Assembly (NCBI RefSeq): GCF_016026235.1 | Contig: NZ_CP065613.1 | Length of the DNA: 64,000 nucleotides | Direction: 5' to 3' (one strand) | Source: Escherichia coli | GTDB taxonomy: Bacteria > Pseudomonadota > Gammaproteobacteria > Enterobacterales > Enterobacteriaceae | Part shown: in pieces, positions 1-64,000 of the stretch | Position numbering within the stretch: position 1 is the stretch's first letter | Layout of the letters: each line of letters begins with the position of its first letter | Notes under the pieces: model-generated | The model's input: the letters and a program-made list of their open reading frames with translations, nothing else | Told to the model about the DNA's origin: nothing | Database searches by the model: none | Program-made: the position numbers and the translations under genes

Positions 1-415
1 CCGAGCCATTGAAGTGGTGGGCGGCGCGGCAAAAGGGAAGGCGATTATTGTGCTTAACCCAGCAGAGCCACCGTTGATGATGCGTGACACGGTGTATGTA
101 TTGAGCGACGAAGCTTCACAAGATGATATCGAAGCCTCAATCAATGAAATGGCTGAGGCGGTGCAGGCTTACGTACCGGGTTATCGCCTGAAACAGCGCG
201 TGCAGTTTGAAGTTATCCCGCAGGATAAACCGGTCAATTTACCGGGCGTGGGGCAATTCTCCGGACTGAAAACAGCGGTCTGGCTGGAAGTTGAAGGCGC
301 AGCGCATTATCTGCCTGCCTATGCGGGCAACCTCGATATTATGACTTCCAGTGCGCTGGCGACAGCGGAAAAAATGGCCCAGTCACTGGCGCGCAAGGCA
401 GGAGAAGCGGCATGA
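1..415 (+). CDS. mhpF: acetaldehyde dehydrogenase (acylating), C-terminal part; 5' end lies outside window
   Basis: ORF 14..415 translation matches MhpF C-terminus from memory; frame stays open to window start; followed by mhpE with 4-nt overlap. Confidence 0.85.
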
Positions 416-1425
416 ACGGTAAAAAACTTTATATCTCGGACGTCACATTGCGTGACGGTATGCACGCCATTCGTCATCAGTATTCGCTGGAAAACGTTCG
501 CCAGATTGCCAAAGCACTGGACGATGCCCGCGTGGATTCGATTGAAGTGGCCCACGGCGACGGTTTGCAAGGTTCCAGCTTTAACTATGGTTTCGGCGCA
601 CATAGCGACCTTGAATGGATTGAAGCGGCGGCGGATGTGGTGAAGCACGCCAAAATCGCGACGTTGTTGCTGCCAGGAATCGGCACTATTCACGATCTGA
701 AAAATGCCTGGCAGGCTGGCGCGCGGGTGGTTCGTGTGGTAACGCACTGTACCGAAGCTGATGTTTCCGCCCAGCATATTCAGTATGCCCGCGAGCTCGG
801 AATGGACACCGTTGGTTTTCTGATGATGAGCCATATGACCACGCCGGAGAATCTCGCCAAGCAGGCAAAGCTGATGGAAGGCTACGGTGCGACCTGTATT
901 TATGTGGTGGATTCTGGCGGTGCGATGAACATGAGCGATATCCGTGACCGTTTCCGCGCCCTGAAAGCAGTGTTGAAACCAGAAACGCAAACCGGCATGC
1001 ACGCTCACCATAACCTGAGTCTTGGCGTGGCGAACTCTATCGCGGCGGTGGAAGAGGGCTGCGACCGAATCGACGCCAGCCTCGCGGGAATGGGCGCGGG
1101 CGCAGGTAACGCACCGCTGGAAGTGTTTATTGCCGCCGCGGATAAACTGGGCTGGCAGCATGGGACCGATCTCTATGCGTTAATGGATGCCGCCGACGAC
1201 CTGGTGCGTCCGTTGCAGGATCGTCCGGTACGAGTCGATCGCGAAACGCTGGCGCTGGGATACGCTGGTGTTTACTCGAGCTTCCTGCGTCACTGTGAAA
1301 CGGCGGCGGCGCATTATGGCTTAAGTGCGGTGGATATTCTCGTTGAGCTGGGCAAACGCCGGATGGTTGGCGGCCAGGAGGATATGATCGTCGACGTGGC
1401 GCTGGATCTGCGCAACAACAAATAA
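412..1425 (+). CDS. mhpE: 4-hydroxy-2-oxovalerate aldolase
   Basis: 337-aa ORF, expected length for MhpE; HMG-CoA-lyase-like aldolase sequence; position after mhpF. Confidence 0.95.
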
Positions 1426-1473
1426 TGATGACTGCCGATAACGTGCATTTTGTATGCCCATCCCAGCACGACA

Positions 1474-1911
<438 letters not shown>

Positions 1912-2004
1912 ATTTCGCCCGTAGGCAGTCATTAAATGGTTCTGATTACGCGGCTGGCAATGTATCAGTCGCGATTCACCTGCACTCGCAACGAGGTTCA
2001 TCTT

Positions 2005-3216
2005 ATGTCGACTCGTACCCCTTCATCATCTTCATCCCGCCTGATGCTGACCATCGGGCTTTGTTTTTTGGTCGCTCTGATGGAAGGGCTGGATCTTCAG
2101 GCGGCTGGCATTGCGGCGGGTGGCATCGCCCAGGCTTTCGCACTCGATAAAATGCAAATGGGCTGGATATTCAGCGCCGGAATACTCGGTTTGCTACCCG
2201 GCGCGTTGGTTGGCGGAATGCTGGCGGACCGTTATGGTCGCAAGCGCATTTTGATTGGCTCAGTTGCGCTGTTTGGTTTGTTCTCGCTGGCAACGGCGAT
2301 TGCCTGGGATTTCCCCTCACTGGTCTTTGCGCGGCTGATGACCGGTGTCGGGCTGGGGGCGGCGTTGCTGAATCTTATCGCCCTGACGTCTGAAGCCGCG
2401 GGTCCACGTTTTCGTGGGACGGCAGTGAGCCTGATGTATTGCGGTGTTCCCATTGGCGCGGCGCTGGCGGCGACACTGGGTTTCGCGGGGGCAAACTTAG
2501 CATGGCAAACGGTGTTTTGGGTAGGTGGTGTGGTGCCGTTGATTCTGGTGCCGCTATTAATGCGCTGGCTGCCGGAGTCGGCGGTTTTCGCTGGCGAAAA
2601 ACAGGCTGCGCCACCACTGCGTGCGTTATTTGCGCCAGAAACGGCAACCGCGACGCTGCTGCTGTGGTTGTGTTATTTCTTCACTCTGCTGGTGGTCTAC
2701 ATGTTGATCAACTGGCTACCGCTGCTTTTGGTGGAGCAAGGATTCCAGCCATCGCAGGCGGCAGGGGTGATGTTTGCACTGCAAATGGGTGCGGCGAGCG
2801 GGACGTTAATGTTGGGCGCATTGATGGATAAGCTGCGTCCAGTAACCATGTCGCTACTGATTTATAGCGGCATGTTAGCTTCGCTGCTGGCGCTGGGAAC
2901 GGTGTCGTCATTTAACGGTATGTTGCTGGCGGGATTTGTCGCGGGGTTGTTTGCGACAGGTGGGCAAAGCGTTTTGTATGCCCTGGCACCGTTGTTTTAC
3001 AGTTCGCAGATCCGCGCAACAGGTGTGGGAACAGCCGTGGCGGTAGGGCGTCTGGGGGCTATGAGCGGTCCGTTACTGGCCGGGAAAATGCTGGCATTAG
3101 GCACTGGCACGGTCGGCGTAATGGCCGCTTCTGCACCGGGTATTCTTGTTGCTGGGTTGGCGGTGTTTATTTTGATGAGTCGGAGATCAAGAATGCAGCC
3201 GTGTGCCGATGCCTGA
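2005..3216 (+). CDS. mhpT: 3-(3-hydroxyphenyl)propionate MFS transporter
   Basis: ORF 1936..3216; internal ATG at 2005 (MSTRTPSSS...) gives the 403 aa expected for MhpT; MFS-like hydrophobic sequence. Confidence 0.9.
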   Translation: MSTRTPSSSSSRLMLTIGLCFLVALMEGLDLQAAGIAAGGIAQAFALDKMQMGWIFSAGILGLLPGALVGGMLADRYGRKRILIGSVALFGLFSLATAIAWDFPSLVFARLMTGVGLGAALLNLIALTSEAAGPRFRGTAVSLMYCGVPIGAALAATLGFAGANLAWQTVFWVGGVVPLILVPLLMRWLPESAVFAGEKQAAPPLRALFAPETATATLLLWLCYFFTLLVVYMLINWLPLLLVEQGFQPSQAAGVMFALQMGAASGTLMLGALMDKLRPVTMSLLIYSGMLASLLALGTVSSFNGMLLAGFVAGLFATGGQSVLYALAPLFYSSQIRATGVGTAVAVGRLGAMSGPLLAGKMLALGTGTVGVMAASAPGILVAGLAVFILMSRRSRMQPCADA

Positions 3217-3317
3217 CGCGCCTTATTAAGCAGGGGCGAAAGGGACTTGCCCCCAATACACCCACGGCGTTTACAGGTATACTCGCTAAAAATTATTCAG
3301 CGGGTTTGGAAACAAAG

Positions 3318-3857
3318 ATGGCAAAACTTACCTTACAAGAGCAGTTGCTCAAAGCAGGATTAGTCACCAGCAAAAAAGCGGCGAAGGTCGAGAGAACGGC
3401 GAAAAAATCGCGTGTTCAGGCGCGTGAAGCTCGGGCGGCGGTAGAAGAAAATAAAAAGGCACAGCTTGAGCGTGATAAACAGCTTAGCGAACAGCAAAAA
3501 CAAGCGGCGTTGGCGAAAGAATATAAAGCTCAGGTGAAGCAGCTTATTGAAATGAACCGGATCACCATTGCCAATGGCGATATTGGTTTTAACTTCACTG
3601 ACGGCAATCTGATTAAGAAGATTTTTGTCGATAAGCTCACACAGGCGCAGTTGATTAATGGTCGTCTGGCGATTGCCCGCTTGTTGGTCGATAACAATAG
3701 CGAAGGTGAATACGCAATTATTCCCGCCAGCGTTGCCGATAAAATTGCTCAGCGTGATGCCAGCAGTATTGTGTTGCACAGCGCGCTCAGTGCCGAAGAG
3801 CAGGATGAAGACGACCCGTATGCCGACTTCAAAGTGCCTGATGATTTGATGTGGTAA
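3318..3857 (+). CDS. yaiL: DUF2058 family protein YaiL
   Basis: ORF 3201..3857; ATG at 3318 (MAKLTLQEQLLKAG...) gives 179 aa matching YaiL as recalled. Confidence 0.85.
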   Translation: MAKLTLQEQLLKAGLVTSKKAAKVERTAKKSRVQAREARAAVEENKKAQLERDKQLSEQQKQAALAKEYKAQVKQLIEMNRITIANGDIGFNFTDGNLIKKIFVDKLTQAQLINGRLAIARLLVDNNSEGEYAIIPASVADKIAQRDASSIVLHSALSAEEQDEDDPYADFKVPDDLMW

Positions 3858-3880
3858 ACATAGATAAGTCGTGCGCAGAT

Positions 3881-3966
3881 GCCTGATGCGACGCTTACGC
3901 GTCTTATCATGCCTACGGCTCATGGGCGAAATGTAGGCCGGATAAGGCGTTCACGCCGCATCCGGC
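3881..3966. repeat. REP pair (BIME) in the yaiL-frmB intergenic region
   Basis: GCCTGATGCGACGC...GTCTTATCATGCCTAC and GTAGGCCGGATAAGGCG...CGCCGCATCCGGC palindromes read directly. Confidence 0.8.
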
Positions 3967-3981
3967 AGTTGTGCACTATTA

Positions 3982-4815
3982 TCAACGCATATTCAGTTTA
4001 TTGGCGTGGTAGGCAATATGCTCGCCAATAAAACTGGAGACAAAATAATAGCTGTGGTCGTAACCCTCGTGATAACGGATTAACGTCTTGATATTCATCT
4101 CCTGGCAGATCTTTTCAAGATTTGGAGTCCGCAGCTGTTCCGCGTAAAAATCATCACTCAACCCCTGATCAACCATGATTTCCGCAACGCGTTGACCTTG
4201 TGAAATAAGACTCACCGGGTCGTAATACAACCAGGCATCTTTATTTTCACCAAGATATGCAGCAAAGGCTTGCTGTCCCCACGGTACTTGCGATGGGGAG
4301 ACAATGGGCGAAAACGCCGAGACGCTGGCATATTCATCTGGGTTACGTAACGCCAGCACCAGCGCGCCCAGCCCGCCCATAGAATGACCAGAGATAGACT
4401 TTTTGGCCGTTGCCGGAAAATGATGCATCACTAAATCCGGCAGCTCGTTGCGGATATAGTCATACATTTTGTAATGTTCATTCCACGGCGCTTGCGTCGC
4501 GTTCAGGTAAAACCCGGCACCTTGCCCGAGATCGTAACGGTCGGCATCTGCGACATGACTGCCTCGCGGACTGGTGTCCGGCGCAACAACAATAATGTTG
4601 TGCTCAGCCGCGTAACGCTGCATCCCCGATTTAGTAATGAAATTCTGCTCGTTGCAGGTCAGGCCTGAAAGCCAGTACAGCACCGGCAATTTTTCATTCG
4701 CGGCTTTTGGTGGGAGATAGACGCCGACATTCATTTCACATTTCAGTGATGCGGAATAATGCCGATACACATTTTGCCAGCCGCCAAAGCTGGCATGTTT
4801 TTCAATGAGTTCCAT
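3982..4815 (-). CDS. frmB: S-formylglutathione hydrolase
   Basis: 277-aa ORF; esterase motif GHSMGG; position downstream of frmA. Confidence 0.95.
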   Translation of the reverse strand: MELIEKHASFGGWQNVYRHYSASLKCEMNVGVYLPPKAANEKLPVLYWLSGLTCNEQNFITKSGMQRYAAEHNIIVVAPDTSPRGSHVADADRYDLGQGAGFYLNATQAPWNEHYKMYDYIRNELPDLVMHHFPATAKKSISGHSMGGLGALVLALRNPDEYASVSAFSPIVSPSQVPWGQQAFAAYLGENKDAWLYYDPVSLISQGQRVAEIMVDQGLSDDFYAEQLRTPNLEKICQEMNIKTLIRYHEGYDHSYYFVSSFIGEHIAYHANKLNMR

Positions 4816-4907
4816 CAGTCATTATCTCACGGTTAATCCCCCGGACGGCTGCCCGGGGAGAGTATTAAGAACCCCGTCTGAAGTGGACGGGGTAAACCAG
4901 CGGGAAA

Positions 4908-6047
<1,140 letters not shown>

Positions 6048-6051
6048 TCAG

Positions 6052-6327
6052 CTATTTAAGATAGGCACGAACCAGTTCAATAGTGTCGTCAACGGATTGG
6101 CTGACTTCGCGGCTGTAGCAGTCATTTCGGTCAAACGTTTCCCGGATATGGCTTTCAAGCACTTCTGCCATCAGCCCATTAGCCGCGCCCCGAACGGCAG
6201 CGATCTGTTGGAGTATGGCACGGCATTCGGCATCACCCTCCAGCGACCGTTCCAGAGCATCAATCTGCCCTCGAATACGACGAACTCGAGTAAGGACCTT
6301 TTTCTTCTCTTCCGGAGTACTGGGCAT
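6052..6327 (-). CDS. frmR: formaldehyde-responsive transcriptional repressor (CsoR/RcnR family)
   Basis: ORF 6052..6348; ATG at 6327 gives 91 aa ([12 protein letters not shown]...) matching FrmR; first gene of frmRAB. Confidence 0.9.
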
Positions 6328-6353
6328 TTCGCACCTCATCATCTGCACGCAAT

Positions 6354-6402
6354 ATACTATAGGGGGGTATGCTATATGTCAATACATACCCCCCTATAGT
6401 AT
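6354..6402. promoter_or_regulatory. putative frmRAB operator: perfect 17-bp inverted repeat ATACTATAGGGGGGTAT (15 bp spacer) ATACCCCCCTATAGTAT
   Basis: Arms at 6354..6370 and 6386..6402 are exact reverse complements; sits directly upstream of the frmR start on the minus strand. Confidence 0.7.
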
Positions 6403-6486
6403 ATAACACTGGAGAATAATTGTTGTCCGAAGCCTAACCAGGTGAACGGTCCCTCAAGACAGATGGGGACCGTTTATGTGCTATTT

Positions 6487-7533
6487 TTATGCCGCATCCG
6501 CTAAAACAAACATCCCGTAAGGATGGATTTCGAGGTAATAGTGCTCACCAATATCGGGCTGTAAACGGGTGGCGTTTACTTGTAATAAAATCTCCTGTCC
6601 ATGCCACTCTACGGTCACTTCGTACTGCGGCCCCATGTAGGCGACATGGCGAATAACACAACGCTGACTCTCTTCGCCGTGATTGCTTAAGGTGATGGCT
6701 TCCGGGCGAACGCCGACGGTGCCGCTACCTTGCGCCGGGAAATGCGCCGCGCGCGGCAGGCGATAACCGTAGATATCGACATACTCTTCGCTAAAGTTCG
6801 CCGGGAACAGGTTGGCGTCGCCCATAAAACTTGCCATAAAGCGGGAGGCTGGCTGACGATAGAGCTCCTGCGGTGAGCCAATCTGCATGATGTGACCTTT
6901 ATTCATCACCAGCACAGTGTCGGACACCGCGAAAGCTTCACTTTGATCGTGAGTGACGTAGAGCGACGTGATATTAAACTGCTTTTGCAGCTCGCGGATC
7001 TTATCGCGCATACTGCGGCGCAGGTTGGCATCGAGGTTACTTAACGGCTCATCAAACAGCAGCACCTTTGGCTTGAGGATCAACGCGCGGGCCAGTGCCA
7101 CTCGCTGTTGCTGACCACCGGAAATCTGATCGACATAGCGGTCCTCGAAGCCTTCCAGATCCACCATTGCCAGCGCCTCCTTCACCCGCTGTTTCACTTC
7201 GCTACGCGAGACGCCAAGCATCTTCAGCCCGTAGCCAACGTTTTCACCCAGCGACATATGCGGGAACAGAGCGTATGACTGAAACACCATGCAGATATCG
7301 CGCTGTTGAATGGAACGATGCGTGACATCTTCGCCATCAATAAAAATTTGCCCTTCGCTCGGTTTTTCCAGCCCGGCAACCAGACGCAAAATGGTGGTTT
7401 TGCCACAGCCGGAAGGACCGAGCAGCGTCACCATTTGCCCTTGTGGAATGGTGAGATTGATATTGTCGATAACCGTATTACTGCCGAATCGTTTAGTGAC
7501 GTTGCGCAGTTCAACAAAATTTTTCTGACTCAT
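6487..7533 (-). CDS. afuC: ABC transporter ATP-binding protein, AfuC-like (start may instead be 7545)
   Basis: Walker [13 protein letters not shown] signature [10 protein letters not shown]-terminal TOBE-like region; GGAG lies 6 nt upstream of the ATG at 7533; an alternative ATG at 7545 overlaps the afuB stop by 1 nt. Confidence 0.8.
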
Positions 7534-7544
7534 ATTGCGCTCCA

Positions 7545-9623
7545 TTACGCCTGGTTTTTGGCTTTAGAACGGGAGATACGAGCTTCTCCGATCAGCCAGT
7601 CAAAGAGGAAAATAATCGCCAGCATCACCACGATCAGAATCGAACCATAGGCGATGGCTACGCCATATTCGCCGTCTTCAACGCGGTTAAGAATGTAGGC
7701 GGTTGCCACGCGGGTGTCCGGCGTGACGAGAAAGACGATGGCGCTGACCGTCGTGATGGCCCGCACAAAGCTGTAGATCAGGGCCGAGAGAATGGCCGGA
7801 CGCAGCAGCGGCAGTAAAATGTGGGTTATGGTTCGCAAGGAACCCGCGCGCAGGCTGAGTGAGGCTTCATCCAGCGATTTGTCGATCTGCCCCAGACCCG
7901 CAATCCCGGCGCGAATACCCACCGGAACGTTACGCATCACCATCGAGATAATCACAATTGCCGCCGTTCCGGTGAGATAAACCGGAGCGCTGTTAAAGGC
8001 AAGAATATACGAAACGCCCGCCACCGTACCCGGTACGGCAAAGCACAGCATGGTGGTGAACTCGATGGTCTTTTTGCCTTTGAATTGTTGACGCACCACC
8101 ACCCAGGCGATGAGCAGGCCAAAGATAGCGGTAATGGGAGCGGCAATCCCGGCGTAGAGCAGGGTATCCAGCAGTGAAGGCCACGCGCCGTCGCTCATTC
8201 CCTGACCAAATAGCTTGATAAAGTTATCCAGCGTCAGGGTGTAGTCCACGCCCCAGTTCACCGTGAAGCTGCCGTAGAAAATGCTGCCGTAGAGCAGGGC
8301 GTTAAAGGCAATCCATATCGCAAGTATGGCGACCACGCTCCACACCAGGGTGACCGGTAGCGGCTGGACGTCGCCACGGTAGGATTTGCCGGAAACCGTG
8401 ACGTAAGAGCGTTTACCAATCCACATATACTGGATGCAGAACACCAGCAGCGAGAACAGCAGCAGGAAAGCGCCAAGGGTGCTGGCGGCCTGATAATCCA
8501 GCTGCGAGCCGGTAATATAGAAGTAAATTTGCGTCGCCAGTACGTCGAAGTTACCGCCAAGTACCAGCGGGTTACTGAAATCAGCCAGTGACTGTACCAC
8601 GACGATTAAAAAGGCATTGGCGAGTGCGGGCTTCAACAACGGCACAAACACGCCGTTAAAGGTTTGCCAGCGGCTGGCGCGCAGGGTGTAGGAGGCCTCT
8701 TCCAGCGAGGGATGAATGGTTTTAATGGCCCCGTCGAGGATCATAAATGCCATTGGCGTGAATGCCAGAACCTGTGCCAGCCAGATCCCGGTAAAACCGT
8801 ACAGCCAGTTGGTGTTGGTCAGCCCAAACCACTCCACCATAAATTCCGTAACATAGCCGGAGCGCCCCATCATGAGCGTCACGCCTAAGCCGACCACAAA
8901 CGGTGGCGTAACGATGGGCAAAATGGAAAAGATGCGACCAATAATGGCGCTGCGTTTAGCGATGCGCGTGGTATAAATCGCCAGCACCAGGCCGAAGAAA
9001 GTACAGCCTATCCCCACCGCTATCGACAAGACGATAGAGTTGACGATCACCTGAACAATATGTGCCTGCGAGAGCACGGTCATAAACGCCAGCGGGGCGA
9101 ACTCTCCCGCGTCGTTGGTGAACATCGGGATAAAAATGGCGATGCTCGGCCAGACGATAAAAATGCCAATCAGCGCCACAATCGCAATCAGTGAGCCGAT
9201 CACGAAGCGGTCGCCACCCAGCCATTCGAGGCGGGTTAAGGCCAGCGTCATAATCGCGCCTAGTTCGACAAACAGCACGATGGCGGCGTAGCCTAAACCG
9301 CGTCCAACCACGGTGGCGCTGATGACGATAAACGCCATACAGAGCAATGCCCAGCCGGCATCGAAATAATGACGGCTACGTTGTTCGCGCGTGGCCTCAC
9401 TAAACGGGCGGACCAGCAACAGGCTCGGGAGTAAATACCACAGCCAGCTGATATTAAAATGCGACCAGCCGTACGCCCCGAGGATCTCATCACTCGTGGA
9501 CTCCAGCAGGCCATAATCGAGGCTCCAGCTCGGCAACAGTATAAATGCCAGCCAGCCCAGCAAAACCCAAAGGAAAATCGCATCCCGCTTTTTCACGGGA
9601 TGGAGTGCAAGTGTCTGTGACAT
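7545..9623 (-). CDS. afuB: ABC transporter permease with duplicated transmembrane domains, AfuB/FbpB-like
   Basis: 692-aa highly hydrophobic ORF with two-lobed permease organisation; lies between the binding-protein and ATPase genes. Confidence 0.85.
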
Positions 9624-9691
9624 AGCAGTTCCGGTATGGTTGGCCGGGGCAGGCGTTTGTGCTGCACCCGGAAAATACGCCTAATGCGGGT

Positions 9692-10723
9692 TTATTTACC
9701 CATCTTCACTTCGCTGACCCATTTATTAATCAATGCCTTACGAACATCCGTGGAACCATATTTATCCATGTCGTAGTTGATTAATTTCAGGTCGTCGAGC
9801 TTCAGTGAATTTGGCGACGTTTCGGCGGTGGTATTGGTCAGGATCTGATAAGACTTCCCTTTCTTCCACGCCAGTTCCTGAGCTTCTTTTGATAATACCC
9901 AGTCCACAAACAGTTTGGCGTTGTCGAGGTTGCGCGCGCCTTTCAGAATGCTGACGCCGCCAATTTCGTAGCCTGTACCTTCACACGGGGAAATCAACTC
10001 CAGCGGCGCGCCCTGTTCTTTTTCCAGCGAGTAGTCATGCAGGAAGCCAATACCAATCGCCGTTTCGCCACGGGCGGCGTTACGTGCCGGGGCTATGCCT
10101 GATTTGGTGTACTGAGAGACGTTGGCGTTCAGTTGTTTTAGATAATCAAAGGCCTGATCTTCCCCCCACAGCTGCGCAAAAGTAGCCAGGGCGGTGTAGG
10201 CAGTACCGGAACTTTGCGGATCGGCAATTTGAATTTCGCCTTTATATTCCGGTTTGGTGAGATCTTTCCAGCACTTCGGCACCGGCAGGTTTTTCTCTTT
10301 CAGACGATCGGTGTTTACGCCAAAACCGAGGATCCCCACATAAACGGCAGAGGACAGATTCCCTTTCACTTTTGCCGGATCGCGGAATTTCTCCATGATC
10401 TGCTCAAGGTTAGGGGATTTATACGCCTGTAGCAGGCCCATCTCGCCAGCCTGCGATTGTGGGTCTAAAGTGCCGCCGTACCAGACGTCAGCCTGGGGGT
10501 TTTTCTTTTCAGCATCGACTTTTGCCAGGGTGCTTCCGGAACCGTTGCGGATAAACGAGGTTTTTACATCATATTTCTCGCCAAACGCTTTGGTTTCGGC
10601 CTCACACATTTCATTGGTGGCGCTGCAATAGACCACCAGCCGGCCTTTTGCCTGCGCGGCACCCGTTAAAGTCGCCAGCGCAACGGCAGAAGCAATCAGA
10701 GTAGAGGTAAAGGTCATTTTCAT
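9692..10723 (-). CDS. afuA: periplasmic substrate-binding protein, AfuA/FbpA-like (proposed sugar-phosphate binding)
   Basis: ORF 9692..11050; internal ATG at 10723 gives MKMTFTSTLIASAVALATLTGAAQA signal peptide; the upstream extension overlaps the neighbouring gene and is spurious. Confidence 0.85.
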   Translation of the reverse strand: MKMTFTSTLIASAVALATLTGAAQAKGRLVVYCSATNEMCEAETKAFGEKYDVKTSFIRNGSGSTLAKVDAEKKNPQADVWYGGTLDPQSQAGEMGLLQAYKSPNLEQIMEKFRDPAKVKGNLSSAVYVGILGFGVNTDRLKEKNLPVPKCWKDLTKPEYKGEIQIADPQSSGTAYTALATFAQLWGEDQAFDYLKQLNANVSQYTKSGIAPARNAARGETAIGIGFLHDYSLEKEQGAPLELISPCEGTGYEIGGVSILKGARNLDNAKLFVDWVLSKEAQELAWKKGKSYQILTNTTAETSPNSLKLDDLKLINYDMDKYGSTDVRKALINKWVSEVKMGK

Positions 10724-12036
10724 TGTTTTATCCTTCGAGCGTGAGTGGTGGTGATGCCCGCCATCAGTAACGGCATCAGCAGTAAACCCATAAGTACTGC
10801 GGCGACCGAGAGTAAACTGAACATTCCCGGCCAGCCGTAGCGTTCGATGACCAGCGACAGCGGCCAGCCTGCCAGCGCTGCGCCAAGGTAAGCGAACAGG
10901 CCGAGAAATCCGGTGATTGAACCCGCCGCAGCTTTGTGCCCACACTCCACCGCCGCAAGTCCAATCAGCATTTGTGGGCCAAAGACGAAAAAGCCCACGG
11001 TAAAAAAGCACACTGCCAGCAGAGCGTAGTGATGAACCGGTGCCAGCCACAGTGCGGCGACTGACACCATCAACCCCAACGTGAACAGCAAAATCATTGG
11101 CGCTCGTTGCCCGCTAAACAGCAAATCCGATCCCCATCCGGCAAATAACGCGCCGAGTAAGCCGCCCACTTCAAACAGCATTACCGTGGCGTTGGCGCTG
11201 AGCAGGTTGACACCGTGGCTTTCCGTCAGCCAGATATTGCCCCAGTCGTTAAGCGCAATCCGGATCACATAAACCAGTACATAAGAGACGCCCAGTAGCC
11301 AGATCAGCGGATTTTGCAGCATGGTGGTGCGCAACATTTGCCACAGCCCCATCGGCGGACTTTGTTGTTCCTGACGTAACTCCAGCGGATCGTGACGCCA
11401 GTGACCAACTGTCGGTAATCCCTCTTCCTGGGGCGTGCCTTTGAGTTGTAGCGTTAACCAGATCCCTAATGCCATGCTGATTATCCCCGGTGTCAGCATC
11501 GCGGCCTGCCAGCCCCACCAGTGGGCGGCAAAGGCGCTAATCAGCGGAATAATCGCTCCGCCAATGTTGATCGACATATTCCAGCAGCCCCACCAGAAAC
11601 CGCGCTCATTGCGTGAGTACCAGTGGGTCAGCAAGCGGGCACACGGTGGCCATCCCCAGCCCTGAAAAAAACCGTTCAGTGTCCAGACCACAAGCAGAAG
11701 CGTAAGTGATTCGCCAAAGGCAAACACCACGTTCAATAACCCGGTGGCGAACAAGCCGACGCCCATAAAACCGCGTTGTCCGTGGCTGTCATGCCACAGT
11801 CCGGCGGTAAATTTCGACAATCCGTAGCTGAGATAAAACAGCGAACCCAGCAGGCCAATGTCGCCTTTATCCAGTCCGAGGTCGGTTTGTAGCGCCGGAA
11901 GGACGTAATTCACGCTTTTTCGCGTCAGATAAAATGCGGCGTAGCCAATAATCATGCACATCAGCAATCGCGGACGTAATGTCCGGTAGCATTGATCAAT
12001 TTCTCTCGCTGAACGCGCGTGCATGGTTGTCTCCAT
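10720..12036 (-). CDS. MFS protein, UhpC-like sugar-phosphate sensor/transporter paralog
   Basis: 438 aa; clear similarity to K-12 UhpC recalled from memory (e.g. FFQGWGWPPCARLLTHWYSRNERG versus UhpC FFQGWGSPVCARLLTAWYSRTERG); TGA stop overlaps the afuA ATG. Confidence 0.85.
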   Translation of the reverse strand: METTMHARSAREIDQCYRTLRPRLLMCMIIGYAAFYLTRKSVNYVLPALQTDLGLDKGDIGLLGSLFYLSYGLSKFTAGLWHDSHGQRGFMGVGLFATGLLNVVFAFGESLTLLLVVWTLNGFFQGWGWPPCARLLTHWYSRNERGFWWGCWNMSINIGGAIIPLISAFAAHWWGWQAAMLTPGIISMALGIWLTLQLKGTPQEEGLPTVGHWRHDPLELRQEQQSPPMGLWQMLRTTMLQNPLIWLLGVSYVLVYVIRIALNDWGNIWLTESHGVNLLSANATVMLFEVGGLLGALFAGWGSDLLFSGQRAPMILLFTLGLMVSVAALWLAPVHHYALLAVCFFTVGFFVFGPQMLIGLAAVECGHKAAAGSITGFLGLFAYLGAALAGWPLSLVIERYGWPGMFSLLSVAAVLMGLLLMPLLMAGITTTHARRIKQ

Positions 12037-12108
12037 GTTGCTGACTATATGAAAATGAAAGTGAAAGGGGATGAGAGAAAATCCGGGATACCTAAGACTT
12101 TTTCCTGG

Positions 12109-13650
12109 TTATCCGGCGATTTGTTGCAAAAATGTGGGCAAGTTAACAATTACCCGCGTGCCGTGCTGTTTTTCGAGCGTTAAGTCGCCGCCCAGGGCGC
12201 TGACGCGCTCACGCATCCCCTGAATGCCAAATCCGGCCATTTTCCCGCTGGCGATCCCCACACCGTTGTCGCTGACTTCCAGATGCAATACCTCTCCCTG
12301 CTGGCGCAGGATAATCGTCACTTCGCTGGCTTCGGCGTGTTTACAGATGTTATTGAGCAACTCCTGCAATAACCGATACAAGGTAAAGCGCACCGTTTCG
12401 TTTTCTGGTGTGGAGTTCAGTTGATAGGCAAACTGGCAATGAATGCCGCGTTCACTAAAGGCAAATTCATTAATCAGATGCAGCAACGCTTCGCGAAATG
12501 TCAGTTCATCAAGCGCGGGAGGCCGCAACTGGCGCAGCAATTGGCGGGTGGAGAGATGAATGCGGCGGGCGAGCTCATTGATTTGGCTGGCTGCGGATTG
12601 AATTTGCGCCGGATCACGCGCCCGCTTCACCAGTTGCGACTGGATCTGAATGGCGGTGATGTTCTGACCGATTTCGTCGTGCAGCTCTCGCGCCAGGTTT
12701 TTTCGCGTGTCCTCCTCGGTGTGGATCAGCTTTTCCGCCAATGCCCGCCGCGCTGCCAGCTCGGCCTCCAGCCGTTGTCGGTAATGGTGCAGGTTTAGCG
12801 CCAGATGTTGCTGGCGACTGATGGCAATGCCCAGGCCAATTCCCAGCAAGGCCTGGGTCGCGAGGAAAATCTCCAGCTCCACCAGGTTACTAAAGCCCAC
12901 GCCAATCTGGCGGGCGATGGTGATCATCATGCTGCCCAAAAGCCCGGAGAGTACGCCACCTTGCCAGCCAAATTTCCACGCCATCACCACATTGGGCAAA
13001 AAGACCACGATCAACAGCAGACGTTCAATTTCAGGTGACAGCACCATCTGAGTGCCGATACCAATAATAAAAAACAGGCTACACCAGATGATTAAAGAGG
13101 TACGCAAGGGGGGATTATGCGTATCGAGTCCCAGGAGCTGGTAGCGATGCTGCTGGCGCAGAAACTCAAAGATAAGATAGACAAACGGCGTCAGTAATAC
13201 GCCGCCGGTAAATGAGGTCAAACCCGGCAGCATTATTGGGCCTGACATAAAAGGGGAGAGCAGGGCGGTATTCAACAATGAAGCTGCCGTGACAGTGGCT
13301 AACAGCAACGTCAGACGCTGCCAGTAAAGTGGAAAACGGTGCCAGAAGTTTTGCGCGAGGAGGACAGGAAACAGGCTAATAACCGGCGTTGCCAGCATGA
13401 GATAACCGTTCAATAGCTGTTCACTATGGAGCCAGAACATCATCAGCAAAGGGGGGAGCACCAACGCAGGCCAGTAGCGGCGAGAGAGCAAAATAACAAG
13501 GGCGAGATAAACTCCCTGCGGGAGAAACAACACCGCCTGTTGACCGTTATTGGTCAGATAAAAGCTGAGCGTCCACAGCATCAGCCAGCCGGTTCCCCAG
13601 GCCAGCACAATAAACAGCGAAATCACCCAATGACGAAGATTGCGCGACAT
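12109..13650 (-). CDS. sensor histidine kinase, UhpB-like (membrane N-terminal domain, HisKA_3, HATPase)
   Basis: 513 aa; N-terminal polytopic region, conserved WKFGWQGG and RELHDEIGQ H-box region similar to UhpB. Confidence 0.85.
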   Translation of the reverse strand: MSRNLRHWVISLFIVLAWGTGWLMLWTLSFYLTNNGQQAVLFLPQGVYLALVILLSRRYWPALVLPPLLMMFWLHSEQLLNGYLMLATPVISLFPVLLAQNFWHRFPLYWQRLTLLLATVTAASLLNTALLSPFMSGPIMLPGLTSFTGGVLLTPFVYLIFEFLRQQHRYQLLGLDTHNPPLRTSLIIWCSLFFIIGIGTQMVLSPEIERLLLIVVFLPNVVMAWKFGWQGGVLSGLLGSMMITIARQIGVGFSNLVELEIFLATQALLGIGLGIAISRQQHLALNLHHYRQRLEAELAARRALAEKLIHTEEDTRKNLARELHDEIGQNITAIQIQSQLVKRARDPAQIQSAASQINELARRIHLSTRQLLRQLRPPALDELTFREALLHLINEFAFSERGIHCQFAYQLNSTPENETVRFTLYRLLQELLNNICKHAEASEVTIILRQQGEVLHLEVSDNGVGIASGKMAGFGIQGMRERVSALGGDLTLEKQHGTRVIVNLPTFLQQIAG

Positions 13651-14279
13651 TAATGCCCCGCCAGCAGATGGTGGTCGAGCGCAAAATGTACCAGTTCAAT
13701 GGTGCTATGGCAGTTCAGTTTTCCCAGCACATTGGCGCGATGCACATGTACCGTTTTATGACTGAGTTCGAGTTTAAAGGCGATCTCTTTAACGCTGTCT
13801 CCTTTGACCAGTAAATCAAACACTTCACGTTCTCGTGGGGTGAGAATTTCCAGCGCCTGGGCGGGTTGCCCGCCGCCGCGTAAAGCCCGAATCGCATCGG
13901 CACAGAGATAATGCCCGCCCAGCCCGACCGAGCGCACCGCCTGCACTAACTCTTCCGGCCCACAGCGTTTGGTTAAATACCCGCTGGCACCGGCATCCAG
14001 CGCGCTTTGCACAAAGGTTGGCGCGTCATAAATGCTAAGAATAATGGCGCGAAATTGCGGTTTTTGTGCACGCAGGCGCTTAAGCAAACTGAGGCCGTTT
14101 TCGTCCGGCATGGCAATATCAATGACGGCAACATTGACGTCATCACGGATTAATGCCGACCATGCCTGCGCGGCACTACTGTACTGACCAATGACCTCCA
14201 GATCGTCTTCCAGAGAGAGTAATTGTGCGAAGCCAGAGCGCACCACCACATGGTCATCCACCAGCACTACCCGAATCAT
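13650..14279 (-). CDS. response regulator, UhpA-like (NarL/LuxR family)
   Basis: 209 aa; MIRVVLVDDHVVVRSGFAQLL receiver domain and C-terminal LuxR HTH (KTVHVHRANVLGKL) closely parallel UhpA. Confidence 0.85.
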   Translation of the reverse strand: MIRVVLVDDHVVVRSGFAQLLSLEDDLEVIGQYSSAAQAWSALIRDDVNVAVIDIAMPDENGLSLLKRLRAQKPQFRAIILSIYDAPTFVQSALDAGASGYLTKRCGPEELVQAVRSVGLGGHYLCADAIRALRGGGQPAQALEILTPREREVFDLLVKGDSVKEIAFKLELSHKTVHVHRANVLGKLNCHSTIELVHFALDHHLLAGH

Positions 14280-14581
14280 ACTTTTCTTCTCTTATTATCT
14301 AATTCTCCTATCATGCATCACGGCGCGGCGCTGGCAATCAACCAGCGACAGATATGGAATGGATGTAACAAAATGGCAATAATTTGCCGGAGCGCGCACA
14401 TCTTATCTGGCTTGTGAACCGGCGGGATACGTTCGCCAAAACCGCAAAATGCGCAAACTCGCTAACCATTGCCGATTTTTTTCTAAAAACGCTTTGTTCT
14501 TAACAAGACCTTTTAATTCCTTTATCAAACTGACCCGCAACGAAATACTGCTCCCATAACAAGACAGGGGAGCAGACAATC

Positions 14582-15544
14582 ATGGCAATTTCATCGCGTA
14601 ACACACTTCTTGCCGCACTGGCATTCATCGCTTTTCAGGCACAGGCGGTGAACGTCACCGTGGCGTATCAAACCTCAGCCGAACCGGCGAAAGTGGCTCA
14701 GGCCGACAACACCTTTGCTAAAGAAAGCGGAGCAACCGTGGACTGGCGTAAGTTTGACAGCGGAGCCAGCATCGTGCGGGCGCTGGCTTCAGGCGACGTG
14801 CAAATCGGCAACCTCGGTTCCAGCCCGTTAGCGGTTGCAGCCAGCCAACAGGTGCCGATTGAAGTCTTCTTGCTGGCGTCAAAACTGGGTAACTCCGAAG
14901 CGCTGGTGGTAAAGAAAACTATCAGCAAACCGGAAGATCTGATTGGCAAACGCATCGCCGTACCGTTTATCTCCACCACCCACTACAGCCTGCTGGCGGC
15001 GCTGAAACACTGGGGCATTAAACCCGGGCAAGTGGAGATTGTGAACCTGCAGCCGCCCGCGATTATCGCTGCCTGGCAGCGGGGAGACATTGATGGTGCT
15101 TATGTCTGGGCACCGGCGGTTAACGCCCTGGAAAAAGACGGCAAGGTGCTGACCGATTCTGAACAGGTCGGGCAGTGGGGCGCGCCAACGCTGGACGTTT
15201 GGGTGGTGCGCAAAGATTTTGCCGAGAAACATCCTGAGGTCGTGAAAGCGTTCGCTAAAAGCGCCATCGATGCTCAGCAACCGTACATTGCTAACCCAGA
15301 CGTGTGGCTGAAACAGCCGGAAAACATCAGCAAACTGGCGCGTTTAAGCGGCGTGCCTGAAGGTGACGTTCCGGGGCTGGTGAAGGGGAATACCTATCTG
15401 ACGCCGCAGCAACAAACGGCAGAACTGACCGGACCGGTGAACAAAGCGATTATCGACACCGCGCAGTTTTTGAAAGAGCAGGGCAAGGTCCCGGCTGTAG
15501 CGAATGATTACAGCCAGTACGTTACCTCGCGCTTCGTGCAATAA
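14582..15544 (+). CDS. tauA: taurine ABC transporter periplasmic binding protein
   Basis: 320-aa ORF with signal peptide; first gene of the tauABCD cluster. Confidence 0.95.
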   Translation: MAISSRNTLLAALAFIAFQAQAVNVTVAYQTSAEPAKVAQADNTFAKESGATVDWRKFDSGASIVRALASGDVQIGNLGSSPLAVAASQQVPIEVFLLASKLGNSEALVVKKTISKPEDLIGKRIAVPFISTTHYSLLAALKHWGIKPGQVEIVNLQPPAIIAAWQRGDIDGAYVWAPAVNALEKDGKVLTDSEQVGQWGAPTLDVWVVRKDFAEKHPEVVKAFAKSAIDAQQPYIANPDVWLKQPENISKLARLSGVPEGDVPGLVKGNTYLTPQQQTAELTGPVNKAIIDTAQFLKEQGKVPAVANDYSQYVTSRFVQ

Positions 15545-15556
15545 AAGGAGGCGCAG

Positions 15557-16324
15557 ATGCTGCAAATCTCTCATCTTTACGCCGATTATGGCGGCAAACC
15601 GGCACTGGAAGATATCAACCTGACGCTGGAAAGCGGCGAACTACTGGTGGTGCTGGGGCCGTCCGGCTGCGGTAAAACCACCCTGCTGAATCTGATTGCC
15701 GGTTTTGTGCCTTATCAGCATGGCAGCATTCAACTGGCGGGTAAGCGTATTGAGGGACCGGGAGCAGAGCGTGGCGTAGTTTTTCAGAATGAAGGGCTAC
15801 TACCGTGGCGCAATGTACAGGACAACGTGGCGTTCGGCCTGCAATTGGCAGGTATAGAGAAAATGCAGCGACTGGAAATCGCGCACCAGATGCTGAAAAA
15901 AGTGGGGCTGGAAGGCGCAGAAAAACGCTACATCTGGCAGCTTTCCGGCGGTCAACGTCAGCGGGTGGGCATTGCCCGCGCGCTGGCGGCGAATCCCCAG
16001 CTGTTATTACTCGACGAACCGTTTGGTGCGCTGGACGCCTTCACCCGCGACCAGATGCAAACCCTGCTGCTGAAACTCTGGCAGGAGACGGGCAAGCAGG
16101 TGCTGTTGATTACCCACGATATAGAAGAAGCGGTGTTTATGGCGACTGAACTGGTTCTGCTTTCATCCGGCCCTGGACGTGTGCTGGAGCGGCTGCCGCT
16201 CAACTTTGCTCGCCGCTTTGTTGCGGGAGAGTCGAGCCGCAGCATCAAGTCCGATCCACAATTCATCGCCATGCGCGAATATGTTTTAAGCCGCGTATTT
16301 GAGCAACGGGAGGCGTTCTCATGA
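15557..16324 (+). CDS. tauB: taurine ABC transporter ATP-binding protein
   Basis: 255 aa; Walker [10 protein letters not shown], signature LSGGQRQRV. Confidence 0.95.
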
Positions 16325-17148
16325 GTGTGCTCATTAATGAAAAACTGCATTCGCGGCGGCTGAAATGGCGCTGGCCGCTCTCGCGTCAGGTGACCTTAAG
16401 CATTGGCACGTTAGCGGTTTTACTCACTGTATGGTGGACGGTGGCGGCGCCGCAACTGATTAGCCCGCTGTTTTTGCCGCCGCCGCAACAAGTACTGGCA
16501 AAACTGCTCACCATTGCCGGACCGCAGGGATTTATGGACGCCACGCTGTGGCAGCATCTGGCAGCCAGCCTGACGCGCATTGTGCTGGCGCTACTCGCGG
16601 CGGTGTTGATCGGCATTCCGGTCGGGATCGCCATGGGGCTAAGCCCGACGGTGCGCGGCATTCTGGATCCGGTAATCGAACTTTATCGTCCGGTGCCGCC
16701 GCTGGCTTATTTACCACTGATGGTGATCTGGTTTGGTATTGGCGAAACCTCGAAGATCTTACTGATCTATTTAGCGATTTTTGCGCCGGTGGCGATGTCG
16801 GCGCTGGCAGGGGTGAAAAGCGCGCAGCAGGTTCGCATTCGTGCCGCCCAGTCGCTGGGTGCCAGCCGTGCGCAGGTGCTGTGGTTTGTCATTTTGCCCG
16901 GCGCGCTGCCGGAAATCCTCACCGGATTACGCATTGGTCTGGGGGTGGGCTGGTCTACCCTGGTAGCGGCGGAGCTGATTGCCGCGACGCGCGGTTTAGG
17001 ATTTATGGTTCAGTCAGCGGGTGAATTTCTCGCGACTGACGTGGTGCTGGCGGGGATCGCGGTGATTGCGATTATCGCCTTTCTTTTAGAACTGGGTTTG
17101 CGCGCGTTACAGCGCCGACTGACGCCCTGGCATGGAGAAGTACAATGA
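16321..17148 (+). CDS. tauC: taurine ABC transporter permease
   Basis: 275-aa hydrophobic ORF; 4-nt overlap with tauB and with tauD. Confidence 0.95.
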
Positions 17149-17996
17149 GTGAACGTCTGAGCATTACCCCGCTGGGGCCGTATATTGGCGCACAAATTTC
17201 GGGTGCCGACCTGACGCGCCCGTTAAGCGATAATCAGTTTGAACAGCTTTACCATGCGGTGCTGCGCCATCAGGTGGTGTTTCTGCGCGATCAAGCTATT
17301 ACACCGCTGCAGCAACGCGCGCTGGCCCAGCGTTTTGGCGAACTGCATATTCACCCTGTTTACCCTCATGCCGAAGGGGTTGACGAGATCATCGTGCTGG
17401 ATACCCATAACGATAATCCGCCAGATAACGACAACTGGCATACCGATGTGACATTTATTGAAACGCCACCCGCAGGGGCGATTCTGGCAGCGAAAGAGTT
17501 ACCTTCGACCGGCGGCGATACGCTCTGGACCAGCGGTATTGCGGCCTATGAGGCGCTCTCTGTTCCCTTCCGCCAACTGCTGAGCGGGCTGCGTGCGGAG
17601 CATGATTTTCGTAAATCGTTCCCGGAATACAAATACCGCAAAACAGAGGAGGAACATCAACCCTGGCGCGAGGCGGTCGCGAAAAACCCGCCGTTGCTAC
17701 ATCCGGTGGTGCGAACGCATCCGGTGAGCGGTAAACAGGCGCTGTTTGTGAATGAAGGCTTTACTACGCGAATTGTTGATGTGAGCGAGAAAGAGAGCGA
17801 AGCCTTGTTAAGTTTTTTGTTTGCCCATATCACCAAACCGGAGTTTCAGGTGCGCTGGCGCTGGCAACCAAATGATATTGCGATTTGGGATAACCGCGTG
17901 ACCCAGCACTATGCCAATGCCGATTACCTGCCACAGCGACGGATTATGCATCGGGCGACGATTCTTGGGGATAAACCGTTTTATCGGGCGGGGTAA
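17145..17996 (+). CDS. tauD: taurine dioxygenase (alpha-ketoglutarate dependent)
   Basis: 283 aa; TauD/TfdA family sequence (HTDVTF motif). Confidence 0.95.
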
Positions 17997-18000
17997 TACG

Positions 18001-18180
18001 AGAGTGGACGGTCCCCTTGAGCGGCGAAAGAACGTTGATATAGATGAAGCGAGTGCGGACGGTCCACTCAAGCGGCGAAAGAACGGTGATATAGATGAAA
18101 CGAGTGCGGACGGTCCCCTCGCCCCCTTGGGGTTAGGGTGAGGGGGAGTTCACTGTACTTTCAATAGGTTAACTCCCCCC
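18001..18180. repeat. two tandem ~49-bp repeat units plus a truncated third copy running into a G/C-rich hairpin (GGGGGAGTT...AACTCCCCC)
   Basis: Direct reading of the tauD-hemB intergenic sequence; unit GAGTG(C)GGACGGTCC...AGCGGCGAAAGAAC(G/T)GTGATATAGATGAA; repeat class not identified. Confidence 0.6.
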
Positions 18181-18199
18181 ATCGGAAGGCGTAAAAGTA

Positions 18200-19174
18200 T
18201 TAACGCAGAATCTTCTTCTCAGCCAGATCCAGCGCAAAGTAGCTGAAAATCAGATCCGCACCTGCACGCTTAATCGAACCTAAGCTTTCGAGCACCACTT
18301 TCTCTTCATCTATAGCACCCGCCAGCGCGGCGAACTTAATCATCGCGTACTCACCGCTCACCTGATACGCGCCAATCGGCAATTCAGTACGTTCACGCAG
18401 CTCACGCACGATGTCGAGGTACGCTCCAGCAGGTTTAACCATCAGGCAGTCTGCGCCCTGGGCTTCATCCAGCAGTGACTCACGAATCGCCTCACGACGG
18501 TTCATTGGGTTCATCTGATAGCTTTTGCGGTCGCCTTTTAATGCGCTTCCGGCAGCTTCACGGAACGGGCCATAAAAGGAGGAGGCGAACTTGGTCGAAT
18601 ACGACATAATCGCCGTATCTTTAAAGCCCGCAGCGTCCAGCGCCTGGCGAATTGCCTGTACCTGGCCGTCCATCGCGGCGGAAGGGGCGATGAAGTCTGC
18701 GCCTGCAGCAGCTGCAACCACGGCTTGCTTGCCTAAATTTTCCAGAGTCGCGTCGTTGTCGACGCCATGCTCGCACAGCACACCGCAGTGACCGTGAGAA
18801 GTGTATTCACAGAAACAAGTGTCTGACATGACGATCATTTCTGGCACAGTCTGCTTGCAGATGCGCGACATACGCGCCACCAGTCCATCTTCCCGCCAGG
18901 CGTCGCTGCCGGTTTCATCGGTATGGTGAGAGATGCCGAAAGTCATCACGGAACGAATACCGGCGTTGGCGATGCGTTCAATTTCGCGTGCCAGATGTTT
19001 CTCTGGAATGCGCATCACGCCTGGCATGGCTTCAACGGCTTTGTAGTCGTCAATTTCTTCTTCAACAAAGATCGGCAACACCAGGTCGTTAAGGCTAAGT
19101 GTTGTCTCTTCAAACATAGCGCGCAGCGCAGGAGATTTGCGCAGGCGACGAGGGCGTTGGATTAAGTCTGTCAT
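18200..19174 (-). CDS. hemB: porphobilinogen synthase (delta-aminolevulinate dehydratase)
   Basis: ORF 18200..19207; ATG at 19174 ([13 protein letters not shown]...) gives 324 aa as expected for HemB. Confidence 0.95.
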
Positions 19175-19699
19175 GGTCTGCCTGATGTTTGTGGAATTAA
19201 GGTGCACAGTATACCTGAAGCGGGGCAGGAGTGTTTTACGAAAGTTGTCGTGATGTTGACAAGAAGAGAATGAAAGAGAGACCAGGACATCTTTGTAATA
19301 GAAATAGCAATAATTTCATATTCACTGAAAATATTTTTAATTTTTATTTATAGCCATAGATTATTGTTTTTGGGGATTTGGTGACGTTTTCAAAAAGTGA
19401 ATAACTTAAAGTTCATTGCTTATTGATACATTATTTGTCTGTTTTAGTTGTTTTATATTTTCATGGTCTATGTTTTAAAATTAACGCTTTCATTAACGTA
19501 TTGAAATATTGTGTTTTTGTTATTTATTTCTGTGTGTGTGTTCACGTGCTTTATATATGTCCGCAATCGGACTTAGGGGAAAGAATAATTGAACCATTCC
19601 TCTATAACGCCGCATAATCGTCAACGCGAAACATAATATGTTTTCTATGCATTGATAATTGATGGATCAACTTATTACGTCCCTGAGGAGGGATGACAA

Positions 19700-22645
<2,946 letters not shown>

Positions 22646-22646
22646 A

Positions 22647-23335
<689 letters not shown>

Positions 23336-24493
23336 TCAGGATGCGGGGATAACCAACGGTTTATTCCCGCTTAGCTCGGTCACCAGGTCATTGATGCCAT
23401 CGCTCATATTTTTAAAGCGCGTCAACGGCGAACGAGTGACCACCACAAACGCGCCAATATTCTTCTGCGGGATCATCGCCATATAGGTAATGAAACCGCC
23501 ACCACCGCCTGTCTTCTGAATAATCCCCGGACGCCCCTCTTTCGGGGCCATATATACCCAGCCTAAACCAAGCGCATCCGCTTTGCCGGGGACATCCATA
23601 CCAATCACTTTCGTAAACTGCGCGCGCTGATAAATCAACGTCTGCATGCGATCAGCCTGGTTACTGCGCTGATAAAAATCAGATGACAAATACTGCTGCA
23701 TCCAGCGCATCATATCGCCAGGCGTGGAATAGACGCCGCCGCTGCCAATTGCCGCCAGCGTGTTATTGCATGGACTGGCACCGCGCTCTGCAACCATTAA
23801 ACGGCGGCACTGATCCGGTGAGGGGGTGTAGGTGGTGTCTTTCATCCCCAATGGACGGGTAATCTGCTCTTCAAACAACTGGGTATAAGGCTTGCCGGAC
23901 GCATTCGCCAGTGCATCTGCCAGCAGGTCGAACGCAAGGTTAGAGTACGCCGCCTGACTGCCTGGCGCGGCTTTCAGCTTCGCCGTAGAAAGGTATTTCC
24001 AGCGTTGCTCGCGCGTTGGCCAGACAAACACCGGACGATGTGCCGCGCCACCGGGCTGTTCACGGGGCAGGGCGCTGGTATGGGTTGCCAGATTGACCAG
24101 CGTAATGGGCGTCCCATTGTAGGTTGGCACGCGTGCGCCTGGCGGAGCATATTTACTTAGCGGATCGTTTAACTTCACGGTCCCCTGGTCGAGCAATTTC
24201 ACCAGCATCTCACTGGTCATTAGCTTGGTGAGGGAAGCAATACGCACGACCGAATCCAGTTGCGGGCGAACGTTATTACCAGGTCGCGTTTCGCCATAAC
24301 TGCGAAAGACGCGCTGGTTACCGTCGATAACAACCAGCGCCATCCCCGTGGCACCGCTGCCGTAAAAAATATGATCGGCATAACGATCGACAATATCAGA
24401 GGCAAACTCCGGTTCAGTGATCGGCTGCGCCGCATGGACGGAGGTCAATGACGCCGCACACAGCACGGCAGAAAAAAGCAGACTACGTTTCAA
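23336..24493 (-). CDS. ampH: D-alanyl-D-alanine carboxypeptidase/endopeptidase AmpH (class C PBP)
   Basis: 385 aa; signal peptide, SLTK active-site motif. Confidence 0.95.
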   Translation of the reverse strand: MKRSLLFSAVLCAASLTSVHAAQPITEPEFASDIVDRYADHIFYGSGATGMALVVIDGNQRVFRSYGETRPGNNVRPQLDSVVRIASLTKLMTSEMLVKLLDQGTVKLNDPLSKYAPPGARVPTYNGTPITLVNLATHTSALPREQPGGAAHRPVFVWPTREQRWKYLSTAKLKAAPGSQAAYSNLAFDLLADALANASGKPYTQLFEEQITRPLGMKDTTYTPSPDQCRRLMVAERGASPCNNTLAAIGSGGVYSTPGDMMRWMQQYLSSDFYQRSNQADRMQTLIYQRAQFTKVIGMDVPGKADALGLGWVYMAPKEGRPGIIQKTGGGGGFITYMAMIPQKNIGAFVVVTRSPLTRFKNMSDGINDLVTELSGNKPLVIPAS

Positions 24494-24844
24494 CGGTGGT
24501 GTCCATAAATTGAATGAAGGTAACTGAGCGTATTTATACTACTCATTGATGGATTGCAAAGGGCGAATTAGTGCAATAATAGTGTTAAAAACGTAACGGC
24601 GCGTAAACACGATCTTTTTCCTGCTCACCAATGCCTGCATTTGTGATCCTGCGCGTGTTAATCCGCTTATGTAAACAATCTTTGGTTTGTGAAATCCGTC
24701 GAAACAATTCTTATGGCCAGGCTGGCGAACTAAGCGCCTTGCTATGGGTCACAATGGGCGGTTTCATTTGGCTGACGCTTTGTAGCGGTCATGCGGTTAA
24801 TACACAGCAGTTGTTAAAACGATAAGAAGTTAGCAGGAGTGCAT

Positions 24845-26065
24845 ATGTTTAAGTCTTTTTTCCCAAAGCCGGGAGCGTTTTTTCTCTCGGCCTTTGTTTG
24901 GGCATTGATTGCCGTTATCTTCTGGCAAGCCGGTGGGGGTGACTGGGTGGCGCGTATCACCGGCGCTTCCGGGCAGATCCCGATTAGCGCCGCGCGTTTC
25001 TGGTCGTTGGATTTCCTGATTTTTTACGCTTACTACATTGTTTGCGTAGGACTTTTTGCATTGTTCTGGTTTATCTACAGCCCGCACCGTTGGCAATACT
25101 GGTCAATACTCGGTACTGCACTGATCATCTTCGTCACCTGGTTTTTGGTGGAAGTCGGGGTTGCCGTCAACGCCTGGTATGCACCGTTCTATGATCTGAT
25201 TCAAACCGCGCTAAGTTCGCCGCATAAAGTCACTATCGAACAATTTTACCGCGAAGTGGGCGTCTTTCTGGGGATTGCGCTGATCGCGGTAGTGATCAGT
25301 GTGCTGAATAACTTCTTTGTCAGTCACTACGTGTTCCGCTGGCGTACGGCGATGAACGAATATTACATGGCGAACTGGCAACAACTGCGTCATATCGAAG
25401 GCGCCGCACAGCGTGTGCAGGAAGACACCATGCGTTTTGCTTCAACGCTGGAGAATATGGGGGTCAGTTTTATCAACGCCATCATGACGTTGATCGCCTT
25501 CCTGCCGGTGCTGGTAACGCTCTCCGCGCATGTGCCGGAGCTGCCGATTATCGGGCACATTCCGTATGGTCTGGTGATTGCCGCTATCGTCTGGTCGCTG
25601 ATGGGGACCGGATTGCTGGCAGTGGTAGGGATCAAACTGCCGGGGCTGGAGTTTAAAAACCAGCGAGTAGAGGCTGCCTACCGTAAAGAGCTGGTTTATG
25701 GTGAAGACGATGCCACGCGCGCGACGCCGCCTACGGTACGCGAGCTGTTTAGCGCCGTACGGAAAAACTATTTCCGCCTCTATTTTCACTATATGTATTT
25801 CAACATCGCCCGCATTCTCTATTTGCAGGTCGATAACGTTTTCGGTTTGTTCTTGCTGTTTCCGTCAATTGTTGCCGGTACGATTACGCTCGGCCTGATG
25901 ACGCAGATTACCAACGTTTTTGGTCAGGTTCGCGGTGCTTTCCAGTACCTGATTAACTCATGGACCACACTGGTTGAGTTGATGTCTATCTACAAACGTC
26001 TGCGCAGCTTTGAACATGAGCTGGATGGTGACAAAATTCAGGAAGTAACCCATACCTTGAGCTAA
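24845..26065 (+). CDS. sbmA: peptide antibiotic/microcin transporter SbmA
   Basis: ORF 24839..26065; ATG at 24845 ([17 protein letters not shown]...) gives 406 aa. Confidence 0.95.
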
Positions 26066-26077
26066 AAAGGAGAAGTA

Positions 26078-27172
26078 ATGTCGCGCGTCAATCCTCTATC
26101 TTCGCTGTCATTGTTGGCGGTTCTGGTTTTAGCGGGGTGCAGTAGTCAGGCTCCGCAACCGTTGAAAAAGGGCGAAAAAGCGATAGATGTAGCGAGCGTC
26201 GTGCGGCAGAAGATGCCTGCGAGCGTGAAAGACCGCGATGCCTGGGCGAAAGATCTCGCCACCACCTTTGAAAGTCAGGGGCTGGCACCGACGCTGGAAA
26301 ACGTCTGCTCGGTGCTGGCGGTGGCGCAGCAGGAGTCAAATTATCAGGCAGATCCGGCCGTTCCGGGCTTAAGCAAAATCGCCTGGCAAGAGATTGACCG
26401 TCGTGCTGAACGGATGCACATTCCTCCTTTTCTGGTTCATACCGCGCTAAAAATCAAATCGCCAAACGGCAAAAGTTATAGCGAACGGTTAGATTCGGTG
26501 CGTACAGAAAAGCAATTGAGCGCGATTTTTGACGATCTGATCAGCATGGTGCCAATGGGGCAGACGCTGTTTGGTTCGCTTAATCCGGTGCGCACCGGTG
26601 GGCCGATGCAGGTCAGCATTGCTTTTGCCGAACAGCATACCAAAGGGTATCCGTGGAAAATGGACGGTACAGTCCGTCAGGAAGTCTTTAGTCGCCGCGG
26701 CGGGTTGTGGTTTGGTACTTACCATTTACTGAATTATCCCGCCAGTTATAGCGCACCGATATACCGTTTTGCTGATTTTAACGCTGGCTGGTACGCCAGC
26801 CGTAATGCCGCGTTTCAGAACGCGGTCACTAAGGCCAGCGGCGTGAAGCTGGCACTGGACGGTGATTTAATTCGTTACGACAGTAAAGAACCCGGGAAAA
26901 CCGAACTGGCAACGCGCAAACTGGCGGCAAAACTGGGGATGAGCGACAGCGAAATTCGTCGTCAGCTAGAGAAAGGTGACAGCTTCTCTTTTGAGGAGAC
27001 GGCGCTGTACAAGAAAGTTTATCAACTTGCCGAAGCGAAAACGGGTAAATCACTCCCCCGCGAAATGTTGCCTGGCATTCAACTGGAAAGCCCGAAAATC
27101 ACCCGCAACCTGACTACGGCCTGGTTTGCGAAGCGCGTAGACGAACGGCGGGCGCGTTGTATGAAACAGTGA
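26078..27172 (+). CDS. yaiW: lipoprotein YaiW (DUF1615)
   Basis: 364 aa; lipobox LAGCSS; directly downstream of sbmA. Confidence 0.9.
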   Translation: MSRVNPLSSLSLLAVLVLAGCSSQAPQPLKKGEKAIDVASVVRQKMPASVKDRDAWAKDLATTFESQGLAPTLENVCSVLAVAQQESNYQADPAVPGLSKIAWQEIDRRAERMHIPPFLVHTALKIKSPNGKSYSERLDSVRTEKQLSAIFDDLISMVPMGQTLFGSLNPVRTGGPMQVSIAFAEQHTKGYPWKMDGTVRQEVFSRRGGLWFGTYHLLNYPASYSAPIYRFADFNAGWYASRNAAFQNAVTKASGVKLALDGDLIRYDSKEPGKTELATRKLAAKLGMSDSEIRRQLEKGDSFSFEETALYKKVYQLAEAKTGKSLPREMLPGIQLESPKITRNLTTAWFAKRVDERRARCMKQ

Positions 27173-27230
27173 TCAAACAGGAATGTCATGCCAGATAAGG
27201 CGTTTTAGGCCGTATCTGGCAACGTAAATC

Positions 27231-27539
27231 TTACTGGCGGCGATGTCGCCAGTGCAGCCATAGCGCCACCACTGCAAAAATGAGGCAGCCTACTAAAAAC
27301 GGGATCAGCCCGAAAATGGTGCCGACACCTAAACCAATTTCCACCCGTGGGCGACCTGTTTCCTGGACCTGCATTAAACGCTCATAGACGCCGGGCGCAT
27401 GCACTAACAGGTTCAGCAATTGCGCCCCAGCCCAAAAGCAAAACAGCACAAACAACGCATAGGCAATGTTGCCAGGCGTTGAAGAGGCATTGCGATATTT
27501 TCCGCTAAACAGCGATTTTGACAGGGTGAAATCAGCCAT
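27231..27539 (-). CDS. yaiY: inner membrane protein YaiY (DUF2755)
   Basis: 102-aa hydrophobic ORF convergent with yaiW. Confidence 0.9.
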
Positions 27540-27798
27540 AAAAACCTCCGGAAGTCATCTGCTTCTCTTCTGGTGTGATACCAGCGGCTTATGGCAAGTC
27601 TGACAGGTCATTTAGATTGTCAATATCAGAATCATGGTAAATTGATGTTGGGAATATTCCCGAAGCGTGAATCTTCGTTGCGAGTCACAAAATGGCAATC
27701 TTAAGTTAAATTTATTAACAATTATAAAAATGTTGTCTACACCACAGACGGTTGTTGCAGAATATGCAAGGATGTTGTTTTTCGTTAACGGAGCAGCC

Positions 27799-28011
27799 AT
27801 GAATCTGCCTGTAAAAATCCGCCGTGACTGGCACTACTATGCGTTCGCCATTGGCCTTATATTCATTCTTAATGGCGTGGTGGGGTTACTGGGATTTGAA
27901 GCAAAAGGTTGGCAGACCTATGCCGTCGGTCTGGTGACGTGGGTGATTAGTTTCTGGCTGGCGGGGTTGATTATTCGTCGTCGCGATGAAGAAACTGAAA
28001 ACGCCCAATAA
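27799..28011 (+). CDS. yaiZ: small membrane protein YaiZ (DUF2754)
   Basis: ORF 27667..28011; ATG at 27799 (MNLPVKIRRDWHYY...) gives 70 aa. Confidence 0.8.
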   Translation: MNLPVKIRRDWHYYAFAIGLIFILNGVVGLLGFEAKGWQTYAVGLVTWVISFWLAGLIIRRRDEETENAQ

Positions 28012-28034
28012 GAATATTATCGGGCGTTAAAATA

Positions 28035-29129
28035 TTACATTGTGGTTTTCAATGCGTTATCCGCAGCGTGACGCTCCAGCGCCAGCTCAATCAAACGTGT
28101 GATCAGATCGGTGTAACCCAGACCGCTGGCTTGCCACAGCTTCGGATACATACTGATGTTGGTGAAGCCAGGCAGTGTGTTGATCTCGTTGATCACCACT
28201 TCGTTCTCTGGGGTTAAAAACACGTCTACACGCGCCATGCCTGCGCATCCCAACGTCTGATAAGCCTGAACGGCAATCGCCCGGATCTTATCGTTGATTT
28301 CTGGCGCAATGGCTGCCGGAACTACCACTTTCGCGCCATCTTCGTCAATGTACTTGGTGTCGTAGGCATAGAAATCGCTGGTGAGTACGATCTCGCCACA
28401 GGTGCTGGCTTGCGGATTGTCGTTGCCCAGAACTGCGCATTCGATCTCACGACCTTTGATCCCTTGCTCAACGATCACTTTATGATCGAACTCGAACGCC
28501 AGATCGACGGCAATTGCGTACTGTTCTTCACTGGTTACTTTGCTGACACCAACAGAAGAGCCCTGATTAGCCGGTTTTACAAACAGTGGTAACCCCAGTT
28601 TAGACTCCACTTCGGCAAAACTGATGTTGTGACGATTAGCGCGCGTCAGGGTAATAAATGGCGCAATGTTCAGCCCGGCATCGCGCAGCAGACGTTTGGT
28701 GACATCTTTATCCATACAGGCTGCTGAAGCCAGAACATCAGAACCTACAAACGGTAAATTGGCGACCCGCAGCATTCCCTGCAAGGAACCATCTTCGCCC
28801 AGCGTACCGTGGACAATCGGGAAAATGACATCCACCGTCGGCAACGGCTGACCGTTTTGCGCGTCGATAAGCTGATGCTCATGTTTACCTGGCACCTGCG
28901 CAAGGCTGGTCGCCGAAGGGCGCAACGCAATATGGGCAGGATCGTCTGCATTTAGCAGATAATTGCTGGCATCGCTGACGTGCCATTGCCCTTGTTTATC
29001 AATGCCCAGCAGCACAACGTCGAAGCGACTTTTATCAATGGCATCGACAATGTTTTTTGCCGATTGCAGAGACACTTCATGTTCCGCTGATTTACCACCA
29101 AAAACGATTCCTACCCGCAGTTTTTCCAT
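28035..29129 (-). CDS. ddlA: D-alanine--D-alanine ligase A
   Basis: 364 aa; ATP-grasp Ddl sequence. Confidence 0.95.
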
Positions 29130-29592
29130 CTTAAAAACCTATCCCGTCTAACACAAAGTGCATACATTACCACGACAAAACGGGGGATTCGCGGCCTTCT
29201 GAAAGATTGTTGCAATCTTCTGCTGACAAAGCGTGCAACGTACTGGTGAAGAAAGTGCGTTATCTCAAAGATGTGCGCAAGATCACAAAAATGATGAACG
29301 GGAAGCTAATTTATTCCTGGCTTAAATGGCCATGCGGTGAGTTTTTTTTCTCTTAATTATAAGTTAACGAAGAGAATATATTTCATAACTTTTATTTATA
29401 ATAAAGGTTGATAATTAAAAGCCTATATTTTGTGTGGGTAATTATTTAAATAAGAGAAACGTTTCGCTGGTAATCAAACAAAAAATATTTGCGCAAAGTA
29501 TTTCCTTTGTCATAAAAATAATACTTCCAGACACTATGAAGTTGTGAAACATAATGTTAACTTCTCCATACTTTGGATAAGGAAATACAGAC

Positions 29593-29853
29593 ATGAAAAA
29601 TCTCATTGCTGAGTTGTTATTTAAGCTTGCCCAAAAAGAAGAAGAGTCGAAAGAACTGTGTGCGCAGGTAGAAGCTTTGGAGATTATCGTCACTGCAATG
29701 CTTCGCAATATGGCGCAAAATGACCAACAACGGTTGATTGATCAGGTAGAGGGGGCGCTGTACGCGGTAAAGCCCGATGCCAGCATTCCTGACGACGATA
29801 CGGAGCTGCTGCGCGATTACGTAAAGAAGTTATTGAAGCATCCTCGTCAGTAA
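29593..29853 (+). CDS. iraP: anti-adaptor protein IraP
   Basis: 86-aa ORF immediately upstream of phoA. Confidence 0.9.
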
Positions 29854-29865
29854 AAAGTTAATCTT

Positions 29866-29883
29866 TTCAACAGCTGTCATAAA
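29866..29883 (+). promoter_or_regulatory. putative Pho box upstream of phoA (CTGTCATAAAGTTGTAAC)
   Basis: CTGTCAT-type direct-repeat motif read about 70 bp upstream of the phoA GTG; assignment is from pattern only. Confidence 0.5.
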
Positions 29884-29953
29884 GTTGTAACGGCCGAGAC
29901 TTATAGTCGCTTTGTTTTTATTTTTTTATGTATTTGTACATGGAGAAAATAAA

Positions 29954-31369
29954 GTGAAACAAAGCACTATTGCACTGGCACTCTTACCGTTACTGTTTAC
30001 CCCTGTGACAAAAGCCCGGACACCAGAAATGCCTGTTCTGGAAAACCGGGCTGCTCAGGGCGATATTACTGCACCCGGCGGTGCTCGCCGTTTAACGGGT
30101 GATCAGACCGCCGCTCTGCGTGATTCTCTTAGCGATAAACCTGCAAAAAATATTATTTTGCTGATTGGCGATGGGATGGGGGACTCGGAAATTACTGCCG
30201 CACGCAATTATGCCGAAGGTGCGGGCGGCTTTTTTAAAGGTATAGATGCCTTACCGCTTACCGGGCAATACACTCACTATGCGCTGAATAAAAAAACCGG
30301 CAAACCGGACTACGTCACCGATTCGGCTGCATCAGCAACCGCCTGGTCAACCGGTGTCAAAACCTATAACGGCGCGCTGGGCGTCGATATTCACGAAAAA
30401 GATCACCCAACGATTCTGGAAATGGCAAAAGCCGCAGGTCTGGCGACCGGTAACGTTTCTACCGCAGAGTTGCAGGATGCCACGCCCGCTGCGCTGGTGG
30501 CGCATGTGACCTCGCGCAAATGCTACGGTCCGGGCGCGACCAGTGAAAAATGTCCGGGTAACGCTCTGGAAAAAGGCGGAAAAGGATCGATTACCGAACA
30601 GCTGCTTAACGCTCGTGCCGACGTTACGCTTGGCGGCGGCGCAAAAACCTTTGCTGAAACGGCAACCGCTGGTGAATGGCAGGGAAAAACGCTGCGTGAA
30701 CAGGCACAGGCGCGTGGTTATCAGTTGGTGAGCGATGCTGCCTCACTGAATTCGGTGACGGAAGCGAATCAGCAAAAACCCCTGCTTGGCCTGTTTGCTG
30801 ACGGCAATATGCCAGTGCGCTGGCTAGGACCGAAAGCAACGTACCACGGTAATATCGATAAGCCCGCAGTCACCTGTACGCCTAATCCGCAACGTAATGA
30901 CAGTGTACCGACCCTGGCACAGATGACCGACAAAGCCATTGAATTGTTGAGTAAAAATGAGAAAGGCTTTTTCCTGCAAGTTGAAGGTGCGTCAATCGAT
31001 AAACAGGATCATGCTGCGAATCCTTGTGGGCAAATTGGCGAGACGGTCGATCTCGATGAAGCCGTACAACGGGCGCTGGAATTCGCCAAAAAGGATGGTA
31101 ACACGCTGGTCATAGTCACCGCTGATCACGCCCACGCCAGCCAGATTGTTGCGCCGGATACCAAAGCTCCGGGCCTCACCCAGGCGCTAAATACCAAAGA
31201 TGGCGCAGTGATGGTGATGAGTTACGGGAACTCCGAAGAGGATTCACAAGAACATACCGGCAGTCAGTTGCGTATTGCGGCGTATGGCCCGCATGCCGCC
31301 AATGTCGTTGGACTGACCGACCAGACCGATCTCTTCTACACCATGAAAGCCGCTCTGGGGCTGAAATAA
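29954..31369 (+). CDS. phoA: alkaline phosphatase
   Basis: ORF 29912..31369; GTG at 29954 ([21 protein letters not shown]) preceded by GGAGAAAATAAA gives 471 aa. Confidence 0.95.
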
Positions 31370-31373
31370 AACC

Positions 31374-31412
31374 GCGCCCGGCAGTGAATTTTCGCTGCCG
31401 GGTGGTTTTTTT
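31374..31412 (+). terminator. rho-independent terminator after phoA
   Basis: Stem CCCGGCAG...CTGCCGGG followed by a T7 run. Confidence 0.7.
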
Positions 31413-31487
31413 GCTGTTAGCAACCAGACTTAATGGCAGATCACGGGCGCATACGCTCATGGTTAAAACATGAAGAGGGATGGTGCT

Positions 31488-31808
31488 ATGAAAATTACAT
31501 TACTGGTTACCTTGCTTTTCGGTCTGGTTTTTTTAACCACCGTCGGCGCTGCCGAGAGAACCTTAACCCCACAACAACAGCGTATGACCTCCTGTAATCA
31601 GCAGGCGACGGCACAGGCGTTGAAAGGGGATGCTCGTAAGACCTACATGAGTGATTGCCTGAAGAACAGCAAGTCTGCGCCTGGTGAAAAAAGTTTGACG
31701 CCACAGCAGCAAAAGATGCGCGAATGTAATAATCAAGCAACGCAACAATCACTGAAAGGTGATGATCGTAATAAGTTTATGAGCGCCTGCCTCAAGAAAG
31801 CCGCCTGA
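31488..31808 (+). CDS. psiF: phosphate starvation-inducible protein PsiF
   Basis: ORF 31470..31808; ATG at 31488 gives 106 aa; internally duplicated motif (LTPQQQ...CN.QAT.Q.LKGD). Confidence 0.9.
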   Translation: MKITLLVTLLFGLVFLTTVGAAERTLTPQQQRMTSCNQQATAQALKGDARKTYMSDCLKNSKSAPGEKSLTPQQQKMRECNNQATQQSLKGDDRNKFMSACLKKAA

Positions 31809-31909
31809 TACCTGATAGTGCTAACGGGTGAGCTACTAAAATGGCTCACCCGAAATTTCATACTTCTGCCTTTAGCCCCGTCTCTATAATTTGGGAAAAT
31901 TGTTTCTGA

Positions 31910-33025
31910 ATGTTCCCAAAAATAATGAATGATGAAAACTTTTTCAAAAAAGCGGCGGCGCACGGGGAGGAACCTCCTTTAACTCCTCAAAACGAACATC
32001 AGCGGTCCGGGCTGCGCTTCGCCCGTCGCGTCAGACTACCCCGCGCGGTTGGCCTGGCTGGCATGTTCTTACCGATTGCTTCAACGCTGGTTTCGCACCC
32101 GCCGCCGGGCTGGTGGTGGCTGGTGTTGGTCGGCTGGGCGTTCGTCTGGCCGCATTTAGCCTGGCAGATAGCGAGCAGGGCCGTCGATCCGCTTAGCCGG
32201 GAAATTTACAACTTAAAAACCGATGCAGTATTAGCGGGAATGTGGGTAGGCGTAATGGGCGTAAACGTGCTGCCTTCCACCGCGATGTTGATGATTATGT
32301 GTCTGAATTTGATGGGGGCAGGCGGCCCCCGTCTGTTTGTCGCGGGTCTGGTGTTGATGGTGGTTTCCTGCCTTGTCACCCTCGAGCTGACGGGCATTAC
32401 CGTGTCGTTCAATAGTGCGCCGCTGGAATGGTGGCTCTCCCTTCCCATTATTGTCATTTATCCTCTGCTGTTTGGCTGGGTCAGCTACCAGACGGCAACC
32501 AAACTGGCGGAACATAAACGCAGGTTGCAGGTCATGAGTACCCGCGACGGCATGACGGGCGTGTATAACCGACGTCATTGGGAAACTATGTTACGCAATG
32601 AATTTGATAACTGTCGGCGGCATAATCGCGATGCAACGTTACTGATTATCGATATCGACCATTTCAAGAGCATCAACGATACCTGGGGCCATGATGTGGG
32701 CGATGAAGCGATTGTGGCGCTTACCCGACAGTTACAAATTACCCTGCGCGGTAGCGATGTGATTGGTCGGTTTGGCGGCGATGAGTTTGCAGTAATCATG
32801 TCCGGTACGCCAGCTGAGAGCGCCATTACCGCCATGTTACGGGTGCATGAAGGGCTAAATACATTACGTTTGCCGAATACGCCACAGGTAACTTTACGGA
32901 TTAGTGTGGGGGTTGCGCCGCTGAACCCACAAATGAGTCACTATCGTGAGTGGTTGAAATCGGCAGATTTGGCGCTTTACAAAGCAAAGAAAGCCGGACG
33001 TAACCGCACCGAAGTGGCGGCCTGA
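31910..33025 (+). CDS. dgcC: diguanylate cyclase (GGDEF), AdrA/DgcC
   Basis: 371 aa; N-terminal membrane domain, C-terminal GGDEF (RFGGDEF). Confidence 0.9.
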   Translation: MFPKIMNDENFFKKAAAHGEEPPLTPQNEHQRSGLRFARRVRLPRAVGLAGMFLPIASTLVSHPPPGWWWLVLVGWAFVWPHLAWQIASRAVDPLSREIYNLKTDAVLAGMWVGVMGVNVLPSTAMLMIMCLNLMGAGGPRLFVAGLVLMVVSCLVTLELTGITVSFNSAPLEWWLSLPIIVIYPLLFGWVSYQTATKLAEHKRRLQVMSTRDGMTGVYNRRHWETMLRNEFDNCRRHNRDATLLIIDIDHFKSINDTWGHDVGDEAIVALTRQLQITLRGSDVIGRFGGDEFAVIMSGTPAESAITAMLRVHEGLNTLRLPNTPQVTLRISVGVAPLNPQMSHYREWLKSADLALYKAKKAGRNRTEVAA

Positions 33026-33041
33026 CGTCCGGCGAAAGTCA

Positions 33042-33851
33042 TCAGGATTTGCTGAGTTTTTCTGATTTTTCCATACACTTCGTCATCGCTTCGATCACTG
33101 CAGCACGGAAGCCTTTCTCTTCCAGTACGCGTACCGCTTCAATGGTGGTGCCTCCCGGTGAGCAGACCATATCTTTCAGTGCCCCCGGATGTTCTCCCGT
33201 TTCCAGCACCATTTTTGCGGAACCCATTACCGCCTGAGCGGCAAATTTATACGCCTGGGCGCGTGGCATCCCGCCCAGCACGGCGGCGTCGGCCATCGCT
33301 TCGATAAACATAAATACGTAGGCTGGCGAAGAACCGCTCACACCGACCACTGGGTGGATCATCGGCTCAGCAATTACTTCCGCTTCGCCAAAGCAGCGGA
33401 AAATATTCAGCACATCAGCGGTATCTTCTGGGGTTACCAGCGCGTTTGGCGTTACCGAGGTCATCCCGGCATTAACCAGCGCGGGAGTGTTCGGCATGGC
33501 GCGGATAATTTTCCGATCATGGCCCAGCGCGCGGGCAAGCTGGTCGAGCGTGACACCTGCTGCAATAGAAACGACCAGAGAGTCTTTATTCAGGCTGGAG
33601 GTGATTTCGCTAAGCACTTTAATCATGATGCCAGGTTTAACGGCGGCAAAAATGATGTCGGCGATTTGCACCACTTCTTGCGCCGATTCTGCGGCGTTGA
33701 TGCCGAACTGGTCATGCAGGGCGGCGACTTTATCCGGGGAGGGGGTGTATACCCAGATTTGCCCTGGAAGCACCTGACCGCTGGCAATCAGACCGCCGAG
33801 AATGGCTTTTCCCATATTGCCGCAGCCAATAAAACCGATTTTCTTTTCCAT
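33042..33851 (-). CDS. proC: pyrroline-5-carboxylate reductase
   Basis: ORF 33042..33959; ATG at 33851 ([18 protein letters not shown]) gives 269 aa. Confidence 0.95.
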
Positions 33852-33970
33852 TGCCTCACTCCTGCCGTGAAATTCATTGTTTTGATAATCGCTGGCAGAA
33901 GCATAAACAGAACTATGCCGGAAGGCAAAAGCGCGACACAATAGAGGATTACCCAACAAAGGATGACTTT

Positions 33971-34429
33971 ATGACAATTTGGGTGGATGCCGACGCGTGT
34001 CCCAATGTAATTAAAGAGATTTTGTATCGCGCGGCGGAACGTATGCAGATGCCGCTGGTACTGGTAGCAAACCAGAGTTTACGCGTGCCGCCATCGCGAT
34101 TTATTCGTACGCTGCGCGTCGCGGCAGGTTTCGACGTTGCCGATAACGAAATTGTCCGGCAGTGTGAAGCGGGCGATTTGGTGATCACCGCAGATATACC
34201 TTTGGCTGCTGAAGCCATCGAGAAAGGCGCTGCGGCGCTTAATCCGCGCGGTGAACGTTACACGCCAGCGACCATTCGTGAGCGCCTGACGATGCGCGAT
34301 TTTATGGATACCTTACGTGCCAGTGGGATCCAGACCGGCGGACCAGATAGCCTTTCACAACGTGACCGCCAGGCCTTTGCCGCGGAGCTGGAGAAGTGGT
34401 GGCTGGAAGTGCAACGTAGTCGTGGCTAA
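33971..34429 (+). CDS. yaiI: UPF0178 protein YaiI
   Basis: ORF 33851..34429; ATG at 33971 ([12 protein letters not shown]...) gives 152 aa. Confidence 0.85.
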
Positions 34430-34430
34430 A

Positions 34431-34560
34431 TGTAATTTATTATTTACACTTCATTCTTGAATATTTATTGGTATAGTAAGGGATGTATTGAGGTTTTCAC
34501 TTTAAGTGGAATTTTTTCTTTACAATCGAAATTGTACTAGTTTGATGGTATGATCGCTAT
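34431..34560 (+). promoter_or_regulatory. aroL promoter region with TyrR-box-like motifs (TGTAATTTATTATTTACA 34431-34448; TGGAATTTTTTCTTTACA 34507-34524), a TrpR-like GTACTAGTT core (~34534-34542) and a candidate -10 TATGAT
   Basis: Motifs read directly and match the TGTAAA-N6-TTTACA TyrR box pattern; aroL is known to be TyrR/TrpR regulated. Confidence 0.6.
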
Positions 34561-34611
34561 TCTCATGACACCGGCTTTCGCCGCATTGCGACCTATTGGG
34601 GAAAACCCACG

Positions 34612-35136
34612 ATGACACAACCTCTTTTTCTGATCGGGCCTCGGGGCTGTGGTAAAACAACGGTCGGAATGGCCCTTGCCGATTCGCTTAACCATCGGTT
34701 TGTCGATACCGATCAGTGGTTGCAATCACAGCTCAATATGACGGTCGCGGAGATCGTCGAAAGGGAAGAGTGGGCGGGATTCCGAGCCAGAGAAACGGCG
34801 GCGCTGGAAGCGGTAACTGCGCCATCCACCGTTATCGCCACGGGCGGCGGCATTATTCTGACGGAATTTAATCGTCACTTCATGCAAAATAACGGGATCG
34901 TGGTTTATTTGTGTGCGCCAGTATCAGTCCTGGTTAACCGACTGCAAGCTGCACCGGAAGAAGATTTACGGCCAACCTTAACGGGAAAACCGCTGAGCGA
35001 AGAAGTTCAGGAAGTGCTGGAAGAACGCGATGCGCTATATCGCGAAGTTGCGCATATTATCATCGACGCAACAAACGAACCCAGCCAGGTGATTTCTGAA
35101 ATTCGCAGCGCCCTGGCACAGACGATCAATTGTTGA
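34612..35136 (+). CDS. aroL: shikimate kinase II
   Basis: 174 aa; P-loop GPRGCGKTT. Confidence 0.95.
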
Positions 35137-35176
35137 TTTTCGAGCGCCTATACTTAACGTTCATCCCGTGAAATAA

Positions 35177-35377
<201 letters not shown>

Positions 35378-35634
35378 CCGCATCAGACTGCTCGGAAGGG
35401 ATTCTGAGTGCCACTACAAGGGATCTGCGTCACATTTTTCATAATTCATGTTTTTCAAATAATTAGAATATTAAACAATAACAATCCATTACTGGAATCA
35501 TTTGGAATCTTTACATTATGCCGTGCACGTCTGCTGCTACGCTTTTTGTCATTTGTAGCACAAGTAAGTGTCAGCAGTGGTGCTTAACACTTGCCCGGTA
35601 ATTAACGACGAAATAAAAGTAAGGTGGAAGAACA

Positions 35635-36312
35635 ATGAGTGCGTCGTTGGCGATTCTAACCATCGGCATTGTACCTATGCAGGAAGTTTTGCCGCTCCTG
35701 ACAGAATACATTGACGAAGATAATATTTCCCATCATAGCCTGCTGGGGAAGTTAAGCCGCGAAGAAGTGATGGCGGAGTACGCGCCAGAAGCAGGCGAAG
35801 ACACAATTCTCACATTATTAAATGACAACCATCTGGCCCATGTTTCGCGTCGCAAAGTAGAGCGTGACCTGCAAGGTGTGGTTGAAGTGCTCGATAATCA
35901 GGGCTACGACGTCATTATATTAATGAGTACGGCAAACATTAGTAGTATGACTGCGCGTAATACGATCTTTCTTGAGCCGTCGCGGATATTGCCACCGCTG
36001 GTTTCCTCTATTGTTGAAGATCATCAGGTGGGGGTTATCGTACCGGTTGAGGAGTTGCTGACCGTTCAGGCGCAAAAATGGCAAATTTTGCAGAAACCGC
36101 CGGTATTTTCATTGGGTAACCCCATTCATGATTCAGAACAAAAAATCATTGATGCCGGGAAAGAATTACTGGCGAAAGGCGCAGATGTCATCATGCTGGA
36201 TTGTTTGGGATTTAACCAGCGTCATCGCGATTTACTGCAAAAACAGCTCGATGTTCCTGTCTTGCTCTCTAACGTATTGATTGCACGGTTGGCTGCGGAA
36301 TTACTGGTGTAA
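35635..36312 (+). CDS. aroM: AroM family protein
   Basis: 225-aa ORF in conserved position. Confidence 0.9.
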
Positions 36313-36383
36313 TTTTGCGTGACAGCCAGCGCCTCTGGCCCCTATAGTGAAGTAGATGTTCAACTACCAGACAGGGCCAGTTT

Positions 36384-36668
36384 ATGCTTCAAAGTAATGA
36401 GTACTTTTCCGGCAAAGTGAAATCGATCGGCTTTTCCAGCAGCAGCACTGGTCGCGCCAGCGTGGGTGTTATGGTTGAAGGCGAATACACCTTCAGCACC
36501 GCTGAGCCGGAAGAGATGACGGTAATCAGTGGCGCGCTGAATGTGTTACTGCCTGACGCGACCGACTGGCAAGTGTTTGAAGCCGGTTCGGTGTTTAATG
36601 TTCCCGGTCACAGTGAGTTTCATCTGCAAGTTGCCGAACCCACCTCTTATCTGTGCCGCTATCTGTAA
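36384..36668 (+). CDS. ppnP: pyrimidine/purine nucleoside phosphorylase PpnP (YaiE)
   Basis: 94-aa ORF ([17 protein letters not shown]...). Confidence 0.9.
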
Positions 36669-36875
36669 TTCCTCGCCTTCCCCTTGAACGGGAGGGCATT
36701 TTTCTGAAATATCCTTTCTTTAACCCATAATAATATTTCCTTTGCTGCGATTTTTTCAATTTCCGATATATTCATAATTTATCAAGGTTGATATAAATAT
36801 CAGTGAAGATCTCCAGATATTGTTGCGGAACTGGCTACGATAAAAGATAAATCAGATGATGAATGGTGGCGTGCA

Positions 36876-37148
36876 TTGCTGCAAAGTCGCAATGATCATT
36901 TGCGCCAAACGGCATTACGCAACGCACATACCCCGGCGTCGTTGTTAACGACATTGACCGAGTCTCGGCATCGGTCGCTAGCTATGAATAATCCACAGCT
37001 CGCTGCCGATGTGAAAACGACGTGGTTAAAAGAGGATCCATCATTACTCTTATTTGTCGAACAACCCGATCTTTCGCTGTTACGGGATTTAGTGAAAACC
37101 GGGGCAATGCGGAAAATTCGCAGTGAAGCGCGTCACTGGCTTGAGTAA
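36876..37148 (+). pseudogene. ykiA: ykiA-like ORF with TTG start; reading frame is open from 36807 with no ATG upstream
   Basis: ORF-track start codon is TTG; the same frame stays open upstream to a TGA at 36804-36806; lies at the ykiA position between ppnP and rdgC. Confidence 0.4.
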
Positions 37149-37259
37149 AAACAATGACACAACGTCCATGGAGCAAGTTACAGCATAAAACGCATAATAT
37201 TGCTGCGCTAAAAATTATTGCCCGCCGTAGCGAATAATTATATGCCTGGTGTGGCTTCG

Positions 37260-37297
37260 TACGCCGGATAAGACGCGGCAGGCGTCGCATCCGGCAT
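37260..37297. repeat. single REP element
   Basis: GCCGGATAAGACGCGGCAGGCGTCGCATCCGGC palindrome. Confidence 0.7.
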
Positions 37298-37314
37298 TTA
37301 AGGAAAATCAGCAA

Positions 37315-38226
37315 TTAACGTTGTGCTTCGCCACCTAATCCTTCAATCAGGTTTTGAATTAACGCTGCCAGTTCACCAGTCATCAGGATGAAATCGGCAT
37401 CAAAACGCTGGGCGAAATCTTCACGGTCGATATCTTCGTTTTGATCGCGCAGCTCGTCGCAGAACTTCAGACGCTTGAGCGAACCATCGTCGCACATCAC
37501 AAACTGAATGCGCTGCTGCCAGTCGAGCGCCAGTTTAGTCACCACTTTTCCGGCTTCAATGTGATTGGTGATCTCTTCGCTGGTCAGATCTTGTTTCTTC
37601 GCGCGGATCACTCCGCCATCTTCCAGCAACGATTTCAGCTCGGCTTCATCAAGCAGCTGGAAGCCCTGTGCCGCACTACCGGAACGTACCCATTCGGTCA
37701 GCGTCAGTTCAATCGGGTTTTCCATGCTCAATGGTACAACCGGTAACGACCCCAGGCTTTTACGCAGCAGTGCCAGCGTATCTTCCGCTTTTTTGGCACT
37801 GGCGCAGTCCACCATAATCAAACCGTTAACCGTGTCGATCCACATCATTGTCTGGCTAAAACGGCTGAAAGCACGCGGCAGCAGAGAGTGCAGCACTTCG
37901 TCTTTCAGCGAATCTTTTTCGGTTTTCTTCAGCTTACGCGCCTGTTCCGCTTCCAGTTTGGCGATTTTCGCTTCCAGCGCCTGTTTAATCACCGGAGACG
38001 GTAGGATTTTTTCTTCTTTGCGCGCGCAGATAACAATTTGACCATTGGCAACGTGCGTTAACGCATCGCTGTGCGATCCCATCGGAGGAACCCAGCCCAT
38101 CTTCGCCATGTCCTGGCTGCCGCATGGGGTAAATGCCATCGAGGCTAGCTGTTTTTCCATCTCTTCTGCACGCAGCGAAATCTCGCGGCTAAGACGGTAA
38201 ACCATTAAATTTTTGAACCACAGCAT
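37315..38226 (-). CDS. rdgC: recombination-associated protein RdgC
   Basis: ORF 37315..38298; ATG at 38226 ([12 protein letters not shown]...) gives 303 aa. Confidence 0.95.
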
Positions 38227-38350
38227 GATAATTTCCACGGCCTTGTCGTTAAATTTAGCGGGCATGATAACGAATTGTCGGCGGCCTTGCATTGCCAATC
38301 CGGTTGTCCGTCTCTACGCTATTGATATTGAAAAAAATAAGGAGAGTACC

Positions 38351-39259
38351 GTGCGTATAGGTATCGATTTAGGCGGCACCAAAACTGAAGTGATTGCACT
38401 GGGCGATGCAGGGGAGCAGTTGTACCGCCATCGTCTGCCCACGCCGCGTGATGATTACCGGCAGACTATTGAAACGATCGCCACGTTGGTTGATATGGCG
38501 GAGCAGGCGACGGGGCAGCGCGGAACGGTAGGTATGGGCATTCCTGGCTCAATTTCGCCTTACACCGGTGTGGTGAAGAATGCCAATTCAACCTGGCTCA
38601 ACGGTCAGCCATTCGATAAAGACTTAAGCGCGAGGTTGCAGCGGGAAGTGCGGCTGGCAAATGATGCCAACTGTCTGGCGGTTTCAGAAGCAGTAGATGG
38701 CGCGGCAGAGGGAGCGCAGACGGTATTTGCCGTGATTATCGGCACGGGATGCGGCGCGGGCGTGGCATTCAATGGGCGGGCGCATATCGGCGGCAATGGC
38801 ACGGCAGGTGAGTGGGGACACAATCCGCTACCGTGGATGGACGAAGACGAACTGCGTTATCGCGAGGAAGTCCCTTGTTATTGCGGTAAACAAGGTTGTA
38901 TTGAAACCTTTATTTCGGGCACGGGATTCGCGACGGATTATCGTCGTTTGAGCGGACATGCGCTGAAAGGCAGTGAAATTATCCGCCTGGTTGAAGAAAG
39001 CGATCCGGTAGCGGAACTGGCATTGCGTCGCTACGAGCTGCGGCTGGCAAAATCGCTGGCACATGTCGTGAATATTCTCGATCCGGATGTGATTGTCCTG
39101 GGGGGCGGGATGAGCAATGTAGACCGTTTATATCAAACGGTTCCGCAGTTGATTAAACAATTTGTCTTCGGCGGCGAATGTGAAACGCCGGTGCGTAAGG
39201 CGAAGCACGGTGATTCCAGCGGCGTACGCGGCGCTGCGTGGTTATGGCCACAAGAGTAA
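38351..39259 (+). CDS. mak: fructokinase / manno(fructo)kinase (ROK family)
   Basis: ORF 38213..39259; GTG at 38351 ([14 protein letters not shown]) preceded by AAGGAGAG gives 302 aa. Confidence 0.9.
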
Positions 39260-39283
39260 AAAACCCAGGCAATTGGCGCATCA

Positions 39284-39374
39284 TGCCTGATGCGACGCTT
39301 GCCGCGTCTTATCAGGCCTACAAAATGTGCCAGAACCGCGTAGGGCGGATAAGGCGTTCACGCCGCATCCGGCA
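39284..39374. repeat. REP pair (BIME) in the mak-araJ intergenic region
   Basis: GCCTGATGCGACGCTTGCCGCGTCTTATCAGGCCTAC ... GGGCGGATAAGGCGTTCACGCCGCATCCGGC. Confidence 0.8.
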
Positions 39375-39401
39375 ATAAGCAACGCACACCGTGACAGTAA
39401 T

Positions 39402-40586
39402 CTACCCCAGTGGTTTCGCCAGCACCGGACTATCCGCCGCTTGCTGGCGCTTATAGCGACCATACAGCAGCAACGATGACATCGCAGCAAACGAAAGCAG
39501 GGCGGCAGGCAGCGCCACGTAATTATATGCCAGCCCCAGCGTCAGCATCATACCTCCGCAATATGCGCCGACGGCGCTACCGAGGTTAAACGCTATTTGC
39601 CCACCTGCGGCACCTAATAACTCTCCGCCTTTGGCATTTTGCAGTAACAATATTTGCAGAGGTGCTGAAAGGGCAAATAATCCCGCGCAACAAATAAAAG
39701 CAAAAATAAGCGACGTTGTTTTCATGCCGCCGCAGAAAAAGAGCATCAGCAGTGCCAGTACAATGATAAAGTCAGTCACTGCTGCAATGCGCAGTGGTGA
39801 ATAACGTCCTGAAATCCTGCCACTTAGCATATTTCCCAGCACCATCCCTAGCCCAACTAACATCATAATAAAGGTCATCGCCGTTTCCGAAAAACCGGAA
39901 ATAAACATCATGTATGGCTTTACGTAGCTGAACCAGGCAAACACACCTGCGTTGCCAAACATGGTGGCGGCGAAAATTAACCACGGGGCCGGGCTGCGCA
40001 AAAAGTGAAATTGTTCGCGCAGCTTTCCTTTCGCCTCGTCGCGAATATCCGGCACCCAAAAATAGACCGATGCCATCACCGCAATATTAAAAACAGCGAT
40101 CAATAAAAAGGTGTAACGCCAGCTAAATTCCTGACTTAAATACGTTCCCAGCGGAATGCCCAGCAAATTGGCGACTGTCATCCCGGAAACCATCCCCGCC
40201 ACGGCGGCGGTGACTTTTCCGGGTTTGATAATTTTTGATAACACGATCGCTCCGACGCCAAAAAATGCGCCATGCGGAAAGCCGGAAACCAGGCGACCAA
40301 TGGCAAGCATCAGGTAAGACGAAGAGAGCGTGAACATGGCGTTGCCAATGACGCACAACGCCACCAGAAACAACAAGATATGTTTGAGTGAGTAGCGGCT
40401 GGAAAAGAGTGCGATGATTGGCGCACCGACCACCACCCCCAGCGCATAATACGAGATCATATGCCCGGCAGCAGGAATCGAAATTCCTACGTTATGCGCC
40501 AGCTCCGTGAGCACGCCCATAATGCCAAATTCGGCCATCCCCAAACCAAACGTGCCCAGAGCCAAAGATAAAATGACTTTTTTCAT
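39402..40586 (-). CDS. araJ: MFS transporter AraJ
   Basis: ORF 39402..40670; ATG at 40586 (MKKVILSLALGTFGLG...) gives 394 aa. Confidence 0.9.
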   Translation of the reverse strand: MKKVILSLALGTFGLGMAEFGIMGVLTELAHNVGISIPAAGHMISYYALGVVVGAPIIALFSSRYSLKHILLFLVALCVIGNAMFTLSSSYLMLAIGRLVSGFPHGAFFGVGAIVLSKIIKPGKVTAAVAGMVSGMTVANLLGIPLGTYLSQEFSWRYTFLLIAVFNIAVMASVYFWVPDIRDEAKGKLREQFHFLRSPAPWLIFAATMFGNAGVFAWFSYVKPYMMFISGFSETAMTFIMMLVGLGMVLGNMLSGRISGRYSPLRIAAVTDFIIVLALLMLFFCGGMKTTSLIFAFICCAGLFALSAPLQILLLQNAKGGELLGAAGGQIAFNLGSAVGAYCGGMMLTLGLAYNYVALPAALLSFAAMSSLLLYGRYKRQQAADSPVLAKPLG

Positions 40587-40711
40587 ACCACCATCACAAC
40601 CACCAGAACGGCTACCAATCACCGTAGCCAATAAAGTGATAGCTTGCAGGATAACGACCAGCAAGGCCAAGAGATAATTCGCCCCTCTGTATTCATTATC
40701 CTGCTGAATAG

Positions 40712-43700
40712 TTATTTCACTGCAAACGTACTTTCCAGTTTGCTGTAGCCCAGGCCGTTGATCTTTTTCACTTTGATCTGCACCGGAATACGCTCTTTCA
40801 TCGCTTCTACGTGGCTAATCACACCGATGGTTTTGCCACTGGCGTTCAGGGCATCCAGCGCATCAAGGGCGGTATCCAGCGTTTCGCTATCCAGCGTGCC
40901 AAAACCTTCATCAAGGAACAGCGAGTCAATACGCGTTTTATGGCTGACCAGATCTGAAAGCGCCAGCGCCAGCGCCAGACTGACGAGGAAACTTTCGCCG
41001 CCAGAAAGGGTACGGGTGTCGCGTACCGCATCTGCCTGCCAGGTATCAACAACCTCGACTTCCAGCGCCTCGCTGGCTTTGCGCTGTAACAGATAGCGCC
41101 CGTGCAGTCGGGTAAGTTGCTGATTAGCGAGATGGACTAAATTATCCAGCGTCAGCCCCTGGCCAAACTTGCGGAATTTATCGCCCTCTTTGGAACCTAT
41201 TAGCGAATTCAGATATCCCCAGTCCTCAACCTGCTGCGTCATTTGAGCAATTTGCTGCAGTAAGGTTTGTTGTTGCTGACGGTTATCTGCATCCTGCTTC
41301 AGCTGCTGGCGAATCTCGCCTTGACTCGTGGTGTTTTCACGCAACTTTTGGTGAGTTTGCGCTAACTCTTGCTGAATCTGCTCCACCGTCACAGTGAGAG
41401 CCAACCCGCCAGGTCGGTGTTGCTGATGCTGTGCCAGCGTTTCTGCTGTCTGAGTGACCAGCGTTTGCGCCTGACGGCGCTGGTTTTCCAGATTCTGCTT
41501 GAGCTGTTCCAGTTGCGTTAGTGTTTGTTCATCCATTAGCGCCGCAAGGAACGCCTGCTGATCGTCAAAGACGCTGGCCTGTAGCGCGGTGTCAAACTGC
41601 GCCTGGGCTTTTTGCAGACTTTGCGCCGCCAGAACGTCCTGTTGCTGTAACGTCTGTTGCTGGCTGTGTAGTGCGAGACATTGTTCATGAACCTGCCGCC
41701 AGTTTTCCAGCACCACAGTTTCTTCGCTGTGCGGGAGTTCATCTCTTTGCGGCAACGTTTCCAGAATCGGCGTCAGCTGCTGAATACGGTTTTGCAGCGC
41801 GGTTAATTCGTTCTGGCGTTGCTGCCAGCTCTGCGCTTCTTGCTGACGTGTCGCCAACCAGCTCTCTTCTTCATCTTCCTGTGGCAATGTCAGTGCATAA
41901 CCCGCCAATGCCGTTAAGAGCTGCTGCTGGCGTTGTTCAATTTGCTGTTGATACTGGATAATTTGCTGATTATGCGCGGCAATCTGCCCTTGTAATTCAT
42001 GTCGTTGGCTGAGTAACCGCAGCTGGCGTTCGTGCTCATCTTGTGCATCCAGCCACGGTTGAATATCGTCCTGTGGCTGCAAGGTGATATTGAGGCTGGC
42101 CGTGACGGCTTGCCATTGTTGAGTAAGTGCTTGCTCATCTTGTCGGAGGCTTTGCGCTTCGTTTTCATCGCGCTGAAGCTGCTTCGTTAATGCATCCAGT
42201 TGCCCGCGCAGCGCCGCACCTTCTTCGCCGAGCTTTTTAACTTCGTTTTCCAGCGCCAGTAATCGAGACTGATTAACACCAGGCTCCAGCGCCTGATACG
42301 CCTCGACCGCCGGGTGGCTGGTGGAACCACAAAGTGGACAAGGCTGACCCGCCTGTAACTGTGCACGTTGAGCTTCCAGCGTTTTGATGCGCGCTTCCTG
42401 CTCGCAAATGGTTTTCACATCGGCAAGTTGCTGCGTCTTTTCTTTATAACGCTGGCGCATTTCGTTAAGTGCGGCGTTACGTTGCGTCTGTTCTTGCGTG
42501 ACATTCTGGATAGCGACCTGTAACTGCGCCAGACGTTTTTGTTGGGGAACAATCTGCCCATGCAGCGCGACCAGGCGCTGACGCAGTGGGCGTTGCTCGG
42601 CATGTTGCGCCAGGGCGCTAGCAACTTCATCGGCGGTTAACGTCAACGTGATCGCCGCAAGCGTATTAAGTTTTTGCTCAGCATGGGTTAACTGTTGCTG
42701 CCATTGCCGCAGATGCTCGCGATCGCTGGTTTGTTGGGAGAACTGCGCACGCCAACCCGCCAGTTCGTTGTTCCACTGACGGAAGCGGTCGTGTTCCTGT
42801 AACCAGGTATTCAGGCTTTGTTGCTGCTGCTGTAATTCTGCTGACTGCTTCGCCGCGTGGTGGCGAATGCTCGCGCGAAGCGCCATTGTGCTCTGTAAGC
42901 GAGTATTTACTTCTTCAATCTGCTGGCGAGTATGCGCCAGCGCCGCGCTGTGTTCTGCGATGCGTTCCCAGTGCGGACGAAGATTTCGTGCCGGTTGTGC
43001 CAGACTGAGCGCCGCCAGTTGAGGTTGCGCTTTTTCTTCTTCGGCTAACGCCTGTTGCAAGGCCTGCTGACGGCGGCTGGCTTCTTGCTGCAATTCGTCC
43101 AGACGCGTTAACCAGTTTAGTGATTGTTGTTCTTGCTGCTGCGCGGTAAGTAACTGTTTTTCTTCGTCAGTAAGTACCTGCAAACTCGCTGTCAGCGATT
43201 GCACTTGTTCCGGCGTGAGCAACGCGACGCCGCTGGCCTGCGCTTGCAGCTTCTCCAGCTCTGTGCGGGCCGATTTGTGCTGCTCAAAAACCATCGCCGA
43301 GATTTGCCCGTAGATTTCAGTGCCGGTTAACTCCTCGAGCAATTCCGCGCGTTCTTTGGGTTTGGCATTCAGGAAGGCAGCAAATTGCCCCTGCGAAAGC
43401 AGCATCGAACGGGTGAAGCGCCCGTAATCCAGCCCGGTTAACGTCGCTGTCAGTTCCAGCTTATCTTTCACTTTGTCGGCGAGAATTTTGCCGTCGGCGC
43501 AGCGCGCCAGCTCTACGCGTGGCACCTGCAAATTACCGTCGGGTTGGTTACGCGCCCGATTCTGGCTCCAGAATGCACGGTACGCTTCACCTTTCACTTC
43601 AAACTCCACCTCCGCCAGACATTCGGCGGTATCGCGGGTCATGAGATCATTTTGCGATTGTGAAACGTTAGAGAGACGCGGAGTTTCGTGATACAGCGCC

Positions 43701-43855
43701 AGACAAATGGCGTCCAGCAGGGTGGTTTTCCCCGCACCTGTTGGGCCGGTAATAGCAAACAGCCCGTTGCTGGCGAACGGCTCGCGGGTGAAATCAATCT
43801 TCCATTCGCCTTTTAATGAGTTCAGGTTTTTCAGGCGCAGGCTGAGAATTTTCAT
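40712..43855 (-). CDS. sbcC: SbcCD nuclease ATPase subunit SbcC
   Basis: 1047 aa; N-terminal Walker [10 protein letters not shown], long coiled coil with CPLCGS zinc hook, C-terminal [13 protein letters not shown]. Confidence 0.95.
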
Positions 43856-45054
43856 GCTTCGTGTTCTCCGGCGAGGGTATGCAACGTCGTGGTGAAAAGA
43901 TGCTGCAGACGTTGCTGCTGCGATTCATCCAGTTCTTCCAGTGCCAGACGGCGATTGAACACCTCTTCGACGCTGAGTTCGCTGAGGGTTTCACGCTGTT
44001 GGCTGGCTAACACACGCTCGCGCTGTTCACGACTCCGACGTACCAGCAATACTTCGACAGGCAATGATTCGGTTAATGCCTGGATTTTGCGCTGAATATC
44101 ATGCAGATACTCATCAGTAGTGATTTCGATATCCAGCCAGACAGGTGGCTCCTGCGATACATCGCGCCACTGTTCCAGCTGTGCGGTAATCGACGCCAGA
44201 TCGCCTTTCAGCACTGCCATGGGTTGCGTTACCGGTACGTTCAGGTTTTCCACGCTCTCTAATTTGCCGTTTGAAAATGTCACCAGATGGACATATTTAC
44301 TCTTACCGCATTCATCAAAACTCAGTGGAATGGGGGAGCCGCAATAGCGAACATGTTCCATGCCGCCAATAATCTGTGCGCGGTGAATATGCCCGAGCGC
44401 GATGTAGTCGGCTGGTGGAAAGTTTTGTGCCGGAAACGCGTCCAGCGTGCCAATATAAATGTCACGCACGGCGTCACTTTTACTGGCCCCCACGGTCGTT
44501 AAATGTCCCGTGGCGATGATGGGCAGAGGCTGATCGCCGCGCAGTTTGCAGGCATCGGCATAGTGTTGTTGGTAATAATCGGTAATCGCTGCCAGTAAAT
44601 GCTGCTGTTTTTCAATACCGTTAAGCCCCGCCTGGCTGGTAATAATGTCACGCGGACGTAAAAACGGAATGGGGCACAGCACTGCGCCTGGCGTCCCGTC
44701 GCGACGAGGCAAGATTTGCGGCGCATGTCCGGCGCTGGCGACCACGGTAGTATTGAGGAACGCCATGATATCGCGCGATTCATTCAGCGTGGCGACCGAG
44801 TCATGGTTTCCTGCCAGTACCACCAGATGACAGCCAGTTTGCTGTAAATTGACAACAAAACGGTTGTATAACGTGCGGGCGTAACTGGGCGGCGAGCCGG
44901 TATCGAAAACATCACCGGCAACAATAATCGCATCCACCTGATGGGTTTGTGCTGTCTCCAGCAGCCAGTCAAGAAAAGCCTGATGTTCAGCTTCGCGGCT
45001 TTTACTGTAGAAGTTCTGGCCGAGATGCCAGTCTGAGGTGTGAAGGATGCGCAT
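43852..45054 (-). CDS. sbcD: SbcCD nuclease subunit SbcD (Mre11-like phosphoesterase)
   Basis: ORF 43852..45096; ATG at 45054 ([12 protein letters not shown]...) gives 400 aa; 4-nt overlap with sbcC. Confidence 0.95.
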
Positions 45055-45164
45055 AACGGTTCCCTGGCGAAAAAGCATGGGCGCGATTATACCCAAACAG
45101 ATGTGCCATTTGCTTTTTTCTGCGCCACGGAAATCAATAACCTGAAGATATGTGCGACGAGCTT

Positions 45165-45210
45165 TTCATAAATCTGTCATAAATCTGACGCATAATGACG
45201 TCGCATTAAT
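45165..45210 (+). promoter_or_regulatory. Pho boxes in the phoB promoter (TTTTCATAAATCTGTCATAAATCTGACGCAT...)
   Basis: Tandem CTGTCAT/TTTCAT-type 11-bp direct repeats read 30-80 bp upstream of the phoB ATG. Confidence 0.6.
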
Positions 45211-45243
45211 GATCGCAACCTATTTATTACAACAGGGCAAATC

Positions 45244-45933
45244 ATGGCGAGACGTATTCTGGTCGTAGAAGATGAAGCTCCAATTCGCGAAATGGTCTGC
45301 TTCGTGCTCGAACAAAATGGCTTTCAGCCGGTCGAAGCGGAAGATTATGACAGTGCTGTGAATCAACTGAATGAACCCTGGCCGGATTTAATTCTCCTTG
45401 ACTGGATGTTACCTGGCGGCTCCGGTATCCAGTTCATCAAACACCTCAAGCGCGAGTCGATGACCCGGGATATTCCAGTGGTGATGTTGACCGCCAGAGG
45501 GGAAGAAGAAGATCGCGTGCGCGGCCTTGAAACCGGCGCGGATGACTATATCACCAAGCCGTTTTCGCCGAAGGAGCTGGTGGCGCGAATCAAAGCGGTA
45601 ATGCGCCGTATTTCGCCAATGGCGGTGGAAGAGGTGATTGAGATGCAGGGATTAAGTCTCGACCCGACATCTCACCGAGTGATGGCGGGCGAAGAGCCGC
45701 TGGAGATGGGGCCGACAGAATTTAAACTGCTGCACTTTTTTATGACGCATCCTGAGCGCGTGTACAGCCGCGAGCAGCTGTTAAACCACGTCTGGGGAAC
45801 TAACGTGTATGTGGAAGACCGCACGGTCGATGTCCACATTCGTCGCCTGCGTAAAGCACTGGAGCCCGGCGGGCATGACCGCATGGTGCAGACCGTGCGC
45901 GGTACAGGATATCGTTTTTCAACCCGCTTTTAA
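45244..45933 (+). CDS. phoB: phosphate regulon response regulator
   Basis: 229 aa; OmpR-family receiver and winged-helix domains. Confidence 0.95.
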
Positions 45934-45990
45934 CGCCTTGCTCATCGGACGCAGAGCAGGGCTTATGATTTCTTAACTGGAGTATCTTAC

Positions 45991-47286
45991 GTGCTGGAAC
46001 GGCTGTCGTGGAAAAGGCTGGTGCTGGAGCTGCTACTTTGCTGCCTCCCGGCTTTCATCCTGGGTGCATTTTTTGGTTACCTGCCCTGGTTTTTGCTGGC
46101 ATCGGTAACGGGACTGCTTATCTGGCATTTCTGGAATTTATTGCGCCTTTCATGGTGGCTGTGGGTGGATCGTAGTATGACCCCGCCACCGGGGCGTGGT
46201 AGCTGGGAACCGCTACTATACGGCTTACACCAGATGCAGCTGCGAAATAAAAAACGCCGCCGTGAACTGGGCAATCTGATTAAACGCTTTCGTAGCGGCG
46301 CGGAGTCGCTACCCGACGCAGTGGTGCTGACCACGGAAGAGGGCGGTATTTTCTGGTGTAACGGTCTGGCGCAACAGATTCTTGGTTTGCGCTGGCCGGA
46401 AGATAATGGGCAGAACATCCTTAACCTGCTGCGTTACCCGGAGTTTACGCAATATCTGAAAACGCGTGATTTTTCTCGCCCGCTCAATCTGGTGCTCAAC
46501 ACCGGGCGGCATCTGGAAATTCGTGTCATGCCTTATACCCACAAACAGTTGCTGATGGTGGCGCGTGATGTCACGCAAATGCATCAACTGGAAGGGGCGC
46601 GGCGTAACTTTTTTGCCAACGTGAGCCATGAGTTACGTACGCCATTGACCGTGTTACAGGGTTACCTGGAGATGATGGATGAGCAACCCCTGGAGGGGGC
46701 TGTACGTGAAAAAGCGTTGCACACCATGCGCGAGCAGACCCAGCGGATGGAAGGGCTGGTGAAGCAATTGCTGACGCTGTCGAAAATAGAAGCCGCACCG
46801 ACGCATTTGCTCAATGAAAAGGTTGATGTGCCGATGATGCTGCGCGTTGTTGAGCGTGAGGCTCAGACTCTGAGTCAGAAAAAACAGACATTTACCTTTG
46901 AGATAGATAGCGGCCTCAAGGTGTCTGGCAACGAAGATCAGCTACGCAGTGCGATTTCGAACCTGGTCTATAACGCCGTGAATCATACGCCGGAAGGCAC
47001 GCATATCACCGTACGCTGGCAGCGAGTGCCGCACGGTGCCGAATTTAGCGTTGAAGATAACGGACCGGGCATTGCAGCGGAGCATATTCCGCGCCTGACC
47101 GAGCGTTTTTATCGCGTTGATAAAGCGCGTTCCCGGCAAACCGGCGGTAGCGGATTAGGGTTAGCGATCGTGAAACATGCTGTGAATCATCACGAAAGTC
47201 GCCTGAATATTGAGAGTACAGTAGGAAAAGGAACACGTTTCAGTTTTGTTATCCCGGAACGTTTAATTGCCAAAAACAGCGATTAA
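45991..47286 (+). CDS. phoR: phosphate regulon sensor histidine kinase
   Basis: 431 aa; H-box [11 protein letters not shown], HATPase motifs. Confidence 0.95.
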
Positions 47287-47310
47287 TCCGCCTTTGTCAT
47301 CTTTTATTGC

Positions 47311-47340
47311 CATAAGCCAGCCGATGCTGGCTTATTTTCT
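47311..47340 (+). terminator. putative terminator after phoR
   Basis: Stem ATAAGCCAGC / GCTGGCTTAT with 4-nt loop, followed by a T-rich tract. Confidence 0.5.
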
Positions 47341-47692
47341 TTGCAGTCAAAATACGGGCGTTAGATTTTACAACGGTTGGTGATTTTTTGTTCGCATGAT
47401 TAGCCATGTCTTTTTCACGGAAATAGTGTTTTATACTGGTTGGTGATTTCTTATCGCTATATACCTCTGGTTTTTAGATCCCTCCTTGCTTTAAAACGTT
47501 ATAAGCGTTTAAATTGCGCTTCAGGTGCTGTCATACTGACTGCATTAACGCGGTAAATCGAAAAACTATTCTTCGCCGCGCCTGGTTGGGAGTATTTCCC
47601 GCTAAAATTGTTTAAATATACCGCTGTATCATCCCCAGGGATTGGCACAAAAATTTAACGTTACAACACCACATCCACAGGCAGTATGATTT

Positions 47693-49012
47693 ATGACCCA
47701 TCAATTAAGATCGCGCGATATCATCGCTCTGGGCTTTATGACATTTGCGTTGTTCGTCGGCGCAGGTAACATTATTTTCCCTCCAATGGTCGGCTTGCAG
47801 GCAGGCGAACACGTCTGGACTGCGGCATTCGGCTTCCTCATTACTGCCGTTGGCCTGCCGGTATTAACGGTAGTGGCGCTGGCAAAAGTTGGCGGCGGTG
47901 TTGACAGCCTCAGCACGCCAATCGGTAAAGTCGCTGGCGTGCTGCTGGCAACGGTTTGTTACCTGGCGGTGGGGCCGCTTTTCGCTACGCCGCGTACAGC
48001 TACCGTTTCCTTTGAAGTGGGGATTGCGCCGCTGACTGGTGATTCCGCGCTGCCGCTGTTTATCTACAGCCTGGTCTATTTCGCTATCGTTATTCTGGTT
48101 TCGCTCTATCCGGGCAAGCTGCTGGATACCGTGGGCAACTTCCTTGCGCCGCTGAAAATTATCGCGCTGGTCATCCTGTCTGTTGCCGCGATTGTCTGGC
48201 CGGCGGGTTCTATCAGCACGGCGACTGAGGCTTATCAAAACGCTGCGTTTTCTAACGGCTTCGTTAACGGCTATCTGACCATGGATACGCTGGGCGCAAT
48301 GGTGTTTGGTATCGTTATTGTTAACGCGGCGCGTTCTCGTGGCGTTACCGAAGCGCGTCTGCTGACCCGTTATACCGTCTGGGCTGGCCTGATGGCGGGT
48401 GTTGGTCTGACTCTGCTGTACCTGGCGCTGTTCCGTCTGGGTTCAGACAGCGCGTCGCTGGTCGATCAGTCTACAAACGGCGCTGCTATTCTGCATGCTT
48501 ACGTTCAGCACACCTTTGGCGGCGGCGGTAGCTTCCTGCTGGCGGCGTTAATCTTCATCGCCTGCCTGGTAACGGCAGTTGGCCTGACCTGTGCTTGTGC
48601 AGAATTCTTTGCCCAGTACGTACCGCTCTCTTATCGTACGCTGGTGTTTATCCTCGGCGGCTTCTCGATGGTGGTTTCTAACCTCGGCTTAAGCCAGCTG
48701 ATCCAGATCTCCGTACCGGTGCTGACCGCTATTTATCCGCCGTGTATCGCACTGGTTGTATTAAGTTTTACACGCTCATGGTGGCATAATTCGTCCCGCG
48801 TGATTGCTCCGCCGATGTTTATCAGCCTGCTTTTTGGTATTCTCGACGGGATCAAAGCATCTGCATTCAGCGATATCTTACCGTCCTGGGCGCAGCGTTT
48901 ACCGCTGGCCGAACAAGGTCTGGCGTGGTTAATGCCAACAGTGGTGATGGTGGTTCTGGCCATTATCTGGGATCGCGCGGCAGGTCGTCAGGTGACCTCC
49001 AGCGCTCACTAA
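47693..49012 (+). CDS. brnQ: branched-chain amino acid transporter (LIVCS family)
   Basis: 439-aa polytopic ORF. Confidence 0.95.
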
Positions 49013-49087
49013 ATCACTGAACATTTGTTTTAACCACGGGGCTGCGATGCCCCGTGGTTTTTTATTGTGTTGATGGGTTAGGAATTG

Positions 49088-50461
49088 ATGGAAAGTAAGA
49101 ACAAGCTAAAGCGTGGGCTAAGTACCCGCCACATACGCTTTATGGCACTGGGTTCAGCAATTGGCACCGGGCTGTTTTACGGTTCGGCAGACGCCATCAA
49201 AATGGCCGGTCCGAGCGTGTTGTTGGCCTATATTATCGGTGGTATCGCGGCGTATATCATTATGCGTGCGCTGGGGGAAATGTCGGTACATAACCCGGCC
49301 GCCAGCTCTTTCTCGCGTTATGCGCAGGAAAACCTCGGCCCGCTGGCAGGTTGCATTACCGGATGGACCTACTGCTTTGAAATCCTTATTGTCGCCATCG
49401 CCGATGTGACCGCTTTTGGTATCTATATGGGTGTCTGGTTCCCGACGGTGCCGCACTGGATTTGGGTACTGAGCGTGGTGCTGATCATTTGCGCCGTAAA
49501 CCTGATGAGCGTGAAGGTCTTCGGTGAGCTGGAATTCTGGTTCTCGTTCTTTAAAGTCGCCACCATCATCATCATGATTGTCGCCGGTTTCGGCATCATC
49601 ATCTGGGGGATTGGCAACGGCGGGCAACCGACCGGTATTCATAACCTGTGGAGCAACGGCGGCTTCTTCAGTAACGGCTGGCTTGGCATGGTAATGTCGT
49701 TGCAAATGGTGATGTTTGCTTACGGTGGGATCGAAATTATCGGGATTACCGCCGGTGAAGCGAAAGATCCTGAGAAATCGATACCGCGTGCGATTAACTC
49801 CGTGCCGATGCGTATTCTGGTGTTCTACGTCGGTACGCTGTTCGTCATTATGTCTATCTACCCGTGGAATCAGGTTGGCACTGCCGGTAGCCCGTTCGTG
49901 CTGACGTTCCAGCATATGGGCATTACCTTTGCCGCCAGCATTCTTAACTTTGTTGTGCTGACTGCTTCGCTGTCGGCAATTAACAGTGATGTATTTGGCG
50001 TAGGCCGTATGCTCCACGGTATGGCAGAGCAGGGCAGCGCGCCGAAAATTTTCAGCAAAACGTCGCGTCGCGGTATTCCGTGGGTTACGGTGCTGGTGAT
50101 GACTACCGCGCTGCTGTTTGCGGTGTATCTGAACTACATCATGCCGGAAAACGTCTTCCTGGTGATCGCTTCGCTGGCAACCTTCGCCACGGTGTGGGTG
50201 TGGATTATGATCCTGCTGTCGCAAATTGCCTTCCGTCGCCGTTTGCCGCCAGAAGAAGTTAAGGCGCTGAAATTTAAAGTGCCGGGTGGGGTAGCAACGA
50301 CCATCGGCGGGCTGATTTTCCTGCTCTTTATTATCGGGTTGATTGGTTATCACCCGGATACGCGTATCTCGCTGTATGTCGGTTTCGCGTGGATTGTTGT
50401 GCTGTTGATTGGCTGGATGTTTAAGCGTCGCCACGATCGTCAGCTGGCTGAAAACCAATAA
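49088..50461 (+). CDS. proY: proline-specific permease (APC family)
   Basis: ORF 49085..50461 starts on TTG; the adjacent ATG at 49088 gives 457 aa. Confidence 0.9.
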
Positions 50462-50616
50462 TACTTGCGTTCTGTAAGCTGGTTCAGGAGGAAATCCTGA
50501 TCCGGCTATTCCGAAAGTTATCCGCCCCCGTCCTCCTCCCCCAAATATCCTTCAGATGATGAGTGATCCTGCATTAGGCTATGGCAAGGTGATCAGATTT
50601 TCATCACAGGGGAATT

Positions 50617-52434
50617 ATGATGTTAAATGCATGGCACCTGCCGGTGCCCCCATTTGTTAAACAAAGCAAAGATCAACTGCTCATTACACTGTGGCTGACG
50701 GGCGAAGACCCACCGCAGCGCATTATGCTGCGTACAGAACACGATAACGAAGAAATGTCAGTACCAATGCATAAGCAGCGCAGTCAGCCGCAGCCAGGCG
50801 TCACCGCATGGCGTGCGGCGATTGATCTCTCCAGCGGACAACCCCGGCGGCGTTACAGTTTCAAACTGCTGTGGCACGATCGCCAGCGTTGGTTTACACC
50901 GCAGGGCTTCAGCCGAATGCCGCCGGCACGACTGGAGCAGTTTGCCGTCGATGTACCGGATATCGGCCCACAATGGGCTGCGGATCAGATTTTTTATCAG
51001 ATCTTCCCTGATCGTTTTGCGCGTAGTCTTCCTCGTGAAGCTGAACAGGATCATGTCTATTACCATCATGCAGCCGGACAAGAGATCATCTTGCGTGACT
51101 GGGATGAACCGGTCACGGCGCAGGCGGGCGGATCAACGTTCTATGGCGGCGATCTGGACGGGATAAGCGAAAAACTGCCGTATCTGAAAAAGCTTGGCGT
51201 GACGGCGCTGTATCTCAATCCGGTGTTTAAAGCTCCCAGCGTACATAAATACGATACCGAGGATTATCGCCATGTCGATCCGCAGTTTGGCGGTGATGGG
51301 GCGTTGCTGCGCTTACGCCACAATACGCAGCAGCTGGGAATGCGGCTGGTGCTGGATGGCGTGTTTAACCACAGTGGCGATTCCCATGCCTGGTTTGACA
51401 GGCACAATCGTGGCACGGGGGGAGCTTGTCACAACCCTGAATCGCCCTGGCGCGACTGGTACTCGTTTAGTGATGATGGCATGGCGCTCGACTGGCTTGG
51501 CTATGCCAGCTTGCCGAAGCTGGATTATCAGTCGGAAAGTCTGGTGAATGAAATTTATCGCGGGGAAGACAGTATTGTCCGCCATTGGCTGAAAGCGCCG
51601 TGGAGTATGGACGGCTGGCGGCTGGATGTGGTGCATATGCTAGGGGAGGCGGGTGGGGCGCGCAATAATATGCAGCACGTTGCTGGGATCACCGAAGCGG
51701 CGAAAGAAACCCAGCCGGAAGCGTATATTGTCGGCGAACATTTTGGCGATGCACGGCAATGGTTACAGGCCGATGTGGAAGATGCCGCCATGAACTATCG
51801 TGGCTTCACATTCCCGTTGTGGGGATTTCTTGCCAATACCGATATCTCTTACGATCCGCAGCAAATTGATGCCCAAACCTGTATGGCCTGGATGGATAAT
51901 TACCGCGCAGGGCTTTCTCATCAACAACAATTACGTATGTTTAATCAGCTCGACAGCCACGATACTGCGCGATTTAAAACGCTGCTCGGTCGGGATATTG
52001 CGCGCCTGCCGCTGGCGGTGGTCTGGCTGTTCACCTGGCCTGGTGTACCGTGCATTTATTACGGTGATGAAGTAGGACTGGATGGCAAAAACGCTCCGTT
52101 TTGCCGTAAACCGTTCCCCTGGCAGGTGGAAAAGCAGGATACGGCGTTATTCGCGCTGTACCAGCGAATGATTGCGCTGCGTAAGAAAAGTCAGGCGCTA
52201 CGTCATGGCGGCTGTCAGGTGCTGTATGCGGAAGATAACGTGGTGGTATTTGTCCGCGTGCTGAATCAGCAGCGTGTACTGGTGGCAATCAACCGTGGCG
52301 AAGCTTGTGAAGTCGTGCTACCCGCGTCACCGTTGCTCAATGCCGTGCAATGGCAATGCAAAGAAGGGCATGGGCAACTGACTGACGGGATTCTGGCTTT
52401 GCCTGCCATTTCGGCTACGGTATGGATGAACTAA
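50617..52434 (+). CDS. malZ: maltodextrin glucosidase
   Basis: 605-aa ORF (true start may be the second Met); GH13 alpha-amylase family motifs. Confidence 0.9.
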
Positions 52435-52438
52435 CGTT

Positions 52439-53020
52439 TTATAACGCCTTGTGTGACGCCTGCGCCATCATCCGCGGATAAAACTGCCAGAAGCGGGTTT
52501 CGAGGGCGTCATAATGAGCGTCTAAATCGTACCAGGAGTCACGCAGGGCATCCAGACGTGGGCGGCGGCTTGCCATGCCGTTTAACACGTTCTGGATGAA
52601 ATCCATATCGCGATAGCGCACCAGCCACTGCTCTGACCACAAGTAATTGTTCAGATTGATAAAACGTGGCGGTGAGTCCGGCAAAATCGTCATCACTTGC
52701 TCGCGGGCATAACAGACAAATTCCTGTAGCGGAAAGTCCGGCGACAGCTGCGACCAGTGGCGGGAAAGAAAGTGATCCCACATGACATCCAGCGTAATAG
52801 GCGCAACGCGGCGAGTTTCACTACGAAACCATTCCCGTGCTTCGCGGACTTCCGGCAGATTGTCGGTTAATACGTCGATACGTCGATGCATATGAATGCC
52901 AGCCACGACGTCGGGCGGAAAACTTTCTTCAGGATTTCCGCGTACGAAATCAGCCAGTAAATTGCCGGAAAGCGAGCTTTCCGCGAGATGGGCTAAATGC
53001 AGGTGAGCTAAAAAATTCAT
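52439..53020 (-). CDS. acpH: acyl carrier protein phosphodiesterase
   Basis: 193-aa ORF ([25 protein letters not shown]...). Confidence 0.9.
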
Positions 53021-53112
53021 CGATTATATTCTATCCAAAAGGGGGTAAAGGTTGCAGGGAGAGCGCCCCGGCACTAGACTACCCGCCTCTTATTTTAGTC
53101 TGAGTCAGTGTC

Positions 53113-54183
53113 ATGCGCGTTACCGATTTCTCCTTTGAATTGCCCGAATCCCTGATTGCCCACTATCCCATGCCTGAACGCAGTAGCTGTCGTTTACTGT
53201 CGCTGGACGGGCCGACGGGCGCGCTGACGCACGGTACTTTCACCGATTTACTTGATAAGCTCAACCCCGGCGATCTTCTGGTTTTTAATAATACCCGCGT
53301 GATCCCGGCGCGCCTGTTTGGGCGTAAAGCCAGCGGCGGCAAGATTGAAGTGCTGGTTGAACGGATGCTCGACGACAAACGCATTCTTGCGCATATTCGC
53401 GCCTCGAAAGCGCCAAAACCTGGCGCAGAACTGCTGCTGGGCGATGACGAAAGTATTAACGCAACAATGACCGCGCGCCACGGCGCACTGTTTGAAGTCG
53501 AATTTAATGATGAACGCTCGGTGCTGGATATTCTCAACAGCATCGGCCATATGCCGCTGCCGCCGTATATCGACCGTCCGGACGAAGACGCTGACCGCGA
53601 ACTTTATCAAACCGTTTATAGCGAAAAACCGGGCGCGGTTGCAGCCCCGACCGCAGGTCTGCATTTTGACGAACCTTTGCTGGAAAAATTACGCGCCAAA
53701 GGCGTGGAGATGGCGTTTGTGACGTTGCACGTTGGTGCGGGCACCTTCCAGCCGGTGCGCGTCGACACCATTGAAGATCACATCATGCACTCGGAATACG
53801 CTGAAGTGCCGCAGGATGTGGTAGACGCGGTACTGGCGGCGAAAGCGCGCGGTAACCGGGTGATTGCGGTTGGCACCACCTCAGTACGTTCGCTGGAAAG
53901 CGCGGCTCAGGCGGCGAAAAACGATCTTATCGAACCGTTCTTTGACGATACCCAAATCTTTATCTATCCGGGCTTCCAGTACAAAGTGGTCGATGCGCTG
54001 GTGACAAACTTCCACCTGCCGGAATCGACGCTGATTATGCTGGTTTCGGCCTTTGCCGGTTATCAACACACCATGAACGCCTATAAAGCAGCGGTAGAAG
54101 AGAAATATCGCTTTTTTAGTTACGGTGATGCGATGTTTATCACGTACAATCCGCAGGCAATTAATGAGCGCGTCGGGGAGTAA
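53113..54183 (+). CDS. queA: S-adenosylmethionine:tRNA ribosyltransferase-isomerase
   Basis: 356-aa ORF. Confidence 0.95.
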
Positions 54184-54223
54184 TTCCGCGGCGCTGGTTT
54201 AAAACGTTGGACTGTTTTTCTGA

Positions 54224-55366
<1,143 letters not shown>

Positions 55367-55388
55367 TATTAATAATGAGGGAAATTTA

Positions 55389-55721
55389 ATGAGCTTTTTT
55401 ATTTCTGATGCGGTAGCGGCAACGGGTGCACCGGCGCAAGGTAGCCCGATGTCTTTGATTTTGATGCTGGTGGTATTCGGTCTGATTTTCTATTTCATGA
55501 TCCTGCGTCCACAGCAGAAGCGCACCAAAGAACACAAAAAGCTGATGGACTCCATTGCCAAAGGTGATGAAGTTCTGACGAACGGTGGCCTGGTTGGTCG
55601 CGTAACCAAAGTAGCGGAAAACGGCTACATTGCTATCGCGCTGAATGACACCACTGAAGTAGTTATTAAACGTGACTTCGTAGCTGCCGTCCTGCCGAAA
55701 GGCACCATGAAGGCGCTGTAA
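55389..55721 (+). CDS. yajC: Sec translocon accessory subunit YajC
   Basis: ORF 55359..55721; ATG at 55389 (MSFFISDAVAATGA...) gives 110 aa. Confidence 0.9.
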   Translation: MSFFISDAVAATGAPAQGSPMSLILMLVVFGLIFYFMILRPQQKRTKEHKKLMDSIAKGDEVLTNGGLVGRVTKVAENGYIAIALNDTTEVVIKRDFVAAVLPKGTMKAL

Positions 55722-55748
55722 TTAAAATTTTTCCCTAAGGGAATTGCC

Positions 55749-57596
55749 GTGTTAAACCGTTATCCTTTGTGGAAGTACGTCATGCTGATTGTGGTGATTG
55801 TCATCGGTCTGCTGTATGCGCTTCCCAACCTGTTTGGTGAGGATCCGGCTGTTCAGATCACTGGTGCGCGCGGAGTCGCCGCCAGTGAGCAAACGCTGAT
55901 CCAGGTCCAGAAAACGTTACAAGAAGAAAAAATAACTGCTAAGTCTGTGGCACTGGAAGAGGGCGCTATTCTTGCGCGCTTCGACTCCACTGACACCCAG
56001 CTGCGCGCTCGTGAAGCATTAATGGGCGTTATGGGTGACAAATACGTCGTGGCGCTTAACCTTGCCCCGGCAACGCCGCGCTGGCTGGCAGCTATTCACG
56101 CTGAGCCGATGAAGCTCGGCCTTGACCTGCGTGGCGGCGTTCACTTCCTGATGGAAGTGGATATGGACACCGCGCTTGGCAAACTCCAGGAACAAAATAT
56201 CGATAGCCTGCGCAGCGACCTGCGCGAAAAAGGCATCCCGTATACCACCGTTCGTAAAGAAAACAACTACGGCCTGAGCATTACTTTCCGCGATGCTAAA
56301 GCTCGTGATGAAGCCATTGCGTATCTGAGCAAGCGCCATCCGGACCTGGTGATTAGTAGCCAGGGCAGCAACCAGCTGCGTGCGGTAATGAGCGATGCTC
56401 GTCTGAGTGAAGCGCGTGAATATGCGGTGCAGCAGAACATCAATATCCTGCGTAACCGTGTAAACCAACTTGGCGTGGCGGAGCCGGTGGTTCAGCGTCA
56501 GGGTGCTGACCGTATCGTTGTTGAACTGCCAGGTATTCAGGACACTGCGCGTGCGAAAGAGATTCTGGGTGCGACGGCAACGCTGGAATTCCGTCTGGTA
56601 AACACCAACGTTGATCAGGCCGCTGCGGCATCCGGTCGCGTACCGGGCGACTCTGAAGTGAAACAGACCCGCGAAGGTCAGCCGGTTGTGCTGTACAAAC
56701 GCGTAATTTTGACCGGTGACCATATCACTGACTCCACTTCCAGCCAGGACGAATACAACCAGCCGCAGGTTAACATCTCGCTCGATAGCGCTGGTGGTAA
56801 CATCATGTCTAACTTCACCAAGGACAACATCGGCAAACCGATGGCAACCCTGTTTGTGGAGTACAAAGACAGCGGTAAGAAAGATGCAAATGGTCGTGCG
56901 GTTCTGGTGAAACAGGAAGAGGTGATTAACATCGCCAATATCCAGTCTCGTCTGGGTAACAGCTTCCGTATCACCGGCATCAACAACCCGAACGAAGCCC
57001 GTCAGCTGTCACTGCTGCTGCGTGCCGGTGCGTTGATCGCGCCGATTCAGATTGTTGAAGAACGTACAATTGGCCCGACCCTGGGTATGCAGAACATTGA
57101 GCAGGGGCTGGAGGCTTGCCTTGCCGGTCTGCTGGTTTCTATTCTGTTCATGATCATCTTCTATAAGAAGTTTGGTCTGATTGCGACCAGTGCTCTGATT
57201 GCCAACTTGATCTTGATCGTCGGTATTATGTCGCTGTTGCCAGGCGCAACACTGAGTATGCCAGGTATCGCGGGTATCGTCTTAACCCTTGCGGTAGCGG
57301 TCGATGCGAACGTACTGATCAACGAACGTATTAAAGAAGAGTTGAGCAACGGACGTACTGTTCAACAGGCAATTGATGAAGGTTATCGTGGCGCATTCAG
57401 TTCTATCTTCGATGCGAACATCACCACGCTGATTAAAGTCATCATCCTGTACGCAGTGGGTACCGGGGCAATTAAAGGGTTCGCGATTACTACCGGTATC
57501 GGTGTGGCGACGTCGATGTTTACCGCGATTGTCGGTACGCGTGCCATCGTAAACCTGCTATATGGCGGCAAGCGCGTCAAGAAGCTGTCAATCTGA
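55749..57596 (+). CDS. secD: protein translocase subunit SecD
   Basis: 615-aa ORF. Confidence 0.95.
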
Positions 57597-57606
57597 GGAG
57601 TGCGAT

Positions 57607-58578
57607 GTGGCACAGGAATATACTGTTGAACAACTAAACCACGGCCGTAAAGTCTATGACTTTATGCGCTGGGACTACTGGGCTTTCGGCATCTCTGGTC
57701 TGCTGTTAATCGCTGCTATCGTTATTATGGGCGTGCGCGGCTTTAACTGGGGGCTGGATTTCACCGGTGGTACGGTTATCGAAATTACGCTCGAAAAACC
57801 GGCTGAAATTGACGTAATGCGTGATGCATTGCAAAAAGCCGGTTTTGAAGAGCCAATGCTGCAAAACTTTGGTAGCAGCCACGACATCATGGTCCGTATG
57901 CCGCCTGCTGAAGGCGAAACCGGCGGTCAGGTGCTGGGCAGCCAGGTTCTGAAGGTGATTAACGAATCCACCAATCAGAATGCAGCAGTGAAGCGTATTG
58001 AGTTCGTCGGTCCGAGCGTGGGGGCAGACCTTGCGCAAACCGGTGCGATGGCGTTGATGGCAGCGCTGCTGTCTATCCTCGTGTACGTAGGTTTCCGCTT
58101 TGAGTGGCGACTGGCGGCAGGGGTGGTTATTGCGCTGGCGCACGACGTTATCATTACGCTGGGTATTTTGTCGTTATTCCATATCGAGATTGACCTGACC
58201 ATTGTGGCATCGTTGATGTCGGTTATCGGTTACTCGCTTAACGACAGTATCGTGGTATCGGACCGAATTCGTGAAAACTTCCGCAAGATCCGTCGCGGTA
58301 CGCCTTACGAAATCTTTAACGTGTCCTTGACCCAGACGCTGCACCGTACCTTGATCACATCCGGTACTACCTTGATGGTTATCCTGATGCTGTATCTCTT
58401 CGGTGGTCCGGTACTGGAAGGCTTCTCGCTGACCATGCTTATCGGTGTTTCCATCGGTACTGCATCTTCCATCTATGTGGCATCTGCGTTGGCTCTGAAA
58501 CTGGGTATGAAGCGCGAACACATGTTGCAGCAGAAAGTGGAAAAAGAAGGGGCGGATCAGCCGTCAATTCTGCCGTAA
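57607..58578 (+). CDS. secF: protein translocase subunit SecF
   Basis: ORF 57562..58578; GTG at 57607 ([19 protein letters not shown]) gives 323 aa. Confidence 0.9.
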
Positions 58579-58598
58579 TCAAGTTCCCGTTGATGTTG

Positions 58599-58630
58599 AA
58601 AATCCCGGTCAGAAGATCGGGATTTTTTTT
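58599..58630 (+). terminator. rho-independent terminator after secF
   Basis: Stem AAATCCCG...CGGGATTT followed by a T8 run. Confidence 0.7.
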
Positions 58631-58706
58631 GATGTATGGAGATTGCGAAAATCCCCGCATCTTGGGAAACTGCGCGTAACCCTACATTTCATCCAGGTAA
58701 CTTTTC

Positions 58707-59054
58707 ATGGCTATCATCCCAAAAAACTATGCGCGGTTAGAAAGCGGCTATCGCGAAAAAGCATTAAAAATCTATCCGTGGGTCTGCGGTCGCTGTTCCC
58801 GCGAGTTTGTTTATTCCAACCTGCGTGAACTTACCGTTCATCACATTGATCACGACCATACCAATAACCCGGAAGATGGCAGTAACTGGGAATTGCTTTG
58901 TCTCTATTGCCACGATCATGAGCATTCGAAATATACCGAAGCGGATCAGTATGGTACGACCGTTATCGCAGGGGAAGATGCGCAGAAAGATGTCGGTGAA
59001 GCGAAGTACAACCCATTCGCTGACCTGAAAGCGATGATGAACAAGAAGAAGTGA
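58707..59054 (+). CDS. yajD: HNH nuclease family protein YajD
   Basis: 115 aa; Cys/His-rich HNH motif (CGRCSREF...HHIDHDHTNN...CLYCHDHEH). Confidence 0.85.
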   Translation: MAIIPKNYARLESGYREKALKIYPWVCGRCSREFVYSNLRELTVHHIDHDHTNNPEDGSNWELLCLYCHDHEHSKYTEADQYGTTVIAGEDAQKDVGEAKYNPFADLKAMMNKKK

Positions 59055-59068
59055 TTAAAACGTAAAAT

Positions 59069-59170
59069 TGCCTGATGCGCTACGCTTATCAGGCCTACGT
59101 TATTTCAGCAATATATTGAATTTACGTGCTTTTGTGGGCCGGACAAAGCGTTTACGCCGCATCCGGCATG
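59069..59170. repeat. two REP elements (BIME-like) in the yajD-tsx intergenic region
   Basis: GCCTGATGCGCTACGCTTATCAGGCCTAC and GCCGGACAAAGCGTTTACGCCGCATCCGGC palindromes. Confidence 0.8.
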
Positions 59171-59230
59171 AACAAAGCGCACGTTGTTAACAATCTGAAA
59201 TGCCGGGAATAAATCCCGGCATTTTCATAA

Positions 59231-60115
59231 TCAGAAGTTGTAACCTACTACCAGGTAACCACCCCAGCCGGTAGAGCGAACGTTGAAGTTGCCGTTGCCG
59301 AAGTTCAGTTCTGCATCGTCGTTCCACTGACCACCGTCGTGCCAGTAACGAGCTACGACAGAGTAGTGCCAGTGATCGTAGTTCAGAGCCAGAATATGGC
59401 TGGAAGCGATAGAGTTATTAGTACGGGTCTTAATACCGTTGATTGCGTTACCGCTGTCATCCCCTAAATCGGAACCCCAGTCGAAGTTGGTGAAGCCGAT
59501 GTAGCTCAGCTGACCGCCCCACAGATCGGTAATCGGCACAAAGTATTTAATTTTGAAACGGTAACCGTCCCACTCGTTTTCGTTCGCTGCGCCATAGTTC
59601 TGCCACTGGTATTTCGCATAGACGTTCATGGACAGGCTCATCGGCAGGCCAGTGTCGATATCGGTACCCAGACCCATGTACCAGGTGCTCTGGCGACCAT
59701 CTTTATTACGACCCATGTCGTAAATGTAGTTGTTCGCGAAGTACCACTCTTTGAACGGACCGAAGCTAAGGTCAGTATTGGTCAGCTTGTCGATGGAGAA
59801 ACGTGGTTCGATTTCCATAAACAGCGGAGAACCGTGGTTCCAGATACCTTTTGCATCGGAGTTACCGCCGAAGAATACCGGCGCATCCGCATAACCATAG
59901 AAGTCGAACCAGTCTTTTTTAGCGAATGCTTCGTACTCAAGGTAGGTATCGTTGCGGATCTGCGGTCCGAAACGGGTGTGATAGCTTCCGACAACGTTAA
60001 CGCTCTGGTGCCACCAGTCGGAAAGATACTGCGGTTTGTCGTTTTCAGCTGCGTTGACAGTAAAAGACGAAGAGAGCGCCAGTACCGCACCGGCTGCCAG
60101 TAATGTTTTTTTCAT
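59231..60115 (-). CDS. tsx: nucleoside-specific outer membrane channel Tsx
   Basis: ORF 59231..60163; ATG at 60115 ([22 protein letters not shown]) gives 294 aa; ends ...VVGYNF. Confidence 0.95.
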
Positions 60116-60413
60116 ATGTATGCCACTGTTTGAAAATCCCTTGCGGGAGTGAAAAAGGCGCAAATTGCGTTTCTAAATATTACGTATACAGAGGAGCCTA
60201 TTATAAAAATCATTGCTCACAAAAATATGTTTCGTTTCACAGTTCTATCATTTACGTAATCGATTGCGTTCACGTTTACACACATTCGGGCAGGGATTGT
60301 ACTGACTTTCACCCTTGTTGCAAACTTTTACTATCAATCTGGGTGATGTAAGCGGAGTAACAAAATGACGGGGAAAGATGTTGCGGGACGCACAAAATCG
60401 CCCCGAAATACGT

Positions 60414-60953
60414 TTACTGCATAACAGGTTGAATATCGTGGATACGTACGAAGTCTAACTGTTCTACAGAAATACCCTTTAACTGTAACGGAATATCAAC
60501 ATCGCTGGGGGCGAGGACGCTGGCAGGGGCATTAATCAATTGATTCTGCACATTGATTTCCTGAAAGTTGTCTATTGTTCCCTGAATTTGCCCATATTCA
60601 ACAGTTCCGCTGAATGCGGGCAAGGGATCATTCGACTCGCCCTGAATACGTAGCGTCAGGGTGGTGCCATCTGCATCAGGCGTAATATTCACCAGCGACA
60701 TACGTAAAGTACCGATCTGGCTTTCCAGTCTTGCCGGTGTTTTCGCTCCTGGCAGAAGGTAAACCCCACTGCTGGATTTTGCATTCAGCCTGTTTTGCTG
60801 AGTGATTTTGACCGTTTCTTTATTGAGCTGCGTCATCTCTTGGTTCAGCGTGCTGACGCTGTGTTTCATCTGTCGCACTTCGCTCTGCTGCACACAGGCG
60901 CTAAGGCTGAACAGGCTTCCCTGCAGGAGCAGTCGAAAAACGTTAGTATTCAT
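60414..60953 (-). CDS. yajI: lipoprotein YajI
   Basis: ORF 60414..61013; ATG at 60953 (MNTNVFRLLLQGSLFSLSAC) gives 179 aa with lipobox. Confidence 0.85.
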   Translation of the reverse strand: MNTNVFRLLLQGSLFSLSACVQQSEVRQMKHSVSTLNQEMTQLNKETVKITQQNRLNAKSSSGVYLLPGAKTPARLESQIGTLRMSLVNITPDADGTTLTLRIQGESNDPLPAFSGTVEYGQIQGTIDNFQEINVQNQLINAPASVLAPSDVDIPLQLKGISVEQLDFVRIHDIQPVMQ

Positions 60954-61067
60954 AGGTCGTCCCTTTCTCGTCGCAATTAGCCTAATGGTAGAGGGTAAAA
61001 GCAGCGAAAGCATCGATCCTTTATCTCAAAAGCGTTGCGCCTTTGTTGTATCGTCAGTTCAGGGTAA

Positions 61068-61553
<486 letters not shown>

Positions 61554-61556
61554 GCC

Positions 61557-62660
61557 GTGCAGGACGAGTATTACATGGCGCGGGCGCTAAAGCTGGCGCA
61601 ACGAGGACGTTTTACCACGCATCCCAACCCGAATGTCGGGTGCGTCATTGTCAAAGATGGCGAAATTGTCGGTGAAGGTTACCACCAACGTGCGGGTGAA
61701 CCACATGCCGAAGTACACGCGTTGCGTATGGCGGGTGAAAAAGCCAAAGGTGCGATCGCCTATGTCACACTCGAACCCTGTAGCCATCATGGTCGTACGC
61801 CACCGTGCTGTGACGCACTCATCGCCGCTGGCGTAGCGCGCGTGGTTGCCTCGATGCAAGATCCTAACCCGCAGGTCGCTGGGCGTGGACTTTACCGTCT
61901 GCAACAGGCTGGCATTGACGTCAGCCACGGCCTGATGATGAGTGAAGCCGAGCAATTGAATAAAGGCTTTCTCAAGCGGATGCGCACCGGCTTTCCTTAT
62001 ATTCAGTTAAAACTTGGCGCATCGCTTGATGGTCGCACGGCGATGGCGAGCGGCGAAAGCCAGTGGATCACTTCGCCCCAGGCGCGGCGTGATGTACAAC
62101 TACTGCGCGCGCAAAGTCATGCCATTTTAACCAGCAGCGCCACGGTGCTGGCGGATGATCCTGCCTTAACGGTGCGTTGGTCCGAACTGGATGAACAAAC
62201 TCAGGCGCTCTACCCGCAACAAAATCTCCGCCAGCCGATACGTATTGTGATTGATAGCCAAAATCGCGTGACGCCGGAACATCACATTGTGCAGCAGCCC
62301 GGCGAAACCTGGTTCGCGCGTACGCAGGAAGATTCTCGTGAGTGGCCGGAAACGGTGCGTACCTTGCTGATTCCAGAGCATAAAGGTCATCTGGATCTGG
62401 TTGTACTGATGATGCAACTGGGTAAACAGCAGATTAACAGCATCTGGGTGGAAGCGGGGCCAACGCTCGCTGGCGCATTGCTGCAGGCGGGTTTAGTCGA
62501 TGAGCTGATTGTCTATATCGCACCTAAACTATTAGGCAGCGACGCCCGCGGATTATGCACGCTGCCAGGGCTTGAGAAATTAGCCGACGCCCCCCAATTT
62601 AAATTCAAAGAGATACGTCATGTAGGCCCGGATGTTTGCCTGCATTTAGTGGGTGCATGA
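61557..62660 (+). CDS. ribD: bifunctional riboflavin biosynthesis deaminase/reductase
   Basis: 367 aa; cytidine-deaminase zinc motif HAE...[11 protein letters not shown]. Confidence 0.95.
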
Positions 62661-62748
62661 TCTCCCGGCTCGAAAGGGAAGCAGCGCACGAAATATTATG
62701 CTAAAATCCGCCCCCCTGCGGGGCCATACTCGAACCCGAAGGAAGAAA

Positions 62749-63219
62749 ATGAACATTATTGAAGCTAACGTTGCTACCCCGGACGCTCGCGTCGCCATCA
62801 CCATCGCGCGTTTCAACAACTTTATCAATGACAGCCTGCTGGAAGGTGCAATTGACGCACTGAAACGTATCGGTCAGGTAAAAGATGAAAACATTACCGT
62901 TGTTTGGGTGCCTGGTGCCTATGAGCTGCCGCTGGCGGCGGGTGCACTGGCTAAAACCGGTAAATACGACGCGGTGATTGCGCTGGGTACGGTTATTCGT
63001 GGTGGCACTGCCCACTTTGAATATGTCGCTGGTGGTGCAAGCAACGGCCTGGCGCATGTTGCCCAGGACAGCGAAATTCCGGTTGCTTTTGGGGTTCTGA
63101 CCACTGAAAGCATTGAACAAGCGATCGAACGTGCTGGCACCAAAGCTGGCAACAAAGGTGCAGAAGCTGCACTGACCGCGCTTGAAATGATTAATGTATT
63201 GAAAGCCATCAAGGCCTGA
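62749..63219 (+). CDS. ribE: 6,7-dimethyl-8-ribityllumazine synthase
   Basis: ORF 62653..63219; ATG at 62749 ([15 protein letters not shown]...) gives 156 aa. Confidence 0.9.
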
Positions 63220-63238
63220 AATTAGTAAGGGGAAATCC

Positions 63239-63658
63239 GTGAAACCTGCTGCTCGTCGCCGCGCTCGTGAGTGTGCCGTCCAGGCGCTCTACTCCTGGCA
63301 GTTGTCCCAGAACGACATCGCTGATGTTGAATACCAGTTCCTGGCTGAACAGGATGTAAAAGACGTTGACGTCCTGTACTTCCGTGAGCTGCTGGCCGGG
63401 GTGGCGACTAATACCGCATACCTCGACGGACTGATGAAGCCATACCTGTCCCGCCTGCTGGAAGAACTGGGACAGGTAGAAAAAGCAGTACTGCGCATTG
63501 CGCTGTACGAACTGTCTAAACGTAGCGATGTGCCATACAAAGTGGCCATTAACGAAGCGATCGAACTGGCGAAATCGTTCGGCGCAGAAGACAGCCATAA
63601 GTTCGTCAACGGCGTACTCGATAAAGCAGCACCTGTGATTCGCCCTAACAAAAAGTGA
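63239..63658 (+). CDS. nusB: transcription antitermination factor NusB
   Basis: 139-aa ORF starting on GTG ([20 protein letters not shown]...). Confidence 0.95.
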
Positions 63659-63735
63659 TATCCAGGCCGGTAGATTCACGGAAGACCGTTCCATGATCGC
63701 CGGCCTTTTCTTTTTTACCTGCTGAGGCATAACGT

Positions 63736-64000
63736 ATGGCATGTGGCGAGTTCTCCCTGATTGCCCGTTATTTTGACCGTGTAAGAAGTTCTCGTCTTGA
63801 TGTCGAACTGGGCATCGGCGACGATTGCGCACTTCTCAATATCCCCGAGAAACAGACCCTGGCGATCAGCACTGATACGCTGGTGGCGGGTAACCATTTC
63901 CTCCCTGATATCGATCCTGCTGATCTGGCTTATAAAGCACTGGCGGTGAACCTAAGCGATCTGGCAGCGATGGGGGCCGATCCGGCCTGGCTGACGCTGG
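63736..64000 (+). CDS. thiL: thiamine-monophosphate kinase, N-terminal part; 3' end lies outside window
   Basis: ATG at 63736; translation [16 protein letters not shown]... stays open to the window end; position after nusB. Confidence 0.85.

Follow-up and report, generated by a model that had tools for sequence, protein, structure and literature searches.

The closest described counterpart of the locus analyzed here is the frmRAB promoter (Pfrm) of Escherichia coli K-12, whose palindrome was recognized by Denby et al. as a pair of tandem type I FrmR sites with ATAC/GTAT flanks (2016, Sci Rep 6:38879, PMC5146963, Fig. 6a). A type I site is defined, as quoted in the same paper, by a G/C tract of 3-8 bp at the site centre, and the large inverted repeat was reported to be centred at -29 from the predicted transcription start. 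FrmR bound Pfrm DNA with a Kd of about 220 nM, compared with about 3600 nM for control DNA, and was dissociated from it by formaldehyde; the protein also repressed in vitro transcription, formaldehyde relieved this repression, and the sensing chemistry was shown to consist of Pro2-Cys35 methylene bridges (PMC5146963). Binding was followed on a fragment comprising the whole promoter, while the boxes were assigned by sequence (PMC5146963), and we found no base-level footprint of FrmR on these exact E. coli bases in the literature examined.

Two other systems are close enough to be compared. The frmRA operator-promoter of Salmonella Typhimurium likewise contains a C6 tract with a T/A-rich inverted-repeat flank that is required for FrmR binding (mutation of one flanking repeat abolished it), and DNA binding is likewise weakened directly by formaldehyde (Osman 2015, 2016; PMC4528141, PMC5016687). 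It differs from the E. coli operator in its sequence, in its genomic location, and in being a single site that, on a 33-bp probe, binds two tetramers, and the E. coli and Salmonella FrmR proteins are only about 52% identical and have been described as polyphyletic (PMC5016687). The operator of E. coli RcnR, located in the rcnR-rcnA intergenic region, consists of tandem TACT-G6-N-AGTA sites (Iwig and Chivers, cited in PMC5146963). Like the FrmR operator, it comprises type I sites in tandem, in each of which a G6 tract has TAC/GTA-type inverted-repeat flanks, it overlaps a promoter, and it is served by a paralogous DUF156 repressor. The two differ in the effector (formaldehyde for FrmR, Ni/Co for RcnR), in the spacing of the boxes (32 bp vs 19 bp), and in the box itself, since in that of FrmR an additional ATA separates TACT from the G tract. 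An RcnR-box identity of the palindrome was rejected, as TACTGGGGGGNAGTA had no match in the window with up to two mismatches.

The FrmR boxes have also been used as building blocks. When ATACN9GTAT boxes were put into the constitutive promoter J23100, the latter became FrmR-repressible and inducible, whereas repression was lost in a truncated PfrmR with both boxes but without the upstream DNA (PMC11127321, 2024). In view of this truncation, the boxes alone may not suffice in the native context, and the flank beyond the distal box may matter for repression.

The element is the control point of the E. coli operon for glutathione-dependent formaldehyde detoxification, and its use in formaldehyde biosensors, which are widespread, and in dynamic control in synthetic methylotrophy is established. 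Pfrm was reportedly also subjected to sort-seq by Rohlhill in 2017. The repeat has already been published as the FrmR operator for the K-12 locus, and its recognition here mainly confirms the annotation. What the present analysis adds is small: (i) the functional unit is the 17-bp ATAC-N9-GTAT box and not the G6 tract or the 20-nt arm, (ii) this box is conserved over three classes of Proteobacteria, and (iii) about 8% of E. coli genomes have an island that starts 15 bp upstream of the operator.

Anatomy of the frmR operator and promoter

The window (i.e. the whole stretch of DNA analyzed, 64 kb in length) carries frmR on the minus strand with its ATG at 6327, so that "upstream" corresponds to higher coordinates. 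A mechanical list of open reading frames placed the frmR start at a GTG at 6348, in contrast to the annotated coding sequence used here (cf. Table 1). The 91-residue product matches the NF008464 equivalog end to end (189 bits vs a cutoff of 133) and PDB entry 5LBM over its full length, and its accession, WP_001141271.1, is common to the window and K-12.

An earlier note on this DNA had pointed to a perfect 17-nt inverted repeat with arms 15 bp apart, located about 27 bp upstream of frmR. The repeat is indeed there, with ATACTATAGGGGGGTAT at 6354-6370 and its exact reverse complement ATACCCCCCTATAGTAT at 6386-6402, and 26 nt lie between the ATG and the repeat edge at 6354; perfect pairing actually reaches further, giving arms of 20 nt and a spacer of 13 nt. 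It is the sole perfect inverted repeat of at least 14 nt in the window when spacers of up to 40 nt are allowed, the runner-up having arms of 13 nt. By our arithmetic, a perfect 20-nt repeat is expected by chance about 2e-6 times in a window of this size (about 64000 x 41 / 4^20), and the length of the perfect arms together with their uniqueness therefore leaves chance as no explanation.

The 17-nt arms coincide exactly with two ATAC-N9-GTAT boxes, of which the distal one is the mirror image of the frmR-proximal one, at a distance of 32 bp start to start. A search of the window for this motif returned these two boxes only, with 0.58 matches expected by chance, and no further FrmR boxes were found elsewhere in the 64 kb. 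Both boxes have the hallmarks of type I operators: a central tract (G6 at 6362-6367, C6 at 6389-6394), exact ATAC and GTAT flanks around it, and a position overlapping a -35/-10 match directly upstream of frmR. By direct count, the box centres (6362 and 6394) are 32 bp apart, which corresponds to about 3.05 helical turns and places them on the same helix face; the value of 31 bp given by Denby et al. (PMC5146963) represents a minor counting discrepancy.

The promoter was predicted as a sigma-70 site with 10 of 12 consensus positions and a 17-nt spacer, and it was the sole promoter-like site between 6200 and 6600. On the frmR strand, the stretch between the boxes reads G-TATTGACATATAG-C. A second -10-like hexamer, TATAGT, can be read at 6356-6361 and overlaps the predicted TAGTAT. 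As far as the sequence tells, repressor boxes and core promoter are interleaved, with one predicted hexamer adjoining the distal box and the other lying within the proximal one. The GAGGT of the likely ribosome-binding site is kept in enterobacterial homologues.

Table 1. Coordinates of the frm genes, the FrmR operator, the predicted promoter, and the adjacent accessory segment in the window.
Feature	Position	Strand	Remarks
frmB/fghA	3982..4815	(-)	S-formylglutathione hydrolase
frmA	4908..6017	(-)	S-(hydroxymethyl)glutathione dehydrogenase
frmR	6052..6327	(-)	CsoR/RcnR-family repressor, 91 aa; Pro2, Cys35, His60
Likely ribosome-binding site GAGGTG	6332..6337	(-)	4 nt before the frmR ATG; read from the sequence
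Left arm of the 20-nt perfect inverted repeat	6352..6371		
frmR-proximal FrmR box, ATAC-N9-GTAT	6354..6370	(-)	frmR strand reads ATACCCCCCTATAGTAT; holds the predicted -10
Predicted -10, TAGTAT	6354..6359	(-)	inside the proximal box, at its 3' end
Spacer, 13 nt	6372..6384	(-)	contains the -35 hexamer
Predicted Pfrm -35, TTGACA	6377..6382	(-)	in the spacer, adjoining the distal box
Right arm of the 20-nt perfect inverted repeat	6385..6404		
Distal FrmR box, ATAC-N9-GTAT	6386..6402	(-)	frmR strand reads ATACTATAGGGGGGTAT
Accessory segment, 8.1 kb	6420..14543		replaces K-12 yaiO-yaiX-IS2-yaiP-yaiS

Comparison with K-12 and proposed mode of action

An alignment with K-12 Pfrm, i.e. the same locus, showed that both 17-bp boxes are 100% identical and that the -35 (TTGACA) and -10 (TAGTAT) hexamers are the same, so that boxes and promoter hexamers are those of the published operator. 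The two sequences differ by two substitutions outside the boxes (G in the window vs T in K-12 at 6371, and A vs G at 6384), as a result of which the perfect arms are 20 nt long in the window and 19 nt in K-12. Starting 15 bp upstream of the distal box, the window continues as an accessory island, whereas K-12 continues as the yaiO region.

We consider it very probable that the palindrome serves the frmRAB promoter as its operator, composed of two mirror-image 17-bp type I FrmR boxes with the promoter interleaved. The earlier note had proposed an FrmR operator of the G/C-tract, CsoR/RcnR type that controls formaldehyde-inducible expression of frmRAB, and this is borne out by the agreement with the K-12 literature and by the identity of both the boxes and FrmR; the binding experiments that it suggested have largely been published for K-12, on the whole-promoter fragment and not base by base (PMC5146963). 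The sequence anatomy, the identity of the boxes with those of K-12, and the conservation within and across species described below are established here.

The most likely mode of action is the following. The boxes, 32 bp apart start to start and each with a G6/C6 tract, serve as type I sites of the CsoR/RcnR kind, presumably with one FrmR tetramer per box. Tetramers bound in this way would cover the -35 and the -10 and exclude RNA polymerase, which would keep the levels of frmR, frmA, and frmB low. Pro2 and Cys35 of different FrmR subunits are cross-linked by formaldehyde, the DNA-binding face is reshaped as a result, and the reshaped repressor leaves the DNA and allows the operon to be transcribed, probably from a start at about 6347-6349. 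Because frmR is the first gene of the operon, the circuit is negatively autoregulated.

Conservation within E. coli

The 80-bp promoter element was present in 5408 of 5426 complete E. coli genomes. Both boxes were invariant in the ten E. coli alleles sampled, with polymorphisms at 6371 and 6384 and outside the repeat. Of 80 copies retrieved from metagenomic E. coli, 61 had perfect arms of 21 nt, 12 of 19 nt, and 3 of 20 nt, and the main alleles were a 21-nt type (61 copies, the commonest), the K-12 type (11 copies), and the type of the window (3 copies); these figures cover variation outside the proximal arm, which the retrieval pattern had fixed. The arm length of the window is thus unremarkable for this locus, and the description of the arms as unusually long and perfect, made in the earlier note, was overstated, both because ordinary E. 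coli alleles have arms of 19-21 nt and because the conserved functional unit is the 17-bp box.

Rare variants of the distal box were also seen among the 80 metagenomic copies, namely a shortening of C6 to C5 in two, a 1-bp insertion in one, and a C-to-T change within the tract, as in E. albertii, in one.

Conservation across Proteobacteria

We compared 82 frmR upstream regions, comprising 80 species representatives, the window, and K-12. An exact ATAC-N9-GTAT box was found no more than 125 nt from the start codon in 67 of them, which span Gamma-, Beta-, and Alphaproteobacteria, and in every case it overlapped or filled the core promoter; most of the other 15 had near-variant boxes. A second box was present in 20 of the 82 regions, mostly from Enterobacterales, Aeromonas, and Deefgea. 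The distance between the boxes, start to start, was 32 bp in Escherichia and Deefgea, 33 bp in Erwinia (where the boxes are direct repeats), 34 bp in Edwardsiella, Enterobacter, Morganella, Providencia, Aeromonas, and Serratia, and 35 bp in Pantoea. In the tandem-box species, TTGAC is kept 2-3 nt after the distal box. The 2-bp difference between the spacings would match the shift between the overlapping -10-like hexamers within TATAGTAT, with TAGTAT as the probable -10 in Escherichia and TATAGT in the 34-bp group, and with the distance from -35 to -10 staying at 17.

The G6 tract, which the earlier note had emphasized, is not conserved in these sequences, several other genera having GTGGAG/CTCCAC in its place. 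What is kept is the mirror symmetry between the boxes: 86.6% of the cells pair, a level reached by none of 500 shuffles. This symmetry is limited to the 17-bp boxes (the flanks are unpaired in 6 of 15 sequences), which indicates that the box, and not the 20-nt arm, is the functional unit. Either both boxes track the specificity of the repressor or the arms homogenize each other.

The boxes are exact mirror images in Escherichia (GGGGGG/CCCCCC) as well as in the clade of Edwardsiella, Enterobacter, and Morganella (GTGGAG/CTCCAC), and two fully compensatory changes, G to T with C to A and G to A with C to T, separate the two groups. Near-identical frmR upstream regions occur in different genera, one being shared by Citrobacter, Klebsiella, and Maribrevibacterium and a second one by an Edwardsiella plasmid, Enterobacter, and Morganella. 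In E. coli, 7 of 5495 frmR-region matches were on plasmids. The frm module is evidently mobile.

Alternative explanations of the palindrome

An inverted repeat of this size could have its main role as a hairpin in RNA or DNA, e.g. as a bidirectional terminator or an insulator against read-through from upstream, with the link to FrmR being secondary. As RNA, the region does fold strongly (a stem of 21 pairs, -44.7 kcal/mol, z = -6.6 vs shuffles), the upstream genes (fbpC in the window, yaiO in K-12) are co-oriented with frmR, and compensatory arm-to-arm changes are seen across genera. However, no U-tract follows the stem, which is succeeded by TGCGTG on the frmR strand and by AACACT on the other, neither of them the T/U run of an intrinsic terminator, and a terminator scan made no call on either strand. 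The cross-species symmetry ends at the edges of the 17-bp boxes, with unpaired flanks in the 6 sequences mentioned above, most frmR homologues have a single box and hence no long hairpin, and in Erwinia the boxes are direct and not inverted repeats. Furthermore, since transcription is predicted to start downstream of the palindrome, the mRNA of frmR itself would not contain it. In spite of the strong fold, the missing U-tract and terminator call, the single-box homologues, and the direct repeats of Erwinia led us to reject this explanation, which we regard as very improbable.

Another explanation concerns the symmetry itself, which might be maintained by arm-templated repair, i.e. by concerted evolution of the arms, and might in turn let the -35 spacer flip occasionally. 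An allele that prompts this idea is found in E. coli FJ_Ec_21 (NZ_CP143627.1), where the central part of the palindrome matches the reverse complement of the K-12 allele exactly, down to the arm mismatch specific to K-12. The inverted stretch covers positions 69-89 of the alignment (6368-6388 in the window), and the allele is accounted for by one event in place of about 11 single-nucleotide changes; judged from this pattern, it looks like a single inversion or template switch, though it could also be a single assembly artefact. We give such a maintenance mechanism with occasional flipping only a slim chance.

Slimmer still is the chance that the palindrome is an invertible promoter, in which recombination or template switching between the arms flips the -35 spacer, turns frmRAB off, and creates an FrmR-controlled promoter directed outward. 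In FJ_Ec_21, the 10/12 match TTGACA-17-TAGTAT has indeed moved to the strand facing away from frmR. Against a switch stands the finding of one carrier of the inverted allele among about 5408 genomes, in a search whose identity bands are confounded by the palindrome also matching the opposite strand, and scans of metagenome contigs gave 0 inverted vs 95 normal matches; the two orientations do not both occur at appreciable frequency, as they do in an inverton. No invertase or recombinase is annotated within the 40-kb neighbourhood of the identical strain, where only distant IS transposases are found. A spacer of 13 nt also counts against the inverton reading, as it is too short for any known recombinase-mediated inversion. 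With no other full-length carrier and with the metagenomic ratio of 0 to 95, we dismiss the idea of a regular switch and mention the inversion as a curiosity. If the flip were real, it would convert Pfrm into an outward-facing promoter still under the control of FrmR and silence frmRAB, and if it were recurrent and selectable, it would amount to a recombinase-free promoter switch built from the repressor's own operator.

That the repeat is a scar or target of the neighbouring island (an attachment site or a terminal inverted repeat) and not a regulatory element is the least credible proposal of all: although synteny breaks only 15 bp from the repeat and the upstream contexts of the Escherichia species differ from about the same point, the palindrome is unchanged in about 4960 island-free genomes including K-12, occurs in other genera with unrelated flanks, and has no matching repeat at the right end of the island (a search of the window for repeats gave no further copy), and its presence without the island excludes an attachment role.

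The adjacent accessory island

Homology of the window with K-12 and about 4960 other genomes stops at 6419, 15 bp past the repeat, and restarts at 14544, the right junction of the island lying 38 bp before tauA. The intervening segment encodes an fbpC/afuB/afuA-like ABC transporter, a UhpC-like receptor, a MASE1 sensor kinase, and a response regulator, and it was found in 450 of 5426 E. coli genomes (about 8%), including O157:H7 strains. The repeat had been taken to mark the left edge of this island; it is near that edge, but the junction (6419/6420) lies 15 bp outside the repeat and not at it, and the palindrome adjoins the junction without being part of the island. Other Escherichia species diverge upstream from about the same point. 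If flanking DNA has a part in repression, which is hinted at by one truncation experiment, it could be of consequence that the island starts 15 bp upstream of the operator.

The island lies precisely in the interval between Pfrm and the tauA promoter. All Escherichia contexts retain the 15 bp next to the distal box on its far side (AACACTGGAGAATAA, in the region 6405-6429 of the window), a degenerate similarity to K-12 persists to about 6429, and a TTATTCT motif is found repeatedly in the mobile enterobacterial clade. Between the junction and the stop codon of fbpC (6487), the window contains a further perfect inverted repeat of 9 bp at 6445-6474 (AACGGTCCC / GGGACCGTT, with a loop of 12 nt); only on the plus strand does a T-rich run come after it, which is the wrong orientation to terminate fbpC.

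Follow-up and report, generated by a model that had tools for sequence, protein, structure and literature searches.

The window analysed here, a 64,000-nucleotide stretch of an Escherichia coli contig (NZ_CP065613.1), carries six co-oriented minus-strand genes in the interval between frmR and tauA, within an accessory block of 8.0 kb. The open reading frames are present as the original prediction described them, and its description of a UhpABC-like module with an ABC importer of the AfuABC type in the place of uhpT agrees with both the gene order and the protein families. The block, its genes and the genes on either side are as follows.

6052-6327, minus strand: frmR, flanking gene.
6420-14443, no strand assigned: accessory block, almost certainly equivalent to OI-20 (Z0458-Z0463) of EHEC O157:H7, delimited by blastn junctions.
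6445-6474, minus strand: hairpin without a U-tract, 13 nt past the afuC stop (centroid fold -17 kcal/mol, z = -1.55).
6487-7533, minus strand: afuC (Z0458), ABC ATPase, from the RefSeq start.
7545-9623, minus strand: afuB (Z0459), fused double permease of 692 aa (WP_000084161.1).
9692-10723, minus strand: afuA (Z0460), periplasmic sugar-phosphate binding protein.
10720-12024, minus strand: z0461, UhpC-type MFS sensor-like protein, from the conserved start ATG at 12024.
12109-13650, minus strand: fusK (Z0462), UhpB-like histidine kinase with an eight-transmembrane MASE1 domain and H-box H324.
13650-14279, minus strand: fusR (Z0463), UhpA-like response regulator of the NarL/FixJ type, receiver aspartate D54.
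14582-15544, plus strand: tauA, flanking gene.

The limits of the block were taken from blastn comparison with two other states of the site. Against strain S12, an empty site with about 75 bp of REP-like sequence where the block stands here, the boundaries fall at 6420-14443, and against strain 52F4, which is of the yaiO type, they fall at 6420-14543; the extent first proposed, 6440-14560, was thus right to about 20-120 bp but not exact. The usual occupant of the site in most E. coli is the yaiO-yaiS block. Among 5426 complete E. coli genomes, 519 carry the block found here and 4815 have yaiO-yaiX-yaiP instead, which bears out the proposal that it is an accessory block wanting in K-12-like genomes. 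The absence of mobility markers at the boundaries also held: there is no tRNA within 3000-18000, and in three annotated genomes neither edge of the block has an annotated integrase or transposase. The junction sequences were inspected by eye only, and the G+C content is 0.538 in the block and 0.539 in the left flank. We therefore rejected an integrative mobile genomic island, given that tRNA, edge mobility gene and G+C deviation are all missing and that the genes lie next to tauA in 30 other species.

The six-gene block is almost certainly OI-20 of EHEC O157:H7, comprising FusKR, Z0461 and AfuABC, the name OI-20 for Z0458-Z0463 of EDL933 being taken from PMC4546632. This identification rests on primer matches, protein accessions and near-identity to the O157:H7 copies. 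The Z0463 deletion primers in Table S2 of PMC5120142 match 14243-14303 (Z0463lambdaredP1, for the fusR deletion, one mismatch) and 13594-13650 (Z0463lambdaredP2, which ends at the fusK start codon, two mismatches). The supplement of PMC6199705 lists Z0459, Z0462 and Z0463 as WP_000084161.1, WP_000089287.1 and WP_000621918.1, respectively, which are the accessions annotated between frmR and tauA in O157:H7. DNA identity is 99.7% to EDL933 over the afuA-fusR stretch (9692-14279) and 99.1% to O157:H7 strain Vac_07.1 over the whole block, and each of the six proteins shows 0-6 residue differences from its O157:H7 counterpart (none in AfuA, one in FusR, two each in FusK and AfuC). The frmR-tauA site, the six genes and their order are the same as in O157:H7, although the window genome is not O157:H7; its closest genome, FDAARGOS_943, is 100% identical over 6000-15000 and 99.6-100% identical in the remaining aligned segments, and porcine ETEC is also among the closest. 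The six genes are real, yet they have been published already as OI-20, so that the original observation was correct but not new, as its own remark that the island was "probably already described" had anticipated.

The last three genes have the architecture of an AfuABC importer, with afuA followed by a fused double permease, whose halves match the CysT/ModB/PhnU2 models, and then by an ATPase, for which a start at another ATG, 7545, would overlap the afuB stop. AfuA matches the crystal structure of AfuA from Actinobacillus pleuropneumoniae (4R72) with E = 1.5e-169; the entries 4R72-4R75 are AfuA structures with G6P, F6P or S7P. The window protein retains all five residues that contact the ligand: H229, D230 and E253 align to H205, D206 and E229 of the characterised protein, a motif defined in PMC4546632, where alanine substitution of each abolishes binding, and S62 and T174 align to S37 and T150, where mutations impair G6P binding (PMC4546632). 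As the original prediction had noted, the hexose/heptose-phosphate importer is published: AfuABC of the A. pleuropneumoniae and C. rodentium systems imports G6P, F6P and S7P, AfuA binds G6P at 24 nM, and afuABC can replace a deleted uhpT on G6P and F6P (PMC4546632). A fitness role of AfuABC in C. rodentium has also been shown. Comparison with these systems (Sit et al. 2015, 4R72-4R75) shows a close AfuA homologue with all ligand residues and the same fused permease and ATPase, with no substantive difference in the transporter, and the C. rodentium genes belong to an orthologous island with >83% identity to that of EHEC. Judged by this identity with a characterised system, afuABC in the window is in all likelihood an importer of sugar phosphates (G6P/F6P/S7P). 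The hairpin at 6445-6474 could possibly, on slight indications, be the 3' end of the operon.

The three upstream genes resemble uhpABC to differing degrees. Z0461 passes the UhpC model NF008661 (589.4 bits, cut-off 564) and is 52% identical to K-12 UhpC compared to 31% to UhpT. FusR and FusK fall below the cut-offs of the UhpA and UhpB models (193.4 bits against 258 for NF007685, and 381.7 bits against 408 for NF008649), although these are still their best models, and they are 51% and 37.5% identical to K-12 UhpA and UhpB, respectively. With the match of AfuA to 4R72, these results uphold the family assignments first proposed. FusK shares the domain architecture of UhpB (MASE1, 5e-60; HisKA_3, 2e-15; HATPase_c, 4e-13 in Pfam), but the sub-threshold scores of both proteins, together with the 37.5% identity of FusK, make a changed signal plausible. 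In Z0461, R35 and R255 correspond to R46 and R275 of UhpT, which we take to be the essential organophosphate-binding arginine pair, and both are invariant in 79 of 79 orthologues; Z0461 thus has the two UhpT-equivalent arginines that mark membership of the organophosphate:phosphate antiporter (OPA) family of MFS proteins, and it carries UhpC-type residues where UhpT has D388/K391. Other genera do not conserve the alternative upstream ATG of z0461 (12036). Both z0461 and afuB are up-regulated in bovine intestinal contents, in line with co-expression of sensor and importer.

The fusR stop overlaps the fusK start, and the z0461 stop overlaps the afuA ATG by 4 nt (ATGA), with the z0461-afuA gap lying between -4 and 20 nt in most representative loci. 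An 84-bp spacer separates fusK from z0461, and it is there that we place a regulated promoter; a further predicted promoter lies upstream of fusR.

12030-12033, minus strand (read 12033-12030): Shine-Dalgarno GGAG of z0461.
12044-12108, minus strand: predicted regulated promoter of z0461-afuABC, from conserved geometry.
12049-12044, minus strand: -10 hexamer TATAGT in the predicted z0461 promoter.
12076-12071, minus strand: TCTCAT in the predicted z0461 promoter.
12108-12091, minus strand: inverted repeat CCAGGAAAAAGTCTTAGG in the predicted z0461 promoter.
14310-14370, minus strand: predicted fusRK promoter, from a promoter scan (-35 TTGCCA at 14337-14332, -10 CATGAT at 14315-14310).
14370-14352, minus strand: conserved element TGTTAC...TNCAT upstream of the predicted fusRK promoter.

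The positions of the predicted fusRK promoter are conserved across 76 orthologous loci, suggesting that 14310-14370 acts as the promoter of these two genes. In the spacer before z0461, an inverted repeat of the form CYAGGAA-N3-TTCCTRG is present in 76 of 76 orthologous intergenic regions, its spacing to TCTCAT is 32 nt in 71 of 75 loci, and the hexamer 27 nt past TCTCAT reads TAnnnT in 74 of 75. The predicted promoter has no -35 match, and no second copy of the repeat occurs anywhere in the cassette, including before afuA. This conserved pattern suggests that the spacer holds a regulated promoter of z0461-afuABC, and in lacking a -35 match while carrying a repeat at about -63 it is laid out like an activated promoter, for example that of uhpT, and unlike a repressed one. 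The K-12 uhpT promoter likewise has no -35 match, a spacing of 27 nt from TCTCA to the -10, and inverted repeats with their centres near -63 and -53; it also has a CRP site at -103 (PMC5352689).

The resemblance to K-12 UhpABC-UhpT extends to the whole arrangement, with a regulator, a MASE1 kinase and a UhpC-type MFS sensor followed by a transporter, and with the regulator stop overlapping the kinase start. The differences are that regulation would act on an ATP-driven ABC importer here and acts on the UhpT antiporter in K-12, so that there is no uhpT for a UhpA-type regulator to control, and that the promoter stands before the uhpC-like gene here (the uhpB-uhpC gap in K-12 is 9 nt) and after uhpC in K-12. 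With the sensor inside the regulated unit, it would give feedback on its own level. Taken together, a UhpC-type Z0461, the uhpT-like promoter geometry and the two arginines suggest Uhp-style sugar-phosphate control of z0461-afuABC.

We propose the following mechanism, to which as a whole (Uhp-type sensing, relay to FusR, control of z0461-afuABC) we assign a probability of roughly 0.6. Transcription of fusR-fusK would start from their own sigma-70 promoter next to tauA. Z0461 would detect a periplasmic organophosphate, probably G6P, F6P or S7P, and pass the signal to FusK, the MASE1 kinase, in the way that UhpC signals to UhpB, whereupon FusK would phosphorylate FusR at D54. Phosphorylated FusR would then bind the inverted repeat, whose centre lies about 63 bp upstream of the -35-less promoter, and control a single z0461-afuABC transcript, with activation as the favoured sign. 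Translation of z0461 and afuA would be coupled via the ATGA overlap, and AfuA would capture periplasmic sugar phosphate for import by AfuB/AfuC with ATP. In LEE-positive E. coli, FusR has in addition been described as a fucose-responsive repressor of ler, z0461 and the fuc genes.

The original prediction had called the regulatory wiring an open question, and this holds in part. Direct sugar-phosphate control of the importer does not appear in the searchable literature, nor did we find there a transcription start, footprint or induction (including by G6P) for the z0461 promoter, and on regulation of AfuABC PMC4546632 only notes the neighbouring FusKR. The wiring is not blank, given that the UhpB/UhpA-like pair is FusK/FusR and the UhpC-like gene is Z0461; it has been partly studied (PMC6199705, PMC11644481), along lines of fucose, LEE and repression that the gene order does not suggest. 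In these two papers, FusKR appears as a much-studied fucose-sensing pair that represses LEE, and Z0461 as an aid to fucose import; the same papers, with PMC4810492 and citing earlier work, have FusK sensing fucose and FusR repressing z0461 and the fuc genes in EHEC. Phosphotransfer from FusK to FusR has been demonstrated by others, and FusK is reported to autophosphorylate when L-fucose is present. Uhp-style control of z0461-afuABC sits uneasily with this model. It also counts against such control that the 31-bp ler promoter sequence reported to bind FusR lacks the inverted repeat.

It may be that the published EHEC model suffices, with FusK sensing L-fucose directly, phosphorylated FusR repressing ler, z0461 and the fuc operon, Z0461 importing fucose, and afuABC being an independently controlled neighbour. 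Reviews and primary papers citing Pacheco et al. 2012 back it, and a 2026 study found fusKR to be needed for fucose-dependent repression of LEE, which its deletion abolishes (PMC12976359). As a complete account of the cassette we nevertheless consider it unlikely, although it is the strongest competitor. Z0461 is a UhpC-type protein of the OPA family with both arginines invariant, whereas fucose has no phosphate; all 74 species loci that extend far enough keep the cassette whole, with afuABC, mostly in genera presumed to lack LEE; z0461 and afuA overlap by 4 nt with no second operator before afuA; and the -35-less promoter with its repeat at about -63 has an activated layout.

We regard as improbable a second alternative, in which the repeat is not an operator but works as an RNA hairpin that terminates transcription or stabilises the 3' end of the mRNA, with all six genes read from the fusR promoter or z0461-afuABC expressed constitutively. 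The repeat does start directly after the fusK stop codon, the E. coli copy can be extended to a longer stem followed by AUUUUCUCUC, and species with a perfect palindrome, such as Buttiauxella, fold well (z = -2.0). Against this, the fold is no better than that of shuffled sequence in the window (z = -0.6), Serratia (0.0) or Yersinia (-0.3), and a U-tract after the repeat is missing in most species. The primary sequence is conserved beyond pairing across >20 genera, there is no covariation between positions 2 and 16 (C2 occurs with A16 in 51 of 76 loci), and the constant distances to TCTCAT and the -10 hexamer resemble those of a promoter.

Finally, that the transporter is a ferric-iron ABC importer, as its database names say (fbpC, iron(III) binding protein), is scarcely credible: AfuC passes NF008513, named ferric ABC transporter ATP-binding protein (699.6 bits, cut-off 496), and the RefSeq product names are likewise ferric, but PMC4546632 shows sugar-phosphate binding and doubts the iron specificity of the original aroB complementation, all sugar- and phosphate-contacting residues of AfuA are conserved, and the structure matches of AfuA run from sugar-phosphate-bound AfuA (E-170) through a PLP-binding relative (E-110) to ferric-binding proteins at E-12 or weaker.

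Returning to Uhp-type control of z0461-afuABC, the distribution of the cassette bears on its age, and its constant gene order speaks for a functional link between sensor and importer. Among the best 80 loci from other species, the order fusR-fusK-z0461-afuA-afuB-afuC is kept in all 74 that extend far enough, in genera including Citrobacter, Klebsiella, Serratia, Buttiauxella, Rahnella, Erwinia, Pantoea, Yersinia and Brenneria; to our knowledge, most genera carrying the cassette are without LEE. In 30 of these 80 loci (Citrobacter, Klebsiella, Raoultella, Enterobacter, Leclercia and relatives) it adjoins tauAB, so that an old locus with differential retention or replacement looks more likely than the insertion of foreign DNA. 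K-12-like E. coli have a remnant, afuC-afuB', beside mmuPM and IS1, with 85.6% DNA identity to afuC and the 3' end of afuB, but this is a degenerate piece, truncated by IS1 and situated at another locus, without afuA or the sensor genes. From these comparisons the cassette looks like an old enterobacterial unit that few E. coli kept; "island" is the right word within E. coli only, since elsewhere it is a tauAB-adjacent cassette.

We therefore put forward, more tentatively than the mechanism itself and at somewhat under even odds, that FusK-FusR-Z0461 is at root a Uhp-type sugar-phosphate sensor with z0461-afuABC as its main target, activated through a uhpT-like promoter, and that the six-gene cassette is an old Enterobacterales unit adjoining tauABCD, retained, or regained by homologous exchange, by a minority of E. 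coli. If this is true, the physiological input of FusK would come via Z0461, the fucose sensing and LEE repression of EHEC would have been co-opted secondarily or arise indirectly, and the cassette would be neither a pathogen-specific island nor a recent gain from a distant donor.

Open reading frames and their translations placed six genes on the minus strand between frmR and tauA.

6052-6327, minus strand: frmR, left flank
6487-7533, minus strand: afuC
7545-9623, minus strand: afuB
9692-10723, minus strand: afuA
10720-12024, minus strand: uhpC-like gene (z0461)
12109-13650, minus strand: uhpB-like kinase gene (fusK)
13650-14279, minus strand: uhpA-like regulator gene (fusR)
14582-15544, plus strand: tauA, right flank

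Among the NCBIfam models, the MFS protein was recognized as UhpC above the curated cut-off (589 versus 564 bits) and the ATPase was assigned to the family named for E. coli FbpC/AfuC; the kinase and the regulator scored best against UhpB and UhpA, yet fell below the equivalog cut-offs (382 versus 408 bits and 193 versus 258 bits, respectively). The kinase combines MASE1, HisKA_3 and HATPase_c domains (Pfam), and global identity to the K-12 proteins is 52% for UhpC, 37.5% for UhpB and 51% for UhpA. The original prediction of six co-oriented minus-strand genes is therefore correct, and its division of these genes into a UhpABC-like module and an AfuABC-type importer is upheld by the family models together with the structure matches of AfuA. 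In the RefSeq annotation of O157:H7, z0461 begins at an upstream ATG (12036; 438 aa), a codon that other genera do not share and that would fall on or ahead of the predicted transcription start (~12037); the conserved start is the Shine-Dalgarno-preceded ATG at 12024 (434 aa), which is also the one annotated in the E. coli genome FDAARGOS_943.

We regard the identity of this block as settled, with a probability of about 97%: it is OI-20 of EHEC O157:H7, carrying FusKR, Z0461 and AfuABC; the designation OI-20 follows Sit et al. (PMC4546632). First, the lambda-Red primers for fusR (Z0463), taken from Table S2 of PMC5120142, match 14243-14303 with one mismatch and 13594-13650 with two, so that the pair exactly brackets the uhpA-like gene and ends at the kinase start codon. 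Second, the supplement of PMC6199705 equates Z0459 with WP_000084161.1, Z0462 with WP_000089287.1 and Z0463 with WP_000621918.1, all three of which are annotated in the frmR-tauA interval of an O157:H7 genome. Lastly, the window differs from that genome by no residue in AfuA, one each in Z0461 and FusR, two each in FusK and AfuC, and six in AfuB. Based on these primers, accessions and residue counts, the uhpA-, uhpB- and uhpC-like genes are fusR, fusK and z0461, respectively, and afuABC corresponds to Z0460-Z0458. The same evidence confirms the earlier guess that the island had already been described; the literature covers island, transporter and two-component system alike, and the components already receive names from annotation pipelines.

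By blastn against strain S12, a verified empty site where frmR directly adjoins tauA, the block extends from 6420 to 14443 and stands in place of approximately 75 bp of REP-like sequence; against a genome with the yaiO-yaiX-yaiP block at this site, the right edge lies at 14543. Out of 5426 complete E. coli genomes, 519 carry the block, including O157:H7 (among them EDL933, at 99.7% identity), O55:H7, O145, an O78 strain and porcine ETEC, and a variant of ~94% identity occurs in 68 genomes of this survey. We counted the yaiO-yaiX-yaiP block in 4815 genomes, so the two blocks are nearly mutually exclusive, and at most ~92 genomes are without both. As the original interpretation held, the block is accessory and K-12-like genomes lack it. 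A 131-bp junction probe for the empty allele matched 595 genomes at a coverage of at least 80%, a number we rejected as incompatible with 519 island and 4815 yaiO-type genomes out of 5426; evidently the probe matches some occupied sites too. As originally proposed, no integrase, transposase or tRNA marks the boundaries: no mobility gene is annotated at the block edges in three annotated genomes, and no tRNA was detected in 3000-18000. Many island-less E. coli carry a decayed second copy of afuC and the 3′ end of afuB (85.6% DNA identity), which is cut by IS1 and adjoins mmuPM (7001-8407 of locus L088, from strain H7, NZ_CP010171.1); this decayed afuC copy beside mmuPM is the reason why 'fbpC' is annotated in K-12-like genomes.

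The window is collinear with FDAARGOS_943, 100% identical to it between 6000 and 15000 and 99.6-100% identical across the remaining aligned segments, and is without the insertions IS1 (in aroM), IS2 and ISEc60/IS5 of that genome. Several features of the surrounding sequence were recorded in this comparison and in the inspection of the window. The tauA gene is intact here (320 aa) and carries an internal stop in FDAARGOS_943, where the annotation lists it as a pseudogene. An intact ORF of 974 aa at 19700-22624, probably an EhaB/YaiT-type autotransporter, corresponds in FDAARGOS_943 to an autotransporter gene split by IS2; in K-12 the yaiT pseudogene occupies this site. A tandem array at 1466-1911, in the mhpE-mhpT intergenic region, comprises 4.4 copies of a 101-bp unit with 97% matches and REP/BIME-type palindromes, and FDAARGOS_943 appears different there, giving overlapping, offset blastn alignments. 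Just upstream of frmR, a near-perfect long palindrome (ATACTATAGGGGGGTATG...CATACCCCCCTATAGTATA, 6352-6404) overlaps a strong promoter match (TTGACA-17-TAGTAT) and is presumably the FrmR operator; it lies 15 bp outside the left edge of the island and is conserved in all three alleles of the site (island, yaiO-type and empty).

A scan for AfuA in one genome per bacterial species recovered relatives at 348 places. The best 80 of these 348 are all in Enterobacterales, and among them the order fusR-fusK-z0461-afuA-afuB-afuC on one strand is kept in all 74 loci of sufficient length, with identities ranging from 98% (AfuA, Citrobacter) to 55% (FusK, Pantoea and Brenneria). A divergent tauA-tauB adjoins fusR in 30 of the 80 loci, exactly as in E. 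coli; none has frmRA. The closest relatives found among these loci are Citrobacter and Klebsiella cassettes at the same chromosomal position. Between C. amalonaticus and the window, the cassette proteins are 88-98% identical, the same range as the flanking TauA (96%) and TauB (92%), and the G+C content of the block (0.538) shows no shift from that of the left flank (0.539). Identity in the range of the tau genes and normal G+C argue that the cassette is old, has kept its position and would have been lost or replaced in most E. coli; a recent foreign island appears unlikely. Reviews have described FusKR as confined to O157:H7 (PMC11644481) and as possibly acquired from Enterococcus faecalis (PMC4810492), neither of which fits the distribution found. 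Most of the genera with the cassette are not known to have a LEE, so its common function must be local.

The published function of the transporter is well defined. AfuA of A. pleuropneumoniae binds G6P at 24 nM, three crystal structures with sugar-phosphate ligands are available, afuABC can stand in for a deleted uhpT in E. coli on G6P and F6P, and binding is abolished by H205A, D206A and E229A; in C. rodentium, the orthologue shows this activity too, and a strain deleted for afuA competes and transmits less well (PMC4546632). The substrates named in the abstract are G6P, F6P and S7P, in agreement with the hexose/heptose-phosphate importer of the original interpretation. The window AfuA matches structures 4R72-4R75 at E = 1.5e-169, whereas ferric-binding proteins match at E-12 or weaker only, and a residue-by-residue alignment places its H229/D230/E253 on H205/D206/E229 and its S62/T174 on S37/T150. 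The 'ferric' product names are therefore misleading, and a ferric importer is very unlikely.

We also aligned Z0461 with K-12 UhpC, UhpT and 79 orthologues. R46 and R275 of UhpT are essential for organophosphate binding, and the corresponding R35 and R255 of Z0461 are kept in 79 of 79 sequences. At the positions of UhpT D388 and K391 Z0461 resembles UhpC rather than UhpT, and a five-residue deletion is common to Z0461 and UhpC. These features suit a sensor with a phosphorylated ligand better than a transporter of fucose. The account summarized in PMC11644481, PMC4810492, PMC5120142 and PMC6199705 is different: fucose leads to autophosphorylation of FusK and phosphorylation of FusR, FusR represses ler and hence LEE, z0461 and the fuc genes are repressed by FusR too, and deletion of z0461 reduces fuc expression and growth on fucose. 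We consider it less likely that this account is the whole story; the LEE phenotype itself is independently supported, and a 2026 paper again found fusKR to be needed for fucose-dependent LEE repression (PMC12976359). A literature search for a connection of afuA to fusK or uhpC yielded a single paper that mentions both, Sit et al. 2015.

The layout of the cassette bears on how it may be controlled. The fusR stop overlaps the fusK start, and z0461 and afuA overlap in ATGA, with an AAGGA Shine-Dalgarno sequence within z0461; across representative genera the z0461-afuA gap is mostly -4 to 20 nt, reaching up to 160 nt in Yersinia. The Yersinia spacers of ~160 nt (L084 9802-10000, Y. nurmii; L087 9468-9657, Y. 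aldovae) contain no copy of the inverted repeat listed below and may hold a processing site or an internal promoter; the distance between afuA and afuB also differs from genus to genus (53 to 191 nt). Of the spacers in the cassette, only the one between fusK and z0461, 84 bp in the window, is both sizeable and conserved. The candidate control elements are as follows.

12108-12091, minus strand: inverted repeat CYAGGAA-N3-TTCCTRG, reading CCAGGAAAAAGTCTTAGG in the window, directly after the fusK stop
12049-12044, minus strand: -10 hexamer TATAGT, window copy of a conserved TAnnnT
14337-14332 and 14315-14310, minus strand: predicted fusR promoter, TTGCCA and CATGAT, from promoter scan and conservation
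14352-14370: upstream element TTTTGTTAC-N7-TTNCAT (TGTTAC element), conserved in 76 orthologous loci from many genera

All 76 loci contain the inverted repeat, and the cassette has no further copy of it. A TCTCAT begins 32 nt after the repeat start in 71 of 75 loci, the hexamer 27 nt past the TCTCAT start is TAnnnT in 74 of 75, and a GGAG follows 9-11 nt past the hexamer, ahead of the conserved ATG at 12024; the spacer contains no match to a -35 element. For comparison, we extracted the K-12 uhpT promoter from MG1655 and fixed its coordinates by the CRP site at -103 (PMC5352689). It has a -10 TACAAT at -12 to -7, a TCTCAG starting 27 nt before this hexamer, the same spacing as in z0461, and inverted repeats centred near -63 (GGCAAAAC/GTTTTGCC) and near -53 (CCAGG-N5-CCTGG); the centre of the island repeat would fall at ~-63. 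Given this matching geometry, the predicted z0461 promoter looks like a uhpT-type, activator-dependent promoter that would drive z0461-afuABC as one unit, in which case the sensor gene would be under its own control. A search for a UhpA half-site consensus, CCTGRR, returned nothing relevant, and the UhpA-box comparison therefore rests on the K-12 sequence and the CRP position (PMC5352689). According to public RNA-seq tables, expression of z0461 and of afuB increases jointly in bovine intestinal contents. That the repeat is instead an RNA hairpin or terminator is a weak alternative, as the E. coli, Serratia and Yersinia copies fold no better than shuffled sequence and positions 2 and 16 of the repeat do not covary; Rfam at gathering thresholds detected no RNA family in 5800-15000.

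Consensus promoter and terminator scans gave no more hits than in shuffled sequence, and the fusR promoter was the only scan hit supported by conservation. QseB and QseF have been reported to repress fusKR. The TGTTAC element is unlike the z0461 repeat and so may bind a different regulator; a palindrome beside it (GGCAAATTATTGCC, 14375-14388) is poorly conserved.

The most economical mechanism for the cassette is a Uhp-like one, in which periplasmic sugar phosphate would be sensed via Z0461 and FusK, FusR-P would act at the conserved inverted repeat to control z0461-afuABC, and the AfuABC system would import G6P, F6P and S7P. In both sign and ligand, this mechanism disagrees with the published fucose and repressor account. 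Both could be true: FusR may have gained extra targets in LEE-positive strains, and the fucose effects may be indirect or require Z0461. The mismatch between the architecture of the cassette and the published signal is the only forward-looking element here. FusKR is a proposed anti-virulence target and AfuABC is known to contribute to colonisation and transmission of C. rodentium, and the question for EHEC and Citrobacter is whether FusKR is a fucose sensor, or a sugar-phosphate sensor that acts through a UhpC-like partner and controls AfuABC.

Follow-up and report, generated by a model that had tools for sequence, protein, structure and literature searches.

An ATGA stop-start overlap joins the UhpC-like gene z0461 to afuA in a Uhp-type sensor and AfuABC importer island of Escherichia coli

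Genes of the island and their start codons

The island lies between frmR on one side and tauA on the other in a 64-kb stretch of Escherichia coli DNA, which was analysed as a whole and is called the window below. It is the locus already known as O-island 20 (OI-20) of EHEC O157:H7, with FusKR (Z0462/Z0463), Z0461 and AfuABC (Pacheco 2012; Sit 2015, PMC4546632). All of its features described here are on the minus strand. The response-regulator gene fusR (Z0463; 13650-14279) encodes a UhpA-like protein of the NarL/FixJ type (209 aa); the EDL933 tag Z0463 is given in the supplement of PMC6199705. The adjacent fusK (Z0462; 12109-13650) encodes a UhpB-like MASE1 sensor histidine kinase (513 aa), and both genes were identified from their open reading frames and the PGAP annotation. 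The third gene, z0461 (10720-12024), encodes a UhpC-family MFS protein (434 aa; NCBIfam model and PGAP start) and is referred to as uhpC' when other species are compared. The remaining three genes are afuA (Z0460/ECs0415; 9692-10723), encoding a periplasmic sugar-phosphate binding protein (343 aa; PDB matches, ORF and PGAP), afuB (Z0459; 7545-9623), encoding a fused double permease (692 aa; ORF, PGAP and NCBIfam profile search), and afuC (Z0458; 6487-7533), encoding an ABC ATPase (348 aa; NCBIfam NF008513, PGAP and conserved start).

The cluster is found far beyond EHEC O157:H7: 519 of 5426 complete E. coli genomes carry it, and so do at least 79 Enterobacterales species. The 79 species in which the upstream flank is available were used as the comparison set, and the synteny of the six genes is kept in all of them. 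When AfuA was used as a protein query, the best 120 matches all came from Enterobacterales. Only across the island does the FDAARGOS_943 record match the window exactly; elsewhere it carries IS insertions and an internal stop in tauA, both absent from the window.

The first-pass annotation of this DNA had named the products UhpA-, UhpB- and UhpC-like proteins and AfuABC, and profile and homology searches bear these names out. The Z0461 protein scores 587.5 bits against the NCBIfam UhpC subfamily model NF008661 (cut-off 564), which places it in the UhpC family, and it is 53% identical to K-12 UhpC and 29% to UhpT. For the regulator and the kinase the UhpA and UhpB models are the best matches, with scores below the cut-offs (193.4 bits against 258 and 381.7 bits against 408, respectively), and the two proteins are therefore paralogues rather than equivalogs. 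AfuC scores 699.6 bits against NF008513 (cut-off 496). AfuA (WP_000784324.1, identical to the EDL933 protein) has a signal peptide of residues 1-25, ending in AQA before a K, and matches PDB entries 4r72 (E = 1.5e-169) and 8x1a (E = 1.7e-173), both alignments beginning at query residue 25. The sugar-phosphate binding motif H205, D206 and E229 (PMC4546632) is present in the precursor as H229, D230 and E253. With these residues in the binding protein, and with the fused permease gene and the ATPase gene adjacent, AfuABC has the features of a sugar-phosphate importer. In functional terms the six genes would join a sensor module of the Uhp type, made up of regulator, MASE1 kinase and UhpC-like MFS protein, to the AfuABC hexose/heptose-phosphate ABC importer, which would occupy the place that UhpT has in K-12.

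Start codons were compared at each junction. The kinase ATG and the regulator stop share a single base in TAATG (13652-13648), so the 1-nt overlap at 13650 that had been reported for these genes stands; K-12 uhpA and uhpB, likewise genes for a NarL-type regulator and a MASE1 kinase, have the same 1-nt TAATG overlap. The junction is -1 nt in 50 of 76 species, with tblastn-derived coordinates that are approximate for the other 26. For z0461 the start at 12024 is conserved, is used by PGAP and is preceded by a GGAG Shine-Dalgarno site (12034-12031). The alternative at 12036 was rejected; its ATG is not conserved and its Shine-Dalgarno pairing is +1.0 kcal/mol, versus -6.4 at 12024. A 1-nt overlap between afuB and afuC (TAATG, 7543-7547) had also been proposed and did not hold. 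The ATG at 7545 is not conserved, being replaced elsewhere (taaCGGAG, taacact), and it lies within the GGAG Shine-Dalgarno site (7543-7540) of the afuC start at 7533, which is conserved across species and is the PGAP choice. The gap between afuB and afuC is 11 nt.

The stop-start junction of z0461 and afuA

At the junction, with minus-strand sequence CGAAGGATAAAACAATGAAAATGACC, the ATG of afuA (10723-10721) and the TGA of z0461 (10722-10720) share bases in an ATGA (10720-10723), and a second in-frame ATG follows at 10717-10715. The sequence, the open reading frames (10720-12036 and 9692-11050) and PGAP all confirm this overlap, as first noted, and the same 4-nt overlap is annotated in a RefSeq/PGAP record identical across the island. 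Over 151 nt around the junction, E. coli O157:H7 genomes match the window at 100% identity, and this stretch occurs in 519 of the 5426 complete E. coli genomes.

The overlap is real but ordinary. Five of approximately 37 same-strand adjacent gene pairs in the window overlap by 4 nt (412-415, 10720-10723, 16321-16324, 17145-17148 and 43852-43855), and the other four are mhpF/E, tauB/C, tauC/D and sbcD/C. These background overlaps were verified again in the window itself, because the FDAARGOS_943 record differs outside the island. As in the classical ATGA-overlapping cistrons of bacterial operons, the two genes are on the same strand within a probable operon, the stop is embedded in the next start, and comparison of sequences supports a true downstream start. 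Unlike those cistrons, afuA keeps a strong Shine-Dalgarno site of its own and the overlap is not kept from one genus to the next, so that it looks incidental rather than a selected coupling device.

The length of the junction in the 79 species lies between -4 and +160 nt: it is -4 in 23, -1 in 9 and +4 to +20 in 33, whereas 12 species have +35 to +60 and the remaining 2 have +157 or +160. As judged from these sequences, the ATGA overlap is lineage-specific. Constant features of the junction are the AAGGA Shine-Dalgarno site of afuA, 7 nt upstream, and the ATGAAA start. The last 12 codons of z0461 form a non-conserved tail that runs through this Shine-Dalgarno site and ends in the ATGA. The z0461 frame would continue to the first in-frame stop, which in the E. 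coli, Citrobacter and Serratia lineages is the TGA within the invariant ATGAAA of afuA; the overlap would therefore be a by-product of a drifting, non-conserved C-terminal tail of UhpC'.

A promoter-like spacer and the transcription of z0461-afuABC

The main result beyond the overlap concerns the 84 nt that separate fusK from z0461. This spacer carries a very strongly conserved promoter-like footprint whose predicted geometry matches that of the K-12 uhpT promoter. The kinase-to-uhpC' spacer measures 72-123 nt in 76 of the 79 species. A -10 hexamer, TATAGT, is found at 12044-12049, and we infer a transcription start near 12037; T-12, A-11 and T-7 are shared by all 75 sequences, with variation at the positions in between, and the spacing of these three bases from an upstream TCTCAT is fixed and ungapped. 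This TCTCAT, invariant in all 75 unique sequences, belongs to the TCTCATCC box (12069-12076; -39 to -32), which takes up the usual -35 region, and no good -35 hexamer is present at the putative z0461 promoter. Directly after the kinase stop, centred at about -63, is a 7-3-7 inverted repeat (CCAGGAA-AAA-GTCTTAG; 12092-12108) that is a candidate dimer site for the response regulator. It is conserved in the great majority of loci, and Buttiauxella, Rahnella, Erwinia and related genera have it as a perfect palindrome, C[CT]AGGAA-N3-TTCCT[AG]G; in E. coli it is degenerate, with four of seven positions symmetric, which counts against our reading. The repeat occurs once in the 64-kb window, with no second copy, for example upstream of fusR where it could point to autoregulation. 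A putative CAP/CRP-like site (TGTTA-N6-CCACA; 12133-12148) lies in the 3' end of the kinase gene, centred at about -103.5, and is nearly invariant (72-75 of 75 sequences). CAP-like sites with up to two mismatches are as frequent in the window as expected by chance (22 found, 25.6 expected), so this one counts only by its position and conservation and, being within coding sequence, is suggestive only.

The uhpT promoter of K-12 reportedly has, in Kadner-laboratory work (by Olekhnovich and Kadner, 2002), a weak -35 region, with a CAP site at about -103.5 and a repeat for the activator close to -64, and the predicted geometry at the island agrees with all three. A CRP site upstream of the UhpA sites at the uhpT promoter is also documented (PMC5352689, PMC4790336). 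In a direct comparison, the K-12 promoter has a CAP-like CGTGA-N6-TCACC at the identical distance from the -10 hexamer, TCTCA at the identical -39 to -35 position, and an inverted repeat centred near -63/-64. The repeats themselves differ (CCAGGAA..TTCCTGG for the island versus GGCAAAAC..GTTTTGCC for K-12 uhpT). The placement of the regulated promoter also differs, since it is upstream of uhpC' in the island, in the 84-nt spacer, and downstream of uhpC in K-12, where the uhpB-uhpC and uhpC-uhpT spacers are 9 and 137 nt.

The annotation had described the island as one or two operons. This is right, and the conserved promoter-like spacer between fusK and z0461 favours two, so that the island probably consists of the units fusRK and z0461-afuABC. 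In the explanation that we consider likely as a whole, z0461, afuA, afuB and afuC would form a four-gene transcription unit with the ATGA overlap as an internal cistron junction. Transcription would most likely start from an activator-dependent promoter in the 84-nt spacer that has TATAGT (12049-12044) and no usable -35, and that is laid out like the UhpA- and CAP-dependent K-12 uhpT promoter, with the TCTCATCC box at -39, the 7-3-7 repeat at about -63 and the CAP-like site at about -103.5. Some read-through from fusR-fusK would be possible because no terminator lies between the two units. FusKR is reported to regulate z0461 with FusR as a repressor (PMC6199705), whereas a site at -63 without a -35 element looks like an activation architecture, and this counts against the explanation.

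That z0461 and afuA are co-transcribed, as the annotation had proposed, is well supported by indirect evidence. The junction leaves no room for a promoter or terminator, and given the overlap, separate transcripts for the two genes would require a promoter within z0461. No sigma-70-like promoter or terminator-like matches were found on the minus strand of z0461 (10724-12024), and no terminator was found in the 160-nt z0461-afuA gap of Yersinia. The adjacency of uhpC' and afuA is conserved in 79 of 79 species, with a gap of at most 20 nt in 65. In a published EHEC transcriptome, ECs0415 (afuA) and ECs0416 belong to one expression cluster that is induced at glucose exhaustion, which fits CAP dependence.

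A promoter of their own in the 3' part of z0461 could instead be the main source of afuABC transcripts, and the overlap would then be uninformative on co-expression. The afuA mRNA is more abundant and more strongly induced than that of z0461: in the published counts, afuA has a baseMean of 261 over 1032 nt and z0461 one of 179 over 1305 nt, which is higher for afuA per unit length, and in the EHEC transcriptome the induction is log2 5.2 for afuA and 3.6 for z0461. An extra internal promoter would explain these differences, as would differential mRNA stability. Stand-alone afuABC loci with an upstream region of their own exist, as in Xenorhabdus, and according to a 2013 study by Moisi the hexose-6-phosphate uptake genes of V. 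cholerae reportedly form a separate, Pho-regulated operon. Against such a promoter stand the lack of a sigma-70-like match in z0461 and the 40 nt before the afuA Shine-Dalgarno site, which vary between lineages and show no promoter footprint, in contrast to the very strong footprint upstream of z0461. In addition, the supplement of an EDL933 RNA-seq study (PMC6199705) names each of afuA and Z0461 in four lists of genes that differ in expression between conditions compared, and the fold changes are similar in the two lists that show both (2.7 vs 2.3 and 3.3 vs 2.7). We consider it unlikely that afuABC is transcribed mainly from such an internal promoter, which would in any case be compatible with transcription from the fusK-z0461 spacer and not exclusive of it. 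A search of the available literature found no transcript-start, RT-PCR or Term-seq data for the locus.

Downstream in the proposed unit, the afuA-afuB spacer is 68 nt (53-191 nt in 80 of 80 loci) and has a predicted hairpin (9644-9671) for which mRNA stabilisation or partial termination is a possible role, its fold being no better than that of shuffled sequences (z = -0.28). The folds of the z0461-afuA junction (z = -0.05) and the fusK-z0461 spacer (z = -0.95) are likewise no more stable than shuffled, and these three regions give no evidence of regulatory RNA structure or an intrinsic terminator.

Translation initiation at afuA and relation to FusKR

Translational coupling of z0461 and afuA had been presented as a likely consequence of the overlap, and as a necessary consequence it is not supported. 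The AAGGA Shine-Dalgarno site of afuA (10731-10735) lies within the last five codons of z0461 and is conserved as AAGGA or AAGGG across the compared loci, with an anti-Shine-Dalgarno pairing of -5.5 kcal/mol at a spacing of 6-7 nt. The start region is A-rich and predicted to be unstructured, with both this site and the ATG unpaired in the centroid fold. Neither of the features that would indicate strict coupling, absence of an independent Shine-Dalgarno site or a start masked by structure, is therefore found at afuA. Ribosomes would begin afuA mainly at this strong and unstructured site, 7 nt before the ATG at 10723, and the ATGA would permit some reinitiation by terminating ribosomes.

Obligatory coupling would mean that AfuA is made only by ribosomes that end at the z0461 TGA and reinitiate at the ATG, tying its output to that of UhpC'. 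The ATGA arrangement allows termination-reinitiation, an overlap of 4 or 1 nt is present in 32 of the 79 species, and other operons, e.g., at trpE/trpD and trpB/trpA, provide established cases of coupling at overlaps of this kind. On the other side, the afuA Shine-Dalgarno site is independent, universally conserved and optimally spaced, and in 47 of the 79 species the uhpC' stop is 4-160 nt upstream while this site and the ATG are unchanged. A periplasmic binding protein would normally be needed in large excess over a membrane sensor, which also argues against 1:1 coupling. Finally, afuABC functions without an upstream uhpC' gene at the Xenorhabdus locus and when cloned from A. pleuropneumoniae (PMC4546632). 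Obligatory coupling is thus improbable. The idea that the overlap is an annotation artefact, with AfuA starting at the second in-frame ATG two codons downstream (10717) or elsewhere, is scarcely tenable, since 78 of 79 loci have ATG as their first codon whereas codon 3 is CTG, AAA, ACA, ACG, GTT or similar in most species, an ATG at 10717 would have a Shine-Dalgarno spacing of 12-13 nt, and MK(M/L/K)T... fits the n-region of an ordinary signal peptide. The comparison thereby settles the start, which had been left between two ATGs, at 10723.

In the EHEC literature (PMC6199705), FusKR is treated as a fucose sensor with fucose assigned as the FusK signal, and Z0461 as a fucose-import protein. 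In the literature examined on EHEC O-island 20 (PMC4546632 among it), there is no description of the overlap of z0461 and afuA, of the way the genes are arranged in operons or of a uhpT-like promoter, and our literature search found no sugar-phosphate test of the FusK/Z0461 system. Tentatively, the island can be read as a Uhp system that has been rewired across the Enterobacterales: a CAP- and regulator-dependent uhpT-type promoter would precede the gene of a UhpC-like co-sensor, which is fused by the overlap to AfuABC, and sensor and transporter would be co-induced in a positive feedback. The transported substrates, hexose phosphates, are common to K-12 uhp and the island, and the transporters differ, the ATP-driven importer AfuABC versus the antiporter UhpT. 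If this reading is true, FusKR/Z0461 would ancestrally, and perhaps primarily, be a sugar-phosphate module that controls afuABC rather than an EHEC-restricted fucose sensor. The conserved uhpT-like promoter would offer a concrete site for finding the signal that controls the island, with fucose and hexose phosphates as the candidates and cAMP-CRP in addition.

In itself the overlap is routine; in practical terms it means that neither z0461 nor afuABC can be considered independently of the other. Regulators of z0461 transcription, to which FusKR is reported to belong, should also govern the AfuABC importer. On the tentative reading of a rewired Uhp system, some part of the phenotypes published for z0461 deletions could also stem from a polar loss of AfuABC, because the Shine-Dalgarno site of afuA lies in the last z0461 codons. 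Deletion of the complete z0461 frame would also take out the afuA ribosome-binding site. In C. rodentium, AfuABC contributes to colonisation and transmission (PMC4546632). In V. cholerae, VCA0682-VCA0687 is a system that takes up hexose-6-phosphate, as cited in PMC4101255. The AfuABC genes of the island have their Uhp-type sensor genes directly upstream. In V. cholerae too, VCA0682-VCA0687 adjoins uhpABC-like regulator genes.

Gene content and distribution of OI-20

Six minus-strand genes (fusR-fusK-z0461-afuABC), flanked by frmR and tauA on the E. coli chromosome, constitute EHEC O-island 20 (OI-20), a locus that is already known (EDL933 tags Z0463 fusR, Z0462 fusK, Z0461, Z0460 afuA, Z0459 afuB and Z0458 afuC). 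fusR (13650-14279) encodes a NarL-type response regulator with UhpA as best model (193 bits, cut-off 258), fusK (12109-13650) a MASE1 histidine kinase with UhpB as best model (382 bits, cut-off 408) and z0461 (10720-12024) an MFS protein of the UhpC subfamily (587.5 bits, cut-off 564), which is 53% identical to K-12 UhpC and 29% to UhpT. The fused double permease gene afuB (7545-9623) and the ATPase gene afuC (6487-7533) were matched by family models. The product of afuA (9692-10723) matches the A. pleuropneumoniae AfuA structures 4r72-4r75 (E = 1.5e-169) and retains H205/D206/E229, which Sit et al. 2015 (PMC4546632) established as the sugar-phosphate motif.

O157:H7 genomes match a 151-nt stretch around the z0461/afuA junction at 100% identity. 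Of 5426 complete E. coli genomes, 519 contain this stretch, every time on the chromosome. E. coli carriers of the six genes include pig, horse, fowl and water isolates, and the cluster occurs in at least 79 Enterobacterales species, including plant- and insect-associated genera (comparison loci L003-L082 and L086). This breadth, apparently not spelled out in the available literature, contrasts with a 2024 review, which states FusKR as present in EHEC O157:H7 (PMC11644481). NZ_CP065615 is identical to the window over the island; tauA (14582-15544, plus strand), intact in the window, has an internal stop there, and IS2, IS1, ISEc60 and IS5 insertions are present that the window lacks. The two are therefore different strains sharing an identical island.

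Gene overlaps and start codons

The minus-strand junction reads ...GCTCGAAGGATAAAACAATGAAAATGACC..., in which the afuA start ATG (10723-10721) overlaps the TGA (10722-10720) that closes the z0461 ORF (10720..12036). The first-pass annotation had described three gene overlaps, two of which are real: this one, also present in the RefSeq/PGAP annotation of NZ_CP065615, and the regulator/kinase TAATG at 13650. The second in-frame afuA ATG that it had pointed out is present at 10717-10715. The third overlap, of 1 nt between afuB and afuC, did not hold, as afuC starts at 7533, leaving an 11-nt gap after afuB. At 7533, ATG-AGT/ACT-CAG-AAA is conserved across species, PGAP also starts the gene, and Shine-Dalgarno pairing is -5.6 kcal/mol versus -2.5 at 7545. 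A start at 7545 was rejected: its 'ATG' becomes ACG or vanishes across species and belongs to the GGAG ribosome-binding site.

Overlaps of 4 nt are the commonest type in bacteria. Of the roughly 37 pairs of neighbouring genes that share a strand in the window, five have such an overlap (mhpF/E, z0461/afuA, tauB/C, tauC/D and sbcD/C, all checked in the sequence), and the z0461/afuA overlap is no more than expected by chance. Since OI-20 is known, its annotation public, this overlap type the commonest and a precedent available from V. cholerae, the overlap as such is already known, ordinary and visible in public annotation. According to a passage in PMC4101255 citing Moisi 2013, V. cholerae has Uhp-like regulators beside a hexose-phosphate ABC transporter of the Afu type.

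A scan with AfuA yielded one locus per species, 80 in all, spread over many genera of Enterobacterales (AfuA identity 85-99%), and the order regulator-kinase-UhpC'-AfuA-AfuB-AfuC is kept in all 79 with upstream flank. The distance from the stop of UhpC' (the z0461 counterpart) to the afuA start is -4 nt (ATGA) in 23 species, -1 nt (TAATG) in 9, +4 to +20 nt in 33, +35 to +60 nt in 12 and +157 or +160 nt in 2 (Yersinia). The first afuA ATG is kept in 78 of 79 loci and codon 3 is ATG in a minority only (elsewhere CTG, AAA, ACA, ACG, GTT etc.); AfuA therefore starts at 10723. Position 10717 was rejected as a start, as the codon-3 ATG is not conserved and the Shine-Dalgarno spacing would be 12-13 nt. 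Across loci, a Shine-Dalgarno sequence (AAGGA or AAGGG) is conserved 7 nt 5' of afuA.

In 78/79 loci afuA begins with ATGAAA, and a TGA is thereby almost always on offer in one of the frames. The frame and length of the non-conserved C-terminal tail of UhpC' decide if the protein ends at this TGA. The alignment to K-12 UhpC ends 12 residues short of the z0461 C-terminus, and the last ~12 codons (GITTTHARRIKQ, 10724-10760, minus strand) are not conserved, varying in length and reading frame between genera. The afuA Shine-Dalgarno site sits within these codons; cleanly deleting the z0461 ORF would therefore take the afuA ribosome-binding site with it. Judged by this comparison, the ATGA overlap is confined to certain lineages and is a side effect of drift in the tail, with tight linkage as the conserved part.

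A predicted promoter between fusK and z0461

Both the island and K-12 uhp have a 1-nt regulator/kinase overlap. The kinase/uhpC junction measures 84 nt in the island (72-123 nt in 76/79 species) and 9 nt in K-12, whereas uhpC and the transporter gene are separated by -4 nt (afuA) in the island and by 137 nt with a promoter (uhpT) in K-12. The 84-nt spacer is strikingly conserved. In an ungapped alignment of 75 unique spacer sequences anchored on a TCTCAT box (kinase protein identity down to 55%), this box (-39 to -34 from the inferred transcription start near 12037) and T-12, A-11 and T-7 of the -10 hexamer TATAGT (12049-12044) are each invariant in 75/75, and the positions between them vary freely. 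Directly after the kinase stop codon lies a 7-3-7 inverted repeat, C[CT]AGGAA-N3-TTCCT[AG]G (12108-12092, centre ~-63), which occurs once in the window, is perfect in more distant genera and has a degenerate right half in E. coli.

Counted from the -10 hexamer, the K-12 uhpT promoter (-10 TACAAT) has TCTCA at the identical -39 to -35, and a CAP-like 16-mer occupies -111 to -96 in both (CGTGA-N6-TCACC in K-12 uhpT, TGTTA-N6-CCACA in the island). Kadner-lab papers on uhpT reportedly place the CAP site at -103.5 and a UhpA site at -64. CAP-like sites occur at chance frequency in the window and the island site lies in coding sequence; for these reasons it is unremarkable alone, and only its position and invariance count. 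In published work on K-12 uhpT, the strong and the weak UhpA sites lie downstream of a CRP site (PMC4790336, PMC5352689). The whole footprint spans 12044-12148 on the minus strand with the geometry of the K-12 uhpT promoter. It argues strongly for an activator-dependent promoter that would drive z0461-afuABC. Neither such a relocated uhpT-like promoter nor z0461 and afuABC as one regulated unit is apparently spelled out in the available literature. A sigma-70 consensus scan did not pick up the predicted promoter because it has no -35 element. FusR is reported to repress z0461 (PMC6199705), which is in tension with the promoter architecture, as this looks like activation.

Transcription units and translational coupling

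One unit would comprise fusR-fusK, joined by the 1-nt overlap, and a second z0461-afuA-afuB-afuC, transcribed from the uhpT-like promoter; read-through from the first into the second is possible. What the data show directly are the sequence features, start codons, conservation and synteny, from which we infer the promoter's activity, its acting regulator, the transcript ends and how much reinitiation takes place. The ATGA junction would then be internal to the second unit. In EDL933 RNA-seq (supplement of PMC6199705), four lists of differentially expressed genes contain afuA (RS02120) and four contain Z0461 (RS02125), with similar fold changes in the two that give values for both (2.68 vs 2.33; 3.30 vs 2.66); some lists also show induction of afuB, afuC, fusK and fusR. 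In Sakai microarrays, ECs0415 (afuA; log2 5.2, described as 37-fold) and ECs0416 (log2 3.55) share an expression cluster, and both are induced as glucose runs out (PMC2241611), which fits CAP dependence.

In these literature data afuA mRNA is somewhat above z0461 mRNA. Stabilisation by a GC-rich hairpin (9644-9671) in the 68-nt afuA-afuB spacer (9624-9691, minus strand) could possibly account for this excess; 80/80 loci have a spacer at this junction, 53-191 nt long, and shuffled sequences fold no less well than the hairpin. The same hairpin may lie behind the excess of afuA over afuB and afuC mRNA. An additional internal promoter is also possible, and the sigma-70 scan gave no minus-strand hit within z0461. 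No convincing terminator was found at either spacer in the scan.

The afuA Shine-Dalgarno pairing is -5.5 kcal/mol at a spacing of 6-7 nt, and the A-rich start region is unpaired in the predicted centroid structure, with no extra fold stability relative to shuffles (z = -0.05). Cloned A. pleuropneumoniae afuABC works without an upstream uhpC' gene (PMC4546632). Reinitiation by terminating ribosomes at the ATGA is possible, and neither the start region, the Shine-Dalgarno nor stand-alone afuABC indicates that AfuA depends on it. Of the first-pass interpretation, the predicted co-transcription is supported, in the form of two operons, and necessary translational coupling of z0461 and afuA is not supported. 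Coupling is more plausible at fusR/fusK than at afuA, because the fusK Shine-Dalgarno is weak and poorly spaced.

In Xenorhabdus bovienii (locus L085, 5582-6000), afuABC is a stand-alone set of genes preceded by 419 nt of AT-rich spacer, with AfuA 80% identical and without regulator, kinase and UhpC' genes or the TCTCAT box, so the sensor-transporter link is widespread, not universal.

On the afuC 3' side (6440-6486, minus strand) a GGTCCC-N12-GGGACC hairpin without T-run follows the stop codon, and no clear intrinsic terminator was seen between the afu unit and the frmR promoter. Upstream of frmR (6352-6410, minus strand), a TTGACA-17-TAGTAT promoter is enclosed by a long inverted repeat, ATACTATAGGGGGGTAT...ATACCCCCCTATAGTAT, presumably the FrmR operator. 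The mhpE-mhpT spacer (1466-1911) contains a ~101-bp tandem repeat whose copy number differs from the closest annotated record.

Follow-up and report, generated by a model that had tools for sequence, protein, structure and literature searches.

What is the repeated and G/C-rich sequence that separates the convergent genes tauD and hemB in this Escherichia coli genome, and does it belong to an element family that already carries a name? The gap lies in a 64,000-nucleotide stretch of contig NZ_CP065613.1 (assembly GCF_016026235.1), which is referred to here as the window and to which all positions refer unless K-12 coordinates are given. An initial annotation, made from the letters of the sequence, described two direct repeats of about 49 bp, a truncated third copy and a G/C-rich hairpin, could not assign them to a named class, and suggested that they might constitute a bidirectional terminator, a different small repetitive element family or a structured RNA.

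The gap and its 51-bp tandem array

The proposed setting between convergent tauD and hemB was borne out by the RefSeq annotation of the near-identical strain FDAARGOS_943, in which both genes are 100% identical to those of the window, where they are separated by 203 bp (Table 1). Downstream of hemB, a 974-amino-acid open reading frame (19700-22624) represents the counterpart of the EhaB/YaiT autotransporter; RefSeq marks the corresponding gene of FDAARGOS_943 as broken and the matched region there contains an IS2, while yaiT is a pseudogene in K-12.

The initial annotation also noted that the sequence does not match the REP consensus, and a search of the 64-kb window for the REP consensus (..CTTATCMGGCCTAC tail) agreed with this, yielding 15 REP tails of which none falls between 17997 and 18199. 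They occur singly or in pairs (3903-3946, 37259-37272, 39308-39353 and 59085-59098), together with a BIME-like REP array at 1494-1911 that has a period of about 101 bp and nine REP tails of alternating orientation. There is a general resemblance, in that REP and BIME elements are also short palindromic repeats of E. coli 3' untranslated regions, where they frequently separate convergent genes and can form tandem arrays. However, the gap sequence belongs to a different sequence family and lacks both the REP consensus and inverted REP pairs.

The repeats themselves form one array. TRF placed it at 17998-18120, with a period of 51 bp, 2.4 copies, 87% matches, no indels and a score of 197, such that the gap contains head-to-tail copies of a single unit, as in a VNTR or minisatellite. 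A repeat search gave two full copies, at 17999-18049 and 18050-18100, with 86% identity, and a 20-nt head that recurs at 17998, 18049 and 18100 with a spacing of 51 bp; over the 64 kb of the window the head pattern has just these three matches, where chance would give 0.02. The direct repeats reported initially are these units minus their first two bases, and what was described as a truncated third copy corresponds to the head at 18100-18119. Following each of the first two heads is a 31-nt body, (C/T)(G/A)AGCGGCGAAAGAACGNTGATATAGATGAA, and the two bodies of the window differ at 4 of 31 positions, which argues that the two-unit state is not a fresh duplication. Unit 2 is missing in the closest complete genome.

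Table 1. Features of the tauD-hemB gap and its flanking genes, in window coordinates
Feature	Position	Strand	Description	Basis
tauD	17145..17996	+	taurine dioxygenase	ORF list; RefSeq annotation of FDAARGOS_943
tauD stop codon	17994-17996	+	TAA; end of the upstream convergent gene	
Tandem unit 1	17998..18048	+	head ACGAGAGTGGACGGTCCCCT (17998-18017), a 20-nt copy of the BoxC 5' arm by alignment, then 31-nt locus-specific body	TRF, repeat search, allele alignment
Tandem unit 2	18049..18099	+	head GCGAGTGCGGACGGTCCACT (18049-18068), then 31-nt body	TRF, repeat search, allele alignment
Third head	18100..18119	+	native BoxC 5' arm; 4-nt overlap with core	
Degenerate BoxC/TMECO core	18116..18146	+	CCCTCGCCCCCTTGGGG(6 bp deleted)TTAGGGTGAGGGGG	consensus regex, allele alignment, Holder 2015 Table 1 no. 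5
Imperfect hairpin	18142..18179	.	GGGGGAGTT / AACTCCCCC	repeat search, folds
Haplotype-specific tail	18180..18199	.	CATCGGAAGGCGTAAAAGTA	allele alignment
hemB stop codon	18200-18202	-	complement of these positions; end of the downstream convergent gene	
hemB	18200..19174	-	porphobilinogen synthase	RefSeq annotation, identical gene in FDAARGOS_943

A BoxC element with a damaged core

BoxC, also named PIT, TMECO or HPGQ (HPG1 class), is a G/C-rich intergenic repeat dispersed in E. coli and other enterobacteria. In K-12 MG1655 the tauD-hemB gap measures 106 bp and reads TAA-T-ACGAGAGTGGACGGTC-CCCTCGCCCCCTTGGGGAGAGGGTTAGGGTGAGGGG-GCGTTCACC..., and the 36-mer CCCTCGCCCCCTTGGGGAGAGGGTTAGGGTGAGGGG is listed as TMECO no. 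5 in Table 1 of Holder 2015 (PMC4666352), at 388,664-388,699 on the plus strand, in a paper which equates TMECO with the element formerly named BoxC, or PIT by Maher and colleagues. The same site appears as HPGQ 13, between tauD and hemB with a midpoint at 388,688, in Kaplan 2016 (PMC5100583), where it was read as a possible G-quadruplex/hairpin/duplex switch. Earlier BoxC and PIT studies, as cited through Holder 2015 (PMC4666352), are those of Bachellier and colleagues in the 1990s and of Hoyne and Maher in 2000-2002. The gap and flanking genes of the window are the same as those of TMECO no. 5 and HPGQ 13, and on this comparison of sequences its G/C-rich end is identified as the ortholog of this single element (BoxC = PIT = TMECO no. 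5 = HPGQ 13).

The diagnostic part, which the first reading of the sequence overlooked, is a second G/C palindrome, CCCTCGCCCC...GGGTGAGGG, at 18116-18144 between the third head and the hairpin. The window copy has the position of TMECO no. 5 and HPGQ 13 and the same 5' arm, C block, TTA loop (type A) and last G block; moreover, it is intergenic and its locus varies between strains, as has been reported for the family. It differs from BoxC in that the middle GGGAGAGGG block is absent and in that the 5' arm has been copied twice upstream in the tandem array.

That BoxC constitutes a dispersed family follows from a 78-nt K-12 query, which matched 5425 of 5426 complete E. coli genomes at a median of 18 and a maximum of 34 places per genome, and the copy between tauD and hemB is the sole one in the 64 kb of the window. 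The initial suggestion of a different small repetitive element family is thus sustained for the 3' part of the sequence and for the 20-nt heads, which are BoxC/PIT/TMECO, and fails for the 51-bp unit as a whole, the 31-nt body of which is confined to the tauD-hemB gap.

The extent of the family resemblance also explains the third head. An arm with the pattern ..ACG.GC.CG.ACGGTC belongs to the 56-bp BoxC unit and was found directly 5' of CCCTCGCCCC in all 10 of the K-12 type-A BoxC copies examined. When these 10 copies, all from K-12 loci other than tauD-hemB, were aligned with their flanks, conservation reached some 20 nt leftward from the core, with the arm consensus ..aAacG.GC.CGaaCGGTC. Since family conservation runs this far, the truncated third copy is the native BoxC arm, and in the window it occurs as ACGAGTGCGGACGGTC at 18100-18115, directly before the C block. 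The head of each tandem unit, ACGAGTGCGGACGGTCCCCT, corresponds to this arm plus the opening bases of the C block, and units 1 and 2 thus each open with an additional BoxC 5' arm.

The core has been damaged. Relative to K-12, six bases, AGAGGG, are absent between GGG runs and with them the middle G block, leaving the C block and one G block. A regular-expression search of the window for the three-block consensus, CCCTCNCCC-N3-6-GGGNGAGGG-N3-GGGNGAGGG, consequently found the two-block form alone, at 18116-18144, because the 6-bp deletion took the middle G block. All three blocks are present in the orthologous copies of K-12, GE3, TB06052 and PE164, those of GE3 and PE164 having one substitution in the C block. 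In Escherichia sp. E1V33 the core carries a different 6-bp deletion by which the third G block was lost, and when aligned the two deletions are independent hits on the G blocks within the same haplotype family. Such degenerate, or mutated, motifs are common at variable TMECO loci, and TMECO loci are more variable than control intergenic sites (Holder 2015, PMC4666352). The window copy is a BoxC member by orthology, degenerate and outside the sequence definition of the family.

By sequence rules, with one G block free for Hoogsteen pairing and three G3+ tracts only, the window copy would be unable to form either the published three-block intrastrand triplex or a four-tract G-quadruplex. A hairpin of CCCTCGCCC with GGGTGAGGG is still possible, and centroid structures of the DNA folds show part only of it.

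In Enterobacter, Leclercia, Silvania, Kluyvera sichuanensis and Pseudocitrobacter, too, BoxC elements immediately follow tauD, in many cases as inverted pairs of type A and type B, and at most of these loci a search of the next 400 bp downstream did not reveal the hemB stop-codon motif. Citrobacter carries REP-like palindromes after tauD instead of BoxC.

The locus-specific body and the alleles of the gap

The 31-nt body lies outside the BoxC family. It was detected in 238 of 5426 complete E. coli genomes, at one place in each, and at every one of these loci that was read the site was the tauD-hemB gap. Among metagenomes, 12 contigs carry the body and in 12 of 12 it directly follows the tauD stop codon as a one-unit allele, with the hemB end visible in 11 and the twelfth stretch stopping short of it; these contigs yielded no new contexts and no higher copy numbers. 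Plasmid and phage collections gave no matches to the tandem array or the body. The collection scans for the body relied on an exact match to a degenerate pattern, such that diverged copies in other genera could escape them.

The idea that the body is a decayed BoxC core was considered and rejected, as global, local and transition-tolerant alignments of body to core were no better than those of shuffled sequences (1096, 4503 and 1628 of 5000 shuffles, respectively, scored at least as high as the real sequence).

Alleles of the gap were retrieved with a 601-nt query that spans both gene ends, and representative alleles were read. A 39-bp gap of unrelated sequence, with a simple hairpin ATGCCGGGTT-N4-AACCCGGCAT, occurs in about one third of the genomes (approximately 1,830 of 5,424 records, or 34%) and the 106-bp K-12 type, consisting of an arm and BoxC with no full unit, in about 62%, both percentages being estimates from query coverage after subtraction of the 238 body-bearing genomes. 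Gaps of 156-158 bp, with one full unit and BoxC, make up part of those 238 genomes (4.4%), among which is also FDAARGOS_943 with a 152-bp gap that contains one full unit and BoxC with the 6-bp deletion. The 203-bp gap of the window carries two full units and BoxC with the 6-bp deletion.

No second full unit was found in any of the 5426 complete E. coli genomes, and the best match to a body-head-body query always consisted of two overlapping pieces spanning 67-71 bp of the record. Two full units were found in the window and in Escherichia sp. E1V33 alone, a separate species representative in the genome collection, the gap of which is also 203 bp and the tauD of which shows 94.6% DNA identity to that of the window. 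The tail CATCGGAAGGCGTAAAAGTA is common to E1V33, PE164 and strain 100181, while that of K-12 differs and starts with TTTCT.

Comparison of the alleles suggests how they are related. Removal of unit 2 from the window allele gives that of FDAARGOS_943, the junction falling within identical heads. The PE164 allele differs from that of the window in lacking the unit 2 body and the third head; its distinctive CCACTC head of unit 2 abuts an intact core, a sign that contraction occurred a second time and independently. The K-12 allele looks like a full contraction to the unit 1 arm and the core. We infer that the array is old and has mainly been shrinking by recombination or slippage between arms, and unequal exchange between alleles could rebuild longer arrays.

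Other changes at the site are of a different kind. The 39-bp class, exemplified by E. coli MS7163, represents replacement of the entire gap and not insertion of an element, and near-identical gap forms of 39-40 bp occur in E. albertii and E. whittamii. In E. coli OkiPb01697 a larger rearrangement has affected the same site, the 3' ends of tauD and hemB both being truncated with about 830 bp of other sequence between them.

Copy number thus differs between strains at one locus, and the array resembles the VNTRs used in MLVA typing in that it is non-coding, consists of units some tens of bp long arranged head to tail, and varies in copy number among close relatives. It differs from them in that the copy range is very small (0, 1 or 2), with the two-unit state rare (0 of 5426 complete genomes), and in that the unit borrows one arm of a dispersed repeat. 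The divergence of the units to 86% identity also implies a turnover that is slow in comparison with that of typing VNTRs. A literature search found no published description of a tandem array or VNTR between tauD and hemB. Arm-based tandem arrays were sought at 10 other K-12 BoxC loci, with one partial case found at yjdP-phnP, and partial tandem duplication beside BoxC is therefore not unique to tauD-hemB. The yjdP-phnP gap has a full BoxC and, 63 nt upstream of it and equally oriented, a hairpin-only BoxC-like sequence, CCCCTCACCCCAATGGGGAGAGGG.

The hairpin, transcription and competing explanations

The G/C hairpin noted initially is real. Its arms, GGGGGAGTT at 18142-18150 and AACTCCCCC at 18171-18179, are 20 nt apart, and in the repeat search they extend to 12 nt with 92% complementarity and 14 nt between them; an inner helix, CTGT / ATAG, has a 7-nt loop, and the whole structure overlaps the last G run of BoxC. 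It is present in every BoxC-bearing allele of the locus examined, and the K-12 version pairs less well than that of the window haplotype. When pairs were counted across 7 alleles, 92% of the cells were paired and no pairs had changed on both sides.

We consider, with a probability of about 0.8, that the gap combines a known BoxC element, a VNTR restricted to this locus and a conserved hairpin, and that it represents an ordinary unstable intergenic spot rather than a new RNA or terminator. The first part is the BoxC ortholog of TMECO no. 5, from which a slippage-type deletion of 6 bp between GGG runs has removed the middle G block. The second is a locus-only minisatellite in which each unit consists of a copy of the 20-nt BoxC 5' arm and the 31-nt body, and the length of which would change by recombination or replication slippage between the repeated arms, a mechanism deduced from the observed alleles with 0, 1 and 2 units. 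The third is the conserved imperfect hairpin that overlaps the last BoxC G run. Most likely, the array has no dedicated function and is a concrete case of the published instability of BoxC/TMECO loci. Two observations fit less easily with this explanation. E. coli and E1V33 have fairly similar bodies, a conservation that could mean constraint and not recent common ancestry, and the retention of the hairpin in 7 of 7 alleles is compatible with a role at an RNA 3' end.

The gap is the shared 3' untranslated region of the tauD and hemB transcripts. The tau operon is induced by sulfate starvation. The transcript data available are for the K-12 allele, with 0 full units, on standard media, where the tau operon was probably unexpressed, and under these conditions K-12 Term-seq provided no curated 3' end within 388,400-388,799, whereas a minus-strand Rho termination region was listed antisense to tauD, at 388,499 (Adams 2021, PMC7815308). 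This position is 254 nt beyond the stop codon of hemB (388,753), some 150 nt after the gap has ended, and is equivalent to approximately 17849 in the window. The data suggest that hemB-strand transcription in K-12 crosses the gap and that Rho ends it inside antisense tauD.

It is possible, if on balance doubtful, that the gap acts as a Rho-loading (rut) region for hemB, in which a long C-rich, G-poor 3' untranslated region made up by the BoxC and the repeats would recruit Rho and stop read-through before it crosses tauD, with more units providing a longer loading site. Between 18169 and 17936 the minus-strand RNA is rich in C and poor in G (C/G ratio 1.5-2.1) and has 15-21 YC dinucleotides in each 78-nt window. 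A Rho loading region would be expected to have such a composition, and Rho loading may thus be aided by the hemB-strand transcript of the window gap. The K-12 Rho termination region on the minus strand (Adams 2021, PMC7815308) and the lack of an intrinsic terminator in the gap by consensus scan are consistent with such a role. However, that same region is present in K-12 with 0 full units, and the units are therefore not needed for it; about one third of E. coli have the 39-bp gap without any of the sequence, and the RNA is predicted to be fairly structured, which would be unfavourable. Rho loading would in any case be compatible, as a secondary role, with the preferred explanation of a BoxC element beside a locus-only array.

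A bidirectional intrinsic terminator, in which both convergent transcripts would end at the 18142-18179 hairpin, alone or together with that of BoxC, appears improbable, and this suggestion of the initial annotation found no support. The G/C-rich 9-bp stem with its inner helix and the location between convergent genes would suit a terminator, and on the tauD strand of K-12 TTTCT comes after the hairpin. Nevertheless, a consensus scan of both strands of the gap detected no hairpin with a T-run behind it, the stem in the window being followed by CATCGG on the plus strand and TCACCC on the minus strand. Moreover, no K-12 Term-seq 3' end falls in the gap and the Rho region lies beyond it. PIT elements showed neither promoter nor terminator activity in work of the Maher laboratory, as summarised in Holder 2015 (PMC4666352).

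A more speculative proposal, to which we give little credence, is that the array is a trace of the way in which BoxC elements destabilise the sequence around them, that the BoxC 5' arm seeds minisatellites as a substrate for recombination or slippage, and that array length tunes the Rho-dependent termination of hemB read-through into antisense tauD. If this were true, copy number would be a selectable switch for interference between tauD and hemB.

It is very improbable that the near-palindromic heads, repeated every 51 bp or about five helical turns, constitute an array of sites for a dimeric DNA-binding protein. The regular spacing would fit, as would the near-palindrome of the unit 2 head (GAGTG-GAC-G-GTC-CACTC) and a 13-nt inverted repeat, with 92% complementarity, that joins the heads of units 1 and 2. 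Against this, the GGAC half is not conserved in other BoxC arms, where ..CGGTC alone is, the extended palindrome is confined to unit 2 of the window haplotype, and no convincing transcription-factor motif was reported at or near these elements in K-12 (Kaplan 2016, PMC5100583).

Least credible of all is the remaining suggestion of the initial annotation, that the repeats encode a structured RNA, whether small or cis-regulatory, since the somewhat low fold energies relative to shuffled sequences (z = -2.8 on the plus strand and -2.6 on the minus strand, within a modest range of -1.0 to -2.8 over DNA and RNA folds) are set against a search of Rfam 15 at a permissive E-value that gave chance-level matches only, to eukaryotic and archaeal families (the top one being eukaryotic mir-1275, with 20.3 bits against a gathering score of 71 and E = 0.16), a consensus scan that found no promoter-like site in 17500-18700, compensatory change in 0 pairs, a unit number that ranges from 0 to 2, and the absence of the sequence from about one third of E. 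coli and from E. albertii and E. whittamii.

The element itself is already known, and its locus is entered in two published tables (Holder 2015, PMC4666352; Kaplan 2016, PMC5100583), such that supplying the missing class name, BoxC/PIT/TMECO, is of little import beyond annotation. The small addition made here is a base-level example of the reported instability of BoxC loci, with an array built on the 5' arm of the element itself, putative contraction alleles in K-12 (0 full units) and in FDAARGOS_943 and PE164 (one unit each), and two independent 6-bp deletions with one G block lost in each. The locus may be of minor use in distinguishing strains, or for testing how BoxC promotes rearrangement.

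Follow-up and report, generated by a model that had tools for sequence, protein, structure and literature searches.

The window analysed here is a 64,000-nt stretch of an E. coli chromosome of the O157:H7 type, in which positions 27000–27400 are 100% identical to strain TR01. Within it, the yaiW and yaiY genes converge on a short gap occupied by a palindrome, with sbmA preceding yaiW and with yaiZ and ddlA beyond yaiY. The features referred to below are:

24839–26065, plus strand: sbmA
26078–27172, plus strand: yaiW coding sequence, its TGA stop ending 16 nt before the hairpin foot
27173–27230, no strand: yaiW-yaiY gap, 58 nt, an Escherichia-specific insertion relative to genera with overlapping stop codons
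27185–27188, plus strand: position of the ‘GTAG’ foot, reading TCAT here and TCAG in K-12, with an intact GTAG only in the orthologous loci L004 and L006
27185–27221, minus strand: unit assigned as a degenerate Y-type REP (covariance model, Y consensus, Rfam naRNA4 alignment)
27189–27201, no strand: left palindrome arm, TGCCAGATAAGGC (repeat finder)
27202–27208, no strand: loop, GTTTTAG (the canonical Y REP loop is GTTTAC)
27209–27221, no strand: right palindrome arm, GCCGTATCTGGCA (repeat finder)
27231–27539, minus strand: yaiY coding sequence, its TAA stop (27231–27233, minus strand) 9 nt from the hairpin foot
27799–28011, plus strand: yaiZ
28035–29129, minus strand: ddlA

An earlier note on this DNA had placed a hairpin, TGCCAGATA...TATCTGGCA, at 27189–27221 in a gap of 58 nt; the coordinates are exact, and the yaiW stop (ending at 27172) and the yaiY stop (starting at 27231) leave precisely that distance. 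The 9-bp stem and 15-nt loop that it gave are accurate as far as they go but incomplete, as the nominal 15-nt loop holds three further pairs past a single A.G mismatch and the repeat finder returns arms of 13 nt each, 92% complementary (12 pairs plus the mismatch), around a 7-nt loop. The minimum free energy of the 58-nt gap RNA is −21.4 kcal/mol on the plus strand and −19.0 kcal/mol on the minus strand (z = −5.2 and −4.5; 0/200 shuffles as stable), and that of the hairpin itself in this strain is −20.0 and −18.7 kcal/mol, respectively. The window holds 13 perfect hairpins of at least 9 bp, where dinucleotide shuffles give 3.0, and scaling from the window shuffles gives a chance expectation of ~0.003 such hairpins per 58-nt gap. 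The hairpin is real and non-random, and its strength is far above chance.

No site was called at the hairpin by a terminator scan, and the 12 nt beyond the stem (ACGTAAATCTTA on the plus strand, TGACATTCCTGT on the minus strand) are not U-rich in either direction. The hairpin therefore lacks the U-rich tract of ~7–8 nt 3′ of a GC-rich stem that marks an intrinsic terminator, and the earlier note was right both that no U-tract flanks it and that it is not a canonical intrinsic terminator. A promoter scan of 26000–28200 found no sigma-70-like sites, which places the hairpin outside any promoter region. A canonical intrinsic terminator, that of ddlA, lies 800 nt away (28000–28028, minus strand; AACGCCCGATAATATTCTTATTGGGCGTT then TTCAGTTTCT), partly inside the yaiZ coding sequence (27799–28011). 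It is likewise a stem-loop past a gene end, but differs from the yaiW/yaiY hairpin in having a U-rich run (TTTTCAGTTTCT), in being called by the scan and in coinciding with a strong Term-seq 3′ end (K-12 399790, minus strand; Adams et al. 2021).

Repetitive extragenic palindromes (REPs) of E. coli are imperfect palindromes of 29–37 nt, preceded by GTAG and with a conserved AA.GC bulge (Corneloup et al. 2021, PMC8266576). The element here belongs with the Y-type REP or BIME palindromic unit (group 2 REP of Ton-Hoang and Corneloup), being an imperfect palindrome of the same length that matches 28/35 positions of the Y consensus, the best full-length type (30/35 in both K-12 and locus L006). In the classical orientation (GCC...CTAC) the REP reads on the minus strand, the sense strand of yaiY; under the GTAG-first naming used by Corneloup et al., it is the plus strand that counts as the ‘REP’ strand of this element. 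The minus-strand reading is TGCCAGATACGGCCTAAAACGCCTTATCTGGCATGAC, and canonical Y-type REPs elsewhere in the window read TGCCGGATGCGGCGTGAACGCCTTATCCGGCCTAC. The stem mismatch of the hairpin falls at the conserved REP bulge position: the A.G mismatch of the bulge is kept here and the second mismatch (A.C) is now an A-T pair, while both mismatches are kept in K-12, ZH193, L005 and L006.

A covariance model, R1, was built from 15 canonical REP units of the window with the candidate excluded, and the whole window was searched with filters off. On the minus strand the candidate was recovered at 24.9 bits (E 3.8e-6), and its plus-strand score was 8.9 bits. Nothing unrelated in the 64 kb rose above 11 bits, and the training units all scored 44–61 bits; a canonical REP outside the training set (59134–59168), found by the covariance model only, scored 40 bits. 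Canonical REP/BIME elements are located at 1464–1914, 3873–3976, 37256–37302, 39278–39383 and 59055–59168, the first being a cluster of nine alternating REP units with a period of ~101 nt. The family is thus multi-copy, with 16 canonical units elsewhere in the window and 13 within 7 kb of K-12 sequence. The element is extragenic and lies wholly inside the convergent yaiW-yaiY gap, a position typical of REPs, which tend to sit at 3′ ends of tandem or convergent genes (~60% between convergent genes; bioRxiv 10.64898/2026.03.23.713779).

The element departs from a Y-type REP in several respects. Its foot is TCAT rather than GTAG, one of the two bulge mismatches is now paired, the signature pair is A.T (CCAG/CTGG) where the canonical one is G.C (CCGG/CCGG), the loop is 1 nt longer, and it stands as a single unit, not in a BIME pair. 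The REP transposase TnpA_REP requires GTAG and tolerates no substitution there (PMC8266576). With the foot lost, the element in this strain would be an immobile relic and is filed as a REP-derived remnant rather than as an active or canonical REP. That the hairpin is REP-derived is held with high confidence, and this identity accounts for how the hairpin arose, why it is palindromic and where it sits; the element is a decayed and otherwise ordinary REP, with nothing new in kind. The K-12 RefSeq annotation has no repeat feature in the yaiW-yaiY gap, but the record is equally blank over obvious BIME clusters, so the blank gap says nothing about the presence of a REP.

In Rfam no family reaches its gathering score at the hairpin. 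The sole meaningful match is naRNA4 (RF02564; 31.3 bits, below the gathering score of 59.5), the first hairpin of which aligns base for base with the yaiW/yaiY hairpin, the GGCAACG tail included. The naRNA4 RNA is transcribed from the REP325 cluster. REP325 differs from the element here in being a multi-unit cluster between tandem genes. Weak matches to miRNA and sRNA families were regarded as chance (mir-277 over the gap, E >0.4; all others, E >4). The match of the naRNA4 ‘second hairpin’ to 27233–27253 was also considered as a second REP and rejected, as this segment is yaiY coding sequence and is conserved in genera without the REP. It holds a perfect 7-bp inverted repeat (ACTGGCG-N7-CGCCAGT) in the last codons of yaiY (W-R-H-R-R-Q), and similar inverted repeats are present at the yaiY 3′ end of Citrobacter, Salmonella and Klebsiella, all without the REP. 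This repeat may follow from the WR...RQ codons themselves, or it may be a coding-embedded hairpin that serves where there is no intergenic gap.

Among complete E. coli genomes, 5,420/5,426 have the yaiW-yaiY locus and 5,419/5,426 retain the hairpin element. In E. coli HNSQ2209, IS1 is inserted in the gap adjoining the hairpin foot (corresponding to window positions 27180–27188) and is flanked on each side by a copy of GGAATGTC; both genes and the hairpin are intact.

A scan for YaiW with one genome per species yielded 80 loci, in each of which the stop-to-stop gap was measured. Each of the six further Escherichia loci (K-12, E. albertii and four additional lineages) has a gap of 52–61 nt that holds this palindrome, and R1 matches every one of these gaps on the yaiY strand (24–40 bits). 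Outside Escherichia, R1 found no match in the yaiW-yaiY gaps, and in ~50/66 loci that have yaiY the two stop codons overlap (−4 to −16 nt) or are 0–13 nt apart: overlap is seen in Klebsiella, Enterobacter, Kluyvera, Raoultella, Yokenella and many others, and a gap of 3–13 nt in several Citrobacter. As the C-termini of YaiW and YaiY are conserved throughout the compared loci and the gap is absent or short in most other genera, the gap in Escherichia is an insertion of ~50 nt that brought in the REP. The insertion predates the split of E. coli and E. albertii, with a single event before Escherichia diversified as the apparent history.

Other, unrelated palindromes occur at the same junction in Salmonella (loci L018/L019), C. 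sedlakii (L017), Citrobacter (L009/L012/L013), Buttiauxella (L051/L054/L065) and Cedecea (L069). The Buttiauxella junction has a repeat of its own (GTAGGGCGG...CCGCCCTAC), and some of the junction palindromes are species-specific REP-like repeats. At the nearby yaiZ/ddlA junction, one or two REP units are found in L005, L006 and L007 (~4480–4580), E. albertii among them; this gap is only 23 nt here and in K-12 (window 28012–28034), and REP presence there is lineage-dependent.

Within the species, the gap and hairpin have diverged faster than their surroundings. Between K-12 and this strain 6/58 gap positions and 4/33 hairpin positions differ, against 18/646 nearby four-fold sites (p = 0.01 and 0.02, respectively), so that hairpin divergence is ~4 times that of neighbouring four-fold sites; in the yaiY-yaiZ gap 5/259 positions differ. 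Of the four variable hairpin positions, three have the REP-consensus state in K-12, as would be expected if the alleles had decayed independently from an ancestor closer to the canonical REP. Between Escherichia lineages the stem is the conserved part, with 4/24 stem columns varying versus 16/25 flank columns (p = 0.0012), and in comparison with E. albertii 4/33 hairpin positions differ versus 101/212 four-fold sites (p = 1e-4). The locus-specific A.T pair that stands in place of the canonical G.C is kept in 13/13 and 12/13 sequences, which makes homogenisation by gene conversion from canonical REPs unlikely.

All alleles tested fold, from −11.3 kcal/mol (K-12, plus strand) to −23.0 kcal/mol (E. 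albertii). Covariation is weak: among 13 Escherichia sequences two pairs change on both sides, and 82/500 shuffles do likewise. One stepwise path can be followed, from GCC/GGC in this strain through GCC/GAC in K-12 and APEC O78 to GTC/GAC in Sanji, with the intermediate forming a G.U pair on the yaiY-sense RNA only. Several changes make pairs from mismatches and recur independently; for example, column 44 changes from C to T in O157-type alleles, in SCU-313 and 64.1 and in E. albertii, where the palindrome is nearly perfect. Changes from mismatch to pair are also expected, without selection, from template-switch ‘quasipalindrome’ mutation, and quasipalindromes are documented hotspots of such mutation in E. 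coli (PMC7202029).

The preferred reading is that the element is a decayed Y-type REP, inserted once before Escherichia diversified and now immobile, that would act as a two-way exonuclease barrier with at most partial termination; taken as a whole, function included, this statement is about evenly balanced between right and wrong. The barrier and termination roles are the most likely ones by analogy with other REPs. The sbmA-yaiW and yaiY transcripts would both carry the hairpin in their tails, and the hairpin, folding on either strand, would block 3′-to-5′ exonucleases (PNPase, RNase II), so that both mRNAs would gain a defined, protected 3′ end. Polymerase would mostly be released further downstream, by Rho acting on untranslated antisense RNA or by collisions of converging polymerases, and the hairpin’s own share would be partial termination at most.

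The model for such a role comes from Rho-dependent transcripts, in which the 3′ end falls precisely at a stem-loop that lacks a U-tract and stops PNPase and RNase II; 24% of these stem-loops are REPs (Dar and Sorek 2018, PMC6061677). The yaiW/yaiY hairpin shares with these protective structures a stable, U-less stem-loop just past a stop codon, followed by untranslated antisense RNA, and the downstream excess of C over G, a signature of Rho loading, is mild (C:G of 18:14 and 20:12 in 60 nt). According to Harris et al. 2026 (bioRxiv 10.64898/2026.03.23.713779), REP325, a 3′UTR REP used as an experimental model, stabilises upstream mRNA and also acts as a terminator that depends in part on Rho, and 207/704 convergent gene pairs carry a REP, with both genes more highly expressed. 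Against the preferred reading, that preprint found mRNA half-life not to be generally affected by terminal REPs, most genera have no gap, the hairpin being dispensable there for the yaiW-yaiY pair, within-species divergence of the hairpin is fast, and covariation is weak. A stability or two-way 3′-end role, as the earlier note had offered among its options, was a sensible guess by analogy that agrees with the literature on REPs, even though the REP identity itself had been missed.

Mapping of 3′ ends by Term-seq had been proposed as a check, and the K-12 tables of Adams et al. 2021 allow it in part. Neither the Term-seq nor the Rho-region tables (three conditions) have an entry between 396446 and 399675, and thus no 3′ end or Rho region at the hairpin (398,9xx–399,0xx), though the ddlA terminator is present; as the tables apply thresholds and the K-12 allele is the weakest, the missing entry is not decisive. 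Table 1 of ExcludonFinder (PMC12288877) lists yaiW-yaiY among pairs with overlapping transcripts, both of which reach the gap in K-12. This entry was rejected as evidence of read-through, because two mRNAs sharing one palindrome would satisfy its definition equally well.

The main competitor to the preferred reading, and a serious one, is that the REP landed harmlessly between two 3′ ends, has no consequence for yaiW or yaiY, and that its stem persists by template-switch self-repair and not by selection, which is possible, though on the unlikely side. Overlapping stop codons without a hairpin in most genera, the decayed GTAG foot, a within-species divergence above the local neutral proxy and the missing Term-seq 3′ end in the K-12 tables of Adams et al. 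2021 are all consistent with a neutral history, as are the recurrent changes from mismatch to pair, given the hotspot status of quasipalindromes (PMC7202029). It is harder to reconcile with a stem far better conserved across Escherichia species than the gap flanks and four-fold sites, or with retention in all but a handful of complete E. coli genomes. The palindromes acquired at this junction by at least five other lineages suggest a benefit, but tolerance of insertions explains them equally well. A broader proposal built on them, which we regard as speculative and probably wrong, is that selection has repeatedly favoured a ‘separator’ hairpin at this junction: a two-way 3′-end element would have evolved convergently, with constraint on the yaiY-sense RNA, Escherichia recruiting a REP and keeping its stem through the history of the genus despite the lost transposase signal, and at least five other lineages independently gaining unrelated palindromes.

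Release of RNA polymerase at the hairpin in both directions, by weak intrinsic termination or by head-on collisions positioned by the stem-loop, is unlikely. The palindrome does fold on both strands, stem-loops are reported to position Rho-independent collision termination at convergent genes without intrinsic features (Wang et al. 2022, bioRxiv 10.1101/2022.10.23.513370), and 78 REPs lie inside 306 sequence-defined bidirectional terminators according to bioRxiv 10.64898/2026.03.23.713779. However, neither strand has a U-tract or a terminator call, the K-12 tables of Adams et al. 2021 hold no 3′ end or Rho region here, and collision termination is reported to work best at highly expressed pairs (bioRxiv 10.1101/2022.10.23.513370), with no sign of high yaiW or yaiY expression found. 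Read strictly, the earlier suggestion of a bidirectional terminator thus finds no direct support, having no entry in those K-12 tables. Attenuation of YaiY translation is less probable again: a REP hairpin less than 16 nt past a stop codon can stall the terminating ribosome and lower protein output, a rule attributed to Liang, Rudd and Deutscher 2015 in PMC12306157. The foot is 16 nt from the yaiW stop and 9 nt from that of yaiY, under the limit, so stalling could apply to yaiY, and the stepwise change of the stem through a G.U pair on the yaiY-sense RNA only would be in keeping with it; but the effect was demonstrated for canonical REPs and the G.U path is a single case.

REPs are the most abundant and longest-known repeats of E. 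coli, and they typically take the form of a hairpin between convergent genes, so that one more instance carries little weight on its own. For annotation, degenerate REPs without GTAG slip past pattern-based lists, yet are found by a structure-aware model. The yaiW-yaiY locus also provides a natural series for the effects of REPs in 3′ untranslated regions, comprising genera without a gap, genera with differing palindromes, and strong (~−20 kcal/mol) and weak (~−11 kcal/mol) alleles within E. coli.

Follow-up and report, generated by a model that had tools for sequence, protein, structure and literature searches.

The open reading frame between ppnP and rdgC in the window (the whole 64,000-nt stretch of Escherichia coli DNA that was analyzed) is very probably the pseudogene ykiA, a functionless 3′ remnant of a 759-codon accessory gene that belongs to the DUF2773 family. 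The parental gene, as reconstructed from intact alleles and a structural model, would have encoded a protein with a signal peptide, an N-terminal β-helix and a long HEAT/ARM/LRV-like solenoid; it was situated between ppnP and rdgC and followed by an ATGA-overlapping gene of the SF0329 family. We propose that a single deletion of 1,939 bp, the left end of which lies one base before the ATG, fused the parental 5′ UTR to codon 647, and that the start codon, the signal peptide, the β-helix and about 80% of the solenoid were lost in this event. There is no other reason for the open frame than that the fragment is short and has remained in phase with the parent.

The status of ykiA as a pseudogene is already known and the feature is an ordinary one, which can now be explained. 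The NC_000913.3 record gives ykiA (b0392; 408609–408950) the status of a pseudogene and ykiD (b4732) that of a CDS. All the strains inspected, one of them identical to the window, carry the PGAP description [quoted passage not shown] for the fragment. The result therefore matters little in itself (the status given by the reference genome and by PGAP is confirmed, and the start-less frame is accounted for); its by-products are a deletion mapped to the base and an allelic series at ppnP-rdgC.

The frame is located in the aroL-yaiA-aroM-ppnP-[ykiA]-rdgC-mak region of E. coli. Translation of positions 36747–37148 reproduced the extent given for it in a preliminary description (36807–37148): 113 sense codons run from 36807, a TGA (36804–36806) shuts the frame upstream, and a TAA (37146–37148) ends it. 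The features within the frame are the following:

36816–37148, plus strand: ykiA pseudogene remnant, parental codons 647–756 (the last ~9 α-solenoid helices), then a strain-specific premature TAA; a PGAP pseudogene with identical coordinates in strain FDAARGOS_943
36876–36878, plus strand: TTG, the first canonical start in the frame, conserved as a Leu codon of the parent (..ALLQ..) and preceded by a weak Shine-Dalgarno (SD) sequence, GGTGG (−4.9 kcal/mol)
36984–36986, plus strand: in-frame ATG, ATT to ATG (Ile to Met) in the HS-like allele group; SD:anti-SD pairing of only −2.4 kcal/mol in the preceding 20 nt
37107–37109, plus strand: in-frame ATG, ACG to ATG (Thr to Met) in the HS-like allele group, 13 codons before the stop
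37146, plus strand: G to T substitution, GAA to TAA, so that the frame stops 3 codons short of its K-12 end; the SD sequence of ykiD becomes GAGT instead of GAGG (−2.2 instead of −6.2 kcal/mol)

The frame had been described as having no ATG. This is incorrect for the window, which contains two of them in frame (at 36984 and 37107), the first 59 codons being without one; the statement fits K-12, whose frame has no Met codon anywhere. Both ATGs are lineage-specific substitutions that are also found in E. coli HS.

The length of the ORF alone is not compelling evidence. That it is derived from real coding DNA follows from its match to Pfam PF10971 (DUF2773), which aligned residues 36–113 of the 113-residue translation with positions 1–78 of the 81-position profile (E = 4.7e-39); the score of 132.8 bits is well above the gathering score of 25 bits and places the remnant in the family. 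Aligned with the intact protein, this model spans residues 679–759 of 759, i.e. PF10971 represents just the last 81 residues, the end of a solenoid and not an autonomous domain. Its boundaries appear to have been set by the K-12 pseudogene fragment rather than by a structural unit. As a further by-product of this study, the DUF2773 “domain” would thus be, according to the structural model described below, the tail of a 759-aa secreted β-helix/solenoid protein.

In O157:H7, the same position between ppnP and rdgC is occupied by an intact 2,280-bp (759-codon) gene for a “DUF2773 domain-containing protein”, whose stop codon overlaps (ATGA) the start of a 149-codon gene of the SF0329 family. LHM10-1 also carries the intact gene and SF0329 in this position. 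Comparison (blastn) of the window with the O157 locus (L006) revealed three collinear blocks: (i) window 36384–36810 and L006 1635–2061, comprising ppnP and the intergenic region and ending one base before the parental ATG, (ii) window 36816–37184 and L006 4001–4369, comprising the last 342 bp of the DUF2773 gene and the first 31 nt of SF0329, and (iii) window 37176–38298 and L006 4733–5856, comprising the end of SF0329, a REP element and rdgC. The window therefore differs from the intact locus by two deletions, one of 1,939 bp and one, in frame and within SF0329, of 366 bp.

The larger deletion takes the start codon and codons 1–646; codon 647 of the parent, in phase 0, is the first one left in the remnant. 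Comparison with other strains, which had been recommended as a way of finding an intact upstream start, did reveal the ATG, at L006 2063, right after the left breakpoint (L006 2061). The complete parental architecture (start codon, signal peptide, β-helix and full α-solenoid) is absent from the remnant, which retains only codons 647–756. Over these codons the intact 759-aa proteins of O157:H7 and LHM10-1 (WP_120795310.1 and WP_136698418.1) are collinear with the remnant, and their genes have the same upstream intergenic region; the nucleotide identity of the remnant to the parent is 94.4% (O157) and 96.2% (LHM10-1). The intact gene, found in ~8% of complete E. coli genomes, differs in possessing the ATG, the signal peptide, the β-helix and the full solenoid, and in being followed by an intact SF0329 gene. 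The preliminary description spoke of a small gene; the ORF is about 15% of a large one and was never small.

Intact orthologues at the same position, against which breakpoints can be defined, were found in O157:H7, LHM10-1, E. whittamii and Escherichia sp. E1V33. In the last two, which have no SF0329, the syntenic full-length gene shows 72–73% amino-acid identity, compared with 92–99% for the flanking proteins. This indicates that the long gene is ancestral at this site in the genus and that it evolves fast. The rest of the parental gene was not found elsewhere within the 64-kb window, and the missing 5′ 1.85 kb is present in 447 of 5,426 complete genomes (~8%), always as a single chromosomal copy, which argues that the change was a loss and not a relocation.

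A scan of 1.84 billion representative proteins yielded 169 relatives of the parental protein at E ≤ 1e-3. About 35 of them (E < 1e-30) are mostly 750–800 aa long and align end-to-end with 25–35% identity. The AlphaFold2 model of the 759-aa parent (built with 40 sequences; pLDDT 91.3) predicts a signal-peptide helix (residues 2–16), a β-helix (~65–176) and an α-solenoid (240–759). Foldseek related the helical part to the PP2A A-subunit, importin-α and designed armadillo proteins (E ~1e-6), and some homologues of ~760 aa match Pfam LRV, LRV_2 and HEAT. Since the TM-scores are low (0.13–0.30), only a generic repeat architecture is shared with the HEAT, armadillo and LRV families, which lack the combination of an N-terminal signal peptide with a β-helix. 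The remnant itself gave no match to the LRV and HEAT HMMs at E ≤ 1, and the parent only a sub-threshold one to HEAT. PDB sequence searches with the parent and with SF0329 gave nothing significant, and neither protein matched a PADLOC defence model. The GC content of the parental gene is 42%, against 52% for the window, a low value that is typical of accessory DNA.

The possibility that DUF2773 and SF0329 form an obligate two-gene system was considered and rejected: three distant homologues of ~750 aa are stand-alone genes in unrelated surroundings, with neither a conserved partner gene nor SF0329, and E. whittamii also lacks the latter.

The sequence around the fusion point allowed us to define the ends of the larger deletion. 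It contains two features:

36801–36810, plus strand: left copy of a 9/10 imperfect direct repeat, CAGTGAAGAT, which includes the TGA at 36804–36806; in the parent a single T separates this copy from the ATG start
36811–36815, plus strand: 5-nt filler CTCCA, which replaces the parental AGC and is present in every truncated allele examined

The right copy of the repeat, CAGTGAGGAT, corresponds to parental codons ~641–644. LHM10-1 reads ATATCAGTGAAGATTATGA on the left and TGGAACAGTGAGGATAGCGATATTG on the right, with a 9/10 direct repeat CAGTGA[A/G]GAT, and the breakpoints fall between ATATCAGTGAAGAT and TATG on the left and between AACAGTGAGGAT AGC and GATATTGTT on the right. The junction in the window reads CAGTGAAGAT-CTCCA-GATATTGTT, and the TGA that closes the frame upstream is thus part of the repeat and formerly belonged to the parental 5′ UTR.

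Each of the 12 truncated loci that were compared, one of them from a non-coli Escherichia, has the identical junction (GAAGAT-CTCCA-G...). Eleven bear the remnant, namely the window, K-12, HS and eight other alleles (of E. coli and Escherichia sp. MOD1-EC7003), and the twelfth, of the AR_0019 type, has kept the junction only. The common junction and filler strongly suggest a single ancestral deletion event. A clean repeat-mediated deletion was rejected, as the junction contains CTCCA in place of AGC, and for the same reason the mechanism of the deletion is only partly explained.

The ppnP-rdgC locus is present in nearly all of the 5,426 complete E. coli genomes searched (megablast), and it is polymorphic. 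The intact gene followed by SF0329 (state 0) occurs, at ≥80% coverage of the two-gene module, in 444 genomes, mostly of O157:H7 and O145. The remnant followed by an intact SF0329 (state 1) is found in Escherichia sp. MOD1-EC7003, and the counts imply at least ~40 E. coli genomes of this kind. The remnant followed by ykiD (state 2a) is the form of K-12 and of the window, and is carried by 4,543 of the 5,426 genomes (84%). In AR_0019 and O104:H4 the remnant has been lost and SF0329 lies directly behind the old 5′ UTR (state 2b), and in VL7S7 an IS1 is found in place of the locus (state 3). At least 477 genomes (921 minus 444) have kept the internal part of SF0329 but lack the 5′ 1.85 kb of the parent. 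At least five allelic states thus coexist in Escherichia (loci L002, L004, L005, L006, L010 and L018).

The K-12 MG1655 allele (b0392) shares with the window the ppnP-ykiA-ykiD-rdgC order and the deletion junction, with identities of 95.6% over the 342-bp fragment and 97.1% over the 651-bp region. The allele of the window differs from it in being HS-like, with 8 amino-acid differences, two in-frame ATGs that K-12 lacks and a frame that stops 3 codons sooner. Among full-length alleles, that of LHM10-1 comes closest to the remnant: its 3′ end differs from the K-12 remnant by 2 nt over 342 bp, while the remnants differ among themselves by up to 8.5%, which implies that intact and truncated alleles have recombined.

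The pattern of polymorphism in 10 remnant-bearing strains points to relaxed constraint on the remnant relative to its neighbours. Polymorphic sites are spread over the three codon positions of the remnant (15/9/18; p = 0.22 against a uniform distribution), as opposed to 2/1/16 in ppnP and 1/1/9 in the last 100 codons of rdgC (Fisher p = 0.0006 for the remnant against both genes together). Such sites make up 13.1% of the remnant and 12.7% of the intergenic DNA next to it, compared with 6.7% of ppnP and 3.7% of rdgC.

Pairwise dN/dS values, which range from 0.36 to 1.01 among remnants and from 0.18 to 0.36 among intact alleles over the same codons, differ in the expected direction, but they were too noisy to be decisive, and the comparison of codon positions and densities was adopted for this reason. 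Most remnant pairs have dN/dS below 1, with small counts. The 11 remnant-bearing alleles show no frameshift inside the fragment, only one in-frame 3-bp deletion and a 1-nt insertion right at the junction; of roughly 2 nonsense changes expected, 1 was seen. With only about 40 substitutions on the tree, the missing frameshifts are uninformative. Decay has gone further in the lineage of the window: it shares with HS the changes Q to R, D to H, I to M, T to M and R to W, two of which (R to W and D to H) are radical, and it has acquired the premature TAA at 37146.

The first of the two readings in the preliminary description, a decaying gene, was supported by the loss of 1,939 bp including the ATG, by evolution like that of non-coding DNA and by the annotation of a pseudogene in the K-12 RefSeq record and by PGAP. 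The alternative offered there, non-canonical initiation, gained no support, as the TTG is a parental Leu codon behind a weak SD sequence.

Upstream of the remnant the window contains two features relevant to its transcription:

36675–36705, plus strand: intrinsic-terminator-like hairpin and T-run (stem 36675–36697, 8 pairs, tail ATTTTTCTGA), just past the ppnP stop at 36668
36669–36810, plus strand: retained parental intergenic region, 33% GC, with the promoter and 5′ UTR of the lost gene; collinear with O157 L006 1920–2061

Judging from its sequence, the terminator-like hairpin after ppnP is a predicted barrier that isolates the ykiA locus from upstream transcription. The intergenic region (36669–36810) differs from that of K-12 by one base. 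A ppnP-ykiA intergenic fragment of K-12, upstream of the remnant, is reported to drive a promoter activated by BglJ-RcsB, with a transcription start mapped by 5′-RACE (PMC3950696). In the window, a σ70-like match at 36704–36731 is a consensus hit only; the same kind of scan gave a weak 9/12 σ70-like match within the remnant (36965–36992).

The survival of the parental promoter suggests that transcription still runs through the fragment. On the simplest view, this promoter still fires and the remnant is carried along as a leader ahead of ykiD. The fragment itself is probably not translated: it would act as a long leader, read by ribosomes hardly or not at all, for ykiD, which is in turn an in-frame deletion remnant of SF0329. 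The promoter-bearing intergenic region is polymorphic at 18 of 142 sites among 10 strains, i.e. it is as variable as the pseudogene, which raises the possibility that the BglJ-RcsB-responsive promoter may itself be little constrained.

Downstream of the remnant, the following features were identified:

37154–37237, plus strand: 27-codon sORF, an allele (R11H) of K-12 ykiD, in which SF0329 residues 1–10 are fused in frame to the last 17 by the 366-bp deletion
37176–37184, plus strand: 9-bp direct-repeat microhomology AGTTACAGC at the junction of the SF0329 deletion, both copies of which are present in the AR_0019 and MOD1-EC7003 alleles
37263–37295, no strand assigned: REP element, a single 33-nt palindromic unit between ykiD and the 3′ end of rdgC

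The sORF is an allele of ykiD (b4732); its first 10 residues correspond to one end of SF0329 (PF25753, NF049912) and the next 10 to the other. It differs from SF0329 in its length (27 codons against ~150), and no family model matched it alone; NCBIfam gave nothing for either the remnant or ykiD. From the K-12 form it differs by R11H and by a damaged SD sequence, and its PGAP name is “hypothetical protein”. The substitution at 37146 that damages the SD sequence predicts reduced translation of ykiD in this strain. The 91 nt around this position were matched at ≥99% identity by only one of the 5,426 complete genomes, that of FDAARGOS_943.

The YkiD protein has been detected in K-12 by means of a chromosomal SPA tag in rich medium (PMC6001520). 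The words “pseudogene” and “remnant” are absent from that paper, and the origin of YkiD by deletion from SF0329 may therefore not have been noted. Another by-product of the present analysis is thus that a small protein detected in K-12 is an in-frame remnant of the widespread SF0329 family, which calls for caution in small-protein catalogues.

It is conceivable, though improbable, that the remnant has been kept as a functional RNA, a structured 5′ leader that controls YkiD, its open frame being incidental. The production of YkiD in K-12, the mapped BglJ-RcsB-dependent promoter upstream of the remnant and the fact that remnant plus ykiD is the majority state (4,543 of 5,426 genomes) are consistent with this. 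On the other hand, the diversity of the remnant equals that of intergenic DNA and gives no sign of constraint at the RNA level, alleles of the AR_0019 type drop the whole leader and keep SF0329 directly behind the 5′ UTR, and the SD sequence of ykiD is damaged in this strain. An sRNA or riboswitch was rejected as well: at a permissive threshold Rfam returned no family except the REP-derived naRNA4, with a weak match of the REP element below the gathering score.

A more elaborate scenario, which we regard as speculative and unlikely, places both remnants in one BglJ-RcsB-inducible transcript, in which decay would have yielded a new small protein, YkiD, and weak translation of the ykiA frame from the TTG or an ATT would couple ribosomes into ykiD via the ATGA. 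The ATGA overlap with ykiD is kept in most alleles and would allow translational coupling. If true, this would be a case of the birth of a small protein from pseudogenisation, kept in most E. coli.

It is also doubtful, to the point of being improbable, that ykiA is a real small gene, read from a non-ATG start (TTG at 36876, giving 90 aa, or ATT at 36819, giving 109 aa) and that its product serves some separate function as an independent, cytoplasmic piece of the helical repeat. In favour of this, all 11 remnant-bearing alleles retain an open frame, the sole indel within it being the in-frame one of 3 bp, dN/dS is mostly below 1, the TTG is conserved and preceded by GGTGG, and the K-12 locus is transcribed. 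However, the TTG is conserved as a parental Leu codon that is present in the intact genes too. It was correctly given as the start chosen by the ORF lister, and the statement that no obvious SD sequence precedes it also proved right: SD:anti-SD energies averaged −2.2 kcal/mol (sd 2.4), ~20% of arbitrary positions reached −4 kcal/mol or better, and the GGTGG falls within the top ~20% of this background. The near-cognate ATT at 36819 has an SD:anti-SD energy of −1.0 kcal/mol. The TTG is thus not a start codon with a credible ribosome-binding site that is conserved for its own sake.

Further arguments against such a gene are provided by the flat distribution of polymorphism over codon positions at an intergenic-like density, by this strain, which shortens the fragment further, and by the many E. 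coli that do without the remnant (the AR_0019/O104:H4 form, among the at least 477 genomes with the internal part of SF0329, and VL7S7 with its IS1). According to the structural model, a product from which the signal peptide and 85% of the parent are missing would be misplaced in the cell, and its solenoid would be incomplete. The start-less, cytoplasmic 15% of an exported repeat protein would have no obvious way to keep its function. A text search for b0392, DUF2773 and SF0329 found no relevant literature, and the papers that mention ykiA contained no ribosome-profiling or proteomic evidence on the frame.

The opposite order of events, i.e. an ancestral short form and a 759-codon gene of O157:H7 created by foreign insertion into, or fusion with, a small ykiA, is effectively refuted: the great majority of genomes (84%) have the short form and the GC content of the long gene (42% against 52%) is as often seen in imported DNA, but the remnant is the C-terminal end of a family of ~750–800 aa that aligns end-to-end in many organisms and is modelled with high confidence as a single chain, syntenic full-length genes exist in other Escherichia species, the frame of the short form opens within what is 5′ UTR in the long one and lacks a start codon, and SF0329 is likewise a complete, widely conserved family of 150 aa of which ykiD keeps only the two ends.

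A REP element had been reported to follow the ORF. The element is real, but it does not lie directly after the frame: it is 115 nt downstream, with the ykiD-type sORF in between. A second, inverted copy is located at 39285–39317, whereas 100 shuffled sequences gave 0 matches, which identifies the unit as a REP; its predicted hairpin has a folding energy of −28.1 kcal/mol. On the minus strand, a consensus scan revealed a terminator-like hairpin and T-run at 37221–37234, inside ykiD and downstream of rdgC. On the basis of these motifs, this hairpin and the REP may end rdgC transcription.

FDAARGOS_943 was the sole complete genome identical to the window over positions 36670–37320, but in its present form this assembly is a close relative of the source of the window and not the source itself. 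The two differ at aroM, which is intact (225 codons) in the window and carries an IS1 insertion in FDAARGOS_943 (window 35635–36312 compared with locus L001, 3–1143).

Follow-up and report, generated by a model that had tools for sequence, protein, structure and literature searches.

The two similar direct repeats upstream of brnQ in a 64-kb stretch of Escherichia coli DNA (the whole stretch analysed, hereafter the window) are, with a probability that we put at about 60%, a young and unconstrained likeness within an Lrp-bound region 5' of the single brnQ promoter, and have no function as a pair. The original prediction had read them as possible binding sites for a regulator or as duplicated promoter elements.

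A locally unusual direct repeat in the phoR-brnQ spacer

The window carries the gene order phoB-phoR-brnQ-proY, with sbcD on the minus strand (Table 1). From the end of phoR to the start of brnQ we measured a spacer of 406 bp, in agreement with the 400-bp intergenic setting given earlier. The spacer, found in 5,424 of 5,426 complete E. coli genomes, matches that of O157:H7 strain PV15-279 at 100% identity; it bears no annotated feature in K-12 MG1655 or in any of the 20 RefSeq E. coli genome records that were listed. The putative phoR terminator at its 5' end was confirmed as a hairpin with a 10-bp stem followed by a T run, the stem showing compensatory changes across genera (ATAAGCCAGC/GCTGGCTTAT, GGGCCAGC/GCTGGCCC and ATGACCAGC/GCTGGTCAT). 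The stretch from the phoR stop codon to the terminator is replaced in Escherichia sp. MOD1-EC7003 by a REP-like sequence (locus L003:2065-2130; GCCGGATGCGGCGTGAACGCCTTATCC when read on the opposite strand).

Table 1. Features of the phoB-proY region in window coordinates; negative numbers are distances from the brnQ transcription start site
Feature	Position	Strand	Sequence	Remarks
phoB	45244-45933			
phoR	45991-47286			
phoR intrinsic terminator hairpin	47312-47335	+		10-bp stem, 4-nt loop, then T run
Lrp-consensus-like site 0	47359-47373		CGTTAGATTTTACAA	4 mismatches, E. coli alone
Repeat copy 1	47375-47395	+	GGTTGGTGATTTTTTGTTCGC	21 nt; -148 to -128
Block A	47384-47408		TTTTTTGTTCGCATGATTAGCCATG	25 bp; -139 to -115; overlaps 3' half of copy 1
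Lrp-consensus-like site 1	47392-47406		TCGCATGATTAGCCA	4-5 mismatches; centre -124; inside block A
Lrp-consensus-like site 2	47424-47438		TAGTGTTTTATACTG	2 mismatches; centre -92
Repeat copy 2	47438-47457	+	GGTTGGTGATTTCTTATCGC	20 nt; -85 to -66
Lrp-consensus-like site 3	47455-47469		CGCTATATACCTCTG	5 mismatches in E. coli, 2-3 in most genera; centre -61
brnQ sigma-70 promoter	47486-47514	+		-35 TTGCTT 47486-47491, 17-bp spacer, -10 TTAAAT 47509-47514
brnQ 5' UTR	47523-47692	+		170 nt from mapped start; includes conserved CA-rich 47663-47685
brnQ	47693-49012			
proY	starts at 49085			

Both repeat strings were found at the positions at which they had first been noticed, with a start-to-start distance of 63 bp. 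The copies have in common an exact 12-nt core, GGTTGGTGATTT, which begins at 47375 and at 47438, and the rest of their sequence aligns with one indel. Toward the 5' side the likeness extends over 24 nt at 83% identity (47366-47389 and 47429-47452).

An exact direct repeat of 12 nt arose in 0.4% of dinucleotide shuffles of the spacer, and the best gapped self-alignment of the spacer scored 18 as compared with 11.0 ± 1.4 (maximum 14) in 60 shuffles, which corresponds to a z of about 4.9. At least one 12-mer pair within 100 bp was present in 26.5% of shuffled 64-kb windows, so that the repeat is locally significant but only weakly significant window-wide; when one mismatch was allowed, the 12-mer had at least two hits in 6 of 100 shuffles. 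Thus, the repeat is real and locally unusual, but it is not compelling given the amount of sequence that was read. Two further 12-mer pairs within 100 bp are present in the window, at 11510/11585 and at 42033/42132. Other repeats in the window include a REP/BIME-like array (101 nt × 4.4, at 1466-1911) and a tandem repeat (51 nt × 2.4, at 17998-18120).

Several simple identities of the repeats were considered and discarded. Membership of a dispersed repeat family (REP/BIME, ERIC or similar) was rejected because the 12-mer occurs only twice in the 64-kb window, both times in the phoR-brnQ spacer; the 92-nt stretch that bears the repeats occupies one place per E. coli genome. The 97-nt repeat region folds no better than its shuffles (z = -0.01), which rules out a stable or conserved DNA or RNA structure at the repeats, and an Rfam search of positions 47000-48000 at E ≤ 10 returned a noise hit only. 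Two readings of the 9-nt core GGTTGGTG were dropped by eye: resemblance to Chi (GCTGGTGG), with a match at 6 of 8 positions, and a two-tetrad G-quadruplex, for which the G runs lie 63 nt apart.

The repeat cores diverge at the synonymous rate

We aligned 80 orthologous loci, one genome per Enterobacteriaceae species (no Salmonella locus was among them), and computed per-column conservation over 68 non-redundant Enterobacteriaceae species. Within Escherichia, where most of this stretch hardly varies, the largest variation falls in the 9-nt core of the two copies; of the four other Escherichia lineages that were compared, three have changes in both cores (E. albertii, with GAATGGTGA and GATTGATGA, and two more). 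Against E. albertii, each core is 0.22 divergent, as compared with 0.21 at the four-fold sites of brnQ; against Citrobacter, the core value is 0.44 in three of four loci, and that of the four-fold sites is 0.41-0.45. The blocks beside the cores differ by 0-0.16 (block A) and by 0-0.11 (the promoter block). Since core divergence equals the four-fold synonymous rate, the shared core behaves as neutral DNA.

Over the 68 species, conservation of copy 2 is at the background level (0.3-0.7 per column), and in copy 1 it is confined to the T run and GTTCGC, both of which lie within block A. Compared in register, the two sites rank in the top 5% for likeness in 7 of 67 species, three of which are Escherichia; outside Escherichia the figure is 4 of 63. 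In Klebsiella, nothing resembling the repeats was found at the locus. Among the E. coli genomes, 3,329 of 5,423 match the 92-nt stretch of the window exactly, and in K-12, in which copy 1 reads GATTGGTGATTT, only a 10-mer match is left between the copies. The original prediction held that poor conservation in orthologous regions would speak against it, and poor conservation is what we found for both copies.

A conserved pair of operators for a regulator was therefore rejected: the cores are neutral, copy 2 is at background and the two sites are unlike each other outside Escherichia. Origin by an ancient 63-bp tandem duplication was also rejected, because the spacing between block A and the promoter is the same in all genera. 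Moreover, neutral sites are saturated at the family level, so that ancestry cannot explain the identity of the copies at 12 of 12 positions in E. coli.

A younger pair of operators deserves separate consideration. An E. coli-lineage regulator might bind both copies, placed on one face of the helix, and modulate the brnQ promoter by cooperative binding or looping. The local significance of the repeat (0.4% of shuffles; z of about 4.9) and its spacing of 63 bp, equal to 6.0 helical turns, are consistent with such an arrangement, and a T>C substitution shared by both copies in about 150 genomes keeps them alike (see below). However, the cores change at the synonymous rate even within Escherichia, both of them differing in E. 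albertii and two further lineages, and the exact match is broken in K-12 and in many other strains. Furthermore, all four T/C combinations at the substituted position occur, the cores match none of 18 regulator strings beyond chance, and the 12-mer is found nowhere else in the window. We regard this arrangement as quite improbable.

A single brnQ promoter lies downstream of both copies

In the supplement of Kim et al. (2012; PMC3415461), brnQ has a single start, at 418645 (old K-12 numbering), which is supported by 54 reads and gives a UTR of 170 nt; neither strand has a further listed start between phoB/phoR and proY. The published 51-nt promoter string matches the window exactly at 47473-47523, which places the start at A47523. 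The promoter hexamers in Table 1 were read from the sequence upstream of this mapped start. The promoter stretch is nearly invariant across the 68 species, and in K. pneumoniae the brnQ start has been mapped at the homologous promoter. A strict sigma-70 scan detected no promoter-like site; it missed the real brnQ promoter because this promoter is too weak for the scan, and the promoter was located from the published start data.

These data bear on the suggestion that the copies are duplicated promoter elements, meaning a pair of promoters upstream of brnQ or a doubling of its -35/UP elements. The hexamer TATACT (47432-47437), just 5' of copy 2, resembles a -10 element, but it is not accompanied by an acceptable -35 and is not conserved outside Escherichia, and the scan detected no promoter-like site. 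The 5'-end data, which had been proposed as a check, contain no start beside either copy: the sole mapped start in the spacer is 66-148 bp 3' of the copies. Given this single start and the use of the same promoter in K. pneumoniae, which has no repeats, the probability that the copies are promoter elements is close to nil.

Several features of the promoter region and the 5' UTR were noted alongside. The spacer of the promoter, TAAAACGTTATAAGCGTTTAAA (47492-47513), is nearly invariant across the family and contains a near-repeat, ACGTTATAA/GCGTTTAAA; it may be an operator that overlaps the promoter. A conserved GATC is present at 47475-47478. The CA-rich stretch CAACACCACATCCACAGGCAGTA (47663-47685), just 5' of the brnQ ATG, is nearly invariant as well. 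brnQ has been listed as a verified target of GcvB (R1) in Salmonella and as conserved in E. coli (PMC9299463), and the CA-rich stretch is probably where GcvB would pair. The 5' UTR also contains two small hairpins, formed by 47548-47553 with 47576-47581 and by 47588-47591 with 47597-47600, the first of which encloses the conserved loop GGTAAATCGAAAAACTATTCTT. About 80% of the cells are paired, and some changes are two-sided (UA 13/CG 5; GC 13/AU 4); RNAalifold did not predict the two hairpins.

With regard to sigma-54, TGGCAC-N5-TTTAA (47643-47658) resembles a -24 element but lacks the -12 GC, and it is not conserved outside Escherichia. A published SELEX peak of the RpoN holoenzyme, at 418832, corresponds to approximately position 47710 of the window. 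A sigma-54 reading of TGGTGA...TTCGCA in copy 1 was rejected by eye for its wrong GG-to-GC spacing, and the TGGCAC at 47643 better explains the peak.

Predicted Lrp sites flank the repeat cores

We scanned 18 consensus strings for regulators and sigma factors (Lrp, PhoB, CRP, IHF, FNR, ArcA, TyrR, sigma-54, NtrC, ArgR, Fur, PurR, MetJ, CpxR, Fis, GcvA, OmpR and Nac). None of the 18 matched the repeat cores beyond chance, and thus the search for known regulator motifs that had been suggested for the repeats gave nothing on the cores. The only lead was the Lrp SELEX consensus (yAGhAwATTwTdCTr, as quoted in PMC5554404), which flanks the cores and, with two mismatches, adjoins copy 2 at 47424-47438 (site 2).

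Three Lrp-like sites begin at 47392, 47424 and 47455, with intervals of 32 and 31 bp, or about three helical turns each. Over the 68 species, in which an average position has 8.6 mismatches to the consensus, site 3 has a mean of 2.96 (three or fewer in 74% of species) and site 2 of 3.84; site 1, with a mean of about 4.6, is the weakest of the three. In site 2, the outer T, G ... C, T are conserved. All of the near-invariant columns of site 3 agree with the consensus; they read A, T, A and T, C, T, G and are shared by 64-68 of the 68 species. Site 0, which lies 33 bp 5' of site 1, is not one of the positions with few mismatches in the comparison across species. In 1000 permutations of the alignment columns, the best mean was matched in 0.3% (p of about 0.003), and neither two positions with a mean of at most 4.0 nor such a pair 30-33 bp apart was ever seen, although the test is post hoc, as Lrp was one of 18 strings tried, and the consensus is degenerate.

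Binding of Lrp, the leucine-responsive protein, to the spacer in vitro has been shown by genomic SELEX, in which a site at 418534 was assigned to the phoR>brnQ spacer with brnQ-proY as the target (Shimada et al. 2015, Table S1, PMC5320599). The peak corresponds to approximately position 47412 of the window, a point flanked by the two copies and within the predicted set of sites; with array probes 105 bp apart, its resolution is about 100 bp, too coarse to separate the individual sites. A search of the literature for Lrp control of brnQ found nothing specific and no data on Lrp or leucine dependence. Sequence match, phased spacing and in vitro binding are thus all found in this region, and regulation of brnQ by Lrp is predicted, with the exact sites and their role proposed from the sequence. 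The original prediction of regulator binding sites therefore holds in part: the Lrp peak and the conserved flanking Lrp-like sites support it for the region, but the repeats themselves, whose shared core is the least conserved part, are not those sites.

The arrangement of the predicted sites suggests how the repeats could have come about. The two copies lie upstream of one sigma-70 brnQ promoter (start at 47523), in a region that binds Lrp and would do so at 47392, 47424 and 47455, with a weaker site, specific to E. coli, at 47359. The shared cores (47375-47391 and 47438-47454) would then fill the spacers between sites 0 and 1 and between sites 2 and 3, and the flanks of the repeat would be the edges of alternate sites: TTTTAYA, on the 5' side, would come from the 3' half of two sites (0 and 2), and the TCGC at the end of the repeat would form the 5' edge of the other two (1 and 3). 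On this view, the offset of 63 bp is the sum of two site periods, 32 and 31 bp. Such a periodic architecture may account for the spacing and for part of the likeness. The identity of the cores at 12 of 12 positions would be a recent feature of the Escherichia lineage that arose by chance, possibly aided by context-driven mutation, and Lrp at the phased sites (-124, -92 and -61) would act on RNA polymerase at the brnQ promoter.

Block A is conserved at the DNA level

Block A was found in 67 of the 80 loci, where it ends 281-302 bp (mostly 284-290 bp) before the brnQ ATG, and it occurs once in the window. Its per-column conservation is mostly 0.8-1.0, and its divergence is 0-0.16 as compared with 0.4-0.5 at four-fold sites. 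This conservation goes far beyond the needs of an Lrp site, and the block may belong to another factor.

A small minus-strand protein (47407-47297, MANHANKK...), whose reading frame starts in block A, was weighed as the source of this constraint. Its ATG and first eight codons are kept in many genera. However, the length of the frame varies from 8 to 58 amino acids, Kluyvera, Klebsiella and Raoultella no longer have the start codon, and the conservation ends after codon 8 and shows no codon pattern. In addition, no minus-strand start was mapped at block A in the data of Kim et al. (2012), and neither K-12 nor the 20 listed RefSeq E. coli records have an annotation for this frame. Such a protein is highly improbable, and the variation of the frame in length and in start codon indicates that the constraint on block A acts on the DNA.

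The same T>C substitution occurs in both copies

Positions 47381 and 47444 are the same position of the repeat, and T>C is present at both in about 150 of 5,423 E. coli genomes, strain 042 included (loci L084 and L087-L096), where the joint substitution makes GGTTGGCGATTT in both copies. In the four genomes of the N3 type, these two bases are the only differences from the window in 92 nt. The 042 type (141 genomes) combines them with 47438 G>A, and about five further genomes with 47446 A>G. A C in copy 1 only was found in five genomes and a C in copy 2 only in one or two, so that every T/C combination is represented; the outgroups carry T in both copies. Each copy contains a small imperfect inverted repeat (GTGA...TCGC in copy 1 and GTGAT...ATCGC in copy 2), which the T>C substitution perfects in both cases, giving arms of 4-5 bp; the predicted hairpin energy, 0 kcal/mol in copy 1 and -1.0 kcal/mol in copy 2 before the substitution, falls to -2.8 and -4.3 kcal/mol, respectively, after it.

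The paired substitution is not what pure drift predicts. The candidate causes are coincidence, mutation that is context-driven or templated, copying of short patches, and selection that keeps the sites matched. Since the C/C genomes may be one clade, perhaps only two mutational events took place, and because the cores hold the few unconstrained positions of the stretch, the probability of a coincidence is roughly a few percent, which is not negligible.

Mutation rather than function might keep or renew the likeness of the copies, either through short-patch copying or through recurrent mutation in a shared context (templated by the quasi-palindrome). The prevalence of the joint T>C (4 + 141 + about 5 genomes) over T>C in copy 1 only (5) or copy 2 only (1-2) argues for this explanation, as do the T at both positions in the outgroups and the lower hairpin energy of both copies after the substitution. 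Yet the arms measure only 4-5 bp, and repeats of this length give conversion a very short substrate. The quasi-palindrome hotspots that have been studied have far longer arms. We consider a mutational origin possible but rather unlikely. That the cores are an operator pair of the E. coli lineage kept alike by selection, so that the joint T>C would represent co-evolution of matching sites, appears decidedly improbable. A young likeness of unconstrained sequence, without function as a pair, is the reading that we prefer for the repeats.

Discussion

Several phased Lrp sites are a known property of Lrp-regulated promoters such as ilvIH, pap and gltBDF and of the liv transport operons. The brnQ upstream region resembles them in having 15-bp sites similar to yAGhAwATTwTdCTr, 31-32 bp apart and 5' of a sigma-70 promoter, an amino-acid gene downstream, and a spacer that is bound by Lrp in genomic SELEX. 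It differs from them in that the brnQ sites are predicted, and in that block A (47384-47408) is conserved far more than typical Lrp sites.

Operators of the OmpR/PhoB family, such as the Pho box (CTGTCATAWAWCTGTCAY), also consist of direct repeats 5' of a promoter, and the brnQ locus lies beside phoBR. However, Pho-box repeats are 7 bp long, follow each other with an 11-bp period and abut the -10 element, whereas the brnQ repeats have a 63-bp period and begin at -148 and -85. The best Pho-box match in the spacer has six mismatches and is no better than matches in shuffles.

Quasi-palindromes are known hotspots of templated mutation in E. coli, for example in thyA. As in those cases, a base change at the brnQ repeats perfects an imperfect inverted repeat, and here it does so in both copies; unlike in those cases, the arms are only 4-5 bp long and the pattern is known from population polymorphism alone.

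Published data sets already include the brnQ promoter and the binding of Lrp to the spacer; the repeat contributes no functional element beyond these. The analysis of the repeat yielded three by-products: a base-level proposal for the Lrp positions (-124, -92 and -61) 5' of a gene for a branched-chain amino-acid transporter; a strongly conserved 25-bp block at -139 to -115; and, in the same substitution carried by both copies of a repeat with 63-bp spacing, a natural example for seeking context-driven or templated mutation in population data.
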